Shown: positions 1 through 64,000 of the stretch, piece by piece | Numbering within the stretch: position 1 is the stretch's first letter | How the letters are laid out: every line of letters starts with the position of its first letter | Source of the DNA: Sphingobacteriales bacterium UTBCD1 | GTDB taxonomy: Bacteria > Bacteroidota > Bacteroidia > Chitinophagales > Chitinophagaceae | NCBI GenBank assembly: GCA_002066995.1 | Contig: MWTC01000031.1 | Coordinates: 11,649 to 75,648, forward strand | DNA length: 64,000 nt | Reading direction: 5' to 3' | Position numbers and translations under genes: made by a program | The notes under the pieces: model-generated | Told to the model about the DNA's origin: nothing | Seen by the model: the letters and a program-made list of their open reading frames with translations, nothing else | The model's database searches: none

Positions 1-84
1 TTTGCAAAAGGAATAGTGCTGGATCATCTTGCTTTAAAAAAGAAAAGACTGGAGACCCGGTTTTTTGAATTGACCAATACCTGA
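1..84 (+). CDS. 3' end of an upstream gene (probably the ATPase partner of the ABC-2 permease)
   Basis: The frame is open from the window edge, with TGA at 82-84, 16 nt before the permease ATG. The product is guessed only from the usual ATPase-permease gene order. Confidence 0.3.
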   Translation, partial: FAKGIVLDHLALKKKRLETRFFELTNT

Positions 85-100
85 ATTTCAAACTGACATT

Positions 101-913
101 ATGAATAATCTTATCAGAACAGAATGGTTAAAGATCCGGAAGTACAAAGCTTTCTGGTGGATCATCGGGCTGACAGCACTCTCTTATCCCGGCATCAGCT
201 ATATCTTTCACAACATTTACGAAATATTTACCACGAGAAAAGACGAGACCGCAATGCTTGTAAAAGCGCTGATCGGAAATCCATTTTCTTTTCCTGAAGC
301 ATGGCATACACTGGCATACTCCTCTTCTCTTTTTGTATTCATCCCGGCGGTAGTGGTGATCATGTTCATCACAAATGAATATACATTCAAAACCAACCGC
401 CAGAATATTATTGATGGCTGGAGCCGCAATGAGTTTATGGCAAGTAAGCTCATTGATGTATTACTGGTATCATTGCTGGTCACCGTTATATACATCAGTA
501 TCTGCCTGGTTACGGGACTTACGAATGAAGAGAGAAGCAGCGATACCTGGAGTATGTCTTATTATGCAGGACTCTTTGCATTACAAACTTTTTCCCAGTT
601 ATCCATTGCCTTTTTTATTGGTTTTCTAATGAAAAAAGCTTTTATGGCCCTGGGGATTTTTTTGTTTTACTACATAGTGTTTGAACCTATACTTGTTGGA
701 CTGGCAAAATGGAAAGCGAATGATATCGGGCGGTTTTTGCCTCTGGAGATTTCCGATCGCCTCATACCTGTGCCGGCATTTTTGGGAAGGATTGATAAAG
801 AAGCTTACGAAAAAGCGCTGGAAGGAATCAACTCACATGTCCTGTACACTGCAATCCTTACCACTTTGATCTGGTGGATATGTTTCAGAATGAATAACCG
901 CAGGGATCTCTGA
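101..913 (+). CDS. ABC-2 type transporter permease
   Basis: 270-aa ORF with about six hydrophobic helices and an N-terminal IRTEWLKIRK-type motif seen in ABC-2 permeases. It sits directly downstream of a truncated upstream ORF. Confidence 0.6.
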   Translation: MNNLIRTEWLKIRKYKAFWWIIGLTALSYPGISYIFHNIYEIFTTRKDETAMLVKALIGNPFSFPEAWHTLAYSSSLFVFIPAVVVIMFITNEYTFKTNRQNIIDGWSRNEFMASKLIDVLLVSLLVTVIYISICLVTGLTNEERSSDTWSMSYYAGLFALQTFSQLSIAFFIGFLMKKAFMALGIFLFYYIVFEPILVGLAKWKANDIGRFLPLEISDRLIPVPAFLGRIDKEAYEKALEGINSHVLYTAILTTLIWWICFRMNNRRDL

Positions 914-949
914 CCTTATTTTTTACAAAATAAATTGATTCGTATTTAA

Positions 950-1040
950 TGATTCTTCCCTAATGAATACGGGGGGGCCTGAAACTCAGTTTCGAACGGC
1001 ATAAAATTATGTGTTATACATCATTGCAGGATGACCCTAA
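950..1040. repeat. Intergenic repeat family, copy C (core CAGTTTCGAA at 987-996)
   Basis: Shares the core CAGTTTCGAA, an upstream TCTTCCC-type segment and a downstream TGCAGGA..GACCC segment with the copies at 3115-3195 and 16925-17000. Confidence 0.4.
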
Positions 1041-1084
1041 AAGCACCGAAATCTTCCAGGCAATTTACTCTGAAAAAAATTTAT

Positions 1085-1130
1085 TTGCGAAACCGGTAAG
1101 TTGCACATATATTTGCAACCGGTTGGTTTC
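1085..1130. promoter_or_regulatory. Candidate operator upstream of the ArsR-family gene
   Basis: Direct repeat TTTGCGAAACCGGT / TTTGCAACCGGT and complementary ends GAAACCGGT...ACCGGTTGGTTTC, 20-65 nt upstream of the ATG at 1150. ArsR/SmtB repressors typically bind such imperfect palindromes in their own promoters. Confidence 0.3.
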
Positions 1131-1149
1131 ATAAACAAATAATAAGACA

Positions 1150-1470
1150 ATGAGACGAGACATTTTCCAGGCGGTTGCAGACCCGACAAGACGGGCAATC
1201 ATCGTTTTAATTGCATTACAGGCAATGACGCCAAACGCTATTGCCGAACACTTTGATACGACCCGGCAAGCTGTTTCAAAACATCTTCGCATTTTAACAG
1301 AGTGTGAACTCGTAAAACAGGAACAACAGGGGAGAGAAATTTACTACTCACTTGAGATCAACAAAATGAAAGAAATAGACAAGTGGCTGGAACAGTTCCG
1401 GAAAATTTGGGAAACCCGTTTCAACCAGCTTGACAAAGTATTATCCACAATTAAAAAACAGAAAAAATGA
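1150..1470 (+). CDS. ArsR/SmtB family transcriptional regulator
   Basis: Winged-HTH signature [11 protein letters not shown]...[23 protein letters not shown]. 4-nt ATGA overlap with the next gene. Confidence 0.85.
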
Positions 1471-1952
1471 AAAACCTGCTATTTGAATTCATAGTTGACA
1501 AATCAAAAAATACCATTTCTGTAAGCAGAGAATTTGCGGCCGGCTTATCATTGGTTTGGGACGCATTCACTAAGCCGGAAATCCTTGACCAATGGTGGGC
1601 GCCCAAACCATTTACATCTAAAACAAAAGCAATGGATTTTAAAGTGGGTGGCAGAAGATTTTACGCAATGGTAAGCCCGGAAGGGCAAGAACACTATGCC
1701 ATTCAGAAATACACATCTATTACCCCAAAAAACAATTTCAAATATTTGAATGCCTTTGCCGACAAAGACGAAAACCCTTTCTTACCCGGTTCTGATTGGG
1801 ATCTAACTTTTACAGAGCAAAACGGGCATACAATAGTGAGGATTATTATTTACAACGACTCACTTGAAAGAATGGAAAAGATGATTGAGATGGGCTTCAA
1901 AGAAGGCTTAACTGCAACATTAAATAAATTAGAAATTTTACTATCCAATTAA
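1467..1952 (+). CDS. SRPBCC (AHSA1/START-like) domain protein
   Basis: 161 aa with a [16 protein letters not shown]-type AHSA1 motif. Forms the classic ArsR-SRPBCC gene pair and is translationally coupled. Confidence 0.8.
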
Positions 1953-1965
1953 AATAAATAACATT

Positions 1966-2571
1966 ATGAAAAACCATGGGCTTAATATTTTGATTGCATT
2001 AATAATAGTTAATGTAATGGGTTGCGGAAATTCACAACAGAACACAAACAATAACAGCAATCTTGCTACAAAAGCTAACCAAACTTTAGCAAACAAAACT
2101 GATACGATTAAACAAAAAATCACACCTTGTCTCTGGGTTGAGACAAAAGATGCAAAAGCAGTGGCAGATTACTATTTATCCCTATTTAAAGACGGCAAAT
2201 TGAAAGAGTATCACAAATATAAAAATCCACCGGAAGCGGGCGGAGGAGATTTTGAAACAGCCACCATCGAAATAGCAGGTATGGAATTAAATATTCTGGC
2301 AGCAGGACCATACTTCAAGTTTAATGAATCGGTTTCGTTTGTGCTAAACTGCAAAGATCAGGCAGAAGTAGATTATTACTGGGATGCTTTGACTGCAAAT
2401 GGCGGACAAGAAGGTTCTTGTGGATGGTGTAAAGACAAATACGGCTTGTCGTGGCAGGTTGTCCCTGTTGACTATTTTGACCTTATTAACAGCAAAGACC
2501 CTAAGGTCAGAGAAAAGGCAATGAAAAATACGCTCAAACAGAAAAAACTTATTTTATCAGAACTTAAATAA
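1966..2571 (+). CDS. Lipoprotein with a PhnB-like / 3-demethylubiquinone-9 3-methyltransferase-like (VOC superfamily) domain
   Basis: Signal peptide plus lipobox (IIVNVMGC). The C-terminal ~150 aa carry the CLWV...AEEAV.YY..F...GGQE..CGWCKDKYGLSWQVVP pattern typical of this family. Confidence 0.65.
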   Translation: MKNHGLNILIALIIVNVMGCGNSQQNTNNNSNLATKANQTLANKTDTIKQKITPCLWVETKDAKAVADYYLSLFKDGKLKEYHKYKNPPEAGGGDFETATIEIAGMELNILAAGPYFKFNESVSFVLNCKDQAEVDYYWDALTANGGQEGSCGWCKDKYGLSWQVVPVDYFDLINSKDPKVREKAMKNTLKQKKLILSELK

Positions 2572-2595
2572 TAACCATCAAAACAAATAAAAACA

Positions 2596-3031
2596 ATGGC
2601 GCAAATTAATCCGCACATCAGCTATAATGGAAATGCAGTAGAAGCGTTTACCGTTAACTAATCAGTTTTTGGCGGATAATTCTCAAAGGCTATTCGCTTT
2701 AAATATATTTCAAGCCCTGAATATCCTATACCTGCAAAGGAAGAATATAAAATAATGAATATAGCTTTACCTGTTGGCAGTAATGTTTTTTACGGCTAAT
2801 GATATTCCTGAAATTATGGGAAAAGTAAATGAAGATGAAAACAGGAGCAAAATTTCAATCAGGGCAGAGAGCATAGAAGAAGCCTATGAATTATTTAACG
2901 GACTTTCGGCAGGTAGTCAAATTGAAATGCCTTTTGCCGAAAATCCAGATGGTACTTACTTTGCAATATTTAGAGGCAAATTCGGTATTGAATGTATGTT
3001 TAAGTTTGATCCGAATAATAAAAGACAATAG
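2596..3031 (+). pseudogene. Decayed PhnB-like glyoxalase/VOC gene (two in-frame TAA stops plus one frameshift)
   Basis: The ATG at 2596 gives MAQINPHISYNGNAVEAFTVN*SVFGG*FSKAIRFKYISSPEYPIPAKEEYKIMNIALPVGSNV. The frame then shifts in a T-run (~2786-2791) into the 2774-3031 ORF (...NDIPEIMGKVN...LFNGLSAGSQIEMP...KFGIECMFKFD). The joined sequence matches the full PhnB-like family layout. Confidence 0.7.
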
Positions 3032-3114
3032 TAAGACACAAAAAAACAGTGAACGCCAAACAGGAAAATTTGCATCAGCAGGAGCAACGAATAAATTTTC
3101 ATCGGCAGTGCTAC

Positions 3115-3195
3115 TATTCCTATCTCTTCCCGCTCATCGAAACCTGCAGTTTCGAAGCAGTATTTCATCACTTGAAACAATAGAATAATGATGCC
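3115..3195. repeat. Intergenic repeat family, copy A (core CAGTTTCGAA at 3147-3156)
   Basis: 3147-3194 aligns with 16947-16995 at roughly 40 of 49 positions: CAGTTTCGAA....TATTTCATC.CTTGAA...ATAGAATAATGATGC. Confidence 0.55.
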
Positions 3196-3254
3196 CGCAT
3201 AGCTTAACGCCAAAAATTAGCAAGCAAAAAAATGTAATACCGGCATTCTTGCAA

Positions 3255-5660
3255 TCAACGACTATGCTTCCTGTGAATCGCTTCCAGCCTTGTGTGCAGA
3301 TCCTGCAAACTGCCGGCATTTTCCAATAGTTCATTAGTGATCTTTGTTCTCTCCACCGAACTGAGACCCGGCGTCATATCTGCAATCATTCCCGGCACAA
3401 TCAACCGGTGCAGGTCGTGGACAGGCAATACAGGAACATTCGCTCCTTCCCCGGGTATCTTCGGAAAACTTTTATCGTAAGGAAGATCCAGCGCCACTTT
3501 ATCAGTGCGTGGTTGCTGTTCACAAAATACAGATTCAAATGTGGGTGCCTGGTTGGTTCGTTCTCCCAATCCCCATCTTGATTTTGGAACACCCATCCAG
3601 TGGAGCAAGGTACTGAGAATGGATGTGGAATCGTAAGCAGTGCCGGTACCGGAACGAAATACCGTGTTGGGTGTGATATAGGGAGATACTAATACAGTAG
3701 GAATCCTGACTCCCATGATATCCGAATCGAAACCGTTAAAAGAATCATTGGCCCAGGGCTTTGCTGCATAGGGAGGCGGCACATGATCCGGAAGGCCGCC
3801 GTGTTCATCAAAAGTGATCACGAGTAATGTTTTTTCCCAAAGCGGACTGTTTTGTAATGCTGTGAAAATATCATTCAATTCTCTTTCACCGGGTATCAGG
3901 TCATTGCCGGGATGGTAAGAAGTGGATCCTGTAAACGTCACCCACTTAGGCTCCAGGAAAGAAAATTTAGGGAGGGTGCCATATTTAAGGTCATCAAAAA
4001 ACTGGTTGAGCTGTGGTACATAATTGCCCACAACAAACGGATTATCTATACTCGGTATCTGCCCTTTCAAAAACAGGTTGTAGGTATATTGGCACTCGAT
4101 CCATTCTACGGAATTGTATATTTTAAAATCCCTGATCCCGTTTGCCCACATCACTTTCCAGATGGAAGGACGATGCGGGTATTGCGACCATTCCAGGTAT
4201 TCATTACCATTTTGAAAATTATTCAGTTTGCCCAATGTAGAACCGGTAAGCGCAAAAGCCCTGTTTACGGTGGTGCCGCTTGGAGTAGAACTAAACCAAT
4301 CATCGGAGATGGCATAATTCCGGGCAAGACCATTGAGTACGGGCAATTGTTCCGGTGAATAACCCTGCATCACTTCCGTGGTGCCATTGTTCCAGGCAAA
4401 GCCGCCCATATCAGGTTGTCTCTTGTTGAAATAATCATTGATGTCAGAAAAAAACATCTGGCGTAGCACATCCGAATTATCATGATAGGGATCCTGCTGA
4501 TCCAGGTCGAGATTGATATCCTCACTGAGTTTGCCATTATTGTATTGCGTGATGGCGTACTCTTTTCCACGGAATGAATTTTTAAAACTTTCATCTACAC
4601 CACGGAATGGACCATCAGGCCCGATGAGATGAAAAGGTTCATTCTTTGCATACAGCCATCCGCATACGTGATCGAAAGAACGGTTTTCAATCATGTAATA
4701 AATCACATGCTCAATTTTGTCCCGCATGAATTCCATTGTTCCCGGTTTTTGAGACAATTCAATCTTTACCGGGATCAAGGTTTCAATAAAAGTGAGTGAA
4801 GCGCTGCCGTTAATCTGATCCGGAAATTTTCCCTGGCTGACCGGGCCTCTCAAACCCGATTCACTTTCGGGATCAAACGCCCAAAGGCGATAGGTGTTAT
4901 AGGCAGGGTCCCAATCAATAATATTTCCATCAATTACAAACAAACGATGATCGCTGTTGATACCGGATGTTTGCCAGTTGCCTTTCCGGATGGGCGGATA
5001 ACTCAATGAACCTTCTGCCTGCGGATCGAACTGCCAGATTACAAAATCTCCGCTGGTGGGTTGCCAATCCAGAACATAACCATTTACATATAAAAGCTCA
5101 TGTCCCGTTTCAATCGTAAGCCAGGCACCCTGCGGGGAATAAGGCGCCGGCAACGGATCACTGCTGCCCGGGTCAAAGTTGAAAAGCTGGTTGGTACCCC
5201 TGCCTTCCGTCGGAATAAAATTGAGAACAAAATTGTGCATGGAAACAAGGATCAGTTCTGATCCGGATTCAAATCCTTTTTTGGCGCCATCAGGATTGGC
5301 AAAATCCTGCCGTGAACTGAAAAATTTTGACTTGCTCCACATGCCTGACTGCACAGCCGCTTCCGACCAAACCAATTTTCCATTTTGTGATTTATCGGGG
5401 ACATAACTTCCCAATGGATTATCTGCCTCAGGATTGAATTGAAGCAACCTGTATGCATATTGATTGTCTTTGTTCAGATCACTCCACTGCAAAATATAAT
5501 TACCTGCCTGGATCAAATTCGAATCTTTGGAAATGGATTTATTATCGGCAGAGCCAACCTTGTTAAAAAGTGAAGCACTTTCTGTGTCAACCGACCAAAG
5601 CTGATAATTCCCCGTTTCATGATCGCAGCTAATGCAGAATTGATTTTTTGAATTACTCAT
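3255..5660 (-). CDS. Phosphoesterase-family protein (phospholipase C / AcpA-like) with a novel N-terminal repeat domain
   Basis: The C-terminal ~480 aa carry phosphoesterase hallmarks (IEHVIYYMIENRSFDHVCGW; ITFDEHGGLPDHVPPP). The N-terminal ~300 aa contain 4-5 repeats of the type GNY.L.W......Y.LW.FDP....PL. No signal peptide is visible. Confidence 0.8.
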   Translation of the reverse strand: MSNSKNQFCISCDHETGNYQLWSVDTESASLFNKVGSADNKSISKDSNLIQAGNYILQWSDLNKDNQYAYRLLQFNPEADNPLGSYVPDKSQNGKLVWSEAAVQSGMWSKSKFFSSRQDFANPDGAKKGFESGSELILVSMHNFVLNFIPTEGRGTNQLFNFDPGSSDPLPAPYSPQGAWLTIETGHELLYVNGYVLDWQPTSGDFVIWQFDPQAEGSLSYPPIRKGNWQTSGINSDHRLFVIDGNIIDWDPAYNTYRLWAFDPESESGLRGPVSQGKFPDQINGSASLTFIETLIPVKIELSQKPGTMEFMRDKIEHVIYYMIENRSFDHVCGWLYAKNEPFHLIGPDGPFRGVDESFKNSFRGKEYAITQYNNGKLSEDINLDLDQQDPYHDNSDVLRQMFFSDINDYFNKRQPDMGGFAWNNGTTEVMQGYSPEQLPVLNGLARNYAISDDWFSSTPSGTTVNRAFALTGSTLGKLNNFQNGNEYLEWSQYPHRPSIWKVMWANGIRDFKIYNSVEWIECQYTYNLFLKGQIPSIDNPFVVGNYVPQLNQFFDDLKYGTLPKFSFLEPKWVTFTGSTSYHPGNDLIPGERELNDIFTALQNSPLWEKTLLVITFDEHGGLPDHVPPPYAAKPWANDSFNGFDSDIMGVRIPTVLVSPYITPNTVFRSGTGTAYDSTSILSTLLHWMGVPKSRWGLGERTNQAPTFESVFCEQQPRTDKVALDLPYDKSFPKIPGEGANVPVLPVHDLHRLIVPGMIADMTPGLSSVERTKITNELLENAGSLQDLHTRLEAIHRKHSR

Positions 5661-5711
5661 AAAATATATTTCTATAACTTTTTTTTTGAAAATATTTAAT
5701 TACTCCTTTAA

Positions 5712-7019
5712 TCAGATATCCCCCGGTTTGATATTTCCGCAACAGGGATCACCCGGGCTTGTGGCTGTTTTGCAACGCTGAAAAGCTTCCTCAAAAGTAT
5801 ATTTCGGACGTGGGGGGTTAGGCTCAAAGAACAGATCCATTTGCGCCAGCGCACAGAGAGTAAGCTGATCATTTTCATCTTTTGGCATGGGAGCACCTGT
5901 TCCTTCAGGATTGCCAAACCATCTTTGACACGCCTGAGCCCTTGCATCCTGCGGACTGATATCCGGATTTTCGGAATAAATTTTCAGAAAGGTGGTGGAC
6001 ACCATATCCTGTGCTTCATATTGCCTGATATCCGGAATTTGGGATGGATCATTCGTACACTTTCCGGTTACTCCCGCTGCAATCATGTGGTTCGAAATCA
6101 GGTAAGGGGTTGCTCTTTGTGAATGCGGAAATACTTTAAATGTACCGGTCTGCATGACGTTCACCTGCGGTACGCCGTTTTTGTCCTGCGGTAGTATATT
6201 GGGGTATGCGGTCCTGAACCAGCCGGGTGATTGCGGATCATACAGCGGAGAGCCGCAGATGAGCAAGGGTAATGTATATTTTCTTTCTTCAGGCCAATAA
6301 GGAGGATTCAGAAATAATTCCAGCATCGATTTAATATAATCTCTGTCAGGCCCGCCATCGAAAAATCCGGAGGCCATCATGATCGGAAAATAATCATTGG
6401 GATATTCACTCTCTCCCGAACCCGGAGCAGCGATCGGGCTTACTTCCATAAATGTTTTATAAAACGAAGATTCATTGCTGCTGATACCGGCACAGCTCAA
6501 CAATTGTTCCCACCTCCTGAAAGTAATGGCATTTTCAAAAGTACCTAACTGAACTACTGCCCAGGGAGGATAATGAAGCAACAAAATTCCTTTTTGATTC
6601 ATTACATTCAGTCCCAGTGAAGGAAATAAATGCCATTTGGAAGTGCCATCGGTTGGGCTGCCATTTACATGATAATTTTCCATGGGGTTCCACACATTCA
6701 GTTCTTTCAGCAAGTCCATTCCCCTGATTGCTTTTTGTGCATACTCTTTACTGAATATGGTGGCATGGCGGTTACCGAATTGTTCCAGCACTGCCTGCTC
6801 TCCCGAACTTTCAAGCAGTATATAATAATTACCATCCGGCCTGGTTACTTCTATTTTCTGAATATCTGAAATGCCATCAGCTTTTAATGAATTGGTTGTA
6901 TAGTGTTTGATCACATCGGTATAATCATGAAAGTTCAGGCTTGGGTCTGCAAATTCAGGCGGAGGAAAGAGTTGTTCAATCTTATTGGCAGCGCCGAATA
7001 AATATTTGTAGGAAGACAT
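5712..7019 (-). CDS. Hypothetical protein (435 aa), likely co-transcribed with the phosphoesterase
   Basis: Long ORF with protein-like composition, 51 nt upstream of the phosphoesterase gene on the same strand. I recognise no domain and see no signal peptide. Confidence 0.6.
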   Translation of the reverse strand: MSSYKYLFGAANKIEQLFPPPEFADPSLNFHDYTDVIKHYTTNSLKADGISDIQKIEVTRPDGNYYILLESSGEQAVLEQFGNRHATIFSKEYAQKAIRGMDLLKELNVWNPMENYHVNGSPTDGTSKWHLFPSLGLNVMNQKGILLLHYPPWAVVQLGTFENAITFRRWEQLLSCAGISSNESSFYKTFMEVSPIAAPGSGESEYPNDYFPIMMASGFFDGGPDRDYIKSMLELFLNPPYWPEERKYTLPLLICGSPLYDPQSPGWFRTAYPNILPQDKNGVPQVNVMQTGTFKVFPHSQRATPYLISNHMIAAGVTGKCTNDPSQIPDIRQYEAQDMVSTTFLKIYSENPDISPQDARAQACQRWFGNPEGTGAPMPKDENDQLTLCALAQMDLFFEPNPPRPKYTFEEAFQRCKTATSPGDPCCGNIKPGDI

Positions 7020-7281
7020 AGTTGGTTTTTTTGATGATGTAATAAAACTATTGTAACTACCCGCCGGGTTTTATCCGGAGAAATTTAATCTTCTTTCCGG
7101 TTAAACTGAGCGTTTTTTGTTTCAATCGTAAAAAGTTCCGTAGCTGGCTAAGTGTTCAAAATAGGTGCAGGTACATGACTAATACTTCACACAAGGCATC
7201 ACCGTTTTTCATTTTGGGATTCTCACTTCTTTCTGTTGCGGTGCCAACAACATCAAACCGGGTATCAAAGTACGATTATTT

Positions 7282-8679
7282 TTATTCTGTTGCCCGGTTT
7301 TTTTTCTTTACGAATTCTTCGAGAAAATCATCGGCAAATGTTTTTCGCTGCATGCAGTAGTTTTCTAAAAATGAAATTGCCCTCGGGAGCGTATCATTTC
7401 CTCTAAAAGATTCCGGCAAGCCTGAAAACCCTTCAATAGCAAGCGGCATCAGCTTCTTCGCTGTTTTGAAAATATCATCCTGCTCCAGGCCAAACACAGC
7501 CTGCTGCATCAATGACGGTAATTCACTTCTAAAAGGCAGGAGCAGATCAAGTGTTTTTTCAAGACAATGATTGGAGTACAGCAACCCGCAGTAAAACAAA
7601 ACAGGAATCATTTGCCATTCAGAAGGCGGTGCATCTGCAGAACGTAATTCAAGATAACCTTTGAGCCTTACTTCAGGGAATAACAGGGAGAGATGGTTTT
7701 TAAAATGAGCCAAAGTTGGCTGCAAACCATTCACCGGGTTTGTGATCCAGTATTCCAATGTTATATTGGCGGGAAATGTTTCATCACCAAAATCTTCAAT
7801 AAAGACAACCGGAGCATTCAGGGCAAACCGGAGATAGGCATCAATAAGGGCATCCTTATCAAGAGAATTTTTATTCCGGTTTGCTGTTATCAACCCCGTC
7901 CTGGATTGATCCAACTGTTGCCAGATAAAACTTCTGTACGATTTGTAACCATTGATCTTACCGGCAGTAACCGGTGAATGGGCAAACAGTGCCGTTGCAA
8001 ACGGCGCCAGCAGGTTGGCGGCTACAAATCTTTTCACTCTGGTATCCCAGTCACAACCTGTATCCACATTCACCTGCAATGAACAGGTTTGTACCAACAT
8101 CTTCGAGCCAAATTCATTAATTTTTTCAAAGTAACGGGACATAGCCCGGTATCTTGGCTTATTCAATTGCATTCCGATTTGACCGGTGGTAAACCACGGA
8201 TGCGTCCCACATTGCACAAAACGAAAATTCGTTTGCCGGCTGACCTCATGCAAAATCTGCTGCATGAAATTAAGCTTACAGGATAAATCATCAATCCCCT
8301 GACTGGGGGAAGTGGAAATTTCCACCTGTGCTCCCGGCTCAAACTGAAAGTTGCAGCCATCAGGAAAATCAATGGCTTCAATTATTGTATCATTATTTTT
8401 ACCTAACAAGTTTTTTGTTTTGTAGCGGGCAACTCCTCCCTTCATTTCCGAATAATGAATCAATATATCTGACAAGGAATCGCCATTTCCAAAAAGCCTT
8501 ACCGGTTGTCTATCATTTTGATCATTGATCATAAAGGGAAAGCATTCCCTTTCCACTCCAATACTTTTCACATGCTCATCCCGTAGATTAGATGGGTAAT
8601 GCGCAGGCCCGAATAAAGATTCTTCGATATAATTCCTGCAGATTTCCCTGGTCAGAATAGTAGAGGACGTGATCATCAT
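7282..8679 (-). CDS. gshA: Glutamate--cysteine ligase (plant/GCS2-like type)
   Basis: FEPGAQVEISTSP resembles the EPGGQ.ELSG motif of plant-type GCL, and the size fits. The start is set at the ATG at 8679, 1 nt after the gshB stop (TGAAATG). The 30 upstream codons of the ORF-track call overlap gshB. Confidence 0.7.
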   Translation of the reverse strand: MMITSSTILTREICRNYIEESLFGPAHYPSNLRDEHVKSIGVERECFPFMINDQNDRQPVRLFGNGDSLSDILIHYSEMKGGVARYKTKNLLGKNNDTIIEAIDFPDGCNFQFEPGAQVEISTSPSQGIDDLSCKLNFMQQILHEVSRQTNFRFVQCGTHPWFTTGQIGMQLNKPRYRAMSRYFEKINEFGSKMLVQTCSLQVNVDTGCDWDTRVKRFVAANLLAPFATALFAHSPVTAGKINGYKSYRSFIWQQLDQSRTGLITANRNKNSLDKDALIDAYLRFALNAPVVFIEDFGDETFPANITLEYWITNPVNGLQPTLAHFKNHLSLLFPEVRLKGYLELRSADAPPSEWQMIPVLFYCGLLYSNHCLEKTLDLLLPFRSELPSLMQQAVFGLEQDDIFKTAKKLMPLAIEGFSGLPESFRGNDTLPRAISFLENYCMQRKTFADDFLEEFVKKKNRATE

Positions 8680-8680
8680 T

Positions 8681-9655
8681 TCAGTTTTTTCCTGCTTCTT
8701 TTTTATGAATATGATTTTGCAATGAATCAAAAAACCGGGAAGCGATACCGGTATTAAAAATTGCATCAATCTCCCGGATGCAGGTAGGGCTGGTTACATT
8801 TATTTCGGTCAGATAATCCCCAATCACATCAATACCGGTAAATAATAATCCCCGCTCCCGCAATGCAGGTCCTATCTGATCGCATATCCACCGGTCTCTT
8901 GCCGTTAATTCAAAGCCTTCTGCCCTGGCTCCGGCTGCCAGGTTTCCGCGATGGTCACCACCCGCCGGAATTCTTGCAATTCCATAATCAACCGGAATGC
9001 CGTCAATTAAAATAATCCGCTTATCTCCCAGTGTTTCAATTTCGGGAATATAAGCCTGCGCCTGGATGTATCGGCTTCCTGAACCTGTTACTTCCTCAAT
9101 GATTACTCTTGTATTCGGATCTCCTTTGGCAATAATGAAAACAGATCTTCCGCCCATTTTATCGGTTGGCTTAACAACGATCTTGCCATGTGTATCCAAA
9201 AATGATTTAATAGTTTTTTCAGATCGAGTTAATAATGAGGGCGGACAACATTGCGGAAACCATGCGGTGAAAATTTTTTCATTCACATCTCGTAAGGACC
9301 GGGGATTATTTACCACCAGCGCTCCTTCTTCTTCCGCCTTTTCGAGAATGTATGTCGCCACAATAAATTCTATATCGAATGGCGGGTCTTTTCTCATCAA
9401 TATCACATCCAGGTCACTCAGCGCCCCATATTCTTCTCCGGTAAATTCAAACCATTTTTGGAGATCATTGAAAACGTTCAACCGGCGCATGCGTGCTTCG
9501 GCATGGCCATCCCTTAAAAAAAGATCAGCCATCTCCATATAGGCAATCTCCCATCCACGCTTTTGTGCTTCCAGCATAAATGCAAGCGAAGTATCTTTTT
9601 CAGGATGAATGCTGTGAATGGGATCCATTACCACTCCGATTTTTATCTTGCTCAT
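8681..9655 (-). CDS. gshB: Glutathione synthetase (prokaryotic ATP-grasp type)
   Basis: N-terminus VMDPIHSIHPEKDTSLAFMLEAQKRGWE plus an ATP-grasp C-terminal half, typical of GshB. Immediately upstream of gshA. Confidence 0.85.
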   Translation of the reverse strand: MSKIKIGVVMDPIHSIHPEKDTSLAFMLEAQKRGWEIAYMEMADLFLRDGHAEARMRRLNVFNDLQKWFEFTGEEYGALSDLDVILMRKDPPFDIEFIVATYILEKAEEEGALVVNNPRSLRDVNEKIFTAWFPQCCPPSLLTRSEKTIKSFLDTHGKIVVKPTDKMGGRSVFIIAKGDPNTRVIIEEVTGSGSRYIQAQAYIPEIETLGDKRIILIDGIPVDYGIARIPAGGDHRGNLAAGARAEGFELTARDRWICDQIGPALRERGLLFTGIDVIGDYLTEINVTSPTCIREIDAIFNTGIASRFFDSLQNHIHKKEAGKN

Positions 9656-9743
9656 GAATTTTATTATTGATTAATTTATCAAATTACCTCCGGCAGGGAA
9701 ACAAGCAATTATCATTCGATAAACAGATTTATAAAAACAAATC

Positions 9744-12700
9744 CTATTTCTGCACAAGTTTTTCATAGCCTTTCCAATCTTCCGGAAGTTCTTTTCCCAA
9801 ATATTGCTTACATCTTTTTGCAAAGATTGATGGCACCGTATCCATAACATCCGATTTGATGAGGCTATTAAAGACTGCCAAAGCAGAGGAGAAATCACGA
9901 TTGAAATAAGCCTCCATTCCTGCTGCCAGTTCTTTTTTCGTTGCTTCCTTGGCCCTGCGCCGGTCATCTTCTTCGGCATCCAGCACTTCATACAACCTGA
10001 TGGCCTTATCTTTTCCTTTGACCGCTACATAGTCAACCATCCGTATGGAAAAAGCGCCGGGATTTTCAAGAGAGGAAAAAGTATTCTCACCAACCAGGAA
10101 TTGTGCTTCATAAATCCTGGTCAACTGTTCTATCCTTGAAGCAAGGTTTACCGAATCTCCCAATACAGTACACTGCATTCTGTCTAACCCGCCCATAGTG
10201 CCGAGAACCATGGACCCGGTATTCATACCAAGACCCATTCTCAATGGTGGCCGGCTACCTGTGATATGGGTTGCATTAAATTTTCGCAACGCAGCACACA
10301 TCATGATACCTGCTTCCACCGACTGCTGAGCCGGCACCGGGAACAATGCCATGATCTCATCGCCGGCATAGGAATCTATAAAACCACCAAACCTTGTTAT
10401 CGGCTCTCCCAGCACACTGTAATATTCATTCAGCAATTCAATCACATCATGCGGAGACAGCTTTTCCACCATGGAGGTAAATTCACGAATATCCGAAAAC
10501 AGCACACTCATTTCCATGGCAACCGATTCACCCAGTTCCACCTTCGAAATATCATTATGCCCGAGATTTTTCAAAAACTGGATTGGCACAAAGCGTTGTT
10601 GTGCTTTTAGCAATTGCTCCTGGTTCTCATAAATTCTTGCATTGGCAAGAGAAATGGCTGCCTGGCCGGAGAGCAGTTTGATTATATTCACACGCTCTTC
10701 ACTAAAAGCGCTGTGTGTTACATTATTTTCCAGGTACACGGCTACTCTCCAATGATCGTGCAACGGAAGCGGAACACACATTACCGACAATGGTTTTGCC
10801 CTGATGATATAAGGATCAGAAGAAAAGGGATTTATTTTAGAAGCATTATCAATAACGATGGCTTCATTGGTGCGCCAGGCTGTGTTGATAAGTGTTACGG
10901 GAAAATGAGGCCCCGCATGAACCGGTGAAACAGTTTTTTCTTCCCGGTTACTTTCATCTCTTTGTGCAAGAATGGCAATCTTTCCATCCTGTTCCCCGAA
11001 AAGAAAACCTTTTTGTGCTCCGGCATTTTCCAACAGGATTTGTAAGGTGGATTTAAAAAGTTTTTCCAGTACCAGCTCACCGGAAATAGTTTGAGAGGCT
11101 TTGAAAATAGAATTGATATCGAGCAACTCTGCATTGATGCTGTCTGTAATCGTATGAACAGTTGATTCCTGGTTTTTTGACTGAACAGGAACATTGCCCC
11201 GGTAGGTTGCTGATCCGGAAAGAGACGGGTATTCTTTATCCATTATTTCCACTTTCCGGGAAGCGCCCCACCGGTAATATAAATACCGGGAAGCCTGTAA
11301 ATATCCTTCTGCCGCTTTGGGCAGGCCTGAACTCAATAATAATCTTGCTGCCATTTCATTGGCCATAGCCTCATCGCGGATAAAATTATTTTTTTGGGCA
11401 AGGGCAATTGATCGTTCAAAAAGTGACAAAGCCTCTGCAATGTTATTATGATGACATGCAAACATAGCTTCCATTAATAATTGAAGATGGCCGAAATTTT
11501 CCGGGCATTGTTTTGCCCATCTTGTCATTGTGGCAAGGCTTTGCTGCATTTTATCAAGCAACTTCTGCTGCTCTTCAAAGGCGCTATCCCTGAGCAAAAT
11601 TGCATACACCAAAAAAGAAATAATATGAAAACGTACCAACTGGGGCAATGACATAACGGATGACATCAACCGTTCCTGCTCGAGTATATGAGGCAATGCG
11701 CCCCATGCATCATTGTAGAGAAAGTGAATCTCTGCTTTGTAAATACGATAGTTGGCTATGCCTGTCATAAAATGACGGCGCACCATACCCTCAATGCATT
11801 CTTCCTCATTGAAGTTATCATCAGTCATTGAGCAGAGGCTCCTGGTCATTCCCAGGAAATTCAATTGCATTTGCAAAAACAATGTTCCGGAATCATAGGA
11901 GTCCTGGTAATCACATTCTTTCACGATCTTCAGCATCTTTCGGTGTTCATTAGCCGCAGTTTCCAGATCAAGCTGCGGATCCCAGATAATACAATCCTGT
12001 GCACTGTATGCCAGGTACAAAAGATCGCCTGACTGATAACCGGCTTCTATGCCTTTCCGAAACCAGGGAGTCATGGTTGACCAATGATTGGACCAGTGAT
12101 GCACAAACATCGTATAAACATAAATGACCCTTGACCGGAGAGCGATGTCATCATATTTTTCAACGAGGCTTACCCCCAGCTTGCCATATTCATATCCAAG
12201 AACCGTATCATTAAAATAACCGCAGAGAATCATTCCGTATGCTGCGTATGCAAAAGCAGTCTCAGGACTGTTGCCATACTGCAGGGCTAAATTCACCGAC
12301 TTCAAAACAAGATAGGGAAACATGGTACCGCTGGCAGATAGAAATGCCGCTGCAAATGTTTCCATCAATAACTGGCTGGCAATTTTTGCTTTTTGATCAG
12401 TAAGATTGGAAAGATTAATGAGATCAGCAATGGCCCGGCCATTTAACAACCTTGCCAGCAACTGCACTTCTTCCTCTACATTCAGGGAAGTTGGTTCCGG
12501 CAAAAATTCAAACCCCAGGAATGAAAGTCCTTCACAGGCAGCCTGGATGGATTCTCTCATTTTGCCGATAGTAGCATATTGCCTGGTCCGGGCAGATAAT
12601 ACCAATGCTTTTTCAATGGGTGTTTTTGCATTTTTCAACATTGCTTCTGCCCAATTGTCGGCGCCGTTCCAATCTCCGGTCAAATAAGTGCAATGCTGAA

Positions 12701-15158
12701 TTTCTTCATACAGTTTCCAGGTAAGATCATAATCGGATTGCCAGGCATCTTTTTCAAGAAGATCATATCCTGTCTTCAGATAATTCAATGCTGCTTCATA
12801 AGCCGAAGATTGTTTTGCTTTGATTCCTGCTTTTAAATTTAGCGTCACCAATTCATTGCGTTCTCCCGAGTTTTCAATCAAAGACCTTCCTTCATTCAGA
12901 TGGCCGGTTATTTCAAAAAGCGCATCATCCAGTTCTTCTTTGCTGGTATGATTCAGTATCAGCCGCCCTATGGAAAGATGGAGCGCCTGCCTTTTTTCCG
13001 GAGCAATCATTGAATAAGCAGCCTGCTGCACCCTGTCATGTTGAAACCGGTATGTAGGATTCAGTTCACTAATATCTTGTTCAGTGTTGTCCTGAAATGT
13101 TCCGCCTGGTTTGAATGAATCCAATCCCACCAACTTATAGTTCTCGCTGAGTGGAATAACAACATTTGCCCTAAGCGCTTCTTCCAATTCCTGCGCCGTC
13201 TCATCCATGGTACTTTCATGAATGATCGTTAATGTTTTAAGATCAAACGTGGCGCCAACGCAGGAAGCTAACTGAAGAACCTGTTGCGTGGCGCTTTTCA
13301 GACGGGAGAGACTGGCCACCAGGAAATCAACCACGTTGTCGCTGTTTTTCGTTTTTCTCACCTCGTCAATATCCCAATTCCATTTCCCTGCTTCAGGGTT
13401 AAACCTGATGACTCCCCTTTCATTCAGGTTCTTTAATAATTCAATAGTAAAAAAAGGATTGCCCGCTGCTTTTTCAAATAACACACCACTTAATGGTCTT
13501 GCATCATCCGGGTTACAATGCAATGCATCAGTGGCAATTTGATTTACGGCTTCAGCACTAAGGGGTTCGAGGTGCAAATTTTCAATAATCCGTTCTTTCT
13601 GAATTTCTCCAAGAATGAGATTCAACGGATGGGAATCGTCCACGGCATTGCTGCGATAAGCGCCGATGAGTAAAAAATGTCCCAATTCCTTTGAAGTAAC
13701 GAGATGGTGAATCAGGTTTAATGTAGGAATATCGCTCCACTGCAGGTCATCCATAAACAATACCAGCGGGTGTTCTTTACCGGCAAATACCTTTACAAAA
13801 TTCTGAAGCAGGATAAAGAAACGCTTTTGCGCTTCAGCGGGGGGAAGCTCCTGCACAGGAGGATACTTGCCGATAATCAATTCCAGTTCAGGTATCAGAT
13901 CAATCAGCAGGCGTGCATTATTTCCCAATGCATTGCCGATAGAGGTACGCCATTTTTCAAGAACGTTTTCCGGCTCACCAAGTAATTCATAAATAAGTTT
14001 GCGAAAAGCGTTGGCAAAAGCGAAGTAAGCATTGTTTTGTTTGAACTGCTCAAACTTTCCATGGGCCAGGTATCCTCTTTTTTTTACAATGAATCTGCCT
14101 AACTCATATACCAGCACCGATTTTCCGACACCTGAATAACCTGACACCAGGCAAAACTCTACCGAGCCGTTGGATGCATTATCAAGGTGTGACACTAAAC
14201 AATCAATTTCATCATTGCGGCCATACAATTTCTGGGGGATCTGAAAAACAGGAGAAATATCTGAGGTTGCCAATTCAAAATTAAAATCATGAAATCCCTT
14301 ACGAATCATTTCCCGGCATTCCTCAAGGTCTGCTGCAATACCGAAACTGCTTTGATAACGGTCTTCAGCATTTTTTGAAATGAGTTTTGCAACAATATCC
14401 GATAACATATCCGGGATCATCCGGTTCACTTTATTGACCGGTGTTGCCTGTCTGCTGATATGGCAATGAACCCATTCCAACGGATCACTTGCAGAAAAGG
14501 GAAGCCGGCCGGTAAGCATGCGGTAAAAGGTGATGCCGAGAGAATAATAATCCGTACGGTAATCCACATCACGATTCATGCGGCCTGTCTGCTCAGGCGA
14601 CATGAAAGGCAAGGAGCCTTCAATTCGTTTGGTCAATGAAATATCCTGTCGTTCCCTGGATAGTTCGGTTGAAGAGCTGAAATCAATCAGCCGCAGCGTA
14701 CCGGTACCCGGTTCAATAAGAATATTGGCGGGGTTGATGTCTTTATGGATAACATTTTTTTCATGCAGGCTCCCTAAAATTTTCACAAGTGATACGGCAA
14801 TTGAAAAAAACTGTTTCAGCGGGAGGTGTTTGTTTTCATATCCGGTAAGATATTCCTGTAAGGTAATACCAAATTTCTCCATTACAATTCCCCAATTGCC
14901 CTGTCCAAACGGTACAAATGAGTGCACGTTTATGATTCCCTCAAATTGAAGCTGACGGAGTATCTGGTATTCACGCCTGATATTGGCAATCTCCTCCCTC
15001 GCAGGAAAAGAGGCATTCAGGGTTTTGATGGCTGCTTCGGTATTATCTTCTTTCCTGGTTGCCCGGTAAACAACATGCAGGTTTGACTCCGATATCTTTT
15101 CAATGATCAGGTATCCGGGAATAATTTCCGCATTTTCATTTTCGTGGTAAATGTCCAC
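9744..15158 (-). CDS. Multidomain signalling protein: Ser/Thr kinase - AAA/STAND ATPase - TPR - GAF - class III adenylate/guanylate cyclase
   Basis: Kinase motifs AIKTL, HKDINPANIL, IDFSSS and SPEQ. Walker A GYSGVGKS at about aa 340. A long helical/TPR region and a GAF-like segment around aa 1340-1500. Cyclase motifs VLFSDIREFTS, YAGDEIMALF and GDSVNLASRIE. GTG start 3 nt after the upstream stop. Confidence 0.9.
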   Translation of the reverse strand: MDIYHENENAEIIPGYLIIEKISESNLHVVYRATRKEDNTEAAIKTLNASFPAREEIANIRREYQILRQLQFEGIINVHSFVPFGQGNWGIVMEKFGITLQEYLTGYENKHLPLKQFFSIAVSLVKILGSLHEKNVIHKDINPANILIEPGTGTLRLIDFSSSTELSRERQDISLTKRIEGSLPFMSPEQTGRMNRDVDYRTDYYSLGITFYRMLTGRLPFSASDPLEWVHCHISRQATPVNKVNRMIPDMLSDIVAKLISKNAEDRYQSSFGIAADLEECREMIRKGFHDFNFELATSDISPVFQIPQKLYGRNDEIDCLVSHLDNASNGSVEFCLVSGYSGVGKSVLVYELGRFIVKKRGYLAHGKFEQFKQNNAYFAFANAFRKLIYELLGEPENVLEKWRTSIGNALGNNARLLIDLIPELELIIGKYPPVQELPPAEAQKRFFILLQNFVKVFAGKEHPLVLFMDDLQWSDIPTLNLIHHLVTSKELGHFLLIGAYRSNAVDDSHPLNLILGEIQKERIIENLHLEPLSAEAVNQIATDALHCNPDDARPLSGVLFEKAAGNPFFTIELLKNLNERGVIRFNPEAGKWNWDIDEVRKTKNSDNVVDFLVASLSRLKSATQQVLQLASCVGATFDLKTLTIIHESTMDETAQELEEALRANVVIPLSENYKLVGLDSFKPGGTFQDNTEQDISELNPTYRFQHDRVQQAAYSMIAPEKRQALHLSIGRLILNHTSKEELDDALFEITGHLNEGRSLIENSGERNELVTLNLKAGIKAKQSSAYEAALNYLKTGYDLLEKDAWQSDYDLTWKLYEEIQHCTYLTGDWNGADNWAEAMLKNAKTPIEKALVLSARTRQYATIGKMRESIQAACEGLSFLGFEFLPEPTSLNVEEEVQLLARLLNGRAIADLINLSNLTDQKAKIASQLLMETFAAAFLSASGTMFPYLVLKSVNLALQYGNSPETAFAYAAYGMILCGYFNDTVLGYEYGKLGVSLVEKYDDIALRSRVIYVYTMFVHHWSNHWSTMTPWFRKGIEAGYQSGDLLYLAYSAQDCIIWDPQLDLETAANEHRKMLKIVKECDYQDSYDSGTLFLQMQLNFLGMTRSLCSMTDDNFNEEECIEGMVRRHFMTGIANYRIYKAEIHFLYNDAWGALPHILEQERLMSSVMSLPQLVRFHIISFLVYAILLRDSAFEEQQKLLDKMQQSLATMTRWAKQCPENFGHLQLLMEAMFACHHNNIAEALSLFERSIALAQKNNFIRDEAMANEMAARLLLSSGLPKAAEGYLQASRYLYYRWGASRKVEIMDKEYPSLSGSATYRGNVPVQSKNQESTVHTITDSINAELLDINSIFKASQTISGELVLEKLFKSTLQILLENAGAQKGFLFGEQDGKIAILAQRDESNREEKTVSPVHAGPHFPVTLINTAWRTNEAIVIDNASKINPFSSDPYIIRAKPLSVMCVPLPLHDHWRVAVYLENNVTHSAFSEERVNIIKLLSGQAAISLANARIYENQEQLLKAQQRFVPIQFLKNLGHNDISKVELGESVAMEMSVLFSDIREFTSMVEKLSPHDVIELLNEYYSVLGEPITRFGGFIDSYAGDEIMALFPVPAQQSVEAGIMMCAALRKFNATHITGSRPPLRMGLGMNTGSMVLGTMGGLDRMQCTVLGDSVNLASRIEQLTRIYEAQFLVGENTFSSLENPGAFSIRMVDYVAVKGKDKAIRLYEVLDAEEDDRRRAKEATKKELAAGMEAYFNRDFSSALAVFNSLIKSDVMDTVPSIFAKRCKQYLGKELPEDWKGYEKLVQK

Positions 15159-15161
15159 ACA

Positions 15162-15878
15162 TTAAATATTGAAATATTCATTAAACGTCCGGAGAAATTC
15201 TTTGTGAGCATTGTTTACAAACGGATAACCATGCCCGCACAAGGCGTGTTCAAAAGGGATTTCTTTTAATCTTAAAAAATCTGCAGCGCCGGGCTGGCTT
15301 TCATACATCCATGCAGGGCCGAGATTGGCAGGCCTGAAAAATTTCATTTGTCGCATTGTAGATATGGTTGCTTCGTCAAAGAACTCATCCGGCTCCACCC
15401 AGTTTTGCAACGAATCACAGGCAATCATAATTCCGCCTTCACGGTCAAGACGAATGATACACTCAGGGCGTTTCACCGTTTCAAAAACAAAGAGCGACGA
15501 ATCTCGGAAAGGCATTTCCCCTCCCGGGATCAATTCCTTATCCACTTTTAAATTGTCCTTTACCTTCATTCCGGGCAATGCCCAGAAAGCAGCCTTGTAC
15601 CTGTCCACATAAAATGCATCATCCATTCCATGCATATCCCCGAGGCGCACTACATTTACCACCTTCCCCAATTTATCGAGCGCCTTGAGGCCTTCATCAT
15701 CCAACCGCACTGAATTCAGAATGGTCAGATTTCCATCCTCCCTCACTATGGTCATATTCCTGCTGAATTGCCACATTGAACCAAAGAATTCACCTTTCAT
15801 AGTTCCGGGAACAAAGAACACGTCTTTGAATACCTCCTGGATATTACCATGAGGCATCGCTTCAGCAAATTTTGACAT
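15162..15878 (-). CDS. Hypothetical protein, possibly a degenerate metallo-beta-lactamase fold
   Basis: 238-aa ORF. LGDMHGMDD sits where MBL proteins have HxHxDH, and there is a late CGHG motif. Its stop is 3 nt before the kinase GTG, which suggests coupling. Confidence 0.5.
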   Translation of the reverse strand: MSKFAEAMPHGNIQEVFKDVFFVPGTMKGEFFGSMWQFSRNMTIVREDGNLTILNSVRLDDEGLKALDKLGKVVNVVRLGDMHGMDDAFYVDRYKAAFWALPGMKVKDNLKVDKELIPGGEMPFRDSSLFVFETVKRPECIIRLDREGGIMIACDSLQNWVEPDEFFDEATISTMRQMKFFRPANLGPAWMYESQPGAADFLRLKEIPFEHALCGHGYPFVNNAHKEFLRTFNEYFNI

Positions 15879-16065
15879 ATATTTATTTTTACTAAAAGTA
15901 CCGAAAAATTAATTACTCATTCTTTTTGTTATGTGTCCTGCTGTACCACAAAGCGGCTCTTTTGTACTCCCGGTGAAATTGAATTTTCAGTTAACAGATA
16001 ACTCCCGGAATTGCAAAGCTTGCCGCAAAAAATTAATGAATGGTGGAGTAATTCGTTCTGCTATC

Positions 16066-16851
16066 TTAATAATCAAACCTTCCGGTATAGATATATTCCC
16101 GGGCAAATTCATTCAGATAGGCGTTGACATATTTCCCGGCTGCCGGTGAAATCTTTCCATTAATGACATCTTCAATAGTTTCATTGCCATCGCTTGTGTC
16201 ATGGCGTTTCACAAAAAAAAGTGTCACGTCTTTTCCGCCAAGAAGCCCGATGATTCCCTGTAGATCCTCCCTTGCCTGGTGCATGTCAAATACATGACCG
16301 CCCAATGCAGTATAAGCAGAATGTGAAGCAAGTGAATTGTTGTTAAAATGAGGCCAGTTGCCCGGCGGTGGTTTGAATTCAGGATAATCCTTTTCCGGGA
16401 AAACAGGAAGATGGCGGAGTTTTTCAATATAAGAAAGACTCAACCCCGCAGCTTCCGCTCCTTTAATAATAATATTGAGATACCGTCTTGTTGGCAAACA
16501 ACTGTCATCAATAAATCCGGGAAGCCCGGTATAGGTTTGTGCTTTTATTTTCCTGCCGGCAGTTACTACTTCCACTTCTGTCCTGTCATAGCCCACGCCA
16601 TAGGATTCAACGGCATCCAGTGAGGCAAGACTATCATCAGGGCAGGCATGTACCATGCCTTCCACAAAATCAGCCGGATCAGATGAAGGTACTATATTGG
16701 CAACTCCGCCTTCGTGCCGGAACCAGTGGCGGACATTAAACCGGAGTTTCCAACCATGAAGAATGGCCCGTTCTGATGAAAGAGGAATTACTCCCTTTGC
16801 CTTCAATGAAACCAGGTTGATATTTGAGCCGTAACCAAAATAAAAAAACAT
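16066..16851 (-). CDS. Gamma-glutamylcyclotransferase-like (AIG2/GGCT fold) protein with an unknown C-terminal extension
   Basis: N-terminal FFYFGYGSNINL matches the YGSN(M/L) motif of GGCT-like proteins over ~150 aa. The C-terminal ~110 aa are unassigned. Confidence 0.7.
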   Translation of the reverse strand: MFFYFGYGSNINLVSLKAKGVIPLSSERAILHGWKLRFNVRHWFRHEGGVANIVPSSDPADFVEGMVHACPDDSLASLDAVESYGVGYDRTEVEVVTAGRKIKAQTYTGLPGFIDDSCLPTRRYLNIIIKGAEAAGLSLSYIEKLRHLPVFPEKDYPEFKPPPGNWPHFNNNSLASHSAYTALGGHVFDMHQAREDLQGIIGLLGGKDVTLFFVKRHDTSDGNETIEDVINGKISPAAGKYVNAYLNEFAREYIYTGRFDY

Positions 16852-16924
16852 ATTGCTATTATCCGCCTAAAGTAAATTAAAAAGCGAATACAATAAAAGA
16901 GAGGGCTAAGATTGTTTTTCATTT

Positions 16925-17000
16925 GGCCCCTGCTCTCCGATATTTTCAGTTTCGAAATTTTTATTTCATCGCTTGAAGCGATAGAATAATGATGCAGGAC
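16925..17000. repeat. Intergenic repeat family, copy B (core CAGTTTCGAA at 16947-16956)
   Basis: See the copy at 3115-3195. It lies in the divergent intergenic region between the GGCT-like gene and the VOC gene. Confidence 0.55.
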
Positions 17001-17173
17001 AGGATGGCCCGGATAGCCGGGAATTGTATTTGCGAAAGCCTGTGCGGGAAAAACAATATTTGCATCGCCTTTATTTTTTAGGCAATTGCCTAAAAAGTGA
17101 AAATTATATTTGGAGATAGCTTTCGTATATTTATTAGCGGCAATAATACAGACGCACTAAAAATGAAAGAGCA

Positions 17174-17596
17174 ATGCGACAAAAAATAAACTTAATAACA
17201 CTTGGAACTGACAACTTTGAAAAATCATTAGGCTTTTATGAAAACGGACTTGGTTGGAAAAAGTCGGATAAAAGTATGGATGGCCTGGCTTTGTTTGACC
17301 TGGGCGGAATTATTTTGGCATTACACCCAAGACAGGACCTTGCTGACGACACGACATTGAGGTATCAGCCAACAACTTTTTCGGGACTAACAATTTCGCA
17401 CAACACAAAATCGGAAAAAGAAGTGGATGAAATTTTAGAAATGGTTGAAAAACTTGGTGCGACAATCGTAAAACCGGCACAAAAAGTTTATTGGGGTGGC
17501 TATAGCGGTTACTTCAAAGACCTGGACGGACATTTGTTTGAAGTTGCTTACAATCCGTTTTGGGAACTTGACGAAAATGACAATGTAAAACTGTAA
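17174..17596 (+). CDS. VOC/glyoxalase family protein
   Basis: 140 aa. INLITLGTDNFEKSLGFYENGLGW and DLDGHLFEV are typical VOC beta-alpha-beta-beta-beta module motifs. Confidence 0.8.
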   Translation: MRQKINLITLGTDNFEKSLGFYENGLGWKKSDKSMDGLALFDLGGIILALHPRQDLADDTTLRYQPTTFSGLTISHNTKSEKEVDEILEMVEKLGATIVKPAQKVYWGGYSGYFKDLDGHLFEVAYNPFWELDENDNVKL

Positions 17597-17871
17597 TGAC
17601 AGCAACGCAAGCCATAAAAGAATTGACTTTAATTCCGGGCGTTGGAAAATCTATTGCGACAGATTTGTACAACATAGGCATCAGGCACATTGACGACCTG
17701 AAAGGCAAAGACCCTGAAGTGCTTTACGACAATTCAAATCATTTTGCTGGTTGCGTTCAGGACAGGTGTTTACTTTATGTTTTTAGATGTGCCGTGTATT
17801 ATGCAGAAACACCGGCAGACCAGCAAGACAACAAAAAATTAAAATGGTGGAATTGGAAAGACAATAAATAA
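17596..17871 (+). CDS. Helix-hairpin-helix domain protein (Cdd1-like)
   Basis: LIPGVGKSIATDLYNIGIRHIDDLKGKDPEVLY is an HhH motif. TAATG overlap with the VOC gene. Confidence 0.65.
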   Translation: MTATQAIKELTLIPGVGKSIATDLYNIGIRHIDDLKGKDPEVLYDNSNHFAGCVQDRCLLYVFRCAVYYAETPADQQDNKKLKWWNWKDNK

Positions 17872-18846
17872 CTGCCCTATGCCCGGCAACATCTTCCCCG
17901 GGCCCTGTGAATAGACGGGACGTTACGCCATATTATAAATTACTTCCGTTTTTATTTCCCGGGTCCCGCATATTAAATTCGTGTTTACGCAACGTTCCCG
18001 CCCGCATACAAATCCAGGAAAGGAGATGTTGCCTTCAGATTTATTTCTTAAGTATAACTTCATAAAAAAAAGTATGTTTAAATTTGAATACCATCGGCGG
18101 AAAATCTAATCACCGATGAGATTGAATATTTACCAGACAATCCAAACTCAGGGAAGGATTTCAATCACTTAAGAAAAAACGATTGCAGTTCAACGATTAA
18201 TTCACATATAAATTTTTACCGGCTCAAGAGCAAGTAAAAGGGAATTGAAATCATAAGGATTTTGCATCAAAGAATGGACATAGAAAGTCGTTTGAATGAG
18301 TAAAATTTAGCAGCATAGAAAAGGATCGTTTGGAAATATGGCAGCGGGATGAATTTATACTCAACCGCTGTCATGATCTACGTAAATGCTCCGTCTCTTC
18401 AGAAACTTCAGAGGGAAAAAAATTTTTCCTGATAAAGAGTAACCAGAAAAATTAAGAATCTCCTTACCGGGCGGGTCTTCCGCTGAACCAATCCAGGCAC
18501 TTCTTCAAAAACATTTCGCTTTTACGAAAAAGTTCCGGTAAATGAACCCTATTTTGAAAAAGAATCTGAAAATTTTTTTTTAATAACCATTTTAAAACCG
18601 GCAATCTCAAAAATCGGTTCACTCCGGCAATTTTCTAATTTATTGATTTTACCCGAATTATTAATTCTTTCCCGGGATTCGGGAATCAACCCCGGCATAG
18701 GAAAATGAAATTTTTATGCCCTGTTTTTCAACAATCGTGCAGGTATGAAGCAAAAAAAAGTTTTGAGATTTCAAATAATTCATAAATTTATTTTATATAT
18801 CAGGTTTCTGTGATATAAACTGCTTTTAAAATTAAAACTTAACAAC

Positions 18847-21800
18847 ATGAGAAAATTGATGATGCTCTTGCTGGGTGTTTCATTTCTATTTGCCCGGCAA
18901 TCACTGGCACAAAACAATGTAACCGGTAAGGTTACAGACCAAAACGGAATCCCTATATCCAAAGTAACAGTACAGGTAAAGAACACAAAAACGGGAACTA
19001 CTACAGGTGAAGACGGCACGTTCAAATTAAGTGTTCACCCGAATGCCGTTCTCGTGATCAGCGGCGTAGGCTACGAAACAAAAGAAGTTTCTGTAGGCAG
19101 CCAGACTGTAATCGACGTTGCACTCAAACAACTGGAACAATCATTGAGCGAAGTAGTTGTAACAACATTTGGTATTAAACGTGAAAAAAAGGCACTTGGC
19201 TATGCAGTCTCCACTGTAGGAAAAGAATCCCTGGAGATGAGGCCTGAAGGCGATATTGCCAGGGTGCTTAGCGGGAAAGCGCCGGGATTGAATATTTTAA
19301 ATACGAGCGGGTTAAGCGGAAGCGGCACCAATATTACTATTCGTGCCATCAGCACCATTACGGGTAATTCACAACCGCTTTTTATTGTGGATGGTGTGCC
19401 ATTTGATGCCAGCACCAATGCACAAGCCGATTTTACTTACGGTACTCAGACCTCCAGCCGTTTCCTTGACCTGGATCCAAATAATATCGAGAACATAAGC
19501 ATCCTGAAAGGCTTAAGCGCAACAACTTTGTATGGCGAGCAGGGAAGAAATGGCGTGATACTGATTACTACAAAGAACGGCTCTACACAAAAAATCAATG
19601 CGAAAAACGAAGTGACCGTGTCGCAATCTGTATTTGCCACTCAGGCTGTGCTTCCGGAGTACAACCGCAGTTATGGTGGCGGCTTTGACCAAAGCCTTGG
19701 CCTTCTCTTTTTTAGCAACTGGGGTGCAAGGTTTACCAATCCTCCGACAATGGTCAAACATCCTTATGACAAAGGATGGATGAATACGGCCTTTCCTCAA
19801 TTTAAAGGAGCGTTGTATCCTTATAAATTTTATAATAGTGTTCATGACTTTTTCCGCACAGGCGTTATGAGCAATACTTCAATTAATATTGCCGGTTCTA
19901 CGCCTTCGGTCAACTATAACATGAATTACAGCTATACAGACGACCAGGGCTACCTTCCGGAGAATGGAATGACCAAAAACTCAATAGGCATGGGCGGTAC
20001 AGCAAAACTGACGAATAAAATAACAGTTTCGGGTACTGTAAATTATGTAGCCAACAACGTTAAATCACCGCCTACCAGTAACAGTTATGGAAATAATTCG
20101 GTAAATACTTCCATATTCGGTAATGTCATGTACACGCCTACGGCGATTGACCTGATGAATCTTCCGTACGAAAGTCCGCTTGATCATTCATCAGTATATT
20201 ATCGCAACGGGAATGATATTCAAAATCCCCGCTGGACCTTATACAATTCTTTTACACAAGACAATGTAAAAAGAACCTTTGGCCAGATGCAGGCGAGATA
20301 TGAACTGATGAAAAGCCTGAACCTGACTTATCGTGTAGGTTATGACAGCTATACGGAGTATGAAACCTATTCTCAGAATAAAGGAGGCATATCCACCCCG
20401 ACCGGTATTTTCCGGGAATCCAGCGGAACCAATACAATCTGGGATCAGTCATTTCTAATTAACTACAATCACAACATCAACACTGACTTTTCATTAAATG
20501 TTGATGCCGGAGCTAATCGCAGAAAATATGATTACAGCCAAACCGGTTCTACCAATACAGAACAATTAGTATATGGAATATTCAACCCGGCAAATTTTGT
20601 TTCTCATTCACCATATAGTGAAGATGGTTATTCCAGCCTGAATTACGTTGTACGCAGGCTTGAAACCGGCGTTTTTGCACAAGCATTAATAGGATACAAA
20701 GATCACACATACCTGACAATAGGTGGCCGCAACAGCTGGACATCCACCGTTGAAGATAAAAACAGAAGTATTCTTTATCCGAGTGTCAGTTTAGCATTTC
20801 TTCCCACTTCAGCATTTGAGAGCCTGAAAAATAATGATGTTCTCAACTACCTGAAGCTGCGAATAGGCTATTCAACAAGTGCAAACTTTCCTCCGCCCTA
20901 TTCTACAAGGCCTTATCTCTACACGGCAACCCGTGTATTTCTAACCAATACAGGACAGTCTGTAAATGTAAATGCAATTGCATCCCAGTTGCCTAATCCG
21001 GACTTAAAACCTGAGTTGTTGAAAGAAACTGAAGCCGGGTTAGAAGCAAAACTATTTAAAGACATGATCTCTCTTGATTTTACAGTTTACCAGAGAGTGG
21101 CAAATGACCAGATATTAAACAGGTTCCTCGATCCTTCAAGCGGCTATCAATCAATGCAAATCAATGCAGGTAAAGTAACCAATAAGGGTATTGAAATTGC
21201 TTTGGGTATAACTCCTATTGCAAATAAAGACTGGAGATGGCACTTAGACGGATTATTCTCTACAAACAAAAGCATGGTTTCAGGAATACCAGAAGAATTG
21301 ACAAGAGTAAATATTTCCGGTTATTCCAACGAAGGAACATTTGCCATCAATGGCCAGCCGCTTGGCGTGATCATGGCAAGCGCTTTTGAAAAAGATTCCA
21401 AATCCGGCCAGTGGGTAGTGGGAAGCGATGGAAATTATATTGCAGCGAATGATATTGCAATCATTGCTAATCCCAATCCAAAATATAACCTGACGGGAAT
21501 CAGTACACTCACTTATAAAAATATCAGCTTCAGAATGCAATGGGATTATGTTCACGGTGGTACTATGTTTTCAGGTACTGCAGGCGCATTGCTGGGCAGA
21601 GGCGTAACAAAAGATACAGAATTTGACAGGTATGCCGCATATATTCTGCCCGGCGTCAATGAAAACGGTCAGCCAAACAGGATACAACTATCTACCTCCG
21701 GCGCTTATTACAATAATACACTTCCGAATGGTGCACCTGATGAGAGTGCGGTTTTTGACCAGACCTGTATTCGCTTAAGAGAAGCATCCGTTTCATACAG

Positions 21801-22014
21801 CGTCCCGGCAAAGCTTTTAAAGAAATTACCAATTGGGTCCTTATCCATTTCGCTCTCGGGTAATAACCTTTGGTATAATGCTCCGAATTTCCCCAAATAC
21901 GTACACTTCGACCCGGATGCATCAGGTCTTGGTGTAAGTAACGGCCGCGGGCTTGAGTTCCTGACTGGTCCTTCAGCACGCCGCATGGGTGCAAGTTTGA
22001 GAATAACATTCTAA
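18847..22014 (+). CDS. SusC/RagA family TonB-linked outer membrane protein
   Basis: Signal peptide, a carboxypeptidase-regulatory-like N-domain (VTGKVTDQNGIPISKVTVQVKNT), a plug (FGIKREKKALGYAVS; ISILKGLSATTLYGEQGRNGVILITTK) and a terminal aromatic residue (RITF). Confidence 0.95.
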   Translation: MRKLMMLLLGVSFLFARQSLAQNNVTGKVTDQNGIPISKVTVQVKNTKTGTTTGEDGTFKLSVHPNAVLVISGVGYETKEVSVGSQTVIDVALKQLEQSLSEVVVTTFGIKREKKALGYAVSTVGKESLEMRPEGDIARVLSGKAPGLNILNTSGLSGSGTNITIRAISTITGNSQPLFIVDGVPFDASTNAQADFTYGTQTSSRFLDLDPNNIENISILKGLSATTLYGEQGRNGVILITTKNGSTQKINAKNEVTVSQSVFATQAVLPEYNRSYGGGFDQSLGLLFFSNWGARFTNPPTMVKHPYDKGWMNTAFPQFKGALYPYKFYNSVHDFFRTGVMSNTSINIAGSTPSVNYNMNYSYTDDQGYLPENGMTKNSIGMGGTAKLTNKITVSGTVNYVANNVKSPPTSNSYGNNSVNTSIFGNVMYTPTAIDLMNLPYESPLDHSSVYYRNGNDIQNPRWTLYNSFTQDNVKRTFGQMQARYELMKSLNLTYRVGYDSYTEYETYSQNKGGISTPTGIFRESSGTNTIWDQSFLINYNHNINTDFSLNVDAGANRRKYDYSQTGSTNTEQLVYGIFNPANFVSHSPYSEDGYSSLNYVVRRLETGVFAQALIGYKDHTYLTIGGRNSWTSTVEDKNRSILYPSVSLAFLPTSAFESLKNNDVLNYLKLRIGYSTSANFPPPYSTRPYLYTATRVFLTNTGQSVNVNAIASQLPNPDLKPELLKETEAGLEAKLFKDMISLDFTVYQRVANDQILNRFLDPSSGYQSMQINAGKVTNKGIEIALGITPIANKDWRWHLDGLFSTNKSMVSGIPEELTRVNISGYSNEGTFAINGQPLGVIMASAFEKDSKSGQWVVGSDGNYIAANDIAIIANPNPKYNLTGISTLTYKNISFRMQWDYVHGGTMFSGTAGALLGRGVTKDTEFDRYAAYILPGVNENGQPNRIQLSTSGAYYNNTLPNGAPDESAVFDQTCIRLREASVSYSVPAKLLKKLPIGSLSISLSGNNLWYNAPNFPKYVHFDPDASGLGVSNGRGLEFLTGPSARRMGASLRITF

Positions 22015-22034
22015 ACCAATAAAGAAATTATATC

Positions 22035-23741
22035 ATGAAATTTAGAAAAATATATCTGATGTTAACTATAGTCTTTCTCACAGCAATGACGGGTTGTAAG
22101 AAAGAGTTCAATAGTTACCTGAACAATCCCAATAGTCCCAGCCCTGAAACAGCTGATGTGGATTTATTTTTAAACCAGGTTCAAATGAGCTTCAGTGCCT
22201 TCTGGACAAGAGCATCTGACCTGGGAGCCGAACTGACCCGCCAGCAATACTGGGTGGGCCCTTTCTACCGCAATGGATATACACCCGCAAGTTTTGATGG
22301 TGAATGGACTAATGCTTATACCGGTGTACTGGCAAATGCCAAAGCCTTAATACCGCTGGCCCAGTCGCAAAAAAAATATATCCAGTCAGGTATTGCCAGA
22401 ACATTATCAGCATTTACCCTCGGCACTTTGGTTGATGATTTTGGTGATGTACCTTACTCTGAAGCAGTGTTGGGTAATGAAAACACCAATCCGAAAGTTG
22501 ATCCGGGAGCGACCATTTATGCAGGTGTTCAAACTTTATTGGATAGCGCTATTTCTGATTTCCAAAAATCAGGAGCTGCAGCCGGTCCCCAGGCTGATTT
22601 GTTTTATGGCGGTGATCCGGATGCGTGGACAACTTTTGCAAAAACACTGAAGTTGAAATTCTATATGCAGACAAGGCTTGTGGATCCAACTGCAAAAACA
22701 AAAATTCAGGCATTGCTGACTGAAAACGATCTTATAAATGATGCATCACAGGATTTCGTGTTTCAATATGGCACTTCAATGAGTGCACCTGACAGCCGCC
22801 ATCCGCAATATGCTAATAACTATGTGGACGCCGGCGGTCCCGGATACCTGGCCAATTTCTTTATATGGATGGTAGCGGCTCAAAAATATAACGGCCTTGT
22901 CAAATTTGATGGAGACCCAAGGCTTCGTTACTATTTTTACAGATCAACACTTAACTATAACTGGACAAATAGTTCTACTTGTCCCTGCTATGCACGTTCC
23001 ATTTTTGCCAATGATGCACCTCCCGCATGGTATCCAAGTGTACCCGATGTATCACCTTATTGTGTGATCGGGAAAGGATATCTTGGAAGAGATCATGGCG
23101 ATGCAGCCGGTGCACCACCTGACGGTTCATTCCGTTCTACTTATGGAATTTATCCAGCAGGAGGTGAATTTGATGCTGACCAGGGAAATGCAATTACAGC
23201 ACATATGGGTTTGAAAGGTGCCGGTATAGATCCGATCTGGTTATCCTCTTACACTGATTTTCTTAAAGCTGAAGCTGTATTGGCGCTGGGTATCCCAACT
23301 CCAGGAACAGCAAGAGCTTTATTACAGGCAGGTGTAACAGCCTCTATTGATAAAGTTTTAGGATTCCCGGCAAAGGGAGGTTATTCTGTACCTGCCAGCT
23401 ATATACCCTCGGCTACACAAATCAGTAACTACATTAACCTGGTGCTTAGCAAATATGATAATGCTACGAACGATGATCAGAGATTGAATATCGTCATGAC
23501 AGAATATTACCTGGCAGCATGGGGCAATGGTGTGGAACCTTACAATAATTACAGGCGGACCGGCAAACCTAATAATATGCAATTACCGGTTTCATACCCC
23601 AACCCCGGATTGTTCATGCGTTCCTTCTTCTATCCTTCTGTTTTTGTAAACAGAAATGTCAATGCGCCTGCACAGAAGAACCCGGGTAATGCAGCCGATA
23701 AAGTATTTTGGGATAATAACCCCGATAATTTTATTAAATAA
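22035..23741 (+). CDS. SusD/RagB family nutrient-binding lipoprotein
   Basis: Lipobox (AMTGC), 568 aa, immediately downstream of susC. C-terminal region EPYNNYRRTG.P is typical of SusD-like proteins. Confidence 0.9.
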   Translation: MKFRKIYLMLTIVFLTAMTGCKKEFNSYLNNPNSPSPETADVDLFLNQVQMSFSAFWTRASDLGAELTRQQYWVGPFYRNGYTPASFDGEWTNAYTGVLANAKALIPLAQSQKKYIQSGIARTLSAFTLGTLVDDFGDVPYSEAVLGNENTNPKVDPGATIYAGVQTLLDSAISDFQKSGAAAGPQADLFYGGDPDAWTTFAKTLKLKFYMQTRLVDPTAKTKIQALLTENDLINDASQDFVFQYGTSMSAPDSRHPQYANNYVDAGGPGYLANFFIWMVAAQKYNGLVKFDGDPRLRYYFYRSTLNYNWTNSSTCPCYARSIFANDAPPAWYPSVPDVSPYCVIGKGYLGRDHGDAAGAPPDGSFRSTYGIYPAGGEFDADQGNAITAHMGLKGAGIDPIWLSSYTDFLKAEAVLALGIPTPGTARALLQAGVTASIDKVLGFPAKGGYSVPASYIPSATQISNYINLVLSKYDNATNDDQRLNIVMTEYYLAAWGNGVEPYNNYRRTGKPNNMQLPVSYPNPGLFMRSFFYPSVFVNRNVNAPAQKNPGNAADKVFWDNNPDNFIK

Positions 23742-23755
23742 TTTAAACAGAAATC

Positions 23756-24646
23756 ATGAAAAAGATACTATATATATTGTCGGTGGCCGCTTTGGTAATC
23801 GTCATTCATTCATGTAAGAAAAAAGAGAGCTTAAATGTTTTCTCTGATTACAAAAATTTAGGCCTTGGAACTTACATGACGCTTGACAAAAACATTAATT
23901 TGAATCTGGATTTCTCTCACCTGGCAACATCTACTGTTGGAATACAGGTGAGCCAGTATCCCAATGGCCAGGCTATAGATCATATCATTCTATTTGCTAC
24001 CACAAATGCCTCTTATGATACTACTCAATGGCATTTTGTGAAATCAATTCCTTACACAGGCCCGGGTACCCAGTTAACTGTGAGCGGTGCAGAATTGGCC
24101 ACATCACTTGGAGTGAGCATCGGGACGTTGCAGCCCGGTACTGCATATACTTTTTATACCCGCATCATTACAAAACAAGGATATAGCTTTGATGTAAATA
24201 CTACCGGTGATAACGGGGGGGGTGGTTTGGTGACCGGAGCATACTACAACTCTGTATTTTCATTCACAGCTTATATTGTTTGTCCCTTTACCGGGAATAT
24301 GGTGGGTACTTATAAAGTAATAAGGGATGATTGGGCTGACTGGTCACCTGGTGATATGGTACAGGTAACTGACGGGCCCGGTGCCAACCAGATCAATTTA
24401 AGCCAGGTATATCCAGGAGGTGGTATTATCATTAATCCTTTAATTGTAAATATTGATCCTGCCAGCGGTACTGCAAAAATTCCAAAGACCGTATTTGGGA
24501 AATATTCCGCTAATGGCCACCAATATACTGCAGAAGGAGCAGGAGATAGTGACGTAGCAGGTTTTGTATTTTCCTGTACAGGCTATATCACTTTAAACAT
24601 TAATATTGATGGAGATCCATACAAATTGATCTTGCAAAAACAGTGA
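23756..24646 (+). CDS. PUL-associated lipoprotein of unknown function
   Basis: Lipobox (VIHSC), 296 aa, 14 nt after susD and followed by a terminator. I recognise no catalytic motif. Confidence 0.65.
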   Translation: MKKILYILSVAALVIVIHSCKKKESLNVFSDYKNLGLGTYMTLDKNINLNLDFSHLATSTVGIQVSQYPNGQAIDHIILFATTNASYDTTQWHFVKSIPYTGPGTQLTVSGAELATSLGVSIGTLQPGTAYTFYTRIITKQGYSFDVNTTGDNGGGGLVTGAYYNSVFSFTAYIVCPFTGNMVGTYKVIRDDWADWSPGDMVQVTDGPGANQINLSQVYPGGGIIINPLIVNIDPASGTAKIPKTVFGKYSANGHQYTAEGAGDSDVAGFVFSCTGYITLNINIDGDPYKLILQKQ

Positions 24647-24669
24647 TCATCAAAATTTTCCTGATCAAT

Positions 24670-24705
24670 AATCCCGCTGAAATCTTTTCAGCGGGATTCT
24701 TTTTG
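24670..24705 (+). terminator. Rho-independent terminator of the susC-susD-lipoprotein unit
   Basis: AATCCCGCTGAAA-TCT-TTTCAGCGGGATT hairpin followed by CTTTTT. Confidence 0.65.
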
Positions 24706-24920
24706 AATGCTTGTATCATCCATATCTGCTTGCTTTTGCGATTCATTTCATTACTTTCGAAAAATAAAAAAGCTGCAAATTAAATTTCTTACGCAGTTAA
24801 TACTGCCATAGAATTTGCTGAACAGAATGGCACAATGCCAATCCTGCTAATTTGCGTGAGGGTGGCATACTTTAATTTTTATTTGACTCTGCAGTCAACT
24901 TTTTCAGGATATGGTATAAC

Positions 24921-24951
24921 AAAAAAATCCCCCCGATAAAGATCAGGGGGA
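24921..24951 (-). terminator. Rho-independent terminator ending the dcw/ftsZ transcript
   Basis: Minus strand reads UCCCCC-UGAUCUUUAUC-GGGGGGA followed by U7. It lies ~130 nt downstream of the ftsZ stop. Confidence 0.65.
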
Positions 24952-25079
24952 ACAACTAAAAACACTAGCTAATTGCAAGTGCCTGCCCTAATGCCCCGGG
25001 CGGACGGGGCTTCATTGGAACGAACTGCCTTTGACACGTGCAAAGCGCTACGATGATCGCTTGCCTGCGTCATAACATT
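24952..25079 (-). ncRNA. Candidate structured 3'-UTR element downstream of ftsZ
   Basis: Sits between the ftsZ stop and the terminator. GC-rich hairpin GCCCCG-UCCGCC-CGGGGC, possible pairing GCAAGCG...CGCUUUGC, and repeated GGCAG(G/U) segments. No ORF. Confidence 0.3.
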
Positions 25080-27002
25080 TTAATCAGGTTTCTTTCCATC
25101 AAGGAATGTATTGATCGTACTGATCTGTGATTGATTGTTAGAATCCGTTTTTACTTCGTAATTACTGTAAAAGTTTTCTGCTGCAGAACTGTTGGTGTAC
25201 AATTCCATATTGCGGCGGATATAAGCCGGCACAGTTTCAAACTCATTATTGGGGTCAGCCGCATTCACGTTGAACGATAAGTTGCGCAATTTTTGCAATC
25301 GTTCTGCCGCCCTACGTTTTTGTTCTTCCGCTTCGTCCCGCAAAGCGGGATCCTCAACATCAGGAAACAAAGGTTCCCGATCATTATCGGGATGAGCCTG
25401 ATAAGCCAACGGCATATCCGCCGCAGGAATGTCATCCCGTTCTACAATCTGCATCTGGAGGTCGAGGAGTTCCTCTTCTTCAGGCTTCGCATTTTGTGAC
25501 GAGACCGGTTCTTCGGCAGAAGGCTTTGAGGTAGATACCTCTGCTTTTGTTTCTGCATAGATATTAGATGGCCTTGCAAGGTAGCCTCCCGATGCTGCAG
25601 ACAGCGGGGCGGCATTATCTTTTGCCATTACTTTCTCTTCCTGTTTTTCAAAAGGAGATACAGACGGTGGCTGAACAGGCGAATTTACCTGCTCTTCCTT
25701 TTTCTCCATCCACAATTTGTTCACCGTAGTTGCCCCTGAGCTTTCTACGATTTTCCCGGCAGGTTTTGAATTCTCCTGGCCCAATTCCCAATGAATGACC
25801 GGGCTTTTTTCTTCTGCAATGATCATATCATTCATCGTTGGCATCGGCGTTTCAAAAACAGGATCTTCTTCCACCAGCTTCGGTGCCAATAAATTTTCTT
25901 TTTGTTCCTGCTTCGCAGTTACAGCCGTTTCTTCCCTGGCGGGCTCTTTCATCTTTTCTTCTTCCTTCTGACCTAATATCATTATGATCTTATCTTCTTT
26001 CTTCTCTTTTTTGAAATTCTTTTTATCGAAAGGATCCTTATGCTGAAATCCTGTTGCAATAAGCGTGATGCCTAACTGATCACCGAGTGAATTATCATAC
26101 CCTAATCCCAGGATCACATCAGTGTTTTCACCGGTTTGTGATAACAGGTAGTTCTGAATTACTTCCACTTCATCCATGGTAAATTCATTTTCTCCTTCAG
26201 CAGAATTAATATTAATGAGTATCCATTTCGCTCCCTGTATCTCGTTATCATTAAGCAGGGGAGAGTTCAATGCTTCTTCAATTGCTCTTTGTGCACGGTT
26301 TTCACCAGATGCCGAAGCACTACCGAGAATAGCCACACCGCCATTACGCATCACAGTACATACATCCGCAAAGTCCACGTTGATTTGACCAGTGCTGTTG
26401 ATAACATCTGTAATACACTTTGCAGCAGTTGCCAGCACATTATCTGCTTTAGCGAATGCCTCACGCATTTTCAGATTTCCGAATTGATGCCTCAATTTAT
26501 CATTACTGATGATGAGGATTGTATCCACGTATTGCTTCATCGTCTTGATGCCTTCTTCCGCCTGCTGCTGGCGTTTTTTTCCTTCATAAGTAAAAGGAGT
26601 GGTAACAATACCAACCGTGAGTATGCCAAGATCTTTACAAATTTTTGCAATGATGGGTGCACCGCCTGTGCCGGTGCCTCCGCCCATGCCTACGGTAATG
26701 AAGGCCATCTTGGTATTTACTTCAAGAATGCGTTTGATTTCTTCAAGCGATTCTTCAGTAGCCTGGCGGCCGATCTCAGGATTGGCACCGGCACCTAATC
26801 CCTGTGTGAGGTGAGGCCCAAGTTGCACACGATTGGGTATATGACTATTGGCTAATGCCTGTGCATCGGTATTGCAAATAATAAAGTTCACCCCTTCAAT
26901 TCCCTGGTTGAACATAAAATTCACTGCGTTTCCGCCACCGCCACCCACACCGATCACTTTGATAATGGATGATTTTTCTTTCGGCAGATCAAAATGTATC
27001 AT
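25080..27002 (-). CDS. ftsZ: Cell division protein FtsZ (long acidic/Pro-rich linker and extra C-terminal tail)
   Basis: GVGGGGGNAV and the tubulin signature GGGTGTGGAP. C-terminal peptide-like VPAYIRRN is followed by ~40 more residues. Confidence 0.97.
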   Translation of the reverse strand: MIHFDLPKEKSSIIKVIGVGGGGGNAVNFMFNQGIEGVNFIICNTDAQALANSHIPNRVQLGPHLTQGLGAGANPEIGRQATEESLEEIKRILEVNTKMAFITVGMGGGTGTGGAPIIAKICKDLGILTVGIVTTPFTYEGKKRQQQAEEGIKTMKQYVDTILIISNDKLRHQFGNLKMREAFAKADNVLATAAKCITDVINSTGQINVDFADVCTVMRNGGVAILGSASASGENRAQRAIEEALNSPLLNDNEIQGAKWILININSAEGENEFTMDEVEVIQNYLLSQTGENTDVILGLGYDNSLGDQLGITLIATGFQHKDPFDKKNFKKEKKEDKIIMILGQKEEEKMKEPAREETAVTAKQEQKENLLAPKLVEEDPVFETPMPTMNDMIIAEEKSPVIHWELGQENSKPAGKIVESSGATTVNKLWMEKKEEQVNSPVQPPSVSPFEKQEEKVMAKDNAAPLSAASGGYLARPSNIYAETKAEVSTSKPSAEEPVSSQNAKPEEEELLDLQMQIVERDDIPAADMPLAYQAHPDNDREPLFPDVEDPALRDEAEEQKRRAAERLQKLRNLSFNVNAADPNNEFETVPAYIRRNMELYTNSSAAENFYSNYEVKTDSNNQSQISTINTFLDGKKPD

Positions 27003-27099
27003 AATACTTGGTTTTAAAATGAATAGTGTTTTTCAATCAAAAATTTAAGAACCAAAAAAACAGCGATCTTTTCATTTTTGATTTTATCTTTTTTAACTT

Positions 27100-28473
27100 T
27101 TATAGATGCTTATCTTCTTCTTCCTTGAAGAGTTCAATAATCCCGTCTTTGAATTTGCTCCAGAAATTCTGAAGGCCTTTTCTGCTCTCTAATTTTTCCC
27201 TGCTAACCTCACCTTCCTCATCAACCAATACTACTTCTTCTTCCGTTCTCTTCAATCCGTCAGGCACTTCCACTTTCCTGTAATCTTTTTCAAATTGCTT
27301 GCGGTTATGTTCATAATCATCATATCCTTTCAGGATAAGTCCTATGCAAGTGGAATAAGTCGGTTTTGCCAGTTCTTCAATATGACCTGCAGCGAGGTGT
27401 TCATTCGGAAATCCTATTCTTGCAGGCAACCCGGTCACGTATTCTGTAAGCTGGATCAGGTGCCTTAATTGTGATCCACCCCCTGTAAGCACCACCCCCC
27501 CATTCAATGCTTTGTTATCCAGTCCTACTTGCTTGAGATGATACGTCACAAAATCAAGTATCTCGCTCATTCTTGCCTGTACAATATTGGCAAGATTCTT
27601 TACACTGATTTCTTTGGCAGGCATTCCTCTCAATCCAGGGATTGTGATGTATGCATTTGCTTTTGCTTCATTGGCCAGTGCGCTTCCAAACTGCACTTTC
27701 ATGGCTTCAGCCTGTGTTCTCAAAACACCTAACCCTGTTTTGATATCGTTGGTAATATTTTCTCCCGCAAATGGAATGACAGCAGTATGCTTCAAAATGC
27801 CTTCATAGAAAACTGCAAGATCTGTAGTACCGCCGCCAATATCAACAATAGCAACGCCGGATTCAAGATCTTCCTGACACATAACTGCAGAAGACGAAGC
27901 TAACGGCTGCAATACAAGATCTTTGGTTATCAGGCCCGCTTTCATTACACTGCGGTTTATATTTTTTATTGCATTCTTATCTCCGGTGATGATGTGAAAA
28001 TTTGCACCCACCTTCACACCACCATAGCCGATGGGGTTCGGAATATTCTGAAAATTATCTACCGTGAATTCCTGGGCGATCACATCAATGATCTGGTCGC
28101 CTGCGGGAATATAAGTTTTATACTGATCCTCGACGAGCTGGTCAATTTCCTTCTGTGTAATTTCATTCTCCGTATTTTGGCGTACAATATCGCCTCTTGT
28201 CTGCAAGCTTTTAATATGATGCCCGGCCACACCCACATAAACATCTCTGATTTTGAGATCGGGGTTGGAAGCAAGACAATCATCCAGCGCTGCCTTGATG
28301 GCCTTGATGGTCTCATCAATATTGAGCACCTGCCCGTGTTTTACACCATTGCTGTTGGCACGGCCAAAGCCGAGAATTTCCAATTTGCCGAATTCATTTT
28401 TTCTGCCGGCAATGACCGCAATTTTTGTTGTCCCAATGTCCAGGCCGACAATAATGGGTTGTTCGTTGTTCAT
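27100..28473 (-). CDS. ftsA: Cell division protein FtsA
   Basis: Actin-like ATPase motifs IVGLDIGTTKIAVIAG and VDIGGGTTDLAV. Sits between ftsQ and ftsZ. Confidence 0.95.
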   Translation of the reverse strand: MNNEQPIIVGLDIGTTKIAVIAGRKNEFGKLEILGFGRANSNGVKHGQVLNIDETIKAIKAALDDCLASNPDLKIRDVYVGVAGHHIKSLQTRGDIVRQNTENEITQKEIDQLVEDQYKTYIPAGDQIIDVIAQEFTVDNFQNIPNPIGYGGVKVGANFHIITGDKNAIKNINRSVMKAGLITKDLVLQPLASSSAVMCQEDLESGVAIVDIGGGTTDLAVFYEGILKHTAVIPFAGENITNDIKTGLGVLRTQAEAMKVQFGSALANEAKANAYITIPGLRGMPAKEISVKNLANIVQARMSEILDFVTYHLKQVGLDNKALNGGVVLTGGGSQLRHLIQLTEYVTGLPARIGFPNEHLAAGHIEELAKPTYSTCIGLILKGYDDYEHNRKQFEKDYRKVEVPDGLKRTEEEVVLVDEEGEVSREKLESRKGLQNFWSKFKDGIIELFKEEEDKHL

Positions 28474-28522
28474 AGTATGTTGTTTTTAGTTGTTTACAAA
28501 AACATGTTTGATAAAATACTTT

Positions 28523-29569
28523 TTAATTCTTCCCAGTCATAACTGCCTTTGGCTTTTTAGCTTTTTCAACAGTTATGGGTTTCAGGGGTGCTTTCACGGG
28601 TTTCGGGTATTTTGCTTTAACCTTTTCCTTTTTTATTTCCTGTCTTTCCCCATTCTCTTCCAATGTATCTTTTGTCATCAACGGTTTATCTATATTCTGC
28701 CCGGTCGTAAAGCTGGTATCGCTCTGCATCTGCTGTGCCTGCAGCATCAAACGTTCTACATTCTTTCTCAACTGAACAGAATCGACCTTAGTCATCTGTT
28801 TTCCTTTTATCGCTACCACCTGTCCGCTAAACCGCACATCAATGGTTGCATATTTATTGAAACCGGTTTTGCTCAGCACGTCTTTATAAAAGATCATAAG
28901 CCGTCCAAACTTTTCTTCCACATTTTCCCCATCACCTAATTCTACAGTATGATTGCCGACCGCCGGGGTCATTTCAAACTCCTGATCGTCAGTGACACTG
29001 ATCTGTGCCACCTGAGACATCCAGAATGAATTAGTCAAGATGAACGCTGCAATATTTTTTACCTGGCGGAGTAAAATACTGTCTTTCGATTTAGATATCT
29101 TATCCGGATACCCGGTAAACACCGGCACCTCTGCCACAGCCCTCTCTGATAATGGCAGCTTTTTCGCAGAATTGTCAATATAAAAAGACTTATTCCCTGT
29201 ACTGAATATTCTTGCTACAGGCTCTCTTTCGCTAACAGCTAAGTGCAATACATTTTTATTATCGAAATAAAGTTGTGCATCTTTGATCCATACATTTTTT
29301 TCAAGTGTTCTTTCTAACGAGTGAAGGTCCACAGCGGACAATGCCTGGCCTGTGATCTTAACATGGTTATCTTCAGCAAGCAATTGAAGTATATCATCCT
29401 TCTGAATAAAGGCATGTCCCGGATCACCTTTTACAGTAATACTAATGCCTTTACAGAGCTCCTTATTTTTCTTCCCGATTGCAGCTACTAATAATGTCAG
29501 CATGCCGCCGCCGATCATCAGCCAGATGGCCGTAAATAAAATATTCCGTATCGTTTTTTTAGTATCCAC
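28523..29569 (-). CDS. ftsQ: Cell division protein FtsQ-like (Lys-rich C-terminal extension)
   Basis: Single N-terminal TM helix followed by a POTRA-like region, positioned between murC and ftsA. GTG start overlaps the murC TAG by 1 nt. Confidence 0.8.
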   Translation of the reverse strand: MDTKKTIRNILFTAIWLMIGGGMLTLLVAAIGKKNKELCKGISITVKGDPGHAFIQKDDILQLLAEDNHVKITGQALSAVDLHSLERTLEKNVWIKDAQLYFDNKNVLHLAVSEREPVARIFSTGNKSFYIDNSAKKLPLSERAVAEVPVFTGYPDKISKSKDSILLRQVKNIAAFILTNSFWMSQVAQISVTDDQEFEMTPAVGNHTVELGDGENVEEKFGRLMIFYKDVLSKTGFNKYATIDVRFSGQVVAIKGKQMTKVDSVQLRKNVERLMLQAQQMQSDTSFTTGQNIDKPLMTKDTLEENGERQEIKKEKVKAKYPKPVKAPLKPITVEKAKKPKAVMTGKN

Positions 29570-30972
29570 TATTTTTTTTCAATTATTTCTTTTATCGGTT
29601 CCACCAGCCTGTCTATATCTCCTGCGCCGGCGGTAATCAGGATTTTTCTTCCCGGTGATAAAGAAAGTTTTTTCAGCCAGTTCATTAATCCTTCTTTACT
29701 CAACACCTGTTTTTGTTCGTTTTTCATTTTACCCAGGATCATTTCACTGCTAACACCCTCAATCGGCAACTCCCTTGCAGGATAGACCGGAAGAAGAATC
29801 ACTTCATCTGCTTCATCAAGCGCTTCAGCAAAATCATCTGCCAGATCTCTTGTTCTCGTGTACAAATGCGGCTGAAAAATGACCGTGCATTTTTGGCCGC
29901 TGAACAAGGACTTGGCTCCATGAATAAGTGCCCTTAATTCCTCCGGGTGATGAGCATAGTCATCTATAAAAACAACACGATCCTTTTTGATGATATACTC
30001 AAATCTTCTTTTTACACCTTTAAAAGAACTGACTGCTTTCCTGATTTTCTCTTCTTCAATTCCCAGAAAACCAGCTACCGCTACTGCCGCTACTGTATTC
30101 TCCACATTATGTAACCCGCCAATATGCAGTTCCATTTCTTTGAGTGTTTTTCCTTCAATCATTATTTCAAAGAAATAGCTGCCGTTCATCATCCGGATAT
30201 TCTGAGCATAAGCGCCGGCTTTCTTGTCCTGCAAACTGTACGTCCAATGCTTTGCTGAATGCAGATCCTTTTCTCTTTTCAATCCCGATTTTGTCAGCAA
30301 TAAACCATCCTGCCTTAATCTCCGGCTGAATTCAATGAATGCTTTTTCCATTTCTAATGCCGTACCATAGATATCCAGGTGGTCAGCATCCATTGCCGTG
30401 ATCACAGCGATGTCCGGGCTTAATTTCAAAAAACTCCTGTCATATTCATCTGCTTCCACCACGCAGGTGCTTCTCCCGCCATGTCGTTCTTTCCCGGCAG
30501 ATTCCGATAACCAGAAATTCGTTCCGTAGTTCACAGAAACTCCTCCAAGAAAAGCAGTACAACCATAATCACTGTCACGAAGGATATGAGCTATCAACGT
30601 GGTGATGGTTGTTTTGCCATGCGTACCTGAAACACAGATATTAAAAGAACTTTGAGTGATCATCTGAAGCACATCGCTTCTTTTTACAACCCTGTACCCG
30701 TTTTGCTGATAATAGATCAGCTCTTTATGATCCTTCGGAACTGCCGGCGTATAAACCACCAGCTGAACATCCTTAGGAATTAATTCCACTTCTTCGCTGT
30801 AATGAACATCCATTCCGCTCTGCTGCAATTCACGGGTCAGCGCTGATTCTGTTCTATCGTATCCGGATACTTTCACACCTTTGGAATGGAAGTACCTTGC
30901 CAACGCACTCATTCCGATTCCACCAATCCCGATAAAATAAACCGACCTGATCTTTTTAATTTCATCACTCAT
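29569..30972 (-). CDS. murC: UDP-N-acetylmuramate--L-alanine ligase
   Basis: FIGIGGIGMSALA N-terminus and GTHGKTTIT P-loop. dcw context. Confidence 0.95.
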   Translation of the reverse strand: MSDEIKKIRSVYFIGIGGIGMSALARYFHSKGVKVSGYDRTESALTRELQQSGMDVHYSEEVELIPKDVQLVVYTPAVPKDHKELIYYQQNGYRVVKRSDVLQMITQSSFNICVSGTHGKTTITTLIAHILRDSDYGCTAFLGGVSVNYGTNFWLSESAGKERHGGRSTCVVEADEYDRSFLKLSPDIAVITAMDADHLDIYGTALEMEKAFIEFSRRLRQDGLLLTKSGLKREKDLHSAKHWTYSLQDKKAGAYAQNIRMMNGSYFFEIMIEGKTLKEMELHIGGLHNVENTVAAVAVAGFLGIEEEKIRKAVSSFKGVKRRFEYIIKKDRVVFIDDYAHHPEELRALIHGAKSLFSGQKCTVIFQPHLYTRTRDLADDFAEALDEADEVILLPVYPARELPIEGVSSEMILGKMKNEQKQVLSKEGLMNWLKKLSLSPGRKILITAGAGDIDRLVEPIKEIIEKK

Positions 30973-31064
30973 TTTTAAGTTTTCAATTCACATCAATCTT
31001 TTCCCCCCGAAGGGGGTATTCATAAGGACAGTATTGCTTGGACCTTCTTCTGCCCGGTTTCTTT

Positions 31065-32213
31065 TCAGGAAACCAGCGCTTTTAAAATTTCCTCTGATAT
31101 CTTTTTATCTGCATCAGTTATTGCCAGTACAGATATATTTTTTTTCAATTCATTTTGCCGGTTCTCATCATGTGACAGGCCAAGGATCAATGGGACCAGT
31201 TTCTCACCTGCCTCATTATTCTTCACTATCAATGCTGCATTTTTATTTACCAACTGCAATGCATTCACAGTCTGATGATCTTCTGCAGCAAAGGGGTAGG
31301 GTACAAATATTACCGGCTTTTTTGCAACACACAATTCTGCAACCGTCATGGCGCCTGAACGTGATACCACTATATCTGCCGCCGCATACGCATATTCCAT
31401 CTGTGCAATAAAGTCGTTTGCCCAAATTCCTTCTCTTCCTTTGATCCGCTCTCTTGCCTGCTCTATGTAAGGCTTACCGGTTTGCCATACCAGCTGCAAT
31501 CCTGCATGCAGCAGGTCATCGAGGCCTTTGCCAACAGCTTCATTGATCGATCTTGCTCCCAGGCTTCCTCCAAAAACAAGAACTGTTTTTTTCCTCTCAT
31601 CCAGCGAAAAGAACTTTATTCCTTCATTCCTGGTTAAAGTTGACCGGGAGATTGAAGTACGGACCGGATTGCCTGTCAAAATGATTTTTTCTTTTGGAAA
31701 AAATTTTTCCATCCCATTTGTTGCCACAAAAATGCCTGTTGCTTTTTTCCCCAATAAAATATTCGACTTTCCTGCAAAAGAATTCGACTCATGGATGAAT
31801 GCCGGGATCCCTTTTGACTGGGCCACCCGCAACACCGGGAAACTTGAATACCCGCCTACCCCGACCACAGCATCCGGTTTGAATCTTTTCAGGATCTTAC
31901 GCACCTGAAAAAAACTCTTCACCAGCTTAAATGGAAGTCCAACATTTTTTATCAAAGAGCTTCTATTAAAACCAGCTATATTGATTCCTTCAATTTTATA
32001 CCCTGCCTGCGGCACTTTCTCCATCTCCATTTTTCCTTTTGCCCCTACAAACAATATTTCCGTATCAGGCCTTTCTCTTTTCAATGCGTTTGCAATGGCA
32101 ATTGCAGGGAAAATATGTCCTCCTGTTCCTCCGCCTGCAATTATTATTTTTTTTCTCCCCGCTTCCCTAAGGGAAGATTCTGAAATACCCCTATCACTCA
32201 TTTTATCATTCAT
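31065..32213 (-). CDS. murG: UDP-N-acetylglucosamine--N-acetylmuramyl-(pentapeptide) pyrophosphoryl-undecaprenol GlcNAc transferase
   Basis: IIAGGGTGGHIFPAIAIA motif. The start is trimmed to the ATG at 32213 (alternative 32201), just after the ftsW stop. The longer ORF-track call overlaps ftsW. Confidence 0.9.
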   Translation of the reverse strand: MNDKMSDRGISESSLREAGRKKIIIAGGGTGGHIFPAIAIANALKRERPDTEILFVGAKGKMEMEKVPQAGYKIEGINIAGFNRSSLIKNVGLPFKLVKSFFQVRKILKRFKPDAVVGVGGYSSFPVLRVAQSKGIPAFIHESNSFAGKSNILLGKKATGIFVATNGMEKFFPKEKIILTGNPVRTSISRSTLTRNEGIKFFSLDERKKTVLVFGGSLGARSINEAVGKGLDDLLHAGLQLVWQTGKPYIEQARERIKGREGIWANDFIAQMEYAYAAADIVVSRSGAMTVAELCVAKKPVIFVPYPFAAEDHQTVNALQLVNKNAALIVKNNEAGEKLVPLILGLSHDENRQNELKKNISVLAITDADKKISEEILKALVS

Positions 32214-32224
32214 CACAAAACATT

Positions 32225-33496
32225 TTAAAGAGCTTTTGTTTCTTCTGCAGATTTTAATGAACTTTCCTGTTCCACATTTCTGGCAACACTTAATATGATC
32301 CCGATAGAAAGGCACGTGAACAAAAAACTTGTGCCTCCCATGCTCACCAGCGGCAAAGTCACGCCGGTTACCGGAAACAAATTCACCGTCACTGCCATAT
32401 TTATCATTGCCTGTAATGCCAGGGTAAAACTCAAGCCCAATGCAAGGAAAGCGCCGAATGCGTAAGGGCACCGTTTAAATATCCGGATGCAGCGATACAG
32501 GAAAACGAGATAAATAAATAAAATAAATATGCCCCCTATCAATCCATACTCTTCAATGATTATGGCAAAAATGAAATCATTATATGCCTGCGGCAAATAA
32601 TCCCTCGTCGTACTATTGCCGGGGCCAACACCAAAAATGCCACCTTTGGCGATAGCAATTTTCGCCTGGTTTACCTGGTATGAATCATCATTATCGGCAT
32701 CCTTAGTATCATAAATAAAATTTTCCACTCTCCCGACCCATGTATCTACACGGGAGAATAAACCAGCAGATGTTTTCTTCGTGGCAGTTGCATCATCATT
32801 GCCTGATTTGTGGCGGATCACTGCCGCCATGATCAGCATTAAGACCGGGACCAGTGCGATACCAATGATAACAAGAATGTGCTTTACCCTTGCACGCCCG
32901 ATGAACAGTAACATCAGGCAACTGGCACCGAGTAATAATGCTGTTGAAAGATTAGCGGGAGCAATCAGCAAACAGGTAATAGCTACCGGGGTCATGATCG
33001 GTAAAAATCCTTTTTTCAGGTCCTTGATCACATCCTGTTTTTTACTGATCAGCCTTGCCAGGTACATGAACAATGCGAGCTTTGCCAGATCTGAAGTTTG
33101 CATGGTCATATTGATCAATGGCAATCGTATCCACCTGCTGCCTTCATTCATCCGAACGCCAAAAAATAAGGTGTACAATAAAAGCGGGATGGAGAGAATA
33201 AATAGGACCTGAGCTACTTTCGAATACACAGTATAATTGATACGGTGTGCAAAATAGATCACCATTATGCCTGCCATGATGAAACCGATCTGCTTGAATA
33301 AATAAACTTCAGTGTCTCCTTTAAAATTCTTGTATGCAAGAGAACCCGTAGCGCTATACACAGCAAGCAACGAAACCAATGCCAGCAATACCACCAATGC
33401 CCAGATCACTTTATCACCCCTGGTATGCTGGTGCAAATTCCTGTGCCATCCTTTCAGCGGGTGTTGCAGGGTTTGTATGTTTGTCTGTTCCATCAT
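32225..33496 (-). CDS. ftsW: SEDS-family peptidoglycan polymerase FtsW
   Basis: About 10 TM helices, a SEDS-like loop (MQTSDLAKLAL) and a position between murD and murG. Confidence 0.9.
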   Translation of the reverse strand: MMEQTNIQTLQHPLKGWHRNLHQHTRGDKVIWALVVLLALVSLLAVYSATGSLAYKNFKGDTEVYLFKQIGFIMAGIMVIYFAHRINYTVYSKVAQVLFILSIPLLLYTLFFGVRMNEGSRWIRLPLINMTMQTSDLAKLALFMYLARLISKKQDVIKDLKKGFLPIMTPVAITCLLIAPANLSTALLLGASCLMLLFIGRARVKHILVIIGIALVPVLMLIMAAVIRHKSGNDDATATKKTSAGLFSRVDTWVGRVENFIYDTKDADNDDSYQVNQAKIAIAKGGIFGVGPGNSTTRDYLPQAYNDFIFAIIIEEYGLIGGIFILFIYLVFLYRCIRIFKRCPYAFGAFLALGLSFTLALQAMINMAVTVNLFPVTGVTLPLVSMGGTSFLFTCLSIGIILSVARNVEQESSLKSAEETKAL

Positions 33497-33519
33497 TTTT
33501 AATTACCTGTTTCCAACGC

Positions 33520-34860
33520 TTACAACTCTCTCACAGCTTTCTTAAACTGGTTTCCCCTGTCCTCATAGTTTTTAAATAAATCAAAACTGGCGCATGCAGG
33601 GCTCAGCAGCACCACATCGCCTTTATCAGCAAAATGAAAGGCAGCCCGTACGGATTCAGAGGCGCTGCCGGTGTTTACGATAGGGTTAACATACTTTCCG
33701 AAGGCATCATGAATCTTCCGGTTATCTTTTCCAAGACATATAATCGCTTTCACTTTCTCTTTCACCATATCATTAAGAAGTGAATAATCATTTCCTTTAT
33801 CAACCCCGCCCAGGATAAGAATAGTAGGCCTGGTCATGCTTTCCAATGCATACCAGGTAGAATTTACATTGGTGGCTTTACTGTCATTGACAAATTCCAC
33901 CCCACGTACTGTTGACACATATTCCATCCGGTGCTCCAGGCTTTGAAAGTCCTTTACAGCATCACGCACTTTCTCCTTCCTGATATCCATGGTCACTGCT
34001 GCCAGGCTTGCCGCCATGGTATTATAATGGTTGTGCTTTCCTCTTAATGCAAAGTCAAAAACGCTCATCATTTTATATTCGCTTCCTGTTCTGATATACA
34101 TATCTCCGTCTTTGATAAATGCCCCATGGCGTAATTCTTTTCTCATACTGAATGGCAGTAGTTTAGATTGAATATTGAATTGTTTTATATATTTCATAGT
34201 TACTTCATCGTCTTCGCAGAAAATGAAATAATCATTTGGCTGCTGGTTCATGGTAATCCGGAATTTGCTCCGGATGTAATTTTCAAACCTGTATTCGTAA
34301 CGATCCAGGTGGTCTTCGGTGATATTGGTCAGCACGGCTATGTCCGGCCGGAACGCTTTGATATCATCTAACTGGAAGCTGCTCACTTCAGTTACATATA
34401 ATTGTTTCGGATCTTCAGCTACCTGCCGGGCAAATGAAAAACCTATATTCCCAACCATCGCACAATCCAGGCCTGCAGTTTTGCAGATATGAAATGTTAG
34501 TGCCGTGGTGGTGGTTTTGCCGTTGCTGCCGGTGATCGCAATGATCCTGCTGTTTCCTTTGAAGCGATAAGCCAGTTCAATCTCACTGATGATCTCAATT
34601 CCTTTCTCCCTGATCTTTTTCACCATTTCATTTTTTTCAGGAATGCCCGGGCTTTTCATCACTTCTTCTGCCCGGAGAATTTTTTCTTCATTATGGTTTT
34701 CTTCTTCAAAATCAATTCCCGACTGTTCCAGTTCGTTACGGTATTTTTCATTCAAAGAGCCTGAGTCAGAAACGAACACATCATACCCGTTTTTCTTTGC
34801 GAGTAAAGCAGCACCTACACCGCTTTCTCCGCCGCCCAATATGGCAATTCGTTTGCTCAT
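33520..34860 (-). CDS. murD: UDP-N-acetylmuramoylalanine--D-glutamate ligase
   Basis: ILGGGESGVGAALLA Rossmann N-terminus and GSNGKTTTT P-loop. Confidence 0.95.
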   Translation of the reverse strand: MSKRIAILGGGESGVGAALLAKKNGYDVFVSDSGSLNEKYRNELEQSGIDFEEENHNEEKILRAEEVMKSPGIPEKNEMVKKIREKGIEIISEIELAYRFKGNSRIIAITGSNGKTTTTALTFHICKTAGLDCAMVGNIGFSFARQVAEDPKQLYVTEVSSFQLDDIKAFRPDIAVLTNITEDHLDRYEYRFENYIRSKFRITMNQQPNDYFIFCEDDEVTMKYIKQFNIQSKLLPFSMRKELRHGAFIKDGDMYIRTGSEYKMMSVFDFALRGKHNHYNTMAASLAAVTMDIRKEKVRDAVKDFQSLEHRMEYVSTVRGVEFVNDSKATNVNSTWYALESMTRPTILILGGVDKGNDYSLLNDMVKEKVKAIICLGKDNRKIHDAFGKYVNPIVNTGSASESVRAAFHFADKGDVVLLSPACASFDLFKNYEDRGNQFKKAVREL

Positions 34861-35017
34861 GTTTCCTTACATGTACGGAACCTGGTTCTTCACAAGTATT
34901 AGTTTTTCAACTGCACCACAATTCGGTTTGGACTTTGAATCCGGTTTTTCAAAAAATTGGATCAGCGGTTTTCCATTAATATTTTCATATATCGAACCGC
35001 CCTGAAATCTTAATCGG

Positions 35018-36295
35018 TCATCTCAACTTCAAAGTTGCAACGCTTGCCAGGACACAAAGCACCGTTACTATCCAGAATCTTGTTACGATCTTTGCTTCAT
35101 GATATCCCAGCTTCTGGTAATGATGATGCAACGGGCTCATCAAAAAGATCCTTTTTCCCGCACCATATTTTCTCTTCGTATATTTAAAATATCCGACCTG
35201 CAGCATCACACTGATACTTTCCACCAGGAACACTCCGCAAAAGATCGGTATCAGCAATTCCTTATGCACAATAATGGCCAATGCAGCAATGATACCTCCC
35301 AATGTGAGGCTGCCTGTATCTCCCATAAATACCTGTGCCGGATACGAATTATACCATAGAAACCCGATGCAGGCTCCGATCATCGCTGCAATAAAAATGG
35401 ACAACTCATCCAGGTCGGGGATGTACATGATGTTCAGGTAATCAGCAAAAAAGAAATTACCGCTGCAATAAGCGAATATCCCCAGCACAACACCTATCAA
35501 CGCTGATGTTCCCGACGCCAGCCCATCCAGCCCGTCTGTGATATTTGCTCCATTCGAAACAGCCGTAATGATGAATATCACTATCAATATGTAAAGAACC
35601 CATGTGTAATCTCTCCATCCAGACGGCAACAATTTTGAATAATTGAACTCATGATTTTTCACAAAAGGAATTGTTGTGATCGGGATTTTCGTTTCAACAA
35701 AATATTTTATCCTTCCATTCACCGGTTTTGCAATTACCGTTGTGTCACTTGCCGACGGCGTTCCGATAAACTCTCTCCATATTTTCACATTGCTGTTGAA
35801 ATAAAGGGTGGCACCCACGATAACCCCCAATCCTATCTGTCCCAGAATTTTAAATTTGCCTGCCAATCCATGCTTATCGCTCTTCTTATATTTTTCACCT
35901 TTTTGCTGCGCAATTCTTTTTGCTCTCAGCTTCAGGAAATCATCTACAAACCCTATGATACCAAGCCACAGTGTGCTGAACACCATCAGGCGTACATAAG
36001 CTTTGTTCAGGTTTGCCAGCAATATTGTCGGGATCAGAATTGCCAGGATAATAATGATCCCTCCCATTGTAGGCGTTCCCTTCTTTATTTCTTCTCCCGC
36101 CAAACCAAGATCTCGGACACTTTCTCCCACTAATTTCTTTTTAAGGATACGGATAAGCTTCTTTCCATAAATCATTGTTATCACCAAAGACAGGAGCATT
36201 GCCATTAAAACCCTGAATGAAACAAACTCAAATAACCCGCTGCCGGGAAATTTATGCCCGTTTTCGTTCAGCCAATGAAACAAATGATACAGCAT
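35018..36295 (-). CDS. mraY: Phospho-N-acetylmuramoyl-pentapeptide transferase
   Basis: Polytopic membrane protein with TPTMGG, DDF.K and MGDTGSL motifs. Confidence 0.95.
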   Translation of the reverse strand: MLYHLFHWLNENGHKFPGSGLFEFVSFRVLMAMLLSLVITMIYGKKLIRILKKKLVGESVRDLGLAGEEIKKGTPTMGGIIIILAILIPTILLANLNKAYVRLMVFSTLWLGIIGFVDDFLKLRAKRIAQQKGEKYKKSDKHGLAGKFKILGQIGLGVIVGATLYFNSNVKIWREFIGTPSASDTTVIAKPVNGRIKYFVETKIPITTIPFVKNHEFNYSKLLPSGWRDYTWVLYILIVIFIITAVSNGANITDGLDGLASGTSALIGVVLGIFAYCSGNFFFADYLNIMYIPDLDELSIFIAAMIGACIGFLWYNSYPAQVFMGDTGSLTLGGIIAALAIIVHKELLIPIFCGVFLVESISVMLQVGYFKYTKRKYGAGKRIFLMSPLHHHYQKLGYHEAKIVTRFWIVTVLCVLASVATLKLR

Positions 36296-36384
36296 TATCG
36301 GTTATTGGTTTATCCTTCGGATTTTTCTTTTTTAAAACTGCTCAACCCATCATCTATTCCTGCCTCAGACATCTGTCTAAAAAA

Positions 36385-37848
36385 TTATTTTTTCAACTCT
36401 TCAAACAATTCTTTCACCACTTCTTTATCATCAAAATGATTTCTCACTCCTTTTATTTCCTGGTATTTCTCATGCCCTTTCCCGGCTACCAGTATTATAT
36501 CTTCCGGTCTTGCGAAACTTATTGCAGTTCTGATCGCTTCTTTCCTGTCTGCAATCGTGATATACTTTCTTTTTGCGGCTGCCCCTACCCCTGCTTCCAT
36601 CTGCCGGATAATTTGTTCAGGATCTTCACTTCTCGGGTTGTCGCTGGTGAAGATCACTTTATCACTATACTCACAAGCTACCTGAGCCATCTCCGGCCGT
36701 TTAGTTCTATCCCTGTCGCCGCCACACCCGACCACCGTGATCACCTGTTCAAAACCCTTTCTTAATTTTTTTATCGTTGCCAATACATTCAGCAGTGCAT
36801 CCGGTGTATGTGCATAATCCACTATCGCCATGACCTTTTCATTTGCCGATACCATGTAATCAAATCTTCCTTCTGCACCGGTCAATACACTCAAACATCT
36901 CAGCACTTCATGTTTGTCTTCGTTTAAACAGACAGCTGCACCATACACAGCCAGCAGGTTATATGCATTGAATTCCCCGATCAGCCTGAAATGCACTTCC
37001 CTGTCGTTTACCGTCATCACTAAACCGGTCAGGTTATTCTCAAGGATCTTTCCTTTAAAATCTGACATGGTCCTCAGGCTGTAGAAATATTTCTTTGCAT
37101 GAGTGTTCTGCAGCATCACATCACCTCTTTTATCATCTGCATTACTGATGGCAAAAGCATCAGAAGGCAATGAATCAAAAAAAGATTTTTTCACCCGGAT
37201 GTATTCATCAAAAGTTTTATGATAATCCAGGTGATCATGAGTGATGTTGCTGAAGATGCCCCCGGCGAATCTTAATCCCGAAATACGATGTTGTTGTATC
37301 GCATGTGAACTTGCTTCCATGAAAACATGAGAACAACCCGCATCCTTCATCTGCTTCAATGAGGTATTCAGACTGACAGCATCCGGAGTGGTATGTGTAG
37401 CCGAAACCACTTTTTCCCCGATCCTGTTTTCCACCGTACTCAGCAAACCGCATGTATATCCCAATGATGTAAAGAGCTTATATAATAATGTTGCTATCGT
37501 CGTTTTTCCGTTGGTGCCCGTCACACCCACCACTTTCATTTTTTCCGAAGGGGAATCAAAAAAATTATGGGCGATGTACCCGGCTGCAACTGCACTATTT
37601 TCTACCTGCACATAAGTAACCCCATCTCTAATCAATGAAGGGATCACTTCGCATACAATAACCGATGCGCCCGAACTGATTGCATTTTCAATGAACTGGT
37701 GACCATCCGCTGCCGTACCTTTCACCGCAATAAATACTGATCCCTTTTTCACCCTCCTCGAATCGATCTGTACATCATCCGCCTCTGCCTGTCTGTTTCC
37801 CAGCACTGACCGGATATGCACTTTATATAACAGGTCCTGCAACTTCAT
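36385..37848 (-). CDS. murE: UDP-N-acetylmuramoyl-L-alanyl-D-glutamate--2,6-diaminopimelate ligase
   Basis: GTNGKTT P-loop and the DNPRSEDP motif. TGA-T-ATG junction with ftsI. Confidence 0.95.
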   Translation of the reverse strand: MKLQDLLYKVHIRSVLGNRQAEADDVQIDSRRVKKGSVFIAVKGTAADGHQFIENAISSGASVIVCEVIPSLIRDGVTYVQVENSAVAAGYIAHNFFDSPSEKMKVVGVTGTNGKTTIATLLYKLFTSLGYTCGLLSTVENRIGEKVVSATHTTPDAVSLNTSLKQMKDAGCSHVFMEASSHAIQQHRISGLRFAGGIFSNITHDHLDYHKTFDEYIRVKKSFFDSLPSDAFAISNADDKRGDVMLQNTHAKKYFYSLRTMSDFKGKILENNLTGLVMTVNDREVHFRLIGEFNAYNLLAVYGAAVCLNEDKHEVLRCLSVLTGAEGRFDYMVSANEKVMAIVDYAHTPDALLNVLATIKKLRKGFEQVITVVGCGGDRDRTKRPEMAQVACEYSDKVIFTSDNPRSEDPEQIIRQMEAGVGAAAKRKYITIADRKEAIRTAISFARPEDIILVAGKGHEKYQEIKGVRNHFDDKEVVKELFEELKK

Positions 37849-37849
37849 A

Positions 37850-39955
37850 TCAGCTTAATTGCAGGTAAACTGTCAATCCTCTTTTCACAGCGCTACCTTC
37901 AGAAAGTGACTGCGCCATTACTTTACCTTTTCCGTTCGGAACCACTTTAAGCCCCATGTTTTCCAAAAGGAACAATGCATCTTTCAAGCCCATTCCTTTC
38001 ACATCCGGCATTGTTTGCTGCTTCACTTCATTGGGTTTTACTATTGGCTCATAATTCTTTGCATACACATCTGCCCAGGTATGCTGCATGGATGAATCGG
38101 TATAGCGTATATTCAGCTGCTTAAATACATTCATGATATTTCCTGCATTGCCTGCATAGAAATATGCAGAACTATCTTTCACTGCTGCATACAGAGATGA
38201 ATTCTTTTTGTCAACATACATTGCATAGAGACGGGTGGCAACTTCTCTGAAGACAGGCGCTGCCAGTTGTCCGCCATAATGCAGAGGTGAATGCGGTTTA
38301 GTACGGATCACAACTATGCAAGTATATTGAGGATCATTAGCAGGAAAATACCCCACAAAGGATGCCTGGTACACACCATCACCATATTTCAGTTTCCCGT
38401 CTGCCACATGAGCGGTTCCTGTCTTACCTGCAACCTGGAACGGCATTCCTTTAAATGCAGGTCTGCCGGTTCCTTCTTTCACCACATCTTCCATACACTC
38501 TTTTGCAGAGCGTATTACTGAAGGAGAACAAAAATCATCGCTGAGTACTACAGGCTGATTTTGTTTCAGCACTTTGCCATTGCTTTGTACACTGTTTACG
38601 AGGTAAGGTTTCATCATTTTACCATCGTTGGCAACAGCATTATACAGCATCAGTGTTTGCAGCGGGCTTACCTCCACTGCATATCCAAAACACATGGTAA
38701 CCAGGTCTTTCAGGCTTGCGCCTTTACCCAAATTTGCCATGTGAGGTTTGTCTTCACCAACCAAATCAATTCCCGTTACTGTGTCAAGCCGGAAACGATG
38801 TAAATATTCTTTGAACTTTTCTGGCTGGCTGGCAAAAGTTTTAAAACCGATCTTACTCATCCCGATATTTGAACTGTGGGCAAAACATTCTTTTACAGAA
38901 AGGATAGGTTTTGGAGCTCTTTCTGCATCGTTCACATCACGCACTCCGACAAATGCTTTACCGGTGCTGCCGATCTCCACCTTATCATCCGTGGTAATTT
39001 TTCCTTCACTTAATACACTTAATAAAGTTGCCAGTTTGAAAGTAGAGCCGGGTTCTGTTGTCAGCATCGCATAATTATAATCTTCATCATAAGTACCATC
39101 CGGCCTGCGGCCAAGGTTTGCCATCGCCTTAACCTTCCCGGTTTTAGTCTCCATCACTATGCAGGTACCATAACGAGCCTCGCTTTTATTCATCATATTC
39201 ATCAAAGAAGTCTCCGCTATATCCTGGATATTTACATCCATGGTAGTGATAATGTCTTTCCCGTTTTCCGGTTCTATCTCGTATCCATCTACCGGGACTG
39301 CCACACCGCCGGTGATGAAGCGAACCAATCGTTTTCCTTTCTTTCCTTTCAGCAGAGAATCATAGGTCCTTTCCAGCCCTATATTCTGTGCATTCTCCCG
39401 GTACAGGCCGATCGTTCTCTTTGCCATCATCATGAAGGGATTCTTTCGGAATGGTTTCACCTCGGTGATCACACCGCTTTTATTTCTTCCGAGTTTTACC
39501 AGCGGGAAATTTCTGAAAGCTTTGTACTGCGCAAAGCTTAATTTCTTTTTAAATGCGTAATAACGTTCTTTATTTTTATAAGCAGCCAGCAACTCGCTTT
39601 TGTATTGATCGGCGGATTTATCTCCGAAAAAATCTGCCAGTGACCTTGAAAAGGCATCAATATTTTCTTTGAAAATTTTTCCGTTCTTTTCTCTTAATCC
39701 ATCCGCCTTGAAATCAATGTAAATATTAAACTGGGGAAGTGAAGTGCTTAGCATCTGCCCATCCTCACTGTATATAGTTCCTCTCTCTGCGTCCACAGGA
39801 ATAAAACGCTGATGCATGCTGTCGCCCATGCTGCGCCAGTAATTTCCCTGTACCCGCTGAATGTAAAATGCACGGCCAAGTACAAAGCAACTTAATGCGG
39901 CAATGCCCAAAAAGCTCAGGTAAACCCGCCACAATATGTCACGCCTGACTTCCAA
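37850..39955 (-). CDS. ftsI: Penicillin-binding protein 3 (FtsI) with a C-terminal PASTA domain
   Basis: SxxK (STFK), SxN (SSN) and KTG(T) motifs, an N-terminal TM helix, and a PASTA-like MPDVKGMGLKDALFLLENMGLKV. Apparent TTG start. Confidence 0.9.
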   Translation of the reverse strand: MEVRRDILWRVYLSFLGIAALSCFVLGRAFYIQRVQGNYWRSMGDSMHQRFIPVDAERGTIYSEDGQMLSTSLPQFNIYIDFKADGLREKNGKIFKENIDAFSRSLADFFGDKSADQYKSELLAAYKNKERYYAFKKKLSFAQYKAFRNFPLVKLGRNKSGVITEVKPFRKNPFMMMAKRTIGLYRENAQNIGLERTYDSLLKGKKGKRLVRFITGGVAVPVDGYEIEPENGKDIITTMDVNIQDIAETSLMNMMNKSEARYGTCIVMETKTGKVKAMANLGRRPDGTYDEDYNYAMLTTEPGSTFKLATLLSVLSEGKITTDDKVEIGSTGKAFVGVRDVNDAERAPKPILSVKECFAHSSNIGMSKIGFKTFASQPEKFKEYLHRFRLDTVTGIDLVGEDKPHMANLGKGASLKDLVTMCFGYAVEVSPLQTLMLYNAVANDGKMMKPYLVNSVQSNGKVLKQNQPVVLSDDFCSPSVIRSAKECMEDVVKEGTGRPAFKGMPFQVAGKTGTAHVADGKLKYGDGVYQASFVGYFPANDPQYTCIVVIRTKPHSPLHYGGQLAAPVFREVATRLYAMYVDKKNSSLYAAVKDSSAYFYAGNAGNIMNVFKQLNIRYTDSSMQHTWADVYAKNYEPIVKPNEVKQQTMPDVKGMGLKDALFLLENMGLKVVPNGKGKVMAQSLSEGSAVKRGLTVYLQLS

Positions 39956-40091
39956 TGACTGAACAGTTTTAGTTGTTTTATAAAATACTTAAAGAAACTT
40001 ATGCCAATGCCGTTCAATTCAATAGTGTTCTTCCTTATGCATTTTTTCTTTTCCTGAGACTAATATCTATTTTATCCCGTCCTTATTTCCC

Positions 40092-40499
40092 TTATTTCAA
40101 TGAATCCGTTAGCACCACAGGTGATTCCTCCAGCTCTTTTAATCCCAATGGCGCCACGGCTTTTGCCAGTTCACTTTCCTGGCTACGGAACATCACTTCA
40201 CTTTTCACTGTTTTATATTCATATTGCAATTCTTTAACCTCTTTTCCTGTTTTATTTATTGCACGTATCATTTTGTCCGCATAGTGCCCATTATAGATAT
40301 AAATAACAGCCAGTAAAGTGAGGAATAAAAAGAACGGAACCTGCTTCACTAAAGAATGATAATTCAGCATCTTCTTCCATCCCGGCAATACCTGTTCCGG
40401 GATTTTCAATTGTTCATTACCTGTTTTCTGTTCCTGTATCATTTTTATATTTTGGCTCTTCATTTCCGGATCAAGTGCCACAGTCCGGAGGCGTGGCAC
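40092..40499 (-). CDS. ftsL: FtsL-like cell division protein
   Basis: Small bitopic protein (TM helix VPFFLFLTLLAVIYIY followed by a coiled-coil-like segment) between rsmH and ftsI. The exact start is uncertain because there are internal Met codons. Confidence 0.65.
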   Translation of the reverse strand: MPRLRTVALDPEMKSQNIKMIQEQKTGNEQLKIPEQVLPGWKKMLNYHSLVKQVPFFLFLTLLAVIYIYNGHYADKMIRAINKTGKEVKELQYEYKTVKSEVMFRSQESELAKAVAPLGLKELEESPVVLTDSLK

Positions 40500-40593
40500 T
40501 TATACCCGGTGTTCATTTCAAAGGATTTAGATTTTCAGAACTTCTAACCTTACGTTTACTGTCTAAAAGAGCTTATAATTATTGTCTAACTAT

Positions 40594-41499
40594 TTATTTT
40601 CTTTCTGCAATCCTCAGCTTAGCGCTTCTTGCTCTGGGATTATTTTGTATTTCCCCTTCTGAAGGCGTAATCGGTTTCCTGGTGATCATTTTCAGTTCAT
40701 TTACACGTTCGTCATTGAAAAAAGGATTACTTTCCGGTTCATCGAATCTCCCATGCCGGAAAAAATTTTTTACCAACCTGTCTTCGAGAGAATGGAAGGT
40801 GATCACCGCGATCCTGCCGCCTGGTTTCAATACTACGGGTGCCTGGAGCAGCATCTCCTTTAATGCACCCAATTCATCATTCACTTCAATACGCAATGCC
40901 TGGAACACTTTAGCGAAGTACTTGTCCGGATTTCCTTTTACAATGTTGCGGAGTACATCCTGAAGCTCTTCAGTAGTCTTTATATTTCTTGACCGGCGTG
41001 CTGTAACAATTGCCCGGGCAAGTGTTTTTGCATTGGTAACTTCCCCATACTGCTCAAATAATTTATGAAGGTCTTGCTCAGCGTATGAGTTGACAATTTC
41101 AGCAGCAGTGAGTACTTGCAACTGATCCATTCTCATGTCCAATGCGGCATTGAAGCGGGTGGAAAAACCACGCTGCGCTTCATCGAACTGATGACTGCTG
41201 ACACCCAGGTCTGCAAGTATGCCATTTACCTCAGTAACCTGATGTATTCTCAGGAAACGTTGCAGGTGCCGGAAATTCTGACGAATAAAAGTGATTCGCA
41301 AATCAGCAGGAAGGTTATTTTGTGCTTCCTTATCCTGATCAAAAGCAAATAACCTTCCACCTGTTCCCAGTTTTTTCAGAATTGCCTTTGAATGTCCGCC
41401 ACCGCCAAAAGTGCAATCCACATAAATACCATCCGGTTCAATATTTAAACCTTCAACAGTTTCTTTCAATAAAACCGGAATATGGTATGACTGATTCAA
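40594..41499 (-). CDS. rsmH: 16S rRNA (cytosine1402-N4)-methyltransferase
   Basis: HIPVLLKE and DCTFGGGGHS motifs. Confidence 0.95.
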   Translation of the reverse strand: MNQSYHIPVLLKETVEGLNIEPDGIYVDCTFGGGGHSKAILKKLGTGGRLFAFDQDKEAQNNLPADLRITFIRQNFRHLQRFLRIHQVTEVNGILADLGVSSHQFDEAQRGFSTRFNAALDMRMDQLQVLTAAEIVNSYAEQDLHKLFEQYGEVTNAKTLARAIVTARRSRNIKTTEELQDVLRNIVKGNPDKYFAKVFQALRIEVNDELGALKEMLLQAPVVLKPGGRIAVITFHSLEDRLVKNFFRHGRFDEPESNPFFNDERVNELKMITRKPITPSEGEIQNNPRARSAKLRIAERK

Positions 41500-41516
41500 T
41501 CACTAATAATTATTAA

Positions 41517-41972
41517 TTATTCGTCCCCTTTTGTCATCACATCTTTAGCCAGATCACTGAATGCCTCCGCAGAAAAAGAGTCAAAGAGCTGTTTGTACTT
41601 ATTACTATCCCAGATTTCAATTTTATTGACCGCAGCCACCAACACAATATCTTTTTTCAACTCTGCATATTCTTTCAGGTTTGGTGGTATCAGCAAACGA
41701 CCTGCACTGTCCGGTTCTACCTGAGTTGCCCCGTTCAAAAAATAACGGAGAAACTGCCTGACCTTTGGATCAAAGTCGTTCAGCTTTGTGATCTTGTCGA
41801 AGAGCGGCTCCCAGTTTTTTAAAGGATAAAGGCTTAAGCATTTTTCAAATCCCCTGTTAATAACAAAATGGATGGCATCCACCTCCGGCATTTGCTTCTT
41901 AAAACCTGCCGGAAGAAGAAACCGCCCCTTGGCGTCTAACGTCGATTCGTATTCGCCCAGAAAACCTGTCAT
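41517..41972 (-). CDS. mraZ: Transcriptional regulator MraZ
   Basis: Two SpoVT/AbrB-like halves with LDAKGRFLLP and DSAGRLLIP motifs. First gene of the dcw cluster. Confidence 0.95.
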   Translation of the reverse strand: MTGFLGEYESTLDAKGRFLLPAGFKKQMPEVDAIHFVINRGFEKCLSLYPLKNWEPLFDKITKLNDFDPKVRQFLRYFLNGATQVEPDSAGRLLIPPNLKEYAELKKDIVLVAAVNKIEIWDSNKYKQLFDSFSAEAFSDLAKDVMTKGDE

Positions 41973-42004
41973 TATCAGAGATTTGGGTCAATTTTTAAAT
42001 AATT

Positions 42005-42029
42005 GCCACAAAATAACACATTTTCCCAC
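42005..42029 (-). promoter_or_regulatory. Candidate MraZ operator: three GTG(G/T)N boxes with exact 10-bp phasing
   Basis: Minus strand reads GTGGG-aaaat-GTGTT-atttt-GTGGC (plus-strand GCCAC 42005, AACAC 42015, CCCAC 42025), 33-57 nt upstream of the mraZ ATG. E. coli MraZ binds three TGGGN repeats with the same period. Confidence 0.45.
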
Positions 42030-42476
42030 TTTACCAACAAATTTTACAATTTTTATTTTTTCCACATATATTCTTTTGATGAGACTCAACACAGCAAAGG
42101 ATCTTAAGGGATTTTAAAAATTTTCTAAATGAACTACAGTGAATTTGCTGTGAATTGCAGTGGAAAAACTGTTAATAAGATAGATTGGCTGATTTTATAA
42201 AGAAATCCAACCCGGTATAAGTGAAGATTACGGAAGAACAAAGAACTTATAATTTGCTTTTGTGAATGCTATTCCCGGGATACGAAGTTTTATAAACGTT
42301 CATTGCACCGGAGAAGTATAAATTCCCGGTTAGTCTGAAAATTCTTTTTTCCTACCCTATAAAAAAATATCGTACAAATTTTTCAAAGTGCTAATACTTG
42401 GCCTGAATAAATTGATAACATTTCAATTCATTAATACCTTTGTCATTCAGCTAATACGGCAGTTAGCCGTCAGGAG

Positions 42477-43697
42477 ATGGATCCTAAAAATATTTCGATT
42501 CAGGATTTTACCTACCAGCTTTCGCCGGAGCAGATTGCAAAATATCCGTTGCCGGAAAGAGATGCTTCTAAATTGCTGATCTGCGATCAGGGAAAGATTG
42601 CCGATGATATTTATCGCAATATTGCCAGTTACATTCCTGAAGATTCCCTCTTGATTTTTAATGATACCAGAGTAGTTGAAGCAAGATTATTATTTCAAAA
42701 AATGACCGGCGGAACGATCGAAATATTCTGCCTTTCACCACACGATCAATACCCGGATATTAACACGGCACTTGCCCGGCAGGGAAAAGTCTATTGGCAA
42801 TGCCTCATAGGAGGCGCCTCCAAATGGAAACCCGGCCAGGTACTCGAAAAGAATACAGGAGCAGTTTCCCTTAAAGCAAAATACATTTCCAGGCACACCG
42901 ATCATTTTATTATTGAATTGTCCTGGGTGCCGGATCATTTATGCTTTGCAGAAGTTTTGCATCTTGCCGGGAACATACCACTGCCGCCTTATATCAAAAG
43001 AGAAACAGAACCTTCTGATGCGCTACGATACCAGACTATCTATGCACATTCAGATGGCTCTGTTGCCGCTCCTACTGCAGGTCTGCACTTTACCCCCTAT
43101 ATATTTGATCAGCTGGAGAAAAAAAATATACGGACGGACTTTGTCACACTGCATGTGGGGGCAGGTACGTTCAAGCCGGTGAAAAGCGAAAGAATGGGAA
43201 AGCATGAAATGCATGCTGAGTATATTGACGTATCTTCAAAAACCATTGAAAATATTCTGGCAAATATTCAAAACAAAATTATTGCCGTTGGCACCACTTC
43301 CCTGAGAACGATCGAAAGCTTGTATGGTTTAGGGTGTAAAATAAAATCTGCTCCTTTCATTTCACCGGAAAAATTATTCTTATCTCAATGGGAGGTATAT
43401 GATTTTCCTGTTAATACGATATCAGCAGAAGAATCATTGATTTCGCTCCTTGAATGGATGCAGATGCACAACCCCGAAAGACTGATAACCAAAACTCAGC
43501 TGATCATTGCACCCGGATATAAAATGAAGATCACTGACGCACTCATCACCAATTTTCATCAGCCTCAATCTACCCTGCTGTTACTTGTGGCTTCCATAAT
43601 CGGCAATGACTGGAAGAAAGTTTACCATTATGCATTGAAAAATGACTATCGGTTTTTAAGCTACGGAGATGGTTGCCTATTATGGAGTACTCTTTGA
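42477..43697 (+). CDS. queA: S-adenosylmethionine:tRNA ribosyltransferase-isomerase
   Basis: N-terminus F.Y.LP.E.IA..P...RD.SKLL and the later LPPYI and GTTS.R..ES motifs. Confidence 0.9.
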   Translation: MDPKNISIQDFTYQLSPEQIAKYPLPERDASKLLICDQGKIADDIYRNIASYIPEDSLLIFNDTRVVEARLLFQKMTGGTIEIFCLSPHDQYPDINTALARQGKVYWQCLIGGASKWKPGQVLEKNTGAVSLKAKYISRHTDHFIIELSWVPDHLCFAEVLHLAGNIPLPPYIKRETEPSDALRYQTIYAHSDGSVAAPTAGLHFTPYIFDQLEKKNIRTDFVTLHVGAGTFKPVKSERMGKHEMHAEYIDVSSKTIENILANIQNKIIAVGTTSLRTIESLYGLGCKIKSAPFISPEKLFLSQWEVYDFPVNTISAEESLISLLEWMQMHNPERLITKTQLIIAPGYKMKITDALITNFHQPQSTLLLLVASIIGNDWKKVYHYALKNDYRFLSYGDGCLLWSTL

Positions 43698-45056
43698 TCC
43701 GGCAACAGGTGATACCTTTTTCAAAGGGATTTCTATTGTAAATGTGCTGCCTTTCCCCAGGGTACTGTCCACCGTGATCCTGCCTCCATGTGCTTCCACC
43801 ATCGTCTTAACATAACTTAATCCAAGACCAAATCCTTTTACATTGTGGATATTACCGGTATGAGCCCTGTAAAATCTTTCAAAAATTTTCTTCAGTGTAT
43901 CCCGGCTCATGCCGATACCGTTATCTTCTATAATGATCTCAAGGTTTTTTGTATTAGACTGCGTGGTAATCCTGAGCAACGGCGGCACATTTTCCCCGGA
44001 ATATTTAATTGCATTGTCAATCAGGTTATTGATCAGGTTGGGAAAATGTATTTCATCTGCATCGACCAGGTCATTTTGAGCATTCAGTAACAACTCTGCC
44101 CGCCCATTCTTTTCCTCCAGTTGTAAAGTGAAATTGCCTGCCGCTTCCTTGATTACTTCATGTGCATGTAATGGTTTAAGGTTCAGATCTACTTCCTGTC
44201 TTTCCAGTTGCGAAGCTTTCAATATCGTTTCCACCTGCCGGTTCATCCGTTGGTTTTCTTCCTTAATGATCGAATTAAAATAATTGATCTTATCCCTGTC
44301 CTGCAATACCTTTTCATTCCGCATCGCATCAACTGCCAGTGAAATAGTGGCAATCGGGGTTTTAAATTCATGGGTCATGTTGTTGATAAAATCATTTTTG
44401 ATATCCCCGAGTTTTTTCTGCCGCAACATAGTACGCACAGTAAGATAAAATGCTGCGATGATAATGACACTGAATAAAACAGCCATTGCAATATTCCATC
44501 GGAGCGACTGCAAAACGATTCCTTTTACTGCAGGAATGACCACAATCAGTATCTCATCAGGTGACAGGTTTTCGCCTGGTGTGCCCGTGGGTGCAAGCAA
44601 TGGAGCTATGTATGAAAAATTATGAACAGTATCTGCATAAAATGCATCAAAATTATCAGAGCGTTTTTCAAAATAGTCAATACCGCCCCTGTAATTCAAT
44701 GTAGAAATACCAAATTCAAATCGTACATCTTTAAGGTTATTGGCATTAAACGCTTTTTGAATTTTATCTTTGATCTCTTCTGCAGTAAACCGCTGCCCGA
44801 TAGTAGGCAGCCGGAACATATCCGGTGTCAGTACATCCAGTGGGGTACTGAACCGGTTTAACCCCCCGATAGAAGAATAATTCCCTTTACGGGCAGCAAG
44901 GTCCTCACCCACTTTGTTCGTTGCTTCTTCCACACTGTGCTTGATCTGCTCTTCTCTCAGCAATACCATGTTCCGGATCCAGGATATCTGGATCAATATG
45001 ATACTTGCCAATGAGAGGCTGATCAGAATAGTGATAATGGTAAATATTTTTTTCAA
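43680..45056 (-). CDS. Sensor histidine kinase (orphan; no adjacent response regulator)
   Basis: Two TM helices, an H-box (FINNMTHEFKTPIATI), and N/G boxes (LINNLIDNAIKY; DNGIGM; GFGLGLSYV). Confidence 0.85.
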   Translation of the reverse strand: MKKIFTIITILISLSLASIILIQISWIRNMVLLREEQIKHSVEEATNKVGEDLAARKGNYSSIGGLNRFSTPLDVLTPDMFRLPTIGQRFTAEEIKDKIQKAFNANNLKDVRFEFGISTLNYRGGIDYFEKRSDNFDAFYADTVHNFSYIAPLLAPTGTPGENLSPDEILIVVIPAVKGIVLQSLRWNIAMAVLFSVIIIAAFYLTVRTMLRQKKLGDIKNDFINNMTHEFKTPIATISLAVDAMRNEKVLQDRDKINYFNSIIKEENQRMNRQVETILKASQLERQEVDLNLKPLHAHEVIKEAAGNFTLQLEEKNGRAELLLNAQNDLVDADEIHFPNLINNLIDNAIKYSGENVPPLLRITTQSNTKNLEIIIEDNGIGMSRDTLKKIFERFYRAHTGNIHNVKGFGLGLSYVKTMVEAHGGRITVDSTLGKGSTFTIEIPLKKVSPVAGSKSTP

Positions 45057-45289
45057 CTCATTTCAGTGATGAAACCCAAGATAAATGATTTTACGGATCC
45101 CAGCGATAACGGCAAAAATACTGAGTGTGTTTCTCTTATGCCAGCAGCAATGAAAAAAGTGCCGGTTTTTAACTTGCCTTTTAGAACGTCGGGCAGCCGG
45201 AAACGGAATGAATCTGAGCCGTTGCCTTCATTCATATCTTATAAATAAAAAAATGTTTTGTAAAACGATTTTTCATGCTAAATTGAATC

Positions 45290-45841
45290 ATGATCGAGTT
45301 AACATCAGGCATATTACTGATTGCAGATCCTTTTCTCAAAGATCCTAATTTTCTGAGGACTGTAGTCTTTCTGTGCGAACACCAAACAGAAGGTAGCTTT
45401 GGTTTTGTGCTGAACCGTAAATATGAAAATACGCTGGACGAAATGATGCCTGAATTGGAAGGTCACAAAACGCCTGTGTATTACGGAGGCCCGGTGCAAA
45501 TGGACACCATTCATTTTTTGCACCAGTATCCCGTAGAGATCCCCGGATCTGTTGAAGTAGCCAAAGGCATATATTGGGGCGGAAATTTTGAAACAGTAGT
45601 TGCGCTGATCAAAAATAATCAGCTTGATTTTGGAAAAATCCGCTTTTTTATCGGCTATTCAGGATGGAGCGATGGCCAACTGCAAAATGAAATGGATGAA
45701 AAAACATGGCTTACATCAAAAGCAACAAAAAAGATCATCTTTCATCCTGATCACAATGAAATATGGAAAGATTCGCTGAAGTTATTAGGCGGCGATTATG
45801 AGATTATGATCAATTTCCCAATTGACCCGCAATTGAATTAA
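45290..45841 (+). CDS. YqgE/AlgH family protein (UPF0301)
   Basis: LLIADPFLKDPNFLRTVVFLCEH...GSFGFVLNR and GGPV motifs. Confidence 0.8.
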   Translation: MIELTSGILLIADPFLKDPNFLRTVVFLCEHQTEGSFGFVLNRKYENTLDEMMPELEGHKTPVYYGGPVQMDTIHFLHQYPVEIPGSVEVAKGIYWGGNFETVVALIKNNQLDFGKIRFFIGYSGWSDGQLQNEMDEKTWLTSKATKKIIFHPDHNEIWKDSLKLLGGDYEIMINFPIDPQLN

Positions 45842-45866
45842 ATTGCAATTCCCAAACCATATTTGA

Positions 45867-46598
45867 ATGAAACGGATTGTATGCACTTCTCTTTTAGGAA
45901 TAACTATATTCCTCTCTTCCTGCGATACGTTAAAAAAAGTGGCATCCCTGATTACTCCATCGGAGTTTGAAATGGCCACCGGCCTTAAAGATGCACTGAC
46001 ACAGGGACTGTTCAGCGGTTTCGATGCATTTGCCGATCCTAATGGAAATCCTTTGGTTCGTTTTGTCTTTCCCGGTGATGCCGCAAAAATTGAAAAAACA
46101 TTGCATGATCTTGGCCTGGATAAAATGATAGATAATGTCACTGCAAAATATACTCATGCAATGTCCTCAGCTGTCAGTGCCGCAAAACCGATTTTTATCA
46201 ACTCCGTTAAAAGCATGAGCATTAAAGATGCAGCAAAAATTTTGATTTCAGACAACCCGCATGCTGCCACTGATTATTTTAAAATAAGTATGTCTCCTGA
46301 ATTAATGGTTGCTTTTCGCCCTATCGTTGACAGTACGGTAAAAACTGAAGGTGCTGCTACCGAATGGACAAATATTGTAAACATTTACAATAAGATCCCT
46401 TTCATAAGCAAGCCGCTTGAAAGTAATTTGACTGATTTTATTTCTGCAAGAGTTATTGATGGCATGTTTGTAATAGTAGGCAATGAAGAAGAAAATATCC
46501 GCACTAAGTATGAGTTCCGTAAAACGGATATGATGAAAAAAGTATTCGGTTATGCAGAACAGGAGTTGAAGAAAAGAGCTTCACAACAGGCAAAATAA
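45867..46598 (+). CDS. Lipoprotein, DUF4197-like
   Basis: Lipobox (FLSSC) and a helical ~240-aa protein. The family assignment is from memory of DUF4197-like composition only. Confidence 0.5.
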   Translation: MKRIVCTSLLGITIFLSSCDTLKKVASLITPSEFEMATGLKDALTQGLFSGFDAFADPNGNPLVRFVFPGDAAKIEKTLHDLGLDKMIDNVTAKYTHAMSSAVSAAKPIFINSVKSMSIKDAAKILISDNPHAATDYFKISMSPELMVAFRPIVDSTVKTEGAATEWTNIVNIYNKIPFISKPLESNLTDFISARVIDGMFVIVGNEEENIRTKYEFRKTDMMKKVFGYAEQELKKRASQQAK

Positions 46599-46735
46599 AA
46601 ACAGTCTTCTTATAAGCAGATAAATACGTTGGGGAAAAAATCGCTTGTTTTCACTTATTTTTTATTCTTTCAAGCCGGGTCATTTGTTAATCTCAAAAAT
46701 TTGGTTACTTTTAAATTAAGTTAAACCAAATCAAC

Positions 46736-47765
46736 ATGAGAAAAATTACCCCCCCCGACATTTTTTTCCAAATCACTTGCTTGCCTCTTAGTAATCTTTT
46801 CTGTTTTGCTCAGTTTTAATTCCTGTAAAAAGGAAGAAAAGAAATCTGATGTCGCAATGCAGGAAGAATCTGTCAATAAAGTTCATCCTAATGTTCCTCA
46901 GTGTAGTAACGGCTATCACTGGGACTATAACTTAATGCAGTGTGTACCCAATTGCCCATCCGGTTATATTTATGATCCTGAAACAAATGATTGTATTCCC
47001 AATGAACCAAGCGGTGGATCCAGAATTTGTGGTGCAGAATTTAACCAATTTAATTTAGGTGGTTATACATTAAGCCAGGTGATCGAATATATAGGCGTGA
47101 AACACAACGAATATCAGGATTTCATTTATAATGGCATTATGGCTGATACATCAGTCCTTACTAACGGAACATTACAGGCTTTCCTAAAACAAAAAACGAC
47201 AACTTTTTTTAAAGGGCTGGGCATAACTGAAGCTAATAATCCATTACCCGGAAACTTTGATATATTAGATACAAGCTTTGTAATCACCGGTTATTCTTCA
47301 AGTGCAACAACTATTCTTAATCAATTAAAAGGGATTGCAGATGGATATACTGATGAAAATTATTTCCAGATAATTAACACGCTGGAAAACCTGAAGCAGC
47401 AGGCCCTCAATTTACCTGATTTTACAGAAGCTTTAGCAGTAGCAGGTTGCATAAGTGTTGCTAAACATTCTTATCAGTATTGGACTTACAATCTTACAAA
47501 ATGGTATGCTGTATTACATTTAAGTGGTAGCGGTTATGCAAATAAACAAGCTCCATGTGGTATTAATGTAAAAAAGATTGGAGGGAAAGATGTTATTGGA
47601 GCAATTAATGGGGCTACATTAGGATCTTTTGGAGGAGTTGTAGGTGCATTTGCCGGAGGAATTCTTGGCAGCGCTACTGCTTCGGCAGGACAGGTTTTGT
47701 GGGAAGCCGCAAAATGTATACCCTATGTAGGGAATGTAGTAAGATGGTTATCCGATTGGTTTTAA
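46736..47765 (+). CDS. Putative surface lipoprotein toxin with a C-terminal glycine-zipper module (5' end frameshifted in a C8/T7 tract)
   Basis: The ATG at 46736 opens MRKITPP..., which stops at 46817-46819. The main frame (ORF-track 46806-47765) read backwards encodes ...PPTFFSKSLACLLVIFSVLLSFNSC, a complete lipoprotein signal, if one nt is removed from C8 (46749-46756) or T7 (46761-46767). Mature N-terminus is CKKEEKK. C-terminus is GAINGATLGSFGGVVGAFAGGILGSATASAGQVLWEAAKCIPYVGNVVRWLSDWF. Confidence 0.7.
46749..46767 (+). repeat. C8 and T7 homopolymer tracts at the frameshift point of the toxin gene
   Basis: Counted directly: C at 46749-46756 and T at 46761-46767. Confidence 0.9.
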
Positions 47766-47795
47766 TCTATGTTGAGATATTTAAAATAGCCATGT

Positions 47796-48029
47796 ATGAA
47801 CTTTTTTTCGCACATACGGAATAAGATAAGAGAATCCAAAAAATTTACTATTATATTTATTGTTATATACAGCGTTATATTTTTTTTACTCTTAAGACTA
47901 TTTATTCCGGTATATGCTCACTCTTCAGATTTAATATTATTAATAATCACCAATCTTGTTGTAGTCTTTTATATTCGAAAAAAATTTTTAATTAAAAAAA
48001 AGGAGAAGGATCATCAACAATTGAAATAA
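47796..48029 (+). CDS. Small two-helix membrane protein, putative immunity protein (type A, copy 1)
   Basis: 77 aa: basic N-terminus MNFFSHIRNKIRESKK, two hydrophobic helices and a Lys-rich tail ending DHQQLK. Starts 30 nt after the toxin stop. Confidence 0.6.
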   Translation: MNFFSHIRNKIRESKKFTIIFIVIYSVIFFLLLRLFIPVYAHSSDLILLIITNLVVVFYIRKKFLIKKKEKDHQQLK

Positions 48030-48260
48030 AAAGACCCGGCCAGTCGGTTGATAAACGTTTAACAAAAAGGTTATGGAGGTGCTGATATTAAAGGCGCATT
48101 TGTCGGTGGTAGAATAGGTTTAGCTGCAGGGGCTCCGGGTGTATTTGCGGGAGCAATTTTGAGTAGTGCAGTTTTTTCTTCAGGGCGGGTATTATGGGAA
48201 GCCGCTAAATGCATACCTTATGTAGGAGGAATAATTAGATGGTTAGATGATTGGTTTTAG
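48030..48260 (+). other. Orphan toxin C-terminal cassette 1 (frame intact from 48063, no start codon)
   Basis: 48063-48260 translates to QKGYGGADIKGAFVGGRIGLAAGAPGVFAGAILSSAVFSSGRVLWEAAKCIPYVGGIIRWLDDWF*, collinear with the last 64 aa of the full-length gene. A TAA at 48060-48062 replaces a Lys codon (INV*QK vs INVKK). Confidence 0.75.
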
Positions 48261-48291
48261 TTTATTTCATGATTTTATTAATTTATTTGAT

Positions 48292-48522
48292 ATGAACTTT
48301 TTTTCGCACTTACGGAAGAAGATAAGGGAATCCAAAAAATTTACTATTATATTTGGTATCATATACAGCGTTATATTTTTTTTACTCTTTAGACTATTTT
48401 TTCCGGAATATGCTCACTTTTCGGATTTAATATTATTAATAATTACCGGGTTTGTCGGTGACTTTTATATCCGAAAGAAATTTTTAAATAAAAAAAAGAA
48501 TGATCATCAACAATTGAAATAA
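48292..48522 (+). CDS. Putative immunity protein (type A, copy 2)
   Basis: 76-aa paralogue of 47796-48029. I use the internal ATG at 48292, because the ORF-track start at 48247 lies inside the cassette tail. Confidence 0.6.
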   Translation: MNFFSHLRKKIRESKKFTIIFGIIYSVIFFLLFRLFFPEYAHFSDLILLIITGFVGDFYIRKKFLNKKKNDHQQLK

Positions 48523-48752
48523 AAAGACCCGGCCAGTCGGTTGATAAACGTTTAACAAAAAGGTTATGGAGGATCTGATATTAAAGGCGCAATTGCCGGT
48601 GGTAGAATAGGTTTAGCTGCAGGGGCTCCGGGTGTATTTGCGGGAACAATTTTGGTTAGTGCAGTTTTTTTTCAGGGCGGGTATTATGGAAAGCTGCAAA
48701 ATGTATTCCTTATGCAGGATCTGTGATCAGATGGTTAAGTGATTGGTTTTAA
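48523..48752 (+). other. Orphan toxin C-terminal cassette 2 (frameshifted)
   Basis: Near-identical to cassette 1 at the 5' end. There is a 1-nt deletion at the T8 run (48665-48672), which puts the VLWKAAKCIPYAGSVIRWLSDWF* tail out of frame. Confidence 0.7.
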
Positions 48753-48778
48753 TACAGAGAAATTATAATAAAATTCTT

Positions 48779-48994
48779 ATGAAATTTTTATCCAGGTTAA
48801 GAAATAAAATTTGGGAATCTGCTCCACTATTCTACATCTTTGGTTTGATAAACAGTGTTATTGTTTTTTTCCTTCTTAGGCAATTTCTTCCTGAATGGAC
48901 AGACTTTTCCGTTTTAATCATTGTCATTATTTCCGGTATAATTGGTGACTATTATATAAGAAAATGGTACATTAAAAAAAATAAAAAGGAGTAA
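48779..48994 (+). CDS. Putative immunity protein (type B, copy 1)
   Basis: 71 aa starting MKFLSRLRNKIWESAPLFY, with the same two-helix architecture. Internal ATG at 48779 used. Confidence 0.55.
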   Translation: MKFLSRLRNKIWESAPLFYIFGLINSVIVFFLLRQFLPEWTDFSVLIIVIISGIIGDYYIRKWYIKKNKKE

Positions 48995-49029
48995 TCATTG
49001 GAGCTGCACTTATGACATGGCTTATTCAT

Positions 49030-49109
49030 CAGGAGCAGTATTATGGGAAGCCGCAAAATTTATACCATACGTAGGGAATGTAGTAAGATGGTTATCTGAT
49101 TGGTTTTAA
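49030..49109 (+). other. Orphan cassette 3: tail-only remnant
   Basis: Encodes ...SSGAVLWEAAKFIPYVGNVVRWLSDWF*. It and its 3' flank match 47690-47795, offset 1345 bp. Confidence 0.7.
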
Positions 49110-49140
49110 TCTATGTCGAGATATTGAAAAATGACCTTAA

Positions 49141-49371
49141 ATGAATTTTTTTTCATACATAAATAATAGGATAATAAAATCCAAGAGATTTGCGATAATT
49201 TATAGTATTATTGTAAGTGTTATTACATTTTTTCTCGGCGCACTATTTATCCCTGATCTTAGGGATATTCCCGACCTGATAATAAGTATTCTTACCGGGC
49301 TTGTCGCCCACTTATATATTAGAAAATTTTTAACTGAAAAAAAGGAGAAGGATCATCAACAATTGAAATAA
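49141..49371 (+). CDS. Putative immunity protein (type A', divergent)
   Basis: 76 aa starting MNFFSYINNRIIKSKRF, two helices, tail EKDHQQLK. Confidence 0.55.
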   Translation: MNFFSYINNRIIKSKRFAIIYSIIVSVITFFLGALFIPDLRDIPDLIISILTGLVAHLYIRKFLTEKKEKDHQQLK

Positions 49372-49601
49372 AAAGACCCGGCCAGTCGGTTGATAAACGT
49401 TTAACAAAAAGGTTATGAAGGAGCTGATATTAAAGGCGCAATTGCCGGTGGTAGAATAGGTTTAGCTGCAGGGGCTACAGGTGTATTTGCGGGAACAATT
49501 TTGGTTAGTGCAGTTTTTTTTCAGGGCGGGTATTATGGAAAGCTGCAAAATGTATTCCTTATGCAGGGAATGTAGTAAGATGGTTATCCGATTGGTTTTA
49601 A
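49372..49601 (+). other. Orphan toxin C-terminal cassette 4 (frameshifted)
   Basis: Same 5' junction (AAAGACCCGGCCAGTCGGTTGATAAACGTTTAACAAAAAGGTTATG) and the same 1-nt deletion as cassette 2. Tail is ...AGNVVRWLSDWF*. Confidence 0.7.
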
Positions 49602-49631
49602 TTTAGAGTCAATTATTTAAAAATACCTTAA

Positions 49632-49865
49632 ATGAAGTTTTTTTCCGCTTTACGGAATAAGATAAGAAAATCCAAAAGGTTTACTATTTTATTTAGTGTT
49701 ATATACAGCGTTATATTTTTTTTACTCTTAAGACTATTTATTCCGGAATACGCTCACTCATCAGATTTAATATTATTAATAATCACCGGGATAGTCGTTG
49801 ACTTATATATTCGAAAAAAAATTTTAATTAAAAAAAAGAAGAATGATCATCAACAATTGAAATAA
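49632..49865 (+). CDS. Putative immunity protein (type A, copy 3)
   Basis: 77 aa starting MKFFSALRNKIRKSKRF, a paralogue of copies 1 and 2. Confidence 0.6.
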   Translation: MKFFSALRNKIRKSKRFTILFSVIYSVIFFLLLRLFIPEYAHSSDLILLIITGIVVDLYIRKKILIKKKKNDHQQLK

Positions 49866-50095
49866 AAAGACCCGGCCGGTCGGTTGATAAACGTTTAACA
49901 AAAAGGTTATGGAGGAGCTGATATTAAAGGCGCAATTGCCGGTGGTAGAATAGGTTTAGCTGCAGGGGCTACAGGTGTATTTGCGGGAACAATTTTGGTT
50001 AGTGCAGTTTTTATTCAGGGAGGGCATTATGGGAAGCTGCAAAATGTATTCCTTACGTAGGGTCTGTGATCAGATGGTTAAGTGATTGGTTTTAA
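49866..50095 (+). other. Orphan toxin C-terminal cassette 5 (frameshifted)
   Basis: Same junction sequence. It is 1 nt shorter than cassette 1 in GCAGTTTTTATTCAGGGAGGGCATTATGGGAA. Tail is ...VGSVIRWLSDWF*. Confidence 0.7.
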
Positions 50096-50121
50096 TACAG
50101 AGAAATTACAATAAAATTCTT

Positions 50122-50352
50122 ATGAAATTTTTATCCAGGTTAAGAAATAAAATTTGGGAATCTGCTCCACTATTCTACATCGTGGGTTTGATAAACACTG
50201 TTATTGGTTTTTTTCTCCTTACTCTATTCATTCCTGAAATGAGAAATTCTGGCTATCTCATACTATTTATAATCTGTGGATTAATCACTGACTATCTCTT
50301 AAGAAAGATGTACTATAAAAAAAAGAAGAATGATCATCAAGAATTGAAATAA
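50122..50352 (+). CDS. Putative immunity protein (type B, copy 2)
   Basis: 76 aa starting MKFLSRLRNKIWESAPLFY, with the first ~20 aa identical to the 48779 copy. Internal ATG at 50122 used. Confidence 0.55.
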   Translation: MKFLSRLRNKIWESAPLFYIVGLINTVIGFFLLTLFIPEMRNSGYLILFIICGLITDYLLRKMYYKKKKNDHQELK

Positions 50353-50395
50353 AATTCATCTGAAGAAAAGAACTACACAGCCTTCCAATTAAAAT

Positions 50396-50415
50396 TCCCG
50401 GCTTTGCGACCGGGA
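50396..50415. terminator. Hairpin between the toxin array and atpC (possible bidirectional terminator)
   Basis: TCCCGG-CTTTGCGA-CCGGGA. The flanks are A/T-rich but have no long U-run on either strand. Confidence 0.3.
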
Positions 50416-50459
50416 TCAATAAGTTAAGAGTGTTAAAAGATTTACACCTGAGTTCTTGA

Positions 50460-50720
50460 TTATTCGCCGAGCTGCTTTGCGCCTTCTACAAGTACGGTAA
50501 CCTTATTGCGCAGCACCTCAACAAAACCTCCCTGAACCTCAAACTGAGCGGTATTATTTTGTTTGTCTTTTAAAATTTTCAGGTTGCCGGCTTTCAATGC
50601 ACTTACCAATGGCGCATGTTTCTCCAGTACTTCAAAACTGCCGCTGATGCCCGGCATCTGAACGCCGTACACTTCGCCGCTGTATAATTTTTTTTCCGGG
50701 GTTAAAATTTCTAAGTTCAT
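50460..50720 (-). CDS. atpC: F0F1 ATP synthase subunit epsilon (short form)
   Basis: 86 aa. LEILTPEK..Y.GEV..V..PG..G.F.VL..HAP is the N-terminal beta-sandwich of epsilon. The helical C-terminal domain is absent. Confidence 0.85.
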   Translation of the reverse strand: MNLEILTPEKKLYSGEVYGVQMPGISGSFEVLEKHAPLVSALKAGNLKILKDKQNNTAQFEVQGGFVEVLRNKVTVLVEGAKQLGE

Positions 50721-50733
50721 AGTATTGAGTATA
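50721..50733. repeat. Left arm of the 13-bp perfect inverted repeat bracketing the four-helix-bundle gene
   Basis: AGTATTGAGTATA is the exact reverse complement of 51252-51264 (TATACTCAATACT). It abuts the atpC start codon. Confidence 0.85.
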
Positions 50734-50751
50734 AAATATTAAGCACTCATA

Positions 50752-51117
50752 TCATTCTTCGCCTTTCAAAGTATTATAAAAAGCAAGGATCATTTTATAA
50801 ATCTGCAAGGCCTCATCAATCAAAGATTCATAAATCTCTTTTGTCAGATAGTTAACTCTAAAAGCAAGCTCAATCTGAGTTTGTGCTTCATTTATCGAAC
50901 CCATTGAGATTTCAAGAAATCTTTTAAACTGTTTATTGGTACCTCTCCCTGCTCCTTCAGAAATATTACTTGGTACAGAGACCGCACAACTCCGAAGTTG
51001 AGCAGTAAGTCCATATTTTTCTTCCTTTGGAAAATTTGCGCTTACTTCATAAATCTTAACCACATAATCCATGGAACGCTGCCAGATCTTTAACTCCCTG
51101 TAATTATGCATGCCCAT
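50752..51117 (-). CDS. Four-helix-bundle protein (23S rRNA intervening-sequence protein family)
   Basis: 121 aa with the family pattern Y.EL.IWQ....V..IY.....FP.EE.YGLT.Q.RS.AVSVPSNI.EG.GR....F..FL.I..GS..E..TQ. Confidence 0.85.
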   Translation of the reverse strand: MGMHNYRELKIWQRSMDYVVKIYEVSANFPKEEKYGLTAQLRSCAVSVPSNISEGAGRGTNKQFKRFLEISMGSINEAQTQIELAFRVNYLTKEIYESLIDEALQIYKMILAFYNTLKGEE

Positions 51118-51130
51118 TGAGAGATATTTA

Positions 51131-51172
51131 GACCTTAAGTATTCAGTATTGAGACCTTAAGTATTCAGTATT
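51131..51172. repeat. Tandem direct repeat, 2 x 20 nt with a 22-bp period (GACCTTAAGTATTCAGTATT)
   Basis: 51131-51150 and 51153-51172 are identical and contain the AGTATT(C/G)AGTATT motif related to the flanking inverted repeat. Confidence 0.85.
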
Positions 51173-51251
51173 AAGATTGATGGTATTTAGATTAACTAAA
51201 GAACTTACTTTATCCTTTCAAAACATGCTGCACAATACAGCAACAAATCTA

Positions 51252-51264
51252 TATACTCAATACT
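51252..51264. repeat. Right arm of the 13-bp inverted repeat
   Basis: TATACTCAATACT, 20 nt from the atpD stop codon. Confidence 0.85.
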
Positions 51265-51284
51265 AAAATCTCTTTTTCTCTCCC

Positions 51285-52796
<1,512 letters not shown>

Positions 52797-52987
52797 TTAT
52801 TTCAGGGCGCAAAGGTAAGGGCCAAACGGTAATCTTCCAATTAGAAAATAGCCTGTTCTTTCAATGTGGAAAAGAGGTTTATTTATCCCGGGGTATTTTC
52901 TTTAATTGCACCCTTTCCATTGCTATAAAAGGAACGTAAGAACACCCTGAATTCTCATTCCAGATACTTCTTCATTACATTTGCCGG

Positions 52988-54202
52988 ATGCAACTTACCG
53001 AGGTTAACAATAAAAAACTTGCTAATGAATTTTTATTGGTAAACGTGGAAATAAACCGGAACAACCCTGCCTACATCCGTCCGCTGGACAAGGATATTAA
53101 TACCGTTTTTGATCCTGAAAAAAATAAATCTTTTCGTTTTGGTAAGGCCACCCGCTGGGTATTAAAAGATGAATCTACGGCAGGCTCTGAAGGAAAGCTG
53201 ATCGGCCGCATTGCTGCTTTTACCAATAGCAGGTATAAAAATAAAGGTGATGATATCCCCGTAGGATGTATCGGTTTTTTTGATTGCATTAATGATCAGA
53301 ACGCTGCCGACATACTTTTTGACGTAGCAAAACACTGGCTGATGCAGCAGGGAATGCAGGCAATGGATGGACCAGTCAACTTTGGTGAAAGGGACCGATG
53401 GTGGGGACTTGTAGTAAAGGGAAATGAAATCCCTCCAATGTATGGGATGAATTTCAACCCACCCTATTATCAAAAGTTGTTTGAGAACTATGGATTTAAG
53501 AAATTTTATAACCAGATCTGCTTCGCTTTAAAAGTAAATGGCAGACTGCAGGAAAAATTTTTTGAGCGGCATGCAATGTGTGCCAGGGATCCAAATTTCA
53601 GCTCCACCCATTTAAAGAAAAATCAGTTAGAAAAGTTTGTAAAAGATTTTACCATAGTTTACAACAGGGCATGGGCCGGCCACGGAGGCATGAAGCAGAT
53701 AGAAGAAAAAGTAGCTTTCAAATTGTTTAAGGCGATGAAACCGGTACTGGATGAGCGCATCAATTGGTTTGTATATTATAAAGGTGAGCCGGTGGGAGTA
53801 TGGATCAACCTGACCGACCTGAATCAATGGTTTAAATACCTGAACGGAAAGTTTGATTTCTGGCATAAACTTAAATTTCTCTGGATCAAATCAACAATAA
53901 AAAACAAAAAATTTACTGGCCTGATCTTCGGAGTAGTGCCTGAGTTCCAGGGCAAAGGTGTTGACAGTTATTTGATTGTAGAAGGTGCTAAGGTGGTGCA
54001 GGGCTTACATATTGAAAACGGTGAATACAAGAATGGAATACCCATATATGAAGATTATGAAATGCAATGGGTAGGTGAGTTCAATCCTAAAATGATCAAC
54101 ATAGCGGAATCTCTTGGAACATACCGGAGCCGGATCCTGACCACTTATCGTTATTTATTTGACAGAACCAAAGAATTCAAACCCCATCCCGTCCTGGACT
54201 AA
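52988..54202 (+). CDS. Conserved hypothetical protein, possible GNAT-fold acyltransferase
   Basis: 404-aa ORF. GVVPEFQGKGVDSYL resembles GNAT motif A (Q/R-x-x-G-x-G/A). Nothing else is assignable. Confidence 0.5.
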   Translation: MQLTEVNNKKLANEFLLVNVEINRNNPAYIRPLDKDINTVFDPEKNKSFRFGKATRWVLKDESTAGSEGKLIGRIAAFTNSRYKNKGDDIPVGCIGFFDCINDQNAADILFDVAKHWLMQQGMQAMDGPVNFGERDRWWGLVVKGNEIPPMYGMNFNPPYYQKLFENYGFKKFYNQICFALKVNGRLQEKFFERHAMCARDPNFSSTHLKKNQLEKFVKDFTIVYNRAWAGHGGMKQIEEKVAFKLFKAMKPVLDERINWFVYYKGEPVGVWINLTDLNQWFKYLNGKFDFWHKLKFLWIKSTIKNKKFTGLIFGVVPEFQGKGVDSYLIVEGAKVVQGLHIENGEYKNGIPIYEDYEMQWVGEFNPKMINIAESLGTYRSRILTTYRYLFDRTKEFKPHPVLD

Positions 54203-54265
54203 AAATTTATACACAATAGTTCTCTTTTTCCTGCGGGTTGAGATGGTTTCTTAAATTGCAGTATC

Positions 54266-56065
54266 ATGGAAAAATTCATTGTTTCAGCGAGGAAGTACAG
54301 GCCGCAAACCTTTGATACCGTAGTAGGGCAGGCTCATATTACTACTACTTTAAAAAATGCTATCCGCAATAAACAGCTGGCACATGCATTTTTATTCTGC
54401 GGGCCAAGAGGTGTAGGGAAAACAAGCTGTGCCCGGATTCTTGCCAAAACGATCAATTGTGAACATCCGACCAAAGACGGTGAAGCCTGCAATAAATGCA
54501 ACTCCTGCAAAGCATTCAATGAGGGCACTTCGCTGAACTATTTTGAACTTGATGCTGCTTCCAATAATTCTGTAGATGACATCCGTGAATTGGTGAACCA
54601 GGTCCGGTTTGTTCCCCAGAGTGGCCGCTACAAAGTATATGTGATAGATGAAGTGCACATGCTTAGTCCCTCCGCCTTCAATGCCTTCTTGAAAACGCTT
54701 GAGGAACCACCGCCTTATGCAATTTTTATTTTAGCCACAACAGAAAAACATAAGATCCTCCCCACTATTCTCAGCCGTTGCCAGATTTTTGATTTCAAGC
54801 GGATCAATATCAATGATACAGTAGATCATCTGCAGGATATCTGTAATAAAGAGGAAATCAAAGCAGACAAAGCTTCTTTGCAGGTAATCGCTCAGAAAAG
54901 TGAAGGCTGTATGAGGGATGCTCTGAGCATACTTGATAAGATAGTCAGTTTTACCAACGGTCATTTGAATTACAGCAATACCCTGGAACACCTCAATATA
55001 CTGGATGACGATTACTATTTTAAGTTAATAGGCTGCATATTGCAGCAGAACTTATCGGGGGCATTGTTGTTGTATGACGAAATCAATCATAAGGGATTTG
55101 AAGGTGACCTGGTATTAAACGGATTTTCAGAATTTATCCGCAACCTGCTGGTAAGTAAAGATGAGAAAGTCGTCAGTTTGCTGGAAGTAGTTGAAAGTTT
55201 TAAAGAAAAATTTATTGAAACGGCAAAAAAGGTCTCACCGGCAGTTCTGATCAGCGCTTTAAATATCCTGAATGAAGCTGAGATCAGTTATAAAGCTGCC
55301 CGTAATAAAAGACTACATGTAGAACTGGCGCTTATCAAACTATGCTACCTGCAGCAAGCTATTGAACTAACTTCAGAAGACAGCACTATTGTTAAAAAAA
55401 AAGTAGTTGATGCACCGTTGGCTTTTCGCATTACAGCGATCAGGTCTTTCAATAAAGAGGTGAAAAATGAAACCTCAAATGTTCAACACAAGCCTTCAAA
55501 TGCAACACTTGTCATCGAAACAGGAAGAGTGAATAAAAATGAAAATTCATTAGTAACAGAGGAAGCAATCAACTATGCACAACAAACCGTAACCGCTGAT
55601 TCACCATCCGGCTCCAGGCTGGCTACCCTTGACAAGATCCGCAAACAATACAGGAATAATGGTACAGAATCAAATGGAGGCAGCAATCACTCATTACAGC
55701 CGGAAACTTTGCAGAAAGCATGGAACGGATATATTCATAAACTGAAGGAAACCAAAAACCCTGCGGTACCCAGCTTTGAACGCTCTTTTTTACGCATAAA
55801 AGATGCTAATTCTTTTGAAGTGGTCAGTAGTAACAGCCTGGAACAAAAATTCATTGAACATGAACGGAGCAAACTCTTCTTATTTCTCCGCCAGCAATTG
55901 CATAATAACAGCCTCCAGTATAGCGTAGTCGTAGAGGAAAACCCTGAGGAACACCTGAAACATGAAGTGAACCTTACCGCAAGGGAGCAGTTTCAGAAAA
56001 TTACAGAACAATATCCGATGGTAAAAGAACTGAAAGACCGGCTGGGCCTGCAACTGGATTATTGA
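54266..56065 (+). CDS. dnaX: DNA polymerase III subunit gamma/tau
   Basis: RPQTFDTVVGQ, Walker A GPRGVGKTS, a Cys4 zinc module (CEHP...CNKCNSC), DEVHML, and SRC. Confidence 0.95.
   Translation: MEKFIVSARKYRPQTFDTVVGQAHITTTLKNAIRNKQLAHAFLFCGPRGVGKTSCARILAKTINCEHPTKDGEACNKCNSCKAFNEGTSLNYFELDAASNNSVDDIRELVNQVRFVPQSGRYKVYVIDEVHMLSPSAFNAFLKTLEEPPPYAIFILATTEKHKILPTILSRCQIFDFKRININDTVDHLQDICNKEEIKADKASLQVIAQKSEGCMRDALSILDKIVSFTNGHLNYSNTLEHLNILDDDYYFKLIGCILQQNLSGALLLYDEINHKGFEGDLVLNGFSEFIRNLLVSKDEKVVSLLEVVESFKEKFIETAKKVSPAVLISALNILNEAEISYKAARNKRLHVELALIKLCYLQQAIELTSEDSTIVKKKVVDAPLAFRITAIRSFNKEVKNETSNVQHKPSNATLVIETGRVNKNENSLVTEEAINYAQQTVTADSPSGSRLATLDKIRKQYRNNGTESNGGSNHSLQPETLQKAWNGYIHKLKETKNPAVPSFERSFLRIKDANSFEVVSSNSLEQKFIEHERSKLFLFLRQQLHNNSLQYSVVVEENPEEHLKHEVNLTAREQFQKITEQYPMVKELKDRLGLQLDY
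55394..55410 (+). other. A9 slippery run in dnaX followed by stops in both alternative frames
   Basis: Codons 377-379 are AAA AAA AAA. The -1 frame reads AGT AGT TGA (stop 55408-55410) and the +1 frame reads TAG (55404-55406). Confidence 0.45.
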
Positions 56066-56199
56066 CATTTATCAAACCATAACGAAAAATTCCTGAATAT
56101 CTGCTACTCGTATTCTTACTGATAAAATTGAGTATTAGTGATATTGACTAAAATCTAAAAACCAGGTTATTTTGATTTTAGAATACAAAGTAACTATTT

Positions 56200-56412
56200 A
56201 TGAACCTGATGATGTTTCTTGGCAATGACCTGATCGAATCCATACCGCTGGAACTTAGCAGGATTTCTAAGCCGGGCTACCTTGGCAGTTTCAAAAGAGC
56301 AATGAAAGTAAAATATAATGAACTGATCCAACAATATGGTGAAAAGCCGGAATTCTTTGTTGTCGAAAATAAAACTGAGAAGACTGATACGGGCGGGAAA
56401 CCCGGGCATTAA
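56200..56412 (+). CDS. Hypothetical small protein (70 aa)
   Basis: ORF with balanced, protein-like composition. An antisense ORF of equal size looks less protein-like. There is no other support. Confidence 0.3.
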   Translation: MNLMMFLGNDLIESIPLELSRISKPGYLGSFKRAMKVKYNELIQQYGEKPEFFVVENKTEKTDTGGKPGH

Positions 56413-56667
56413 ATTGTTTAACCCATATCAACACTAAAAATAAGTTCAGGAGAAGTACTGCCAGTTCCCTCATTTACATCAGTATATAGAAATTTTTACC
56501 CATTGCACGCTTTTTGTCCTGCCTATTTCCAAAATGCATCATCAACCTTTTAACCTTTGTTTCAGATTTTTTTATGGATGAGTTGAAATGATAACTGTTA
56601 CAGCCTGAATAATCCTGAGGAGGCGTAAATGTATTGAAGCCAAACTTCATAAGAAAGAAAATACCAT

Positions 56668-58221
56668 CTATAACCGGATAATTGCAAATCCATTTCTCCT
56701 GTCTCTTATATAAGGAACGGCCAGTTCATTCTCAGAAATCTGGCGGGCTCTCTGAAATACAAGTTTATTTTTTATCAGCCAGTATTCTATCCCTTCATTT
56801 AGCAGGTTTCCTTTTTCATCCAAAACAGTTGTATTGCTGTATGGTAATTCATCCCTGAGAAGATCGTTGTATAAAAGAAACAACTTTTCCCGGTAGGGAA
56901 AAAACACATACGAAAGATACGACCGGCCCAATTCCGTAACCTGCTTTTTATTGATGATGCCACTCCAGCAACTGTCATTACGTTTTGCAGGAAAATAAAA
57001 AAGAGTCAAATCTCCCCTGTCAAAATCTTTCCGGATGCCTGCAAGGTTATCATACCGGGTGTAATCTCCCCTGTTCCAGTAAATATTTCTTTCAGGAAGA
57101 AAAACAGTTGAATCACCTCCTTCCTGCCGGTCTTCTGTATGTCTTTCATTATTATAACCATTTTCCGGAAGCAGTTTTCCGTATTCTTTTAAAAACAAAA
57201 ATCCTTTGCCGGGCGCCACCAGAAAATATTCTTCATAAATATTTTTGTACCGGTTTTTGTCTTTAGCTAGTGAATTAAAAGAATATGAAGTATCGAGGTC
57301 AAGATGAAAAGGATCCATTGCAAAGTGTGCTATCCTTACGTTCTTAATACCCGTTCGCCGGGTAGTAAGGAGTATTCCCGCAAATCCTTCCTTCAGTTCA
57401 TTATCATAATAAAGGCCTGCGTCTTCCACAGAAACTGAAGATGCGAGCTTAATTTCCAGGCACCCTGTATCTGTGTTGTCTTTATCAAAATAAACCAAAA
57501 CATAATGATGATTTTTGACCGAAGGCACCATCATAAGCCAGTTCCCGTTATTAAGCAGCTTGATGGGACTACTGCTATAACCTTCCAATGCGTAATCAAC
57601 CATATCGTATTGCACCAATGGTTTATTGATCATGAAGTTTGAATACTCTGTCCTTTTGATCAAATTCCAATTTTCATCATATAAAAATGAATATAACCTG
57701 GCCGGTGAATCGGGAACGGTTTCAAAGCCCAGAAGCAGCACTTTCTTTTTATTCTGCGACCGAACCAGTATAAAATCCTCGCATTTTAATTTTGATGAAA
57801 ACTCTGCAATAGTTCTGGATGTACCACAACTGCTTCCATCAGCAGTGTAGCGAAGCAGAGAAACTATTATTTTTTGATCTGCTGCCTGAAAGTCCACCTG
57901 ATCAAAATATTCATCACCGGCAACGAGATATTGTTTGATAAGGTCAACGGGAAGAGAATATGGTATAATACGCACCGGGTTCATCCGGGAATCAAATATT
58001 TCAAAACGGAGTCCTTTGTAATCCTTCGAAGATTTTTTTGATTCCTGATTACTGAATTGCAGTTTACCTGCCTGCATCCAATAATAATCTCCTGCTTTAC
58101 CGGCTACATCAAAAAGAGATGACAGCCCGCCCTTTATGTAAGGTGAATATAAAACCTTCTGAGCCTCCGGAAATCCGGCGCTGAGAGAAACAAGAATCAA
58201 GATCAGTGCTCCGGTTCTCAT
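56668..58221 (-). CDS. Hypothetical secreted protein (517 aa)
   Basis: N-terminal signal peptide (MRTGALILILVSLSAGFPEAQ). I recognise no domain. Confidence 0.6.
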   Translation of the reverse strand: MRTGALILILVSLSAGFPEAQKVLYSPYIKGGLSSLFDVAGKAGDYYWMQAGKLQFSNQESKKSSKDYKGLRFEIFDSRMNPVRIIPYSLPVDLIKQYLVAGDEYFDQVDFQAADQKIIVSLLRYTADGSSCGTSRTIAEFSSKLKCEDFILVRSQNKKKVLLLGFETVPDSPARLYSFLYDENWNLIKRTEYSNFMINKPLVQYDMVDYALEGYSSSPIKLLNNGNWLMMVPSVKNHHYVLVYFDKDNTDTGCLEIKLASSVSVEDAGLYYDNELKEGFAGILLTTRRTGIKNVRIAHFAMDPFHLDLDTSYSFNSLAKDKNRYKNIYEEYFLVAPGKGFLFLKEYGKLLPENGYNNERHTEDRQEGGDSTVFLPERNIYWNRGDYTRYDNLAGIRKDFDRGDLTLFYFPAKRNDSCWSGIINKKQVTELGRSYLSYVFFPYREKLFLLYNDLLRDELPYSNTTVLDEKGNLLNEGIEYWLIKNKLVFQRARQISENELAVPYIRDRRNGFAIIRL

Positions 58222-58364
58222 AACACAAACTCATCAGTAAGTTACATTTTTTCCATAACCTGGTAAGGCTCCCATACAGTATCTCAAACCGGAACAATGA
58301 ATTTTTATTTACCATCATTGCTGATCAAAGAAATTTAGGGGGATTGTAATATCATTTTATAATA

Positions 58365-58391
58365 AAAAGGCCCGCTTTGGACGAGCCTTTT
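58365..58391 (-). terminator. Rho-independent terminator after the Trp-rich protein gene
   Basis: Minus strand reads AAAAGGCUCG-UCCAAAG-CGGGCCUUUU followed by UAUUAU. Confidence 0.5.
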
Positions 58392-58421
58392 CCATATATA
58401 AACTAAAGACATTGAAGATTA

Positions 58422-59846
58422 CTATCCTCTTTTCCTGTTTCCACCCCAGCGCCCGGGAATATTCATCTGCCCGGGGTTCCCGCCATCTCTGCGTTCAAAC
58501 TGGCGGGGTTGTTCTGTTTGACGGGGCTGGTTATAGCTACGGCTTTCAAAATTTCTGATTCCGGGATTCCTGCTATTATCCTGAATAGCAGGCTGTCTTC
58601 TTTCAAACGGGTTTGAATTCCGGTTATTATTCATCCATACATTGTTTTGCCTGTCAGAATTTTTCCGATCGGGATTTGGATTATTATTCGGCAACTGTTG
58701 CTGCCTTCTAATAAAAGGATTACCCTGATCCTGATTATTTCTTTGAGGAAGATTATTAGTCCTTCCGTCAAATGGATTGCTGTTTCTTTCCTGCCTATCT
58801 ATGTTGTTGCTGTTATTGCTGTTTTGTCTTGTATGGTTATCGAGTTCCCAACCGTTTCTCTGAGGAAGATTATTTCCCCGGTTGATTGTGCTATTCCCCC
58901 CTATACCATTATTATCATTTTGTCCATTCCGGTTATTGAATCCCCTATCATTTCTCTGAGGAAGGTTATTTCCCCGGCTGGCTGTATTATTATCCCTTCT
59001 TACCCTGCTATCATTCTGAGGACTGTTGTTAAACCGTTCAAAGCTTCCTGGGGCAAACCGGTTATTATCATTTTTTTCTACATTCGGGCGATACATCGAA
59101 ATAGAATTATTGGCAAACACTGTCCTTCCCGGTCGTTCAGATTCATGGAATGAAACAGGCCTGATCCGCTGATTAGTGAAGCGCTCAACTTCGTTCCGGC
59201 GTGGCCCGCTTACATAAACATTCCTTCCCCTGCCGCCATAATTATTAATGATCGTTGTATTATTAATGATTGTTGTATTATTAATGATTGTTGTATTATT
59301 TACAATTGTCGTATTCATTCTCGGGCTGACACAATAATCATAGATTCGTGGTGCAGTAATATAACGCCGCGGTGCAAAGCACCAATAATCCATGGGCGGT
59401 GCATAACTGCCTATGGAAATACTAATATTAAATCCCGGGTTCAATGGCGCCCATCCATAAAAATCGCCACCGCTTCTCCAGGCCACCCATGCAGGAGACC
59501 ATTCATACCCGGGTACCCATAGCCATCCATAAAGTGGATCATAGAACCAACGGCCATAGTGAAAAGGAGCCCAACCCCAGTCAAAATCAGAAACCCAGAT
59601 CCAATCATATTGATCAGACCATTCCCAATGACCCATGGTGCTGTAAGGGCGGAAGCCTGCACCTACATTCGGGTTCCACACATATCCATATTGAGGATAA
59701 TCTATCCAGTTACCATAAGGGCTGAGATCATCATAAAAAGTCTGGAATGTGATATTTGCAGAGATCTGTGCGGAAGCTGTATTTCGAAAAGGAATCGTCA
59801 GCAGCAATGCTGCTGCAATTATTGAAATGCTTAAAATTCGTTTCAT
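58422..59846 (-). CDS. Secreted Trp/Gly-rich repeat protein with an Asn/Arg/Gln-rich low-complexity C-terminal half
   Basis: Start trimmed to the ATG at 59846 (MKRILSISIIAAALLLTIPFRNTASAQ signal peptide). W-rich core (WEWSDQYDWIWVSDFDWGWAPFHYGRWFYDPLYGWLWVPGYEWSPAWVAWR), (NNTTII)n, and three RGNNLPQRN-type repeats. Confidence 0.7.
   Translation of the reverse strand: MKRILSISIIAAALLLTIPFRNTASAQISANITFQTFYDDLSPYGNWIDYPQYGYVWNPNVGAGFRPYSTMGHWEWSDQYDWIWVSDFDWGWAPFHYGRWFYDPLYGWLWVPGYEWSPAWVAWRSGGDFYGWAPLNPGFNISISIGSYAPPMDYWCFAPRRYITAPRIYDYCVSPRMNTTIVNNTTIINNTTIINNTTIINNYGGRGRNVYVSGPRRNEVERFTNQRIRPVSFHESERPGRTVFANNSISMYRPNVEKNDNNRFAPGSFERFNNSPQNDSRVRRDNNTASRGNNLPQRNDRGFNNRNGQNDNNGIGGNSTINRGNNLPQRNGWELDNHTRQNSNNSNNIDRQERNSNPFDGRTNNLPQRNNQDQGNPFIRRQQQLPNNNPNPDRKNSDRQNNVWMNNNRNSNPFERRQPAIQDNSRNPGIRNFESRSYNQPRQTEQPRQFERRDGGNPGQMNIPGRWGGNRKRG
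59241..59312. repeat. 18-bp in-frame tandem repeat (about 4 copies, the last degenerate)
   Basis: ATTATTAATGAT(C/T)GTTGT at 59241, 59259 and 59277, with a degenerate copy at 59295. Encodes (T)TI(I/V)NN repeats on the minus strand. Confidence 0.85.
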
Positions 59847-59983
59847 GGTTATTTTTTTACGGTTTAAAAAAACGGGCCTGAAAAATGTACACACAATAAG
59901 AGACTCTACTATTGTGCCATAGTTGTATGCCATGAACTCCTTTTAATGAATTATTATGAAAAATATATTTCACAAAAAACTTT

Positions 59984-60005
59984 TCACCCATGCCCTTCCG
60001 GGTGA
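59984..60005 (-). terminator. Possible terminator after the DUF4399-like gene
   Basis: TCACCC-N10-GGGTGA hairpin. On the minus strand a U6 run begins 4 nt downstream. Confidence 0.35.
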
Positions 60006-60109
60006 AAAAATTTTCTCATCATCTTTTCTTTACATATTATAAAACAGCAACATTATCCTGCCCTTCACTACCTGGCAGGAACCGATATATTTTAAAATAT
60101 TGAATTGAT

Positions 60110-60622
60110 TTATTTCTTCACGGTTACATTCACCGTTGTGGCCAGCTGTGCACCATAAGACCTGTGAATTCCATCAGCAAACTGCAATGTAAGCTTATGC
60201 TTTCCCGGAGCCAGAGACAATTCAGCTTCGCTTTGTCCTTTTCCGTAATGAAGATGGGTCGAATCAGTCGGAACAACAGTTCCAAATGCCAATGAATCTT
60301 CAGCATCTATAAAAATATGGAAATGACCGCTGCCCGCAACTACTGGGCCGATCGCTTCCACTTTCATCTTATCCACCCCCATCTGAACTTTGAAAGGACT
60401 ACTGACAGTTGCCCCTGTTTTAAGATTTTTAAAATACACTTTTGCACCCTGGGGAACTGATGGTTCTTCCGGAACGCTGGTATTTTGCATATTCATATTA
60501 TGTGTTGAGTCAGGAGCTACTTTGCTTGCTGTATCCCCGGATTTCTCCGATCCTTTACCTGAACTATTACAGGCTGAGAGTATAAAAAGTCCGGCTGCCG
60601 CTAAAAATAATTTACTGGTCAT
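60110..60622 (-). CDS. DUF4399-like lipoprotein
   Basis: Lipobox (ILSAC). GSGHFHIFID and THLHYGKGQSE...LAPGKHKLTLQFADG resemble DUF4399. Confidence 0.65.
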   Translation of the reverse strand: MTSKLFLAAAGLFILSACNSSGKGSEKSGDTASKVAPDSTHNMNMQNTSVPEEPSVPQGAKVYFKNLKTGATVSSPFKVQMGVDKMKVEAIGPVVAGSGHFHIFIDAEDSLAFGTVVPTDSTHLHYGKGQSEAELSLAPGKHKLTLQFADGIHRSYGAQLATTVNVTVKK

Positions 60623-60892
60623 ATTAAAAAATTTTACGGCTAAAGGTAGTCCTATTTAGCGAAGTCTCCGGCCCGGGGTATGTTATGTATTTGTAAACAG
60701 AAACAATATCTTTCCTATTTTCCTTATTTAAATCAGAATAATCTCCCGGATTACGGGTTCAGCCCAATTATCTTTTTTTTATACTTGTCAATAACTATTC
60801 CTGTCTGTACCTCTGAAAATTAGCAATCCTGCCTGCTGATAATCTACCGGATCAACCTATCGATAAGTACCCGTTTTTGAGAAATTCAGGAA

Positions 60893-61867
60893 CTACTGTT
60901 CAATCAGGCCTTCGTAAGCCCTGGAAGCATAGTACCTGTACTTTTTCGACTCATATTTTGTGCCGCAAAGAACTGAATGAATAAATCCATTAAGCTCTAC
61001 TTGTTGGGTATGGAAAATTTTTTGTTCCGGGTTGGTTTTAAAATAAAATTGAATACGCCGGTCTTTAGTTTTATAAACAATCATGCTATCGCCTGAAAAT
61101 TCAGAAAAGGAAAATTCTTTTTGTAAATCCTGCAGGAACAAATGACTTCTGTACCAGGTACCACCCGTGTCGGATACAACCGGTTTGCCATTGTACAATG
61201 CTACACTGTCATTATAGGCAAACACGTTTAATGCAGAACCTTTCACTTGCCGTAACCAGCTTATGATCTCAGGACAATAGCTGTTCTCATAACCATAATC
61301 GCTGTCAAGAAAACTGATACGCTTGACAGAAGATGGAATGTCTTTTACACCTGCCAGGTAGCCGAAAATAAAACTGCCTCCGCCACTGTGACCGTTCAGG
61401 TAAATACTTACATTCTTTGTTGCTGTCAAACCCGATAAAGAGTCGACCAAATGAGGTATCAAATCCCGGAATTCTGGATGCTTCTGTTTCCATGAAGGCC
61501 AGCTTTTGTAATTGTTCTCCAGGTATATGACAATAAAATTTTTTTTCTTCAATTGTTTCCTGATAAAGCTTGTCTGTGCCCTGATATGCTGAATATCGAA
61601 ATGCCAGTCATCGCCCTCTTTCATTCTCCTGCCCATTGTTTGCTCCGTAGTACTGCCATTGGGTAAAGCAAAAAAAGTGACGATGGTTTCTTTTTGAGAT
61701 GAAAAGTTTCGGGGTCTGTCAATGGTGACCTTAATATCGCCATGAACCCGAAAAGAATCTATAGATGAGAAATTTTTTTGTGCTTTGCCGCAAAAACAGG
61801 CTGATGGAAAAATTATAATTGCAGTTATAAAGAATTTCAACACAAATAATCTGATTAAAAAATCCAT
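60893..61867 (-). CDS. Secreted alpha/beta-hydrolase-like protein (putative esterase)
   Basis: Signal peptide. GHSGGG matches the nucleophile-elbow pattern G-x-S-x-G. Confidence 0.55.
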   Translation of the reverse strand: MDFLIRLFVLKFFITAIIIFPSACFCGKAQKNFSSIDSFRVHGDIKVTIDRPRNFSSQKETIVTFFALPNGSTTEQTMGRRMKEGDDWHFDIQHIRAQTSFIRKQLKKKNFIVIYLENNYKSWPSWKQKHPEFRDLIPHLVDSLSGLTATKNVSIYLNGHSGGGSFIFGYLAGVKDIPSSVKRISFLDSDYGYENSYCPEIISWLRQVKGSALNVFAYNDSVALYNGKPVVSDTGGTWYRSHLFLQDLQKEFSFSEFSGDSMIVYKTKDRRIQFYFKTNPEQKIFHTQQVELNGFIHSVLCGTKYESKKYRYYASRAYEGLIEQ

Positions 61868-62047
61868 AGTTATAAATCAAAGATAAGTTCCGGGCTAACT
61901 ATACAAGCGCCATAAAAATTTAACCTCAGGCTTGTAAAAAGTTGGATATGTAATAAAGATTATTTAACAAATTGGGAATGAATAAATTATATTTAGAGAA
62001 TACACTATTTCCGTAAAAGCACGGCTTCTAAATTCTTTTTAACAAAA

Positions 62048-62081
62048 TTTGATATATCGTATGGAAGTTTTTTTATCTTTG
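62048..62081 (+). promoter_or_regulatory. Bacteroidota-type promoter candidate (-33 TTTG, -7 TATCTTTG)
   Basis: TTTG at 62048-62051 and TATCTTTG (matching TAnnTTTG) at 62074-62081, with a 22-nt spacer. Confidence 0.4.
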
Positions 62082-62192
62082 TATACGAACAATCCAACCT
62101 TATTTAAATCACAGACCCTTTATTGTTTCATTGCAATCCGGTACCTACCTGGAAACTGTAAACACATTTTTGAAACTTTAAAACATCTGTGT

Positions 62193-62303
62193 ATGAAAAA
62201 AGTCTACACTTTGCTTCAAAACCCCGACGTACAGGGAGCTATCACTATCACACTTATTGTTGCCACTATCGTAGTAGCATTCCTTATGACTCTGGGAAAA
62301 TAA
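62193..62303 (+). CDS. Small hydrophobic peptide (36 aa)
   Basis: MKKVYTLLQNPDVQGAITITLIVATIVVAFLMTLGK has one TM helix. It lies between a promoter-like element and a strong terminator. The longer 84-aa ORF-track call starts upstream of the putative -7 box. Confidence 0.4.
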   Translation: MKKVYTLLQNPDVQGAITITLIVATIVVAFLMTLGK

Positions 62304-62350
62304 TTGTTTAGAAACAGAGAATAATCTTTGTTCCAGCAGGAAATAATTTT

Positions 62351-62377
62351 GCTTTGCCCCCGGCAAAGCTTTTTTTT
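62351..62377 (+). terminator. Rho-independent terminator
   Basis: GCTTTGCC-CCC-GGCAAAGC followed by T8. Confidence 0.7.
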
Positions 62378-62476
62378 GTACAATTCCGGTCAGGATATAA
62401 ATCTGATTCCTCCAAATAATAAGAACTATTCTTCAAAGCAATCTGTAACAGGATCCGGCTTCGGATATGATTATCA

Positions 62477-63715
62477 TTACGTTTCCACGTAATTCAGGTC
62501 TTTATGGTAGGTCTCTTCGGTAAAATAAAAAGCGATGAGTGTAACAATCATGACCACTACTCCGGTAACAATTCCACTTTTAATAAGAGGCCATTGCCAG
62601 GTTTTCTGAAACAGATCTAAAAACATGAGGTTGATTAACGGTAATGCTCCACGTACCATATTGGGAATTGTAGTAGCTGCAGTGGCACGCAGGTTGGTTC
62701 CGAACTGCTCCGCTCCCATTGTAATGAAGATAGCCCAGAACCCCGTACTGAAGCCGAGTAATGCACAGATCCAATACATCCTGGTATCGGAATTATTAAA
62801 GGAGCTGAAAAATAACACCAGGGCTAACATGCTTAATACATAATAAAGCAGCAATCCTTTCTTCCTGCTTTTAAATAACTGGCATATAAATCCTACAGCT
62901 ATATCACCTAATGAAATAGCAGCATAAGCAAACATGATGGCACGTCCCGAATCTATAGTTGTACTCCCGTAAAGTTCACCTGCAAATTTATCGCTCTGGT
63001 TCACCAGTATCCCAATAACAAACCAGGTCGGCAATCCGATGAGAATGGCAAAAACGTATTTTTTAAACCGTTTTCTGTTGTTGAAAAACATGAAGAAATT
63101 CCCACGGGCTACATCTAATTGTTTTACCTGTTTGTACATCCCTGATTCGGCAACAGCGATACGGAATAACAGTAACACAATGCCAAGCCCACCGCCTATT
63201 TTATAACACAAACGCCAATTATGATCAGTAAAAAAGAAAACAAAATAAGCAACAACAGCCCCGCTCAGTCCAATGCCGGCTACCATGGAAGTGCCAATAC
63301 CTCTTTTGTTTTGCGGCATGTATTCGGTCACCAATGTTATACCGGCGCCTAATTCTCCAGCCAAGCCAAGCCCGGCGGCAAAGCGGCACCACGCATATTG
63401 GTCCACCGTTTCTATATAACCGGTCAGAAAGTTTGCAATGGAATATAAAATAATGGAACCGAACAAGACGGATAACCGTCCTTTTTTATCTCCCAAAATT
63501 CCCCAAATAATACCACCCAGCAACAATCCGATCATTTGTAAATTGATAACATGAGTACTGTCCACCAGCATTGTTGCATCTGTGGCACCCACATCCCGCA
63601 TGCTGGGTGCTTTCACAATAGTAAATAATAAGAGATCGTATATGTCCACAAAATATCCAAGCGCTGCCACAATCACAGCAATATTGAAAATAGAGTTGGA
63701 ACGATTGGGTTGCAT
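62477..63715 (-). CDS. MFS transporter
   Basis: 412 aa with ~12 TM helices and a GDKKGR loop motif between TM2 and TM3. Confidence 0.85.
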   Translation of the reverse strand: MQPNRSNSIFNIAVIVAALGYFVDIYDLLLFTIVKAPSMRDVGATDATMLVDSTHVINLQMIGLLLGGIIWGILGDKKGRLSVLFGSIILYSIANFLTGYIETVDQYAWCRFAAGLGLAGELGAGITLVTEYMPQNKRGIGTSMVAGIGLSGAVVAYFVFFFTDHNWRLCYKIGGGLGIVLLLFRIAVAESGMYKQVKQLDVARGNFFMFFNNRKRFKKYVFAILIGLPTWFVIGILVNQSDKFAGELYGSTTIDSGRAIMFAYAAISLGDIAVGFICQLFKSRKKGLLLYYVLSMLALVLFFSSFNNSDTRMYWICALLGFSTGFWAIFITMGAEQFGTNLRATAATTIPNMVRGALPLINLMFLDLFQKTWQWPLIKSGIVTGVVVMIVTLIAFYFTEETYHKDLNYVET

Positions 63716-63720
63716 ATAGT

Positions 63721-64000
63721 TCAGGAATTTGAAGCAGGCGGCGTATCCTCAATATCAGTTTTCCGGCCAAAAAATACTTTATATAAAACAGGCAAAGTAG
63801 TTATCAGAACGATTATGATCGTGATCGCTTCGATATGATCTTTAAGGCTGTAATTATAATTTTTTAATACCCACCGTTGTAAAAAATGTCCTCCAAGCAT
63901 CATAGAAGATACCCAGCAAAAACTTCCCAGTATATTATAAAATGAGAAAACAGCTTTATTCATTTTTACCATCCCGGCAACAATTGGCGCAAAAGTTCTT
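63721..64000 (-). CDS. DedA/VTT-family membrane protein, C-terminal part (gene continues beyond the window)
   Basis: The frame stays open upstream of the ORF-track Met (…RTFAPIVAGMVKMNKAVFSFYNILGSFCWV), matching the DedA motif R.F.P..AG...M....F..YN..G...W. Confidence 0.7.
   Translation of the reverse strand, partial: RTFAPIVAGMVKMNKAVFSFYNILGSFCWVSSMMLGGHFLQRWVLKNYNYSLKDHIEAITIIIVLITTLPVLYKVFFGRKTDIEDTPPASNS

Follow-up and report, generated by a model that had tools for sequence, protein, structure and literature searches.

A large gene, start-less fragments and small membrane-protein genes upstream of atpC

The window, that is, the whole 64,000-nucleotide stretch of DNA that we analysed, contains a ~494-bp tandem array in which a single large gene is accompanied by five 3' cassettes without a start codon and by six intact two-transmembrane (two-TM) ORFs of 71-77 aa, all read from the forward strand. 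As the first-pass annotation had described, the block is AT-rich, with a GC content of 0.32-0.36 compared to 0.38-0.47 in its housekeeping flanks. In line with its statement that no T6SS, T9SS-CTD, T1SS, CdiB or Rhs/YD element is nearby, no secretion system was detected among the large ORFs scanned in the window, where the context is housekeeping.

The large gene (46736..47765) encodes a protein with a lipoprotein signal, followed by a Cys-rich module, a helical domain and a glycine-zipper hairpin and ending in an aromatic tail, and carries a frameshift at a C8 homopolymer (46749..46756) within the signal-peptide codons. As assembled, its ORF spans 46806-47765 and is out of frame with the ATG at 46736; only C7 or C10 would place the gene in frame, giving MRKITPPTFFSKSLACLLVIFSVLLSFNSC followed directly by KKEEKK. 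C8 breaks the signal peptide, and the protein encoded by the gene as assembled cannot be exported. This corrects the lipoprotein ORF of the first-pass annotation. The orthologous tract in the relative L003 is C9 (OFF), and the same protein from another sample (P0178) has an intact N-terminus equivalent to C10, so that the poly-C tract looks phase-variable and is a candidate slipped-strand ON/OFF switch. All four members of the large protein's cluster are gene calls truncated at the N-terminus, indicating that no assembly seen of the source organism has the main gene in frame. Together with a frameshift in the distant homologue P0004, this suggests that the locus is possibly decaying. Judged from its sequence, the main gene is in either a phase-OFF or a pseudogene state.

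Domain structure of the large protein

The lipobox cysteine codon (46824..46826, after LSFNS) is followed by KKEEKK. With CKKEEKK, the mature protein starts with a match to K-(D/E)2, a published export signal of Bacteroidota lipoproteins (PMC5080379), which fits the surface-export signal proposed earlier, although the strict motif occurs in only 5 of the 70 lipobox-bearing family members. Next come a Cys-rich N-terminal module (46902..47030; CSNGYHWDYNLMQCVPNCPSGYIYDPETNDCIP...RIC), for which the model shows two small beta-hairpins, and an all-helical domain (47031..47555) with the family motifs KHNxYQ and SxxYW..N. The carrier region had been reported as unrecognised, and we likewise obtained no Pfam match for the window protein and no fold match in the PDB for this domain or for the large protein; in the Foldseek search colicin S4 appeared only at rank 44 (E=6), which we counted as no fold match. 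The C-terminal part (47556..47765, stop codon included) is a Cys-bracketed glycine-zipper helix-turn-helix with the tail VLWEAAKCIPYVGNVVRWLSDWF, and the ORF terminates in GAINGATLGSFGGVVGAFAGGILGSATASAGQVLWEAAKCIPYVGNVVRWLSDWF, confirming the zipper module annotated at its end. An AF2 model built with 60 sequences (pLDDT 85.7) predicted a helical bundle plus the zipper hairpin, the latter with a pLDDT of ~92-95.

Most cassettes are decayed, whereas the small ORFs are intact

Five same-orientation copies of the C-terminal repeat follow the large gene, as annotated, and none contains an ATG (cassette 1 has an internal TTG only); three are frameshifted, however, and one is a stub. Cassette 1 (48030..48260) is the only intact one of the five, a start-less continuous frame (QKGYGGADIKG...RWLDDWF) with zipper allele B. 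Cassettes 2 (48523..48752), 4 (49372..49601) and 5 (49866..50095) have all lost the same single nucleotide between zipper and VLWEAAKC tail, a deletion inherited in common. Cassette 3 (49030..49109) is a tail-only stub (VLWEAAKFIPYVGNVVRWLSDWF) with 88% nucleotide identity to the main-gene tail; it was recognised as repeat D3 and by translation, and the other four were detected by the family HMM (E 7e-13 to 3e-7). All four zipper-bearing cassettes carry the same second zipper allele, with 93-98% mutual identity and 52% identity to the expressed gene. Outside the tail, in the part that precedes it, the cassettes match that gene at only ~52% of nucleotides.

The six small ORFs, I1 (47796..48029, 77 aa), I2 (48292..48522, 76 aa if begun at the 48292 ATG, although the ORF listing extends to 48247), I3 (48779..48994, 71 aa), I4 (49141..49371, 76 aa), I5 (49632..49865, 77 aa) and I6 (50122..50352, 76 aa, the last unit before atpC), are all intact, and every one has basic ends and a pair of hydrophobic segments. 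Three types can be distinguished, as had been noted approximately from the first reading: type 1 (I1/I2/I5, 79-81% identity), type 2 (I3/I6, 66%) and type 3 (I4 alone). Their dN/dS values of 0.09-0.50 indicate that they are real genes under purifying selection. I1 is the candidate cognate immunity gene of the large gene. In the locus L008 the cassette contains two in-frame stops and both small ORFs are intact; here as there, decay has affected the toxin-end fragments but not the small ORFs that alternate with them. The small ORFs linked to the four same-allele cassettes differ among themselves, which is a poor fit to one-to-one cognate pairs. The Bacteroidota -7 promoter motif was absent before every small ORF of the array, so separate expression of the candidate immunity genes is hypothetical.

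The gene pair is conserved and the locus varies between strains

A small two-TM ORF lies downstream of the large gene at L001, L004/L005, L013, L014, L016 and L017, with L014 holding two tandem pairs. All seven other loci with 3' sequence have such a tiny ORF directly after the gene (57-77 aa overall), and they include single-copy loci that lack cassettes. Larger membrane proteins take its place at two further loci, and the downstream protein at L011 is 135 aa long with two C-terminal TM segments. The pairing of large gene and small ORF proposed in the earlier annotation thus extends beyond this array, and on sequence comparison the pair is conserved down to ~25-30% identity.

Strain-to-strain variation had been suggested as a check on this atpC-adjacent locus, and the array does differ between related strains. 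In L006 and L007 the final unit ahead of atpC, a cassette tail plus ORF, resembles I5 and not I6, and matches the I5 unit at 97.6% identity. L003 carries at this DUF4197/atpC site a different effector region together with an ABC ATPase and a multi-TM protein; behind the common lipobox and Cys-rich N-terminus, the entire effector region and the accessory genes have been replaced. The best NCBIfam match of the L003 ATPase is 'lantibiotic protection ABC', at a score below the curated cut-off. The array is a mosaic generated by recombination.

The large protein belongs to a diverse family

Searches with the large protein defined a family of 712 cluster representatives at E<=1e-3 (159 at E<=1e-10), for which there is no Pfam or NCBIfam model. 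Its architecture is conserved right to the C-terminus, and the helical domain, zipper and aromatic tail constitute one conserved family. A carrier with an exchangeable C-terminal toxin, the arrangement put forward by the first-pass annotation, was therefore rejected: the zipper is the conserved end of the 712-representative family and not a grafted warhead. The modular part is instead the N-terminal lipobox plus Cys-rich module, which is joined to several unrelated C-terminal regions; the Cys-rich module is optional within the family. A lipobox was present in 70 of 120 full-length members, and 44 of the 120 had another, non-lipoprotein signal-like N-terminus. The Cys pair bracketing the zipper hairpin covaries perfectly (both present in 33 members, neither in 42, 0 discordant; Fisher p=5e-22). 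Nine of ten sampled 90%-identity clusters contained just one or two sequences, consistent with high family diversity. The family is previously undescribed and appears to be restricted to Bacteroidota, the phylum of its wider membership being judged only from signal-peptide style and a few named MAGs.

Proposed function and alternative explanations

We favour, as the somewhat probable reading, a toxin of bacteriocin type that is exported by Sec, permeabilises membranes and is countered by an immunity protein in the inner membrane; the array would add orphan immunity genes and toxin fragments in decay. In CdzC/D (PMC5380434), TelE (PMC10434224) and EsxX (PMC12744356) the glycine-zipper end is a proven warhead that depolarises membranes, and immunity comes from membrane or zipper-binding proteins; toxicity of the large protein and immunity by the small ORFs are here purely what we infer. 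Once the protein has been exported and its disulfides have formed, its helical domain would keep the hydrophobic hairpin soluble until it arrives at the periplasmic face of the target's cytoplasmic membrane, where it would insert and self-associate via its GxxxG faces, and the inserted hairpins would collapse the membrane potential by forming a leak or pore. The producer would need immunity because the toxin crosses its own periplasm; the small protein, with both ends cytoplasmic, could bind the hairpin inside the bilayer of the producer's inner membrane and stop oligomerisation. Additional small ORFs may be orphan immunity genes against toxin variants of relatives. The unit of large-gene 3' end and small ORF has been tandemly multiplied and reshuffled via recombination. 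The cassette fragments would be what is left of toxin ends that were displaced, and as donors for recombination they would be of marginal use at most. The poly-C tract could turn toxin export ON or OFF with the immunity genes still transcribable. Surface display, outer-membrane vesicles or release are candidate modes of delivery, and no delivery machinery or receptor was identified. A point against a toxin is that a ~30-kDa protein must pass the target's outer membrane, and no route accounts for this passage. The out-of-frame main gene, the poor fit of the cassettes to one-to-one pairs and the absent promoter motif also weigh against this reading.

The pair could instead serve the cell envelope, with a structural or stress-related zipper protein of the SlyB/Pcp/17-kDa-antigen style in the outer membrane or periplasm, a two-TM partner or assembly factor, and an array that is a neutral, decaying duplication. 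The combination of lipobox and glycine zipper is typical of that class, strict gene pairing suits a two-protein complex equally well, and no delivery system is nearby. The Pfam families Gly-zipper_Omp and Gly-zipper_YMGG are weakly matched, but each by a single member of 60 and neither by the window protein. A housekeeping pair should also stay in place, yet the L003 effector is replaced and array content is strain-dependent; six small ORFs selectively retained beside decaying partner fragments are hard to account for. The extreme diversity of the family, most sampled clusters of which hold one or two sequences, and the OFF states that the gene tolerates also count against it. We regard this explanation as unlikely.

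Still less probable, in our assessment, is a surface lipoprotein that undergoes phase and antigenic variation, with a poly-C switch, cassettes that act as gene-conversion donors as in pilE/pilS or vlsE, and small ORFs as passengers. This would explain a homopolymer in signal-peptide codons whose length differs between samples, start-less cassettes with tail homology to the expressed gene (88% for cassette 3) and the export-signal motif on the mature N-terminus (PMC5080379). The varying part, however, is a hydrophobic Gly/Ala hairpin, an improbable exposed epitope; with four cassettes of one zipper allele, three of them frameshifted, the donor repertoire is essentially nil; and the supposed passengers evolve under purifying selection and recur as conserved partners at cassette-free single-copy loci. 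A self-directed system, in which the zipper protein permeabilises the producer's membrane under control of the small protein for vesicle or lysis release, abortive infection or programmed death and not against competitors, seems very improbable. Tight pairing with a membrane protein and phase-variable expression would suit it, as would PADLOC similarities between two small ORFs and models of the 2TM effector type (E 0.003-0.02), but these matches are weak, at noise level and composition-driven, phage and defence genes were absent from the flanks of every locus examined, and diversified small-ORF arrays with strain-specific effector swaps are a signature of inter-strain conflict and not of self-lysis.

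Comparison with known systems

SlyB, Pcp and the Rickettsia 17-kDa antigen resemble the large protein in being lipoproteins with a glycine-zipper two-helix hairpin, but they are conserved, single-copy proteins of ~150 aa with neither a paired two-TM ORF nor a cassette array. Glycine-zipper lipoproteins may be structural, as in the SlyB/Pcp class, which is a consideration against the toxin reading. Pore-forming colicins are soluble helical bundles whose hydrophobic hairpin inserts in the target cytoplasmic membrane, and their immunity proteins are small integral-membrane proteins. The proposed array toxin is like them in concept and not in fold; it has Sec export and lacks recognisable translocation or receptor domains, and neither a lysis gene nor a plasmid location was found for the array. 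In CDI (cdiA-CT/cdiI) and Rhs loci, as here, a full gene plus immunity gene precedes start-less 3' fragments, each with a small ORF, and in the prototype, EC93, the CdiA-CT acts as an ionophore in the membrane and CdiI is a small membrane protein. Unlike those loci, the array has no CdiB, FHA repeats, VENN/PxxxxDPxGL demarcation or YD repeats, and its fragments all encode one kind of domain instead of unrelated toxins.

Myxococcus SitA proteins are lipobox toxins with a downstream immunity gene and polymorphic effectors behind a common N-terminal delivery part (PMC5562445, PMC8546572), an arrangement like the one proposed here. They differ in that most SitA effectors are nucleases that act in the cytoplasm and are delivered through TraAB membrane fusion, known only in myxobacteria; there is no sequence relationship, and ~37% of the array's family are not lipoproteins. 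Caulobacter CdzC/CdzD-CdzI is similar to the proposed system in its surface-associated glycine-zipper proteins, which kill by contact, and in its inner-membrane immunity protein (PMC5380434, PMC10434224), but Cdz proteins are small, aggregate-forming and exported by dedicated type I secretion, whereas the proteins here are 270-340 aa with a Sec/lipoprotein signal and a large helical domain, and no T1SS genes lie near the array. Compared to the Firmicutes T7SS LXG/TspA-type toxins (TelE, EsxX, TspA with tandem TsaI), the array has no LXG/WXG domain and no T7SS, resides in a diderm host with export by Sec signal or lipobox, contains a helical domain without known relatives, and has a 57-77 aa two-TM immunity candidate instead of DUF5085 or polytopic ExiCD. 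These T7SS toxins nevertheless share with the proposed toxin-immunity array a C-terminal glycine-zipper membrane-damaging warhead, immunity via membrane or zipper-binding proteins, N-terminally truncated orphan toxin modules and recombination-shaped strings of non-identical immunity paralogues (PMC10434224, PMC12744356, PMC9484751).

A large protein family ending in a conserved glycine zipper

The large protein (46736-47765, plus strand) is recognised by neither Pfam nor NCBIfam, and Pfam, NCBIfam and PADLOC searches of the large protein, a cassette peptide and the small ORFs that follow it gave nothing above noise. Word-indexed protein searches returned few relatives (5, 8 and 10 overall; five for the large protein among 5.8 billion proteins), so the size of the family became visible only by exhaustive HMM search. 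That profile search, over 1.84 billion cluster representatives, recovered 712 members at E<=1e-3, of which 159 remained at E<=1e-10. One locus each came from scanning GTDB genomes and JGI metagenomes, tblastn of plasmids gave no match, and no account of this family was found in the literature searched.

Aligned members (270-340 aa) share one architecture. It begins with a Sec signal peptide or a lipobox (lipobox in 70 and another signal-like N-terminus in 44 of 120 full-length members), sometimes continues with a Cys-rich module, and proceeds to a helical domain with motifs including KHNDYQ and SxxYW..N. The C-terminal region reads C-x-(I/V)-N-L-x-K-(L/I)-GGADVxGAIxGA, followed by a Gly/Ala zipper and an aromatic end, either C.PxVGxVxRWxSDWF or C...SWW(PF). 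The zipper is therefore the family's own C-terminus and not a foreign warhead on a carrier, as the first-pass annotation had supposed. The two cysteines that bracket the zipper covary perfectly (both in 33 members, neither in 42, discordant in 0; Fisher p=5e-22), a pattern that points to a disulfide staple and, with it, to an oxidising compartment outside the cytoplasm.

An AF2 model built with 60 sequences reached pLDDT 85.7, while only four sequences gave a poor model (pLDDT 57). At the N-terminus the Cys-rich module forms two small beta-hairpins and leads into a helical bundle; a helix-turn-helix over the zipper, modelled with confidence, and a short tail helix complete the chain. Foldseek of this model against the PDB found no relative (best E 0.52) and no colicin pore domain, colicin S4 appearing only at rank 44 (E=6). 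A PDB sequence profile search matched only a prion glycine-zipper segment at noise level (E ~0.05), which we attribute to composition. Glycine-zipper lipoproteins are assigned to Pfam families by scores above the gathering threshold; the window protein matched neither Gly-zipper_Omp (PF13488) nor Gly-zipper_YMGG (PF13441) even at E<=1; each was matched by one of 60 relatives (E 7e-4 to 9e-3), as was Bacteriocin_IIc (PF10439; E 1.9e-4). The initial impression that both the carrier and the putative immunity family are unrecognised held in Pfam and NCBIfam for both and, for the large protein, in Foldseek against the PDB, where no match was meaningful.

A decaying cassette array beside six constrained small ORFs

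Repeat analysis of the window resolved a tandem array with a period of ~494 bp. Its first unit comprises the 3' end of the 319-codon ORF 46806-47765 and a 77-aa ORF; each of the five units that follow carries the last ~65 codons of the large ORF, start-less, and then a complete ORF of 71-77 aa. The six small ORFs, I1 (47796-48029), I2 (48292-48522), I3 (48779-48994), I4 (49141-49371), I5 (49632-49865) and I6 (50122-50352), all combine a basic N-terminus with two hydrophobic segments and end in a Lys-rich tail. They are annotated as B6D37_07760-07780 in Sphingobacteriales bacterium UTBCD1, and a Chitinophagaceae MAG annotation includes an identical large protein. The sorting into about three types made from the sequence alone was borne out (I1/I2/I5, I3/I6 and I4), and pairwise dN/dS values of 0.09-0.50 identify the small ORFs as protein-coding genes under constraint. 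Equally sound was the description of the block as AT-rich (GC 0.32-0.36 in the array vs 0.38-0.47 outside). Pfam gave the small ORFs no match below E=0.04, their alignment lacks a WxW motif, and TAnnTTTG, the Bacteroidota -7 promoter motif, was found upstream of none of the six.

The five start-less cassettes first described are present and follow the same unit plan, but only cassette 1 is a continuous frame. Cassette 3 is a stub containing the tail only, and cassettes 2, 4 and 5 are frameshifted by a common 1-nt deletion, located after the zipper and before the VLWEAAKC tail, a single event that was duplicated afterwards. Programmed frameshifting between zipper and tail was rejected because these three cassettes inherit one deletion and because an insertion shifts the distant homologue P0004 the opposite way. 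Read-through was rejected too, as two in-frame TAA codons stand between a small ORF and the cassette after it. The zipper segments of units 1, 2, 4 and 5 are 93-98% identical to one another and 52% identical to that of the expressed gene. These near-identical segments are joined to three types of tail, spacer and small ORF, which makes the array a recombination mosaic. Since the four zipper-bearing cassettes hold one allele beside differing small ORFs, simple cognate pairing fails.

A poly-C tract in the signal peptide and a putative surface-export signal

The ATG at 46736, the first position of the interval originally described, is out of frame with ORF 46806-47765: a C8 run at 46749-46756, within signal-peptide codons, breaks the frame, and only C7 or C10 restores MRKITPPTFFSKSLACLLVIFSVLLSFNSC followed by KKEEKK. 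At the related locus L003 the orthologous tract (~607-615) is C9 and likewise out of frame, and at L004 and L005 the tract is interrupted (GCCCCTCCACCA) and the gene is in frame. P0178, from another sample, matches P0005 of L003 as one and the same protein and starts MRKLSPPPTFF..., exactly the in-frame product expected of C10; the remaining members of its cluster are gene calls with truncated N-termini. The length of the tract thus varies from sample to sample. In the cluster of the window protein, 4/4 members are truncated calls, meaning OFF. Such behaviour is that of a slipped-strand phase switch, and the tract is a candidate for one, although a homopolymer assembly error could also account for its length. 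Only two C or G runs of >=8 occur in the 64 kb. The other one, G8 at 24215-24222, falls within a 296-aa ORF without annotation (23756-24646), situated just downstream of a SusC/SusD pair. Slipped-strand switches seem to be uncommon in Bacteroidota, where phase variation is better known from invertible promoters.

Once the poly-C tract is repaired, the protein reads ...LSFNSC-KKEEKK, placing KEE at +3 to +5. Bacteroidota surface lipoproteins that depend on a LES carry K-(D/E)2 or Q-A-(D/E)2 close to +2 after the lipobox Cys (PMC5080379). CKKEEKK fits K-(D/E)2 and suggests display of the window protein on the surface, as initially proposed, or on vesicles (PMC6222051); however, the strict motif occurs in only 5/70 lipobox-bearing relatives.

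Effector replacement and strain variation at the DUF4197/atpC site

Whether this atpC-adjacent locus varies between strains was a check first proposed from the sequence, and in relatives the DUF4197/atpC site does differ. L006 and L007, whose flanks are 91-92.5% identical to the window, close with a unit resembling I5 (97.6% identical) in the place of the window's I6. L008, with flanks 83-84% identical, has two intact small ORFs and between them a cassette with two in-frame stops. L003 is 83% identical in nucleotide sequence through the upstream gene, signal peptide and Cys-rich module, and beyond that module its C-terminal region, also Cys-rich, is unrelated; genes for an ABC ATPase and a multi-TM protein come next, after which the locus rejoins atpC. 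For the ATPase, the top NCBIfam match, 'lantibiotic protection ABC', scores under the curated cut-off. The L003 segment at 640-2983 encodes an alternative effector (P0005/P0178) with a hydrophobic C-terminal region and a multi-TM protein of 250 aa; it may represent a second toxin/protection type at this site. L004 and L005 encode a large protein 72% identical to that of the window with its own small ORF, and their contigs break within the array.

The CxxGYHWDxxLxKCVxxCPxGYHNDxxTGxCV module with its lipobox also occurs on C-terminal regions of at least five other kinds, all of them unrelated and without annotation (P0087, P0088, P0089, P0095, P0119, P0126, P0143). This recurrence places the modularity at the N-terminal junction, and the lipobox and Cys-rich module look like a shared display or delivery module.

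Between atpC and atpD, the window encodes a four-helix-bundle protein (50752-51117, minus strand; TIGR02436, 23S rRNA intervening-sequence protein / Avd-like); the gene is kept in L006 and L007, and L008 has no such gene there. Elsewhere in the window, 9744-15158 (minus strand) encodes an 1804-aa protein combining Ser/Thr kinase, AAA_16, GAF and adenylate/guanylate cyclase domains.

Partner genes at other loci

Wherever the sequence extends downstream, a membrane-protein gene follows the family gene on the same strand; at L001, L004/L005, L013, L014, L016 and L017 it is a tiny ORF with two hydrophobic segments. L014 has two tandem pairs of family gene and small ORF, and L001 encodes a protein 49% identical in a different genomic context, beside mutL. 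An HMM from the window small-ORF subfamily found no match among the partners of distant members; the small proteins diverge faster than the large ones. Two loci have other partners. In L011 the product of the downstream gene is 135 aa long and has two TM segments at its C-terminus. In L002 (1017-2060), a 1-nt insertion in P0004 shifts the WAALTCQPGVVGRVSSWIADWF tail to another frame, and behind this frameshifted large gene lies a DUF8250 membrane protein, not a tiny two-TM ORF.

Further along L011, downstream of the family protein P0160, 7322-10716 encodes a 59-aa peptide whose ...SAIKGG motif resembles a double glycine, together with an S41 peptidase and a two-component pair (His_kinase/LytTR), a bacteriocin-style neighbourhood; an unannotated 182-aa ORF separates it from the family gene. 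A GerE/LuxR-type response regulator is encoded directly upstream on the opposite strand at L013 (187-849) and L015 (47-1515), with a HisKA_3 kinase as well at L015. Regulator association of distant family loci may be conserved.

Proposed function

On balance, we consider the locus probably a bacteriocin-like toxin/immunity system. This reading rests on the export signal, the Cys-bracketed zipper hairpin, the neighbouring two-TM ORF and the intact paralogues beside decaying fragments, together with strain-specific content, effector replacement at one site and the variable poly-C tract. In such a system the helical domain would solubilise the hairpin, which would insert into the cytoplasmic membrane of the target from its periplasmic face, oligomerise through its GxxxG faces and so dissipate the membrane potential. 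The small protein would block the hairpin within the producer's own membrane, which the toxin must pass, and the extra small ORFs would be orphan immunity genes. Several points weigh against this reading: toxicity is a prediction, how the protein would cross the outer membrane of a target is not apparent, every assembly seen has the main gene OFF, the one zipper allele of the cassettes sits beside differing small ORFs, and the small ORFs lack a -7 motif that would speak for promoters of their own.

The large and small proteins could instead form a structural pair of the envelope, of the SlyB type, but replacement of the effector and tolerance of OFF states make this unlikely. Silent cassettes could also serve a phase- and antigenically variable lipoprotein; here the cassettes are hydrophobic and their diversity is near null, and we regard this explanation as distinctly improbable. 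Least probable of all would be a self-directed permeabiliser, for which the only pointers are noise-level PADLOC matches.

More tentatively than the toxin/immunity reading itself, the locus could represent the first case of an antibacterial class specific to Bacteroidota and launched by the Sec/lipoprotein pathway. A lipobox/Cys-rich N-terminal module would display or deliver interchangeable effectors, perhaps on the surface or on outer-membrane vesicles, without a dedicated secretion system. One effector type would be a new helical domain plus a disulfide-stapled glycine-zipper pore-former, neutralised by a new family of ~70-aa two-TM immunity proteins, with its production switched by the poly-C tract.

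Interbacterial weapons of environmental Bacteroidota beyond gut Bacteroidales are, to our knowledge, poorly mapped, and those described mostly rely on T6SS, MACPF proteins or small peptides. The present family is large (712 cluster representatives) and unannotated, with neither a Pfam model nor a structural relative, and its neighbourhoods follow the logic of a membrane-targeting toxin with an immunity protein, yet the system would need only the Sec/lipoprotein pathway. If this is true, the family would provide a new pore-former scaffold with a new, minimal immunity protein of the membrane, a candidate module for surface or vesicle delivery common to several effector types, a toxin of Bacteroidota controlled by phase variation of a homopolymer, and annotation for hundreds of 'hypothetical' metagenome gene pairs.

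Comparison with known systems

CDI requires a gene for the CdiB transporter together with a CdiA that bears a TPS domain and FHA repeats; no Pfam or NCBIfam match to such features was found in the large protein, and its neighbours are housekeeping genes. In CDI/Rhs orphan arrays, start-less CT/immunity modules share a conserved pre-toxin junction with the full-length gene. The first-pass annotation drew a likeness to these arrays. Start-less modules with their own small ORFs are present here; upstream of the tail, identity to the main gene is only ~52% at the nucleotide level, and no VENN or PxxxxDPxGL junction occurs. A YD-repeat shell, the mark of Rhs toxins, was not found when the large protein and 60 relatives were scanned with Pfam.

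Class II bacteriocins are small peptides with a double-glycine leader, a C39-ABC exporter and a GxxxG-rich mature peptide, whereas the proteins described here are 270-340 aa long and have a Sec/lipoprotein signal, with no C39 or ABC exporter beside the window locus. The Cdz system consists of two small glycine-zipper proteins, an adjacent type I secretion system and the membrane immunity protein CdzI; set against that description, our locus differs in having one large Sec-signal protein and no T1SS genes. The pore-forming colicin domain is a ten-helix bundle with a buried hydrophobic hairpin, and Foldseek gave the model of the large protein no fold match to it. Polymorphic toxin systems, more generally, combine a conserved N-terminal trafficking part with alternative C-terminal effectors, each with one or more downstream protective genes, and at the architectural level the locus shares this plan (the L003 swap; the module on at least five other C-terminal types).

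Imm17-type immunity proteins have two TM helices, a WxW and a conserved Arg between them (PMC3482391, Zhang et al. 2012); the window small ORFs differ in lacking both WxW and a Pfam match. CdzC/D (PMC5380434), TelE (PMC10434224) and EsxX (PMC12744356) are precedents for glycine-zipper warheads whose immunity proteins are membrane proteins or bind the zipper; tandem immunity arrays that recombine (PMC9484751) and lipoprotein polymorphic toxins (PMC5562445) have likewise been described. By analogy, the functionally closest systems would be the T7SS and Cdz glycine-zipper toxins, the pore-forming colicins and the CDI/Rhs orphan arrays, beside which the protein family, the family of immunity candidates, the Sec/lipoprotein launch and the homopolymer switch appear to be new.

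Follow-up and report, generated by a model that had tools for sequence, protein, structure and literature searches.

The locus examined here raises a simple question: is a gene for a toxin-like lipoprotein, whose start codon and body are at present read in different frames, switched off, lost, or merely mis-sequenced? Within the window (the whole stretch of 64,000 nucleotides that was analysed), the features listed in Table 1 surround a main frame with a body of 319 codons, one base out of frame with the ATG at 46736. From that ATG the DNA runs through ACC CCC CCC GAC, which contains the C8 tract, and the frame translates as MRKITPPDIFFQITCLPLSNLFCFAQF before it is terminated. The long frame translates from 46740 as EKLPPPTFFSKSLACLLVIFSVLLSFNSCKKEE... 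and has its first possible start at a TTG (46806) in the middle of the hydrophobic h-region. When one C is deleted in silico the translation becomes MRKITPPTFFSKSLACLLVIFSVLLSFNSCKKEE..., i.e. MRKITPPTFFSKSLACLLVIFSVLLSFNSC-KKEE..., and when one T is deleted it becomes MRKITPPDIFSKSL... With C7 or C10 the lipoprotein precursor MRKITPP(P)TFFSKSLACLLVIFSVLLSFNSC|KKEE is restored, at 342 or 343 residues, respectively, as against a peptide of 27 residues with C8, so that a change of a single unit toggles between the full-length and the truncated product. The preliminary description had located the short ATG frame, its TAA, and the C8 and T7 runs at the positions in Table 1, had regarded TTG 46806 as the first in-frame start inside the h-region, and had claimed that removal of a single nucleotide from either run restores a lipoprotein precursor; the positions agree with the sequence, and the remaining points were borne out by inspection of the open reading frames and their translations.

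Table 1. Features of the toxin-like lipoprotein locus and the control tract (positions in the window)
Feature	Position	Strand	Remarks
Control tract G8	24215-24222		Inside an intact 296-aa SusC/SusD-locus (PUL) lipoprotein gene; encodes ...DNGGGGLV...
Conserved upstream region, probable promoter and leader	46644..46735	+	Can be recognised 5' of L001 and L002 as well
ATG start codon of the lipoprotein precursor	46736..46738	+	Same start, by homology, as in the intact P0002, P0003 and P0013 (MRI/MRK...)
Dead-end ORF, 27 codons	46736..46819	+	Translated in the present OFF state; TAA at 46817-46819
Main open frame, toxin-like lipoprotein	46740..47765	+	Opens directly 3' of the TGA overlapping ATGA
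Poly-C tract C8, variable element	46749..46756	+	Lengths 7, 10 and 13 in frame; 8 places the body at +1
T7 run	46761..46767	+	Constant length; restored frame reads Phe-Phe-(Ser); restored PPTFF matches PPPTFF of P0013
Lipobox FNSC and KKEE	46815..46838	+	Cys codon 46824-46826; from translation
Immunity-like ORF, 77 aa, predicted membrane protein	47796..48029	+	Directly 3' of the toxin gene
Array of orphan C-terminal toxin fragments (five), with an immunity-like paralogue after each	48051..50352	+	Identified in tblastn searches that used the toxin and the immunity ORF as queries

The C8 is a mononucleotide run in codons 5-7 of the signal peptide and has the length (at least about 7 bases) and position (5' coding region or promoter) typical of the homopolymeric tracts of phase-variable loci. 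By itself it lies within chance, since runs of eight or more C or G number 2 in the 64 kb, where 1.89 are expected from dinucleotide shuffles. What is beyond chance is the combination of a run in codons 5-7 of the signal peptide, an exact frameshift and a homologous length polymorphism in relatives. In the long ORFs of the window, CCC makes up only 21% of the proline codons and CCCCCC encodes 1 of 32 Pro-Pro pairs; given this low use of CCC-CCC, a homopolymer is not the default way of coding Pro-Pro here.

The restored N-terminus, judged by inspection, consists of a basic n-region (MRK), a hydrophobic h-region (LACLLVIFSVLL) and SFNS-C, of which Ser-Cys is invariant in the alignment of homologues. 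In Bacteroidota, the lipoprotein export signal directly after the cysteine is K-(D/E)2 or Q-A-(D/E)2 (PMC5080379), and C-K-K-E-E matches the first of these forms. Because of the n- and h-regions, the lipobox cysteine and the KKEE export signal, the restored protein is predicted to be a surface-exposed lipoprotein. Its body comprises a small Cys-rich module, a helical region and a Gly-rich GxxxG C-terminus ending ...LWEAAKCIPYVGNVVRWLSDWF, and it belongs to an uncharacterised family with 712 cluster representatives at E <= 1e-3. The members of this family (P0016-P0161) are mostly 250-330 residues long; they carry a signal peptide or lipobox and combine a helical region with a Gly zipper at the C-terminus, where the last residues are ...WF or ...WW. 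Searches of Pfam and NCBIfam returned no significant family for the restored protein, the immunity ORF or ten family members, and a Foldseek search of the PDB with the AlphaFold model of P0002 (mean pLDDT 59) gave no match with E < 1. The confidence of the model is low, all PDB matches had E > 1, and weak ones to alpha-pore-forming toxins were disregarded.

A comparison of tract lengths in related strains, which the preliminary description had suggested, revealed C8, C9, C10, C11 and C12 among near-identical relatives, with an intact precursor at C10. The allele of the window reads C8 (+1, OFF) in all assemblies. A 95%-identical allele (P0008) reads C11 (+1, OFF) in L006 (the same contig in at least 20 samples), L008, L009 and L010, and C12 (+2, OFF) in L005. 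A sister gene, to which we return below, has C8 in L030 (OFF), C9 in L001, L011, L024, L028 and L029 (+2, OFF), and C10 in L004, where it is in frame (ON) and encodes the complete precursor P0013 (MRKLSPPPTFF...SFNSC), which begins MRKLSPPPTFFVNPIVYLFLIFSVLLSFNSC. The homologue P0002 (72% identity; L002 and L003) is stably in frame with no tract, encoding the same prolines as GCCCCTCCACCACAA by mixed codons, and the more distant homologues P0003 and P0004 are likewise in frame and without a tract. L011 was the sole locus found by the DNA-pattern scan of genome_contigs; two such scans of metagenome_contigs, a collection without relevant contigs, gave 0 matches and 3 unrelated chance matches.

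The differences in length occur on otherwise invariant backgrounds. L001 (C9, SRR12170510) and L004 (C10, SRR12170511), from runs with adjacent accessions, align over 3,185 nt without a mismatch and with a single gap, and L005 (C12) and L006 (C11) do so over 1,482 nt. Length polymorphism with invariant flanks is thus found in the relatives; in the window's own clone all copies are C8. The in-frame state is represented by C10 only, in the sister gene on one short-read contig (L004), and the apparent occurrence of ON (L004) and OFF (L001) in one background was seen once, for that gene and that single contig. C10 and C12 each come from a single sample and short-read contig, and could reflect the choice of an assembler in a mixed or error-prone homopolymer. 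In a collection of approximately 15 billion proteins, neither the window's gene nor the 95% allele had an ON version.

Variation in length is confined to the C run in the contigs that were compared, where every A/T run of at least 7 is constant and a T9 run 65 nt upstream stays unchanged when the C run changes. The T7 run, which had been put forward as a second part of the switch, is T7 or T6G at all loci; this sole variant is a substitution (Ser to Ala) that leaves the length constant, and we rejected the run as a switch element. The G8 tract in the PUL lipoprotein gene served as a control of equal length. Looked up through a neighbouring SusD-like protein (23 contigs read, 20 of them merged because their neighbouring proteins were mostly identical), it reads G8 in all three other loci whose DNA was read.

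Some contigs end at or near the tract: L020 and L021 begin with a 31-mer ending at the 8th C, and L023 begins directly after the tract. We considered such ends as a sign of heterogeneity within samples and rejected this, since a second toxin copy is preceded by a duplicate of the roughly 90-nt promoter region, which would break assemblies in any case. In L005 and L006 these approximately 90 nt are nearly identical 5' of the second full-length copy, and the sequence further upstream differs. A different kind of contig is L007, which at 292-420 has a 5' end of the window type (C8, T7 and three linked SNPs) joined to the body of the 95% allele; this mosaic arose either by recombination just 3' of the tract or when short reads from a mixed sample were assembled into a chimeric contig.

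The explanation that we favour, with a probability of roughly 55-60%, is that the C run is a slipped-strand contingency tract that is currently OFF (+1). Replication slippage would alter its length by single bases in signal-peptide codons 5-7 (Pro-Pro), and only lengths of 7, 10 and 13 would join the ATG and n-region to the h-region, the lipobox cysteine and KKEE. At these lengths the protein would be exported, lipidated and displayed on the surface, while at other lengths translation would end within at most 27 codons and the body would be left without an export signal. OFF cells would stay protected, as the downstream immunity-like genes are separate ORFs that would be translated independently of the tract. 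We infer that switching is frequent and reversible within populations and that the ON/OFF alternation has an ecological value. One tentative scenario, for which we would claim somewhat less than even odds, is that a clonal environmental member of the Bacteroidota hedges its bets on surface display of a toxin: all cells would keep the immunity genes, and producers would coexist with protected non-producers.

The alternative with most in its favour, though we consider it less likely, is plain loss at a mutational hot spot. The tract would slip without any adaptive, reversible switching, the toxin gene would be dispensable or costly in bioreactor communities, and the copy in the window would be a young pseudogene. 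Such loss would account for the window allele and the 95% allele being out of frame in all assemblies (C8, C11 and C12), and for in-frame being only one of the distinct tract states seen. It also agrees with the retention of C8 in L022, whose 20,960 nt of alignment with the window contain 29 SNPs and no gap (0.14% divergence). Further nonsense and frameshift lesions in alleles of the sister gene point in the same direction: a TGG>TAG nonsense change, by which the last 59 residues are lost, is present in five sister-gene loci (four with C9, as well as L023, whose contig begins after the tract), and L030 has a second frameshift besides its C8. Given these secondary lesions in OFF alleles, the OFF state can be long-lived and lead to decay.

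Against loss stands the state of the gene body. Between the window and the C11 allele there are 26.5 synonymous and 18.5 non-synonymous changes over 313 codons (dS approximately 0.14, dN/dS 0.18), and neither body contains a stop or a frameshift, even though both alleles are OFF; dN/dS between the window and P0002 is 0.21. Judging from this pattern of substitution and from the intact bodies of OFF alleles, the gene body is under purifying selection and is kept functional. Moreover, the tract occupies the same codons in two diverged genes, a difference of one base separates the in-frame allele from an OFF allele, and the promoter region, the immunity gene and the orphan array have been kept intact. 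The preliminary description had left the choice between an ON/OFF switch and recent inactivation, and the comparison divides accordingly: the poly-C run is indeed variable in length, from C8 to C12 in near-identical relatives, whereas the window's own allele is C8 and OFF throughout. Switching at the consensus level is absent from the window's lineage, L022 included, and this uniformity, by the preliminary description's own yardstick, leans towards stable inactivation in that lineage.

A second alternative, which seems to us improbable, is non-standard decoding, by a +1 slip of the ribosome on CCC-C near the start or by slippage of RNA polymerase; the tract would then tune the level of expression, and there would be no OFF state. 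CCC-C near a start codon is a known +1-prone site, long homopolymers can cause transcriptional slippage, and C8 and C11, the commonest states of the window's gene family, are both +1. However, the occurrence of +2 (C9, C12) and in-frame (C10) states as well means that no one frame is conserved, and distant homologues, which lack a tract, are in frame; the run is followed by an ordinary GAC codon, and a run of eight is short for efficient transcriptional slippage. A search for a frameshift-stimulating RNA structure in 46700-46840 gave none that was significant (fold z = -0.83). Thus, of the two hallmarks of programmed frameshifting, a conserved out-of-frame arrangement and a stimulatory element such as RNA structure or a slow or stop codon in the A site, neither was found.

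As for the sequence itself, the frameshift is genuine and no homopolymer sequencing error. The DNA comes from Sphingobacteriales bacterium UTBCD1, a Chitinophagaceae MAG; UTBCD1 is mentioned by name in a paper on anammox granules (PMC5460018). We retrieved 11 further assemblies of the window allele (ENA, JGI, NCBI GCA_020850385.1 and Logan), and C8/T7 was read in 11 of 11; most of them are 100% identical to the window. C8 is therefore found in at least 12 independently retrieved assemblies of the same organism (the window and L012-L022), as well as in L007, which has the body of the 95% allele and a C8/T7 5' end as in the window. The product of the main frame is identical to P0001 and P0007 and to a shorter call, P0006. 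In public collections the truncated protein, the output of four different gene callers, appears under three different mis-called starts, including the TTG and, in P0006 and P0008, an ATG 17 codons further on. The idea that the true genome has C7 or C10 and an intact gene, and that C8 is an error of sequencing or assembly, has on its side the error-proneness of homopolymers on some platforms and the short contigs that begin or end near the tract (L009, L010, L020, L021 and L023), yet it is hardly credible when C8 recurs across different groups and assemblers, all four gene callers give the truncated protein, the neighbouring G8 of equal length is read consistently and in frame, and the duplicated promoter region of the two toxin copies accounts equally well for the contig breaks. 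The earlier judgement that a systematic homopolymer artefact is less likely, and its observation that the gene with the G-run is intact, hold with C8 in assemblies from four sources and with G8 inside an intact ORF of 296 codons. An inverton was rejected as well: the inverted-repeat search gave only short, imperfect repeats, none of them flanking in the manner of an invertible promoter, and the locus has no recombinase gene.

What, then, would be switched? The designation of the protein as a toxin, made in the preliminary description, draws on the gene context; comparison with known families and structures gave no match. The immunity-like ORF has a homologue (35% identity, E = 5e-9) in a small ORF 3' of the distant homologue P0003, in a different genomic context. 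The array that follows it contains direct repeat families with a period of about 490 nt, and some of its orphan C-terminal fragments, up to 50352, carry internal stops. P0005 and P0013 have the signal peptide and the Cys-rich region (about 90 residues) in common and then diverge completely, i.e. a shared N-terminus is combined with alternative C-termini. A shared N-terminus, a paired downstream gene and orphan cassettes, as found in polymorphic toxins, are thus all present; a recognisable toxin domain is lacking. This context argues for a polymorphic toxin-immunity system with a putative immunity function for the small ORFs, and we infer from it that the protein is a toxin.

The sister gene lies in related Chitinophagaceae (L001, L004 and L023) at the syntenic site, between the gene for a DUF4197 protein and atpC/atpD. 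It has the same signal peptide, poly-C tract and Cys-rich module, followed by an unrelated, Cys-rich C-terminus, and 3' of it an ABC-transporter ATPase and a 250-aa ORF take the place of the immunity array. In the window, a 121-aa gene (50752-51117, minus strand) is situated between atpC and atpD, an unusual interruption of the ATP synthase pair; its counterpart in L022 has a 119-aa product with precomputed matches to PF05635 (23S_rRNA_IVP) and, weakly, to bAvd. In L005 and L006 (1-310), a second full-length toxin allele (95% identical, C11 or C12) follows directly after the end of an immunity cassette, and this allele (P0008) has its own copy of the approximately 90-nt upstream region. Since it is full-length and has an upstream region of its own, some strains would carry at least two complete, separately switchable toxin genes per array.

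Slipped-strand phase variation is textbook knowledge in host-adapted pathogens. To our knowledge, records of it are rare for bioreactor and free-living Bacteroidota, in which invertible promoters prevail, and for interbacterial toxins. If the bet-hedging scenario is true, an interbacterial weapon from an entirely uncharacterised protein family would be under phase variation of the simple-sequence-repeat (SSR) type, and this in a phylum whose known switches otherwise work by DNA inversion. A real switch would also provide a simple genetic handle on the makers of surface toxins in anammox-granule communities, as the length of the tract can be read directly from metagenomes. The uncharacterised family of toxin-like lipoproteins, together with its immunity partner, is flagged here for experimental study. 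Automated annotation mis-called the gene with its three truncated starts, and homopolymer-aware annotation would recover it.

With regard to its cargo, the locus may be compared to polymorphic toxin systems with orphan toxin-immunity cassettes (PMC3482391) and to the surface-associated glycine-zipper bacteriocin CdzC/D of Caulobacter (PMC5380434). Common features are a conserved N-terminal trafficking part with alternative C-termini, a small membrane immunity-like gene downstream, an array of C-terminal fragments with immunity paralogues, a Gly-rich GxxxG C-terminus and a predicted surface location. In contrast to those systems, the protein resembles no described toxin family in sequence or structure, and it would be exported as a lipoprotein rather than by a T1SS, T5SS, T6SS or T7SS.

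With regard to its control, the usual mechanism of phase variation in Bacteroides is the invertible promoter, or inverton (PMC3090145). Those loci share with ours the phylum and the ON/OFF control of surface structures, and differ in that DNA inversion does there what slippage of a tract would do here. In Neisseria, the opa genes, which encode outer-membrane adhesins, have CTCTT pentanucleotide repeats in the region coding for the signal peptide. As in opa, the repeat lies inside the signal-peptide coding sequence and a change of frame uncouples the start from the mature protein while leaving the body intact, although here the tract is mononucleotide and the signal peptide is that of a lipoprotein. 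Parallels in mechanism are the contingency loci with homopolymeric G/C tracts of Neisseria meningitidis, Haemophilus influenzae, Campylobacter jejuni and Bordetella pertussis (PMC5084427, PMC1891110, PMC11868660). As in these, a poly-G/C tract of at least 8 lies in the 5' coding region of a gene for a surface protein, changes of one base toggle the frame, and the length differs between otherwise identical isolates (here, relatives). Unlike these loci of host-adapted pathogens, ours belongs to an uncultured environmental member of the Bacteroidota from anammox and wastewater reactors, its product is a putative toxin against other bacteria, and the allele in the window seems to be fixed OFF. By this comparison the mechanism would match one already known, and what would be new is its host, an environmental bacterium of the Bacteroidota, and its cargo, a putative polymorphic lipoprotein toxin.

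Follow-up and report, generated by a model that had tools for sequence, protein, structure and literature searches.

A putative toxin-immunity locus with orphan immunity genes and toxin C-terminus remnants in a Bacteroidota chromosome

Polymorphic toxin systems combine a conserved N-terminal trafficking part, a variable C-terminal toxin, a downstream immunity gene and stand-alone C-terminal (CT) cassettes. Class II (double-glycine leader) bacteriocin loci, such as streptococcal blp, contain small membrane immunity genes along with orphan immunity genes, and their mosaic make-up combines disrupted bacteriocin genes with immunity genes that have been retained. Bacteroidales orphan immunity clusters are aimed at T6SS effectors and are tied to mobile elements or a recombinase; Ross et al. 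reportedly described such acquired interbacterial defence (orphan immunity) gene clusters of Bacteroidales in 2019. Two roles are debated for orphan CDI and Rhs modules, namely a fossil record kept for immunity and a silent reserve (PMC4927057). MafB is a modest-sized secreted toxin with alternative CT cassettes, some of which are "silent" and have no initiation codon, and each of which has an immunity gene (PMC4287609). Fab1/RFab1 of Bacteroides fragilis is an antibacterial protoxin, and the active toxin that is secreted is its C-terminal part; Fab1 has a mass of 50 kDa, its 28-kDa active fragment is freed by fragipain, and its cognate immunity gene lies directly downstream and is also found alone as orphan immunity (PMC8406203).

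Here, we compare with these systems a locus in the window (the whole 64,000-nucleotide stretch of DNA that was analysed). Judged from the sequence, the locus is probably a toxin-immunity module with an orphan immunity array that has been homogenised by concerted evolution, in which the cassettes would be decaying remnants.

Architecture of the locus and its protein family

The locus lies on a Bacteroidota chromosome, where six intact small membrane ORFs alternate with five dead toxin C-terminus copies. Its chromosomal slot extends from DUF4197 to atpC among housekeeping genes, and no transposase, integrase or recombinase genes occur in the array or among the listed neighbouring genes. The full-length toxin-like gene starts with an ATG and signal-peptide codons (46736..46805, +; read directly), which contain a C8 tract (46749-46756) and a T7 run (46761-46767) and lie in frame +1 relative to the downstream ORF. 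This ORF (46806..47765, +; 319 aa as called), delineated by ORF call, profile search and an AF2 model, has in order a lipobox (...FNSC|KKEEKK), a Cys-rich stalk, a helical domain and a Gly-zipper C-terminus. Alignments place the C-terminal domain (CT; PCGINVKKIGG...VLWEAAKCIPYVGNVVRWLSDWF) at 47553..47765 (+), and this is the portion of the full-length gene that is repeated in the cassettes. The AF2 model (pLDDT 84.8) is all-helical from residue 77 and forms a helical bundle; Foldseek of this model against the PDB gave no match at E <= 0.001, and the toxin, cassette 1 and three immunity proteins had no above-threshold match in Pfam or NCBIfam. The gene product is best read as an SPII lipoprotein with a signal peptide/lipobox, a Cys-rich stalk, a helical domain and a ~65-aa glycine-zipper helical hairpin, the last of which weakly resembles class II bacteriocins. 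The CT domain is putatively toxic, and we infer toxicity, immunity and expression for the locus.

A tract of C7 or C10 would give MRKITPP(P)TFFSKSLACLLVIFSVLLSFNSC, as in the intact relative P0002/L002. The C8/T7 state is the same in the window contig and in four other assemblies, which together are all those covering the tract, and the related strain L007 has C9 and is likewise out of frame. Sequencing error was rejected as a cause of the frameshifts because independent assemblies agree on both the C8 tract and the cassette deletions and because C5 (see below) is shortened at a non-homopolymer. The toxin gene in this strain is best read as being off through the poly-C frameshift, which could be a reversible phase switch instead of a loss. 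The reading frame of the "live" gene does not match that of its own ATG, and the locus would now be mainly an immunity collection.

All units of the array are on the + strand. The first small ORF, I1 (47796..48029), encodes a 77-aa protein with two transmembrane segments (2-TM) and is a putative cognate immunity gene of type A. Cassette 1 (C1; 48030..48260) is an orphan CT with the tail GGIIRWLDDWF; it has no start codon and contains a TAA at 48060-48062 but is otherwise in frame. Behind it lies I2 (48292..48522), a 76-aa, 2-TM, type-A ORF of which P0153 is a longer call. Cassette 2 (C2; 48523..48752) has a TAA at 48553, a 1-nt deletion and the tail GSVIRWLSDWF, and it is followed by I3 (48779..48994; P0155), a 71-aa, 2-TM, type-B ORF whose 3' end was shortened by the deletion that gave rise to cassette 3 (C3; 48995..49109). 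C3 is a 5'-truncated orphan CT with a third body type, and its tail and following spacer resemble those of the live unit (90-95% to U0 in columns 181-220). Between C3 and cassette 4 is I4 (49141..49371; P0157), a 76-aa, 2-TM ORF of type A'. Cassette 4 (C4; 49372..49601), with a TAA at 49402 and a 1-nt deletion, is a mosaic in which a cassette body is followed by 38 last nucleotides that are exactly the tail of the live gene. I5 (49632..49865), a 77-aa, 2-TM, type-A ORF, recurs with one residue changed (P0156) as the terminal unit in another strain. Cassette 5 (C5; 49866..50095), with a TAA at 49896, a 1-nt deletion and the tail GSVIRWLSDWF, has recombined with C2 in other assemblies. The last ORF, I6 (50122..50352; P0154), encodes a 76-aa, 2-TM, type-B protein and has 2 differences from I3 in the first 63 nt (~60 nt near-identical), with the remainder diverged. 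The array ends at a G+C-rich terminator-like hairpin (50396..50415, unstranded) between I6 and the convergent atpC, which is the sole intergenic hairpin of this kind in the scanned region; a weaker terminator-like match sits within I2. Because no intergenic G+C-rich terminator-like hairpin lies upstream of 50396, it is plausible that the whole array is one transcription unit.

The toxin appears to be a member of a large, uncharacterised Bacteroidota family, for which a profile search recovered 598 representative clusters at 50% identity. Only four close homologues were found in a search of 5.8 billion proteins. The 80-sequence family alignment was too diverse to be used as a scan query; the scan of GTDB representative genomes recovered only the Sphingobacteriales MAG, and that of JGI metagenome contigs found no close relatives and seven distant ones. 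Pfam searches of 80 family members gave only stray sub-threshold Gly-zipper or PF10439 matches, with PF10439 sub-threshold in 2/80 (best 23.7 vs. gathering 27.1 bits) and no PF10439 match at E <= 1 to the window protein or cassette 1. Each of the 10 family loci inspected has, on the strand of the toxin gene and within ~60 nt behind it, the start of an ORF for a 66-157-aa protein. A simple hydropathy scan predicts one or more TM segments for 9 of these proteins; at the tenth locus (L004, 69 aa), the ORF starts outside the ATG filter of the scan and aligns with the 2-TM ORFs of the window. The related strain L007 has, in the same DUF4197-atpC slot, a gene with the shared signal peptide and Cys-rich stalk (83% nt to window 47017), and beyond this shared N-terminal module it carries an unrelated C-terminal part and an ABC transporter. 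In a second lineage (L008/L028), one orphan CT occurs with a second membrane protein. The locus points to a Bacteroidota secreted/lipoprotein family that is unnamed, counts ~600 clusters at 50% identity and has neither a Pfam entry nor a solved fold; from its architecture and gene context, it would appear to be a new class of bacteriocins that target membranes and have dedicated immunity proteins.

Conservation and decay in the array

The original prediction held that the silent cassettes are better conserved than the genes between them, and the alignments agree: the four 230-231-nt cassettes are 88.3-95.2% identical, compared with 55.8-89.2% for the six small ORFs. Identity among the long cassettes is 92.7-97.6% in the cassette "body" (the first 165 nt). 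Body divergence differs significantly from that of the adjacent small ORF in 6/6 unit pairs (Fisher p = 0.024 to 6e-18), and even in the closest pair the body is less diverged than synonymous sites (9/164 vs. 12/44.5, p = 1.4e-4). The conserved block ends sharply at the VLWEAAKCIPY codons, which is beyond what concerted evolution alone explains. Similarity between the cassettes and the live CT is much lower, at 61-65% identity only.

The near-invariant junction that had been described is present at 48030, 48523, 49372 and 49866, where the first 46 nt are identical except for position 13 of C5 (A/G). It translates as KDPASRLINV-stop-QKGYGG, and the stop is the common TAA of the four long cassettes (48060, 48553, 49402 and 49896). 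The family consensus C-x-[IV]-N-x-K-x-x-G-G-A-D sets this TAA at a nearly invariant Lys, in line with the proposed replacement of Lys by TAA; the proposed homology upstream of the TAA is reduced to approximately three codons (I-N-V) with a nucleotide p of about 0.4-0.7. Neither the live gene nor the spacer upstream of it nor the 3' flank of I6 is significantly similar to the first 33-39 nt of the junction, and an origin of the junction from the terminal hairpin was dropped for this reason. The shared frameshift is also as originally reported: C2, C4 and C5 lack the C that C1 has at 48178, so that T6CTT in C1 becomes T8 or T5AT2, and the undeleted state is retained in C1 and in the cassette of the related strain L021. 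The tail frame of the deleted cassettes is open, as had been pointed out, but 12-25 open codons are expected by chance. The tails are of the three kinds described, GNVV (live gene, C3, C4), GGII (C1) and GSVI (C2, C5), and the GSVI tails of C2 and C5 each precede a type-B ORF. The GGII tail precedes a type-A ORF, so tail and immunity type are not strictly paired.

The cassettes have no start codons, the four long ones have the TAA in common and three of these share the deletion. Their substitutions are distributed over codon positions as 14:11:16, and nonsynonymous changes per site in the body are at least as frequent as synonymous changes. The L021 cassette has TAG and TGA within its tail, changes that break the Gly-zipper, and scattered changes. 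The cassettes are best read as decaying pseudogenes that appear to evolve neutrally. All six small ORFs are intact, with dN/dS of 0.13-0.50 and with dS between types > 1 or saturated; judged by these values, the putative immunity genes are under purifying selection, and positive selection was rejected as the source of their divergence. Compared with the window, L021 has 90-93% identity in the cassette body, 98% in the 3' flank and 74% at atpD third positions. This high similarity is read as probable introgression of the region, and DNA-level constraint may be an alternative source.

Recombination and the origin of the array

Under concerted evolution with decaying cassettes, the region would belong, as its 3' part, to a polymorphic toxin-immunity locus from a Bacteroidota family not described before. 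The small 2-TM protein directly downstream of the toxin would be its putative immunity protein, and the five further units of toxin C-terminus plus immunity gene behind the full-length gene would be orphan modules. One ancestral event may have fused an immunity gene, at its 3' end, with the middle of the toxin gene, which would have produced the junction with its TAA; the founding unit would then have been multiplied and reshuffled by homologous recombination between repeated CT remnants. Unequal crossover, through which units are gained or lost, and gene conversion are both present in natural variants, and the resulting concerted evolution would account for the near-identity of the dead CT bodies. 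The immunity genes would be old, distinct alleles whose integrity and differences are preserved by purifying selection, because each probably guards against a different competitor toxin variant. The dead copies would look preserved because of ongoing recombination among themselves rather than from being held in reserve, and they would act as recombination substrates as a by-product of being repeats.

Population variants from short-read metagenome assemblies, each of which recurs in more than one contig and could still reflect a chimeric assembly path, record such events. Metagenomes that contain this strain are JGI 3300038968, 3300028826, 3300028830 and 3300024274 as well as ENA ERZ23500426/ERZ23500400 (SHAF22-1) and ERZ27277020/ERZ27277179. 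Other assemblies of the same strain (L015/L025) have a C2xC5 crossover that left a hybrid cassette and deleted the 1343 bp in between. Further assemblies of that strain (L022/L026) have a tract of ~100 nt (50013-50109) with a cluster of eight SNPs, each of which replaces the C5 base by the C2 base and which together turn the 3' part of C5 into C2 sequence. Mosaic units are present in the array itself. Unit 4 follows the cassette lineage at 77/78 informative sites up to alignment column 194 and the live unit at 80/94 sites after column 198 (chi2 = 120), with its breakpoint at the end of the VLWEAAKCIPY codons, where crossover had been predicted; unit 1 switches at columns 165-169. Terminal units of the array differ in other strains (L019, L021). 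The hybrid C2/C5 cassette, the conversion tract and the mosaic units uphold the part of the original prediction in which cassettes serve as recombination substrates, but the neutral pattern and the nonsense codons in the L021 tail speak against their being kept as a reserve for the expressed gene.

An unlikely alternative is that the bodies are young duplicates and that homologous recombination brought in the diverged tail-plus-immunity segments from other strains. Such imports would be anchored upstream in the dead cassette body and downstream in the immunity 3' end and the next junction (...GATCATCAACAATTGAAATAA AAAGACCCGG...), with the remnant acting as a passive site at which new immunity genes could land. 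Near-identical sequence does lie on both sides of the variable segments, the bodies differ by 2-7% while dS between immunity types is saturated, and terminal units differ by strain, including a new immunity allele (P0158). The region also looks introgressed between lineages that are 26% apart at atpD third positions. However, the observed deletion and conversion tract are intra-array events and not imports, no donor locus with a functional cassette-type toxin occurs among 5.8 billion proteins, and imports are indistinguishable from gene conversion among the strains compared.

It is distinctly improbable that selection maintains the cassettes as a silent reservoir, from which crossover in VLWEAAKCIPY would graft another tail and immunity gene onto the expressed toxin and alter toxin-immunity specificity while skirting the TAA and the frameshift. 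The breakpoints of units 1 and 4 in or just after VLWEAAKCIPY are consistent with such a role, as are the form of unit 4, which is the expected leftover of an exchange between the live unit and a cassette, and the co-variation of tails with the downstream spacer or immunity gene in U2/U5 and U0/U3. Experiments with orphan Rhs modules have demonstrated an analogous switch, which has also been proposed for the CDI and Maf systems (PMC4927057, PMC4287609). Nevertheless, the predicted exchange of tail and immunity gene into the live gene is not seen in the assembled contigs spanning the live gene and I1, every one of which has the same live gene and I1. RecA-type exchange usually needs roughly 20-30 bp of identity, and exact identity between the live CT and the differently tailed cassettes (C1, C2, C5) is at most 13 nt; the sole long exact run (38 nt) is in C4, whose tail is the live tail. 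A tail swap would alter only 4-5 residues, a type-A immunity gene accompanies the GGII tail, neutral evolution of the cassettes and the TAG and TGA in the L021 tail argue against maintenance, and the supposed recipient is itself frameshifted at C8 in all assemblies covering the tract.

Equally doubtful is the suggestion that the remnant is a selected, recombinase-free landing pad which, together with a poly-C phase switch, forms a programmable toxin/immunity device of a new Bacteroidota bacteriocin-lipoprotein family. With the remnant and the conserved immunity 3' end, a cell would be able to acquire and reshuffle tail-plus-immunity modules of competitors, and the poly-C tract in the signal-peptide codons would flip the toxin on and off reversibly. 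Preservation of the 165-nt body as a promoter, leader or RNA element for the next immunity gene is very improbable: one cassette lies ahead of each immunity gene, and body conservation is above synonymous-site conservation of neighbouring genes and high between lineages, but promoter-like sites number 6 vs. 17.4 in shuffles with none on the + strand within cassettes, no cassette has sigma-70-like or Bacteroidota-type TAnnTTTG boxes or an Rfam match (the lone match, at E = 0.55 and far below the gathering score, is at the hairpin beyond I6), neither I1 nor I4, both of them intact, has a long cassette ahead of it, and scattered changes accumulate in the L021 copy.

The locus is a compact natural case in which a "silent repertoire" and "fossil plus immunity" can be separated by sequence alone. 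Immunity genes would be under selection while toxin remnants drift, and the apparent conservation of the remnants would stem from the gene conversion and unequal crossover seen in natural variants. Similarity among silent copies, however high, is by itself no evidence of their maintenance.

Relation to described systems

Several features of polymorphic toxin systems are present. A conserved N-terminal module occurs with alternative C-terminal parts (window vs. L007), a small immunity-type gene lies directly 3' of the toxin gene (10/10 loci; context only), and stand-alone CT cassettes have their own immunity genes, with five in the window and one in L008/L028. As in class II bacteriocins, a ...GG motif precedes a helical peptide that is rich in Gly and contains GxxxG, and a small TM immunity gene lies directly downstream; the combination of disrupted toxin genes with retained immunity genes is likewise shared. 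Unlike in those bacteriocins, there is no short prepeptide: the peptide forms the C-terminus of a Sec/SPII lipoprotein that also has a 180-aa helical domain, and the GG is not conserved in the family (SR in P0002); no C39-peptidase ABC exporter or other ABC exporter occurs within 10 kb. Like Fab1/RFab1, the toxin is a Bacteroidota protein with a (putatively) active C-terminal part and an adjacent downstream immunity gene; the likeness is one of organisation and not of demonstrated sequence kinship, and no cassette array is described for Fab1.

In common with Bacteroidales defence clusters, the locus has arrayed immunity genes that lack working toxins, are set apart by conserved spacers and would counter toxins of competitors, but its spacers are toxin-gene remnants and it has a fixed chromosomal slot and no recombinase. 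It also differs from recombinase- or integron-like arrays in that its repeats are remnants of a toxin gene and no integrase or recombinase is adjacent. A bAvd-like gene at 50752-51117 raised the idea of a diversity-generating retroelement (DGR), which was rejected because no RT lies within 10 kb on either side and because the substitution pattern is wrong, with cassette/live CT differences (61-65% identity) at all bases.

Closer likenesses are found among systems with orphan modules. As in Neisseria maf islands (MafB-CT/mafI), a toxin is followed by CT cassettes that each have an immunity gene. The protein family is unrelated to MafB (no DUF1020 match), the upstream gene is DUF4197 and not mafA, and whereas Maf cassettes encode different toxin domains, those of the window share one disabled body and vary only in the last ~12 codons. 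As with orphan cdiA-CT/cdiI and rhs-CT/rhsI modules, promoterless and startless CT fragments with immunity genes lie in tandem and in the same orientation behind a full-length gene, and the array has been reshaped by recombination between repeats. Unlike CDI, the locus has no two-partner secretion protein/CdiB, FHA/haemagglutinin repeats or VENN boundary (from toxin Pfam searches and neighbouring genes); unlike Rhs, it has no YD/RHS repeats or PxxxxDPxGL boundary, and the toxin model is a helical bundle. It differs from both in that the carrier is a ~340-aa lipoprotein, the repeated part is a ~65-aa membrane-type hairpin instead of an enzyme domain, and the orphan bodies are near-identical to each other instead of diverse. 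The array is best read as a variant form of the orphan-module theme of CDI, Rhs and Maf.

Organisation of the array and the toxin-like family

A toxin-like lipoprotein gene (ORF 46806-47765, + strand, 319 aa counted from TTG) is followed by six small ORFs interleaved with five copies of its last part. The small ORFs, putative two-TM immunity genes of types A, A' and B, are I1 (47796-48029), I2 (48292-48522), I3 (48779-48994), I4 (49141-49371), I5 (49632-49865) and I6 (50122-50352). The copies, or cassettes, are C1 (48030-48260), C2 (48523-48752), the truncated C3s (48995-49109), C4 (49372-49601) and C5 (49866-50095), all likewise on the + strand; each cassette and the small ORF behind it form a unit (U1-U5). 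A terminator-like hairpin (50396-50415) ahead of convergent atpC closes the array, and a region scan found no other G+C-rich terminator-like hairpin between genes within the array. The atpC/atpD interval holds a gene for a 121-aa 23S-rRNA-intervening-sequence/bAvd-like four-helix protein (50752-51117, - strand), which is missing at the same position in L021, a contig from a related strain; a 21-nt tandem duplication (AGACCTTAAGTATTCAGTATT) lies just upstream of it at ~51131-51172, and no reverse transcriptase was found nearby.

The large protein has no family match in Pfam or NCBIfam. A word-indexed search of 5.8 billion proteins returned only three full-length relatives (49-72% identity) and one further protein that matches the N-terminal 70 residues alone; searching 1.84 billion cluster representatives with a profile recovered 598 clusters, of which 122 reach E <= 1e-10. 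Typical members are about 270 aa long, carry a signal peptide or lipobox, and have a conserved helical region (...WHN.YQ..., ...SVA..S..YW..N...W...) and the C-terminal consensus C.(I/V)N.K.(L/I)GGAD..GA..G...G..GA.AG. Every named member is annotated "hypothetical protein" and comes from a MAG of Sphingobacteriales or Chitinophagaceae. With 80 members as input, AlphaFold gives a confident model of the large protein (pLDDT 84.8, pTM 0.77). The model combines a helical bundle with a small beta-rich Cys domain, and its C-terminal part is a helical hairpin (255-302) plus a last helix; Foldseek found nothing similar to it in the PDB. Sub-threshold matches to PF10439 (class II double-glycine bacteriocin) in two of the 80 members, and to glycine-zipper families in single members, represent likeness to bacteriocins, not membership.

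At all ten family loci inspected, an ORF for a 66-157-aa protein begins on the same strand no more than about 60 nt downstream. In nine of these ORFs a simple hydropathy scan indicates one or more TM segments, and the tenth (L004) aligns with the two-TM ORFs of the window. In a related strain (L007) the same slot on the chromosome, DUF4197 to atpC (596-3198, corresponding to window 46736-50460), holds a locus that shares the signal peptide and Cys-rich stalk. Beyond the equivalent of window 47017 this locus continues with an unrelated Cys-rich part and then an ABC transporter, with an ABC ATPase and a 250-aa multi-TM protein, and it lacks both the helical/Gly-zipper part and the immunity array. 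A whole toxin-plus-protection module has been exchanged at one slot. Family traits, gene context and slot polymorphism together fit a polymorphic toxin-immunity locus with a putative membrane-acting toxin and putative immunity proteins.

The full-length gene is not obviously live. Its sole signal-peptide start, the ATG at 46736, is offset by +1 from the frame of the large ORF, and a C8 tract (46749-46756) and a T7 run (46761-46767) lie between them. The frame is restorable by C7 or C10, which gives MRKITPP(P)TFFSKSLACLLVIFSVLLSFNSC, as in an intact, more distant relative (L002) with an interrupted tract. C8/T7 occurs in all assemblies covering the tract, namely the window contig plus four more of this strain, and L007 has C9, likewise out of frame. 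C8 represents a fixed loss or else the prevailing state of a phase switch, and the tract is either phase-variable or a recurrent inactivation hotspot. The sole other 8-long G/C run in the window, a G8 run (24215-24222), lies in frame inside an intact ORF (23756-24646).

Conserved pseudogenes between selected small ORFs

The original prediction held that the silent cassettes are better conserved than the genes between them, and this proved correct. Identity among the long cassettes is 88-95% (93-98% in the body, their first 165 nt) compared with 56-89% among the small ORFs; the gap is significant in six of six unit pairs and persists against synonymous sites of the closest small-ORF pair. To the C-terminus of the full-length gene the cassettes are only 61-65% identical. 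The predicted junction is near-invariant, with the first 46 nt common to the four long cassettes except for one A/G difference in C5. All four carry a TAA at the same position, which the family consensus C-x-[IV]-N-x-K-x-x-GGAD places on a nearly invariant Lys. Homology upstream of the TAA was also proposed; the I-N-V codons are alike, but the similarity is limited to these and is not significant as DNA. A 1-nt deletion relative to C1 is common to C2, C4 and C5, and a sequencing slip was ruled out because C5 differs at a non-homopolymer base. The tails (the last ~12 codons) are of the types listed in the prediction: GNVV in the full-length gene, C3s and C4, GGII in C1, and GSVI in C2 and C5, both GSVI tails preceding type-B ORFs. 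In C2, C4 and C5 the tail frame is uninterrupted, as claimed, although chance alone predicts open frames of 12-25 codons.

Small ORFs and cassettes differ in selection. All six small ORFs are intact, with dN/dS of 0.13-0.50; synonymous divergence between types is >1 or saturated, so they represent old alleles kept by purifying selection rather than recent copies that evolve fast, and they are not pseudogenes. Cassettes are pseudogenes: they lack a start codon, share the TAA and, in three cases, the frameshift, their variable sites are distributed 14:11:16 over codon positions, and nonsynonymous changes per site in the body are at least as frequent as synonymous ones. The single cassette visible in L021 (GCA_009612915.1) retains the TAA without the frameshift. 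Its tail has TGG-to-TAG and TGG-to-TGA changes, and other substitutions break the glycine zipper, which indicates a lack of coding protection for cassette tails.

In a second lineage (L008/L028), an orphan C-terminus retains its start codon and lies behind a remnant signal-peptide ORF, which suggests that orphans arise by duplication followed by internal deletion. At L008 7789-8577 (also L028), in a Chitinophagaceae MAG, the 76-aa orphan ORF has its own ATG (MRSIKPCNVNLSKLGGAD...), with the remnant (MKIQITPRYTLLIFLALSMIGLSKYF*) upstream and a second, 149-aa membrane protein downstream; the orphan looks like a duplicated toxin gene minus its middle.

Recombination and the maintenance of cassettes

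The window was traced to JGI metagenome 3300038968. The same strain has been assembled from several other metagenomes, and most reproduce the array exactly; two kinds of variant occur, all drawn from metagenome assemblies that are mostly short-read. One (L015/L025; ENA ERZ27277020 and similar contigs) reads I1-C1-I2, hybrid cassette, I6, atpC. Its hybrid follows C2 to column ~52 and C5 from column ~106, so this is a 1343-bp deletion with the crossover inside the cassette body. The other (L022/L026; ENA SHAF22-1) has eight SNPs relative to the window, all within 50013-50109 and all turning C5 into C2 sequence, the hallmark of a gene-conversion tract. Units in the window are themselves mosaics. 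Through alignment column 194, unit 4 agrees with the cassette lineage (77 of 78 informative sites), and past column 198 it agrees with the live unit (80 of 94; chi2 = 120). Unit 1 changes over at columns 165-169, and U2 and U5 are near-identical in the tail, spacer and first 60 nt of the small ORF and divergent thereafter. Recombination between cassettes is real.

Concerted evolution is the simplest account of cassette conservation. Neutral, repeated cassette bodies would recombine often and become homogenised, and this recombination would mediate unit gain and loss, whereas tail-plus-immunity segments would be too diverged to recombine and would be kept distinct by selection. Dead DNA can thus be better conserved than live genes with no need for selection on the cassettes.

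As an alternative to in-place gene conversion, immunity segments may have come from other strains with the cassette body as a homology anchor. Terminal units in other strains include an I5-like unit (L019) and a new immunity allele (P0158 in L021). L021 atpD is 90% identical to the window and 74% at third positions, compared with 90-93% for its cassette and 98% for its 3' flank, which favours this alternative and suggests that the array region moves between lineages. The non-coding spacer from the last immunity gene to atpC (L021 773-879, window 50353-50459), 98% identical against that 74%, suggests recent transfer of the array end between the two lineages.

According to the original prediction, cassettes are kept as a silent repository for swaps of a tail plus its immunity gene into the live gene, perhaps by crossover at the conserved VLWEAAKCIPY segment, a model also discussed for orphan CDI modules (PMC4927057) and Maf cassettes (PMC4287609). 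Breakpoints in units 1 and 4 do fall in or just after those codons, and unit 4 records that a live-type unit and a cassette exchanged sequence at least once in the past; such a mechanism is therefore possible. As the cassettes' reason to exist, however, the repository is unsupported. No contig that spans the live gene shows a foreign tail joined to it. The live C-terminus has no exact match longer than 13 nt with C1, C2 or C5; the sole long identity run, of 38 nt, is shared with C4, whose tail is the live one. The related strain's tail contains nonsense codons, immunity type and tail type are just loosely coupled, a swap would alter only 4-5 residues, and the recipient gene is frameshifted. 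A cis-regulatory role of the cassettes found no support in promoter-box and RNA-family scans.

Comparison with known systems

The concerted-evolution account agrees with the "fossil record retained for immunity" model put forward for orphan CDI modules. The logic of the array is that of orphan CT/immunity modules in CDI, Rhs and Maf systems and of mosaic class II bacteriocin/immunity regions, but the locus lacks CdiB, FHA and VENN of CDI, YD repeats of Rhs, DUF1020 of Maf, and the GG-leader prepeptide with C39 exporter of class II bacteriocins. Two features are new: the protein family, in which a lipoprotein of Bacteroidota carries a bacteriocin-like helical hairpin, and an array in which diverse immunity genes are accompanied by orphan toxin parts that are a single homogenised dead sequence.

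Follow-up and report, generated by a model that had tools for sequence, protein, structure and literature searches.

A PF05635 four-helix-bundle gene between complementary heptamer arrays at the atpD-atpC junction: a candidate IVS-type hairpin cassette in a protein-coding operon

Introduction

Intervening sequences (IVSs) that carry an S23p/PF05635 ORF have stood out as an oddity among rRNA genes for some 30 years. To our knowledge, the encoded protein has no established function and the element no established origin. The ORF-bearing IVS in the 23S rRNA of Coxiella burnetii is approximately 430 nt long, combines a PF05635 ORF with tandem heptamers and complementary termini, and is cleaved by RNase III (PMC4990558). 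Intergenic heptamer arrays have also been described, for example GGGNATC in Xanthomonas and Nostoc. These transcribed arrays vary in copy number and are found preferentially in the gaps between co-oriented ORFs, near stop and start codons; they are described as G-quadruplex-forming and come without a linked protein family (PMC4692102). In the literature searched, we found no description of PF05635 cassettes at operon junctions.

Here, we analyzed a window of 64,000 nucleotides from Sphingobacteriales bacterium UTBCD1 (GCA_002066995.1 MWTC01000031.1:11649-75648), in which an initial annotation had pointed out an IVS-like cassette between atpD and atpC. We compared this cassette with its counterparts in related genomes and with the systems mentioned above.

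Results

A PF05635 gene resides in the atpD-atpC spacer

Both host genes are encoded on the minus strand of the window. The upstream cistron atpD (51285..52784; ORF list; Pfam ATP-synt_ab, E 2e-63) codes for the F1 beta subunit and ends with a TAA stop codon at 51285-51287. The downstream cistron atpC (50460..50720; ORF list; Pfam ATP-synt_DE_N, E 4e-24) codes for a short epsilon subunit of 86 aa. The ORF list, with gene boundaries at 51285 and 50720, confirmed the 564-bp spacer given in the initial annotation. The sole ORF of at least 40 aa within this spacer (50752..51117, minus strand) encodes the four-helix-bundle (4HB) protein of 121 aa that had been annotated on the operon strand. Family profile matches, relatives in the PDB and dN/dS values all bear out this gene. 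The protein matched PF05635, the '23S rRNA-intervening sequence protein' family, with 133.2 bits (E 5.2e-39; cut-off 33.8). Residues 7-110 aligned to profile positions 1-104 of 106, which makes it a member of the family. It also matched TIGR02436 'four helix bundle protein' with 126.6 bits (cut-off 24). Sequence relatives in the PDB are 2GSC (E 3.6e-24) and 2RLD, with five chains in each entry. Profiles of Avd proteins matched weakly and below their cut-offs (PF22296 bAvd, 26 bits compared with 40; NF033474, 28.8 compared with 80). The PADLOC defence models gave 0 families at E <= 0.01, and membership of the 4HB gene in an anti-phage defence system was rejected for lack of a match.

An Rfam scan of positions 49500-53500 returned no rRNA match and a single sub-threshold sRNA model after atpC. 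The cassette is located between atpD and atpC, outside the rRNA genes in which IVSs reside. A gene for RNase III (rnc) is present in the same genome at C7:107654-108013. Median dN/dS was about 0.09 in the 4HB lineage, 0.08 for atpC and 0.04 for atpD, demonstrating that the 4HB protein is kept by purifying selection.

A genome-unique inverted repeat brackets the gene

The perfect 13-bp inverted repeat reported around the insert actually comprises 14 nt, the additional base being the A of the atpC ATG. The 5′ arm (51252..51265, minus strand) reads TAGTATTGAGTATA in sense orientation and consists of two AGTAYTN heptamers. The 3′ arm (50720..50733, minus strand) reads TATACTCAATACTA and consists of two NARTACT heptamers, the last base being the A of the start codon. 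A related motif in a two-copy tandem repeat upstream of the gene, also noted initially, was found again. It belongs to a 22-nt x2 tandem repeat (51125..51168, minus strand; repeat family D1), which on the sense strand carries four downstream-type heptamers (AATACTG AATACTT ... GTCT). Within this region, AGTATTCAGTATT occurs twice, at 51138-51150 and 51160-51172.

The exact 13-mer of the arms was present only at these two sites in the 3,757,364-bp genome; the genome-wide abundance that the initial annotation named as an argument against the cassette was not observed. Perfect bracketing repeats of at least 13 nt flanked 5 of the 14 PF05635 paralogs in this genome compared with 5 of 1182 control genes. 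The uniqueness of the 13-mer together with the enrichment among paralogs excludes chance as an explanation for the bracketing repeat. Each PF05635 paralog has a short repeat unit of its own, and the arms differ among the paralogous cassettes. Both arms are identical in the window and in the closest relative (G003), although neighboring bases of the spacer differ. AGTAYTN arrays were absent from the remaining genome except for one solo array; the arm unit is not dispersed. This solo array of AATACTN units (C30:103999-104054) was rejected as a cassette, as it lies next to no 4HB gene and a complementary partner is missing from its vicinity.

These results are relevant to the possibility that the cassette is a mobile element acting at the DNA level. 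In such an element, the arrays would be foldback termini for a recombinase or transposase acting in trans, comparable to REP/RAYT, the ends of IS200/IS605 or integron attC sites, and the 4HB protein would be carried along as cargo or serve as an accessory factor. Hairpin-based mobility does operate in this genome, which contains two Y1-transposase genes with REP-like hairpin brackets. Foldback termini of this kind are difficult to reconcile with paralogous cassettes that carry different arms within one genome, with the near absence of other AGTAYTN arrays and with the lack of an enzyme linked to the cassette.

Complementary heptamer arrays flank orthologous genes and abut the stop and start codons

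At the atpD-atpC junction of related bacteria, orthologous 4HB genes are flanked by AGTAYTN arrays upstream and by the complementary NARTACT arrays downstream. The inner edges of the arrays often end with ...AGAC and GTCT.... In these type A loci, the arrays range from two units up to approximately 500 nt. A type B cassette was found at 23 other Chitinophagaceae loci. Its protein is about 45% identical to that of the window, and its arms are composed of GTAGCAN and CTTGCTAC. Arrays on both sides of the gene were thus present at about 45 loci of type A and at 23 of type B, approximately 70 Chitinophagaceae loci in total. This two-sided layout with an optional PF05635 ORF and adjacent tandem heptamers is of the Coxiella type. 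By sequence comparison with the longer arrays, 'AGTATTG AGTATAT' and 'TATACTC AATACT' in the window are two-unit eroded remnants of complementary heptamer arrays.

Duplex energies between upstream and downstream flanks were calculated for 37 junction loci (36 type A, one type B). They were mostly between -20 and -60 kcal/mol, while shuffled sequences mostly yielded -7 to -30. Arms paired better with their own partner (-25.3 kcal/mol) than with partners from other loci (-22.3 kcal/mol), and none of 2000 permutations was as low. This preference was clearest at L074 and L082, two loci with deviant units. The window's arms ranked 36th of 39 loci in pairing strength. Sense and antisense strands showed no asymmetry (G-U pairs 133/1443 vs 136/1458; Wilcoxon p 0.14) and gave equally good stem energies. 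The complementarity could thus be preserved in the DNA itself, as would be expected of a DNA element. Such a palindrome would, however, not be expected to keep a fixed polarity and to lie co-oriented with the operon. In 140 of 146 related cassettes and in 16 of 16 genomic contexts, G outnumbered C in the 5′ arm, and the reverse was true for the 3′ arm. This polarity may reflect common inheritance with the ORF and not selection.

The median start of the paired region lay 2 nt from the beginning of the atpD stop codon, and its median end at -1 nt from the atpC ATG. In the main genomic contexts, the median end fell between -1 and +3 nt relative to the downstream ATG. The atpD stop codon was TAG in 27 of 58 filled but only 2 of 25 empty loci (p 8e-4, a value that ignores phylogeny), and in many filled loci TAG forms the first three letters of the first heptamer. 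The close fit of the arms to stop and start codon is in part a necessity because the ancestral spacer measured merely 7-40 nt.

The position of the 3′ arm at the ATG in all main contexts would also suit a host regulatory hairpin that sets the beta:epsilon ratio through atpD mRNA stability or occlusion of the atpC start, with the 4HB gene as a passenger. Two further observations fit this explanation: most gene-less members of the family keep a low-complexity hairpin abutting the atpC ATG, and the arm in the window is predicted to form a local hairpin directly after atpD. We nevertheless consider a host element unlikely. Bare spacers of 7-40 nt, free of any hairpin, occur in relatives outside the family and in some within it (L020, L021, L023-L025), so the operon needs none. 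The combination of gene and arms recurs at unrelated junctions (thiolase, acyl-CoA dehydrogenase, paaB, atpH). Moreover, the arms go with the type of cassette and not with the host, and the supposed passenger is under purifying selection.

The distal stem is predicted for simple orthologs and not for the window

RNA folding was examined by thermodynamic prediction throughout. In the 601-nt transcript of the window, the stem between the distal arms had an ensemble probability of 0.008. This stem is improbable, since the 5′ arm is taken up by pairing with the internal tandem repeat (probability 0.84-0.99). In the dominant predicted fold, the 5′ arm and the internal NARTACT repeats build a local hairpin (51119..51282, minus strand), with a minimum free energy of -41 kcal/mol for the upstream region. 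The fold of the whole 601 nt was no better than that of shuffled sequences (z -0.67). Orthologs with a simple arm-ORF-arm layout and spacers of 436-523 nt had 17-36 expected long-range pairs closing over the ORF. Approximately half of the type A loci have the layout of the window, that is 5′ array, internal 3′-type array, ORF and 3′ array. Predictions for loci of this layout vary (L053, 0.2 long-range pairs; L046, 32).

The looping-out stem proposed in the initial annotation is thus supported in part. The Coxiella-type layout, the arms at approximately 70 loci and the long-range pairs predicted for simple orthologs speak for it; the window's own stem does not. With its short arms and the predicted local folding of the 5′ arm, the copy in the window is probably a rearranged or decaying version and a weak example of the cassette.

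Another explanation holds that the cassette is a neutral, decaying relic whose 14-bp repeat no longer pairs and whose gene is merely read through. The improbable distal stem, the low rank of the arms and the frequent pseudogenized copies and gene-less sites in relatives are consistent with such a relic. It would leave unexplained why the ORF is intact and differs from that of G003 at 2 of 121 residues with zero synonymous changes, why dN/dS is low throughout the lineage and why all 14 bp are perfect on both sides and unchanged in G003 despite differences in the nearby spacer. We regard it as very unlikely that the cassette is such a relic.

The cassette lacks a conserved promoter

At 69 of 69 loci, the 4HB gene is co-oriented with atpD and atpC, and in nearly all context classes a co-oriented gene follows within approximately 100 nt. 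The Bacteroidota -7 box TAnnTTTG was found upstream of the ORF at 4 of 39 loci and at inconsistent positions; sigma-70 promoter scans are not informative for this phylum. A -7-like box in the window, TAGATTTG (51244-51251), was considered as a promoter of the 4HB gene and rejected, being mutated in the nearest relative and absent in 35 of 39 orthologs. From these data we infer that the cassette has no conserved promoter of its own and is co-transcribed with atpD and atpC. A hairpin with a T-rich tail after atpC (50396..50415, minus strand), detected by consensus scan only, resembles a terminator and likely marks the end of an atpD-4HB-atpC transcript. Another small hairpin with a T-rich tail (51226..51242, minus strand), weakly terminator-like in the same kind of scan, lies in the loop of the local hairpin. 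The scan found three such sites compared with 2.2 expected, which is not above chance.

The cassette is confined to one junction, where it is lost, decays and is exchanged

We examined about 45 homologous loci, obtained by scanning a single genome of each species, and 11 of 11 loci retrieved from 251 genomes sampled evenly across the family Chitinophagaceae. Every homolog with at least 58% identity was located between atpD and atpC, and no copy of the type A or type B lineage was found outside the atp junction in these samples. The cassette was present in just 12 of the 251 family genomes, several copies being pseudogenes. In the window's own genus, four genomes were filled and four were empty. 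The junction displayed four states: a type A cassette, a type B cassette, a gene-less hairpin or the bare 7-40-nt spacer. The gene-less hairpins are of low complexity, abut the atpC ATG and consist of other units, for example TGTGCAAA, ATGTGAAA or AAGTCAT. In comparisons of filled with empty loci, homology stopped exactly at the atpD stop codon and resumed at the atpC ATG. Neither the window nor these comparisons revealed a visible target-site duplication or flanking direct repeat at the cassette. The comparison of spacers suggested in the initial annotation therefore yielded filled, empty and swapped states, with flanks that are related among the carriers of the gene.

The 4HB proteins diverge in step with the genes that flank them (Mantel rho 0.53, a value reached in 0 of 999 permutations). 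On a host tree calculated from 373 conserved columns, filled loci clustered, with empty ones interspersed. Types A and B were intermixed and formed three well-supported A/B sister pairs. The loci L066 (type A) and L138 (type B) illustrate an exchange between close relatives. Their atpD genes are 95% identical, rising to 99% in the last 100 nt, and atpC begins with 100 nt of 97% identity, while the cassettes have no detectable similarity and the boundaries are sharp. Nearly identical flanks around cassettes of different type indicate that whole modules, from stop to start codon, are exchanged between close relatives. The comparison of the window with L043 points in the same direction, synonymous divergence being 0.27 in the 4HB gene and 1.2-1.4 in the flanks. 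The likely route of this exchange is homologous recombination in the conserved flanking genes atpD and atpC. Taken together, the module is heritable at one junction, where it has repeatedly been lost, has decayed to a pseudogene or a gene-less hairpin, or has been replaced by the other type.

Several alternative histories were considered. Gradual divergence of type A into type B in situ was rejected for the recent past, given the intermixed types on the host tree and the 95-99% identity between the flanks of L066 and L138. The free protein tree separates both types, which would suggest independent colonization. In an AU test, the tree constrained to unite all atp-junction proteins in one clade was not rejected and was 20 log-likelihood units better (p 0.72); two origins are not claimed. 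The atp junction may have been colonized once, in the distant past. Recent transposition was rejected because the lineage was seen only at the atp junction in the loci examined.

More distant relatives of the 4HB protein are found at other conserved operon junctions, upstream of thiolase, acyl-CoA dehydrogenase, paaB, atpH and trpD, and each of these junctions is occupied in many genera. Genomic context changed 13 times on the protein tree compared with 58 changes expected from shuffled labels.

The distribution allows the DNA-level element to be weighed further. Patchy presence, sharp module swaps between flanks of 95-99% identity and an identity that does not decay toward the junction would all be natural for it. 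So would gains, losses and swaps at the junction, and to this extent the mobile cassette proposed as an alternative in the initial annotation has a basis. The features that would mark mobility itself, namely copies elsewhere, a target-site duplication and an attached mobility enzyme, were not found in the loci compared, and we consider a DNA element of this kind quite improbable.

Discussion

In architecture and ancestry, the atp-junction element is probably an IVS-type hairpin cassette that, to judge from its sequence, resides in an mRNA spacer and not in an rRNA helix. That it works through RNA pairing, followed by RNase III cleavage or translational coupling, is a more tentative and somewhat doubtful proposal. 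As an overall explanation, we favor a PF05635 gene and complementary arrays that together form an IVS-type hairpin cassette in the atpDC mRNA, and we judge the arguments for and against this explanation to be evenly balanced.

The cassette would be transcribed together with atpD and atpC, and the G-rich 5′ array would pair with the C-rich 3′ array in the transcript. As the pairing of the arrays extends to the atpD stop and the atpC start, the stem would have its base on these two codons, with the gene of approximately 360 nt looped out. The stem might then be cut by RNase III, as in the Coxiella IVS, or it might restore the proximity of stop and start codon for coupled translation of atpC. Either way, the insert would do little harm to atpC expression.

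A wider generalization is conceivable, and we regard it as rather unlikely in its full extent. PF05635 hairpin cassettes would be site-faithful intercistronic modules that spread among related genomes in a homing-like manner without a transposase. Their arms would insulate the mRNA, the pentameric protein would bind its own arrays, and the IVSs of rRNA would be a special case. A given lineage would keep to a single junction within a conserved operon, other such junctions being atpF-atpH, HADH-thiolase, thiolase-ACAD, paaA-paaB and the region upstream of trpD. Recombination through the flanking genes would drive the spread in a cycle of gain, decay, loss and replacement. The arms, cut by RNase III or coupling stop and start, would act as an insulator that renders the insert nearly harmless.

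Our analysis describes a module of rRNA-IVS type, with a gene and heptamer arms, that is stable inside an essential protein-coding operon and fitted between a stop and a start codon. Filled, empty and swapped states can be followed across a whole family at one junction. Cultured carriers in the genus Niabella, such as N. aurantiaca DSM 17617 (locus L057) and N. ginsengisoli GR10-1 (locus L055), turn the role of the protein, and the choice between RNA processing and DNA recombination as the role of the arms, into questions for the bench. The cassettes may also supply a genetic context for unexplained intergenic heptamer arrays in bacteria. For annotation, long atpD-atpC spacers in Chitinophagaceae are to be read as cassettes and not as assembly errors.

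The closest described systems are the IVSs in the 23S rRNA of Coxiella and Leptospira. They share with the atp cassette a PF05635 protein, tandem heptamers of variable copy number beside the ORF and complementary termini around it. The simple orthologs L014 and L016, with a total of approximately 430-445 nt, also resemble the Coxiella IVS in size. The Coxiella IVS is likewise maintained vertically after acquisition and displays signs of ORF decay (PMC4990558). In contrast to rRNA IVSs, which are located in helix 45, 25 or 9 of the 23S rRNA, the atp cassette lies between two protein-coding cistrons, and the base of its putative stem coincides with a stop and a start codon. Furthermore, its ORF is under purifying selection, whereas that of Coxiella is reported to decay and not to be expressed. 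The distal stem of the window's copy is predicted not to form, unlike an IVS stem. We do not file the element as an IVS because it lacks the defining location in rRNA; the likeness is one of sequence and predicted folds.

Avd of the diversity-generating retroelements belongs to the same four-helix-bundle superfamily and gave the weak hits to PF22296 and NF033474. Unlike an Avd gene, the 4HB gene scores far below the cut-offs of these profiles, and it is alone in its spacer. REP/RAYT systems (REPINs) resemble the cassette as a small gene bracketed by inverted, hairpin-forming repeats and in the occurrence of gene-less hairpins, and this genome contains two true examples. The gene of the cassette, however, belongs to PF05635 and not to the Y1 transposases (PF01797), and its arms are cassette-specific heptamer arrays, not a dispersed REP family. 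With transposons and MITEs the cassette shares inverted repeats; a visible target-site duplication and dispersed copies were not found.

Homing elements such as homing-endonuclease genes, inteins and group I introns are similar in site fidelity, patchiness, the cycle of intact gene, pseudogene and empty site, sharp boundaries and exchange. We know of no nuclease or splicing activity, established or predicted, for the 4HB protein. Unlike in homing elements, exchange of the cassette may need nothing beyond homologous recombination via the conserved flanking genes. Finally, the arrays at the atp junction differ from those of the GGGNATC type in that they are A/T-rich and form complementary pairs around a PF05635 gene.

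Divergence, decay and expansion of the atp cassette

Comparison of the window with L043, a cassette locus of genome G001, gave a synonymous divergence of 0.27 for the gene of the PF05635 four-helix-bundle (4HB) protein (window 50752–51117, minus strand), versus 1.36 for atpD (51285–52784) and 1.22 for atpC (50460–50720), both on the same strand. The central 200 nt of the 4HB reading frame were 94–95% identical, compared with 79–88% for the flanks. This pattern suggests a recent recombination tract within the cassette or nucleotide-level constraint.

At six atp-junction loci (L067, L079, L098, G203:C1:2088110, G083:C2:5069 and G091:C6:15668) the 4HB gene was frameshifted or contained stop codons and the arms were retained beside it. 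These copies are cassettes in mid-decay. At three others (L061, L062 and L065) the arrays were hugely expanded, up to about 500 nt, and built of super-units of 14–21 nt, with several nested hairpins on both flanks of the 4HB reading frame.

Related cassettes at other operon junctions

Three loci of other Bacteroidota (L155, L156 and L158) encode 4HB proteins 58–59% identical to the protein of type B, the second cassette lineage of the atpD-atpC junction. They are located directly 5′ of atpH (OSCP, PF00213), presumably downstream of atpF, and carry arms of the GTATTAG/GTATTAA type. As these type B relatives adjoin atpH, a second ATP-synthase junction is occupied by the same protein clade.

Homologs with 46–57% identity were present at further junctions in Flavobacteriia, Cytophagia and Sphingobacteriia (loci L080–L120 and L157–L211), where the downstream gene encodes a thiolase (41 loci) or an acyl-CoA dehydrogenase (23), or is paaB (7) or trpD (2). 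The arm units at these junctions vary (GAGATNT, GTATTGC, CAAAGTN, TAGTGAG and others), and the 3′ array terminates at the downstream ATG, as at the atp junction.

Repeat arrays and small genes in the same genome

Elsewhere in the genome the heptamer of the atp cassette forms a single further array, of eight NARTACT units (CAATACT GAATACT, four times), between convergent genes at C30:103999–104054. This solo array has neither a complementary partner nor a 4HB gene nearby.

Beside atpC, and convergent to it, six tandem paralogous small ORFs of 76–91 aa were listed on the plus strand (window 47796–50352). Each has an N-terminus resembling MNFFSxxRNKIRESKKFTIIF, a single hydrophobic stretch and a basic tail, which ends in KDHQQLK in four of the six and in KNDHQELK in a fifth. 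Two of them (48743–48994 and 50086–50352) share an odd TTG-start leader, MVLIQRNYNKILMKFLSRLRNKIWES.

On contig C3, outside the window, the 8-mer CACAGATG forms numerous arrays in both orientations (C3:73619–81853). One pair of CACAGATG arrays encloses a gene for a 125-aa PD-(D/E)XK protein (C3:81428–81805; PF13366, E = 1.3e-36). This makes a second small gene family, unrelated to PF05635, that is packaged by inverted short-repeat arrays in the genome of the window.

Two genes for IS200-like Y1 transposases (PF01797) were found at C7:219716–220267 (slightly below the cut-off, E = 3e-4) and C10:83545–84006 (a clear match, E = 4e-26). Perfect repeats that form GC-rich hairpins (27 nt and 16 nt) flank each of the two genes, an arrangement that looks like REP/RAYT pairs.
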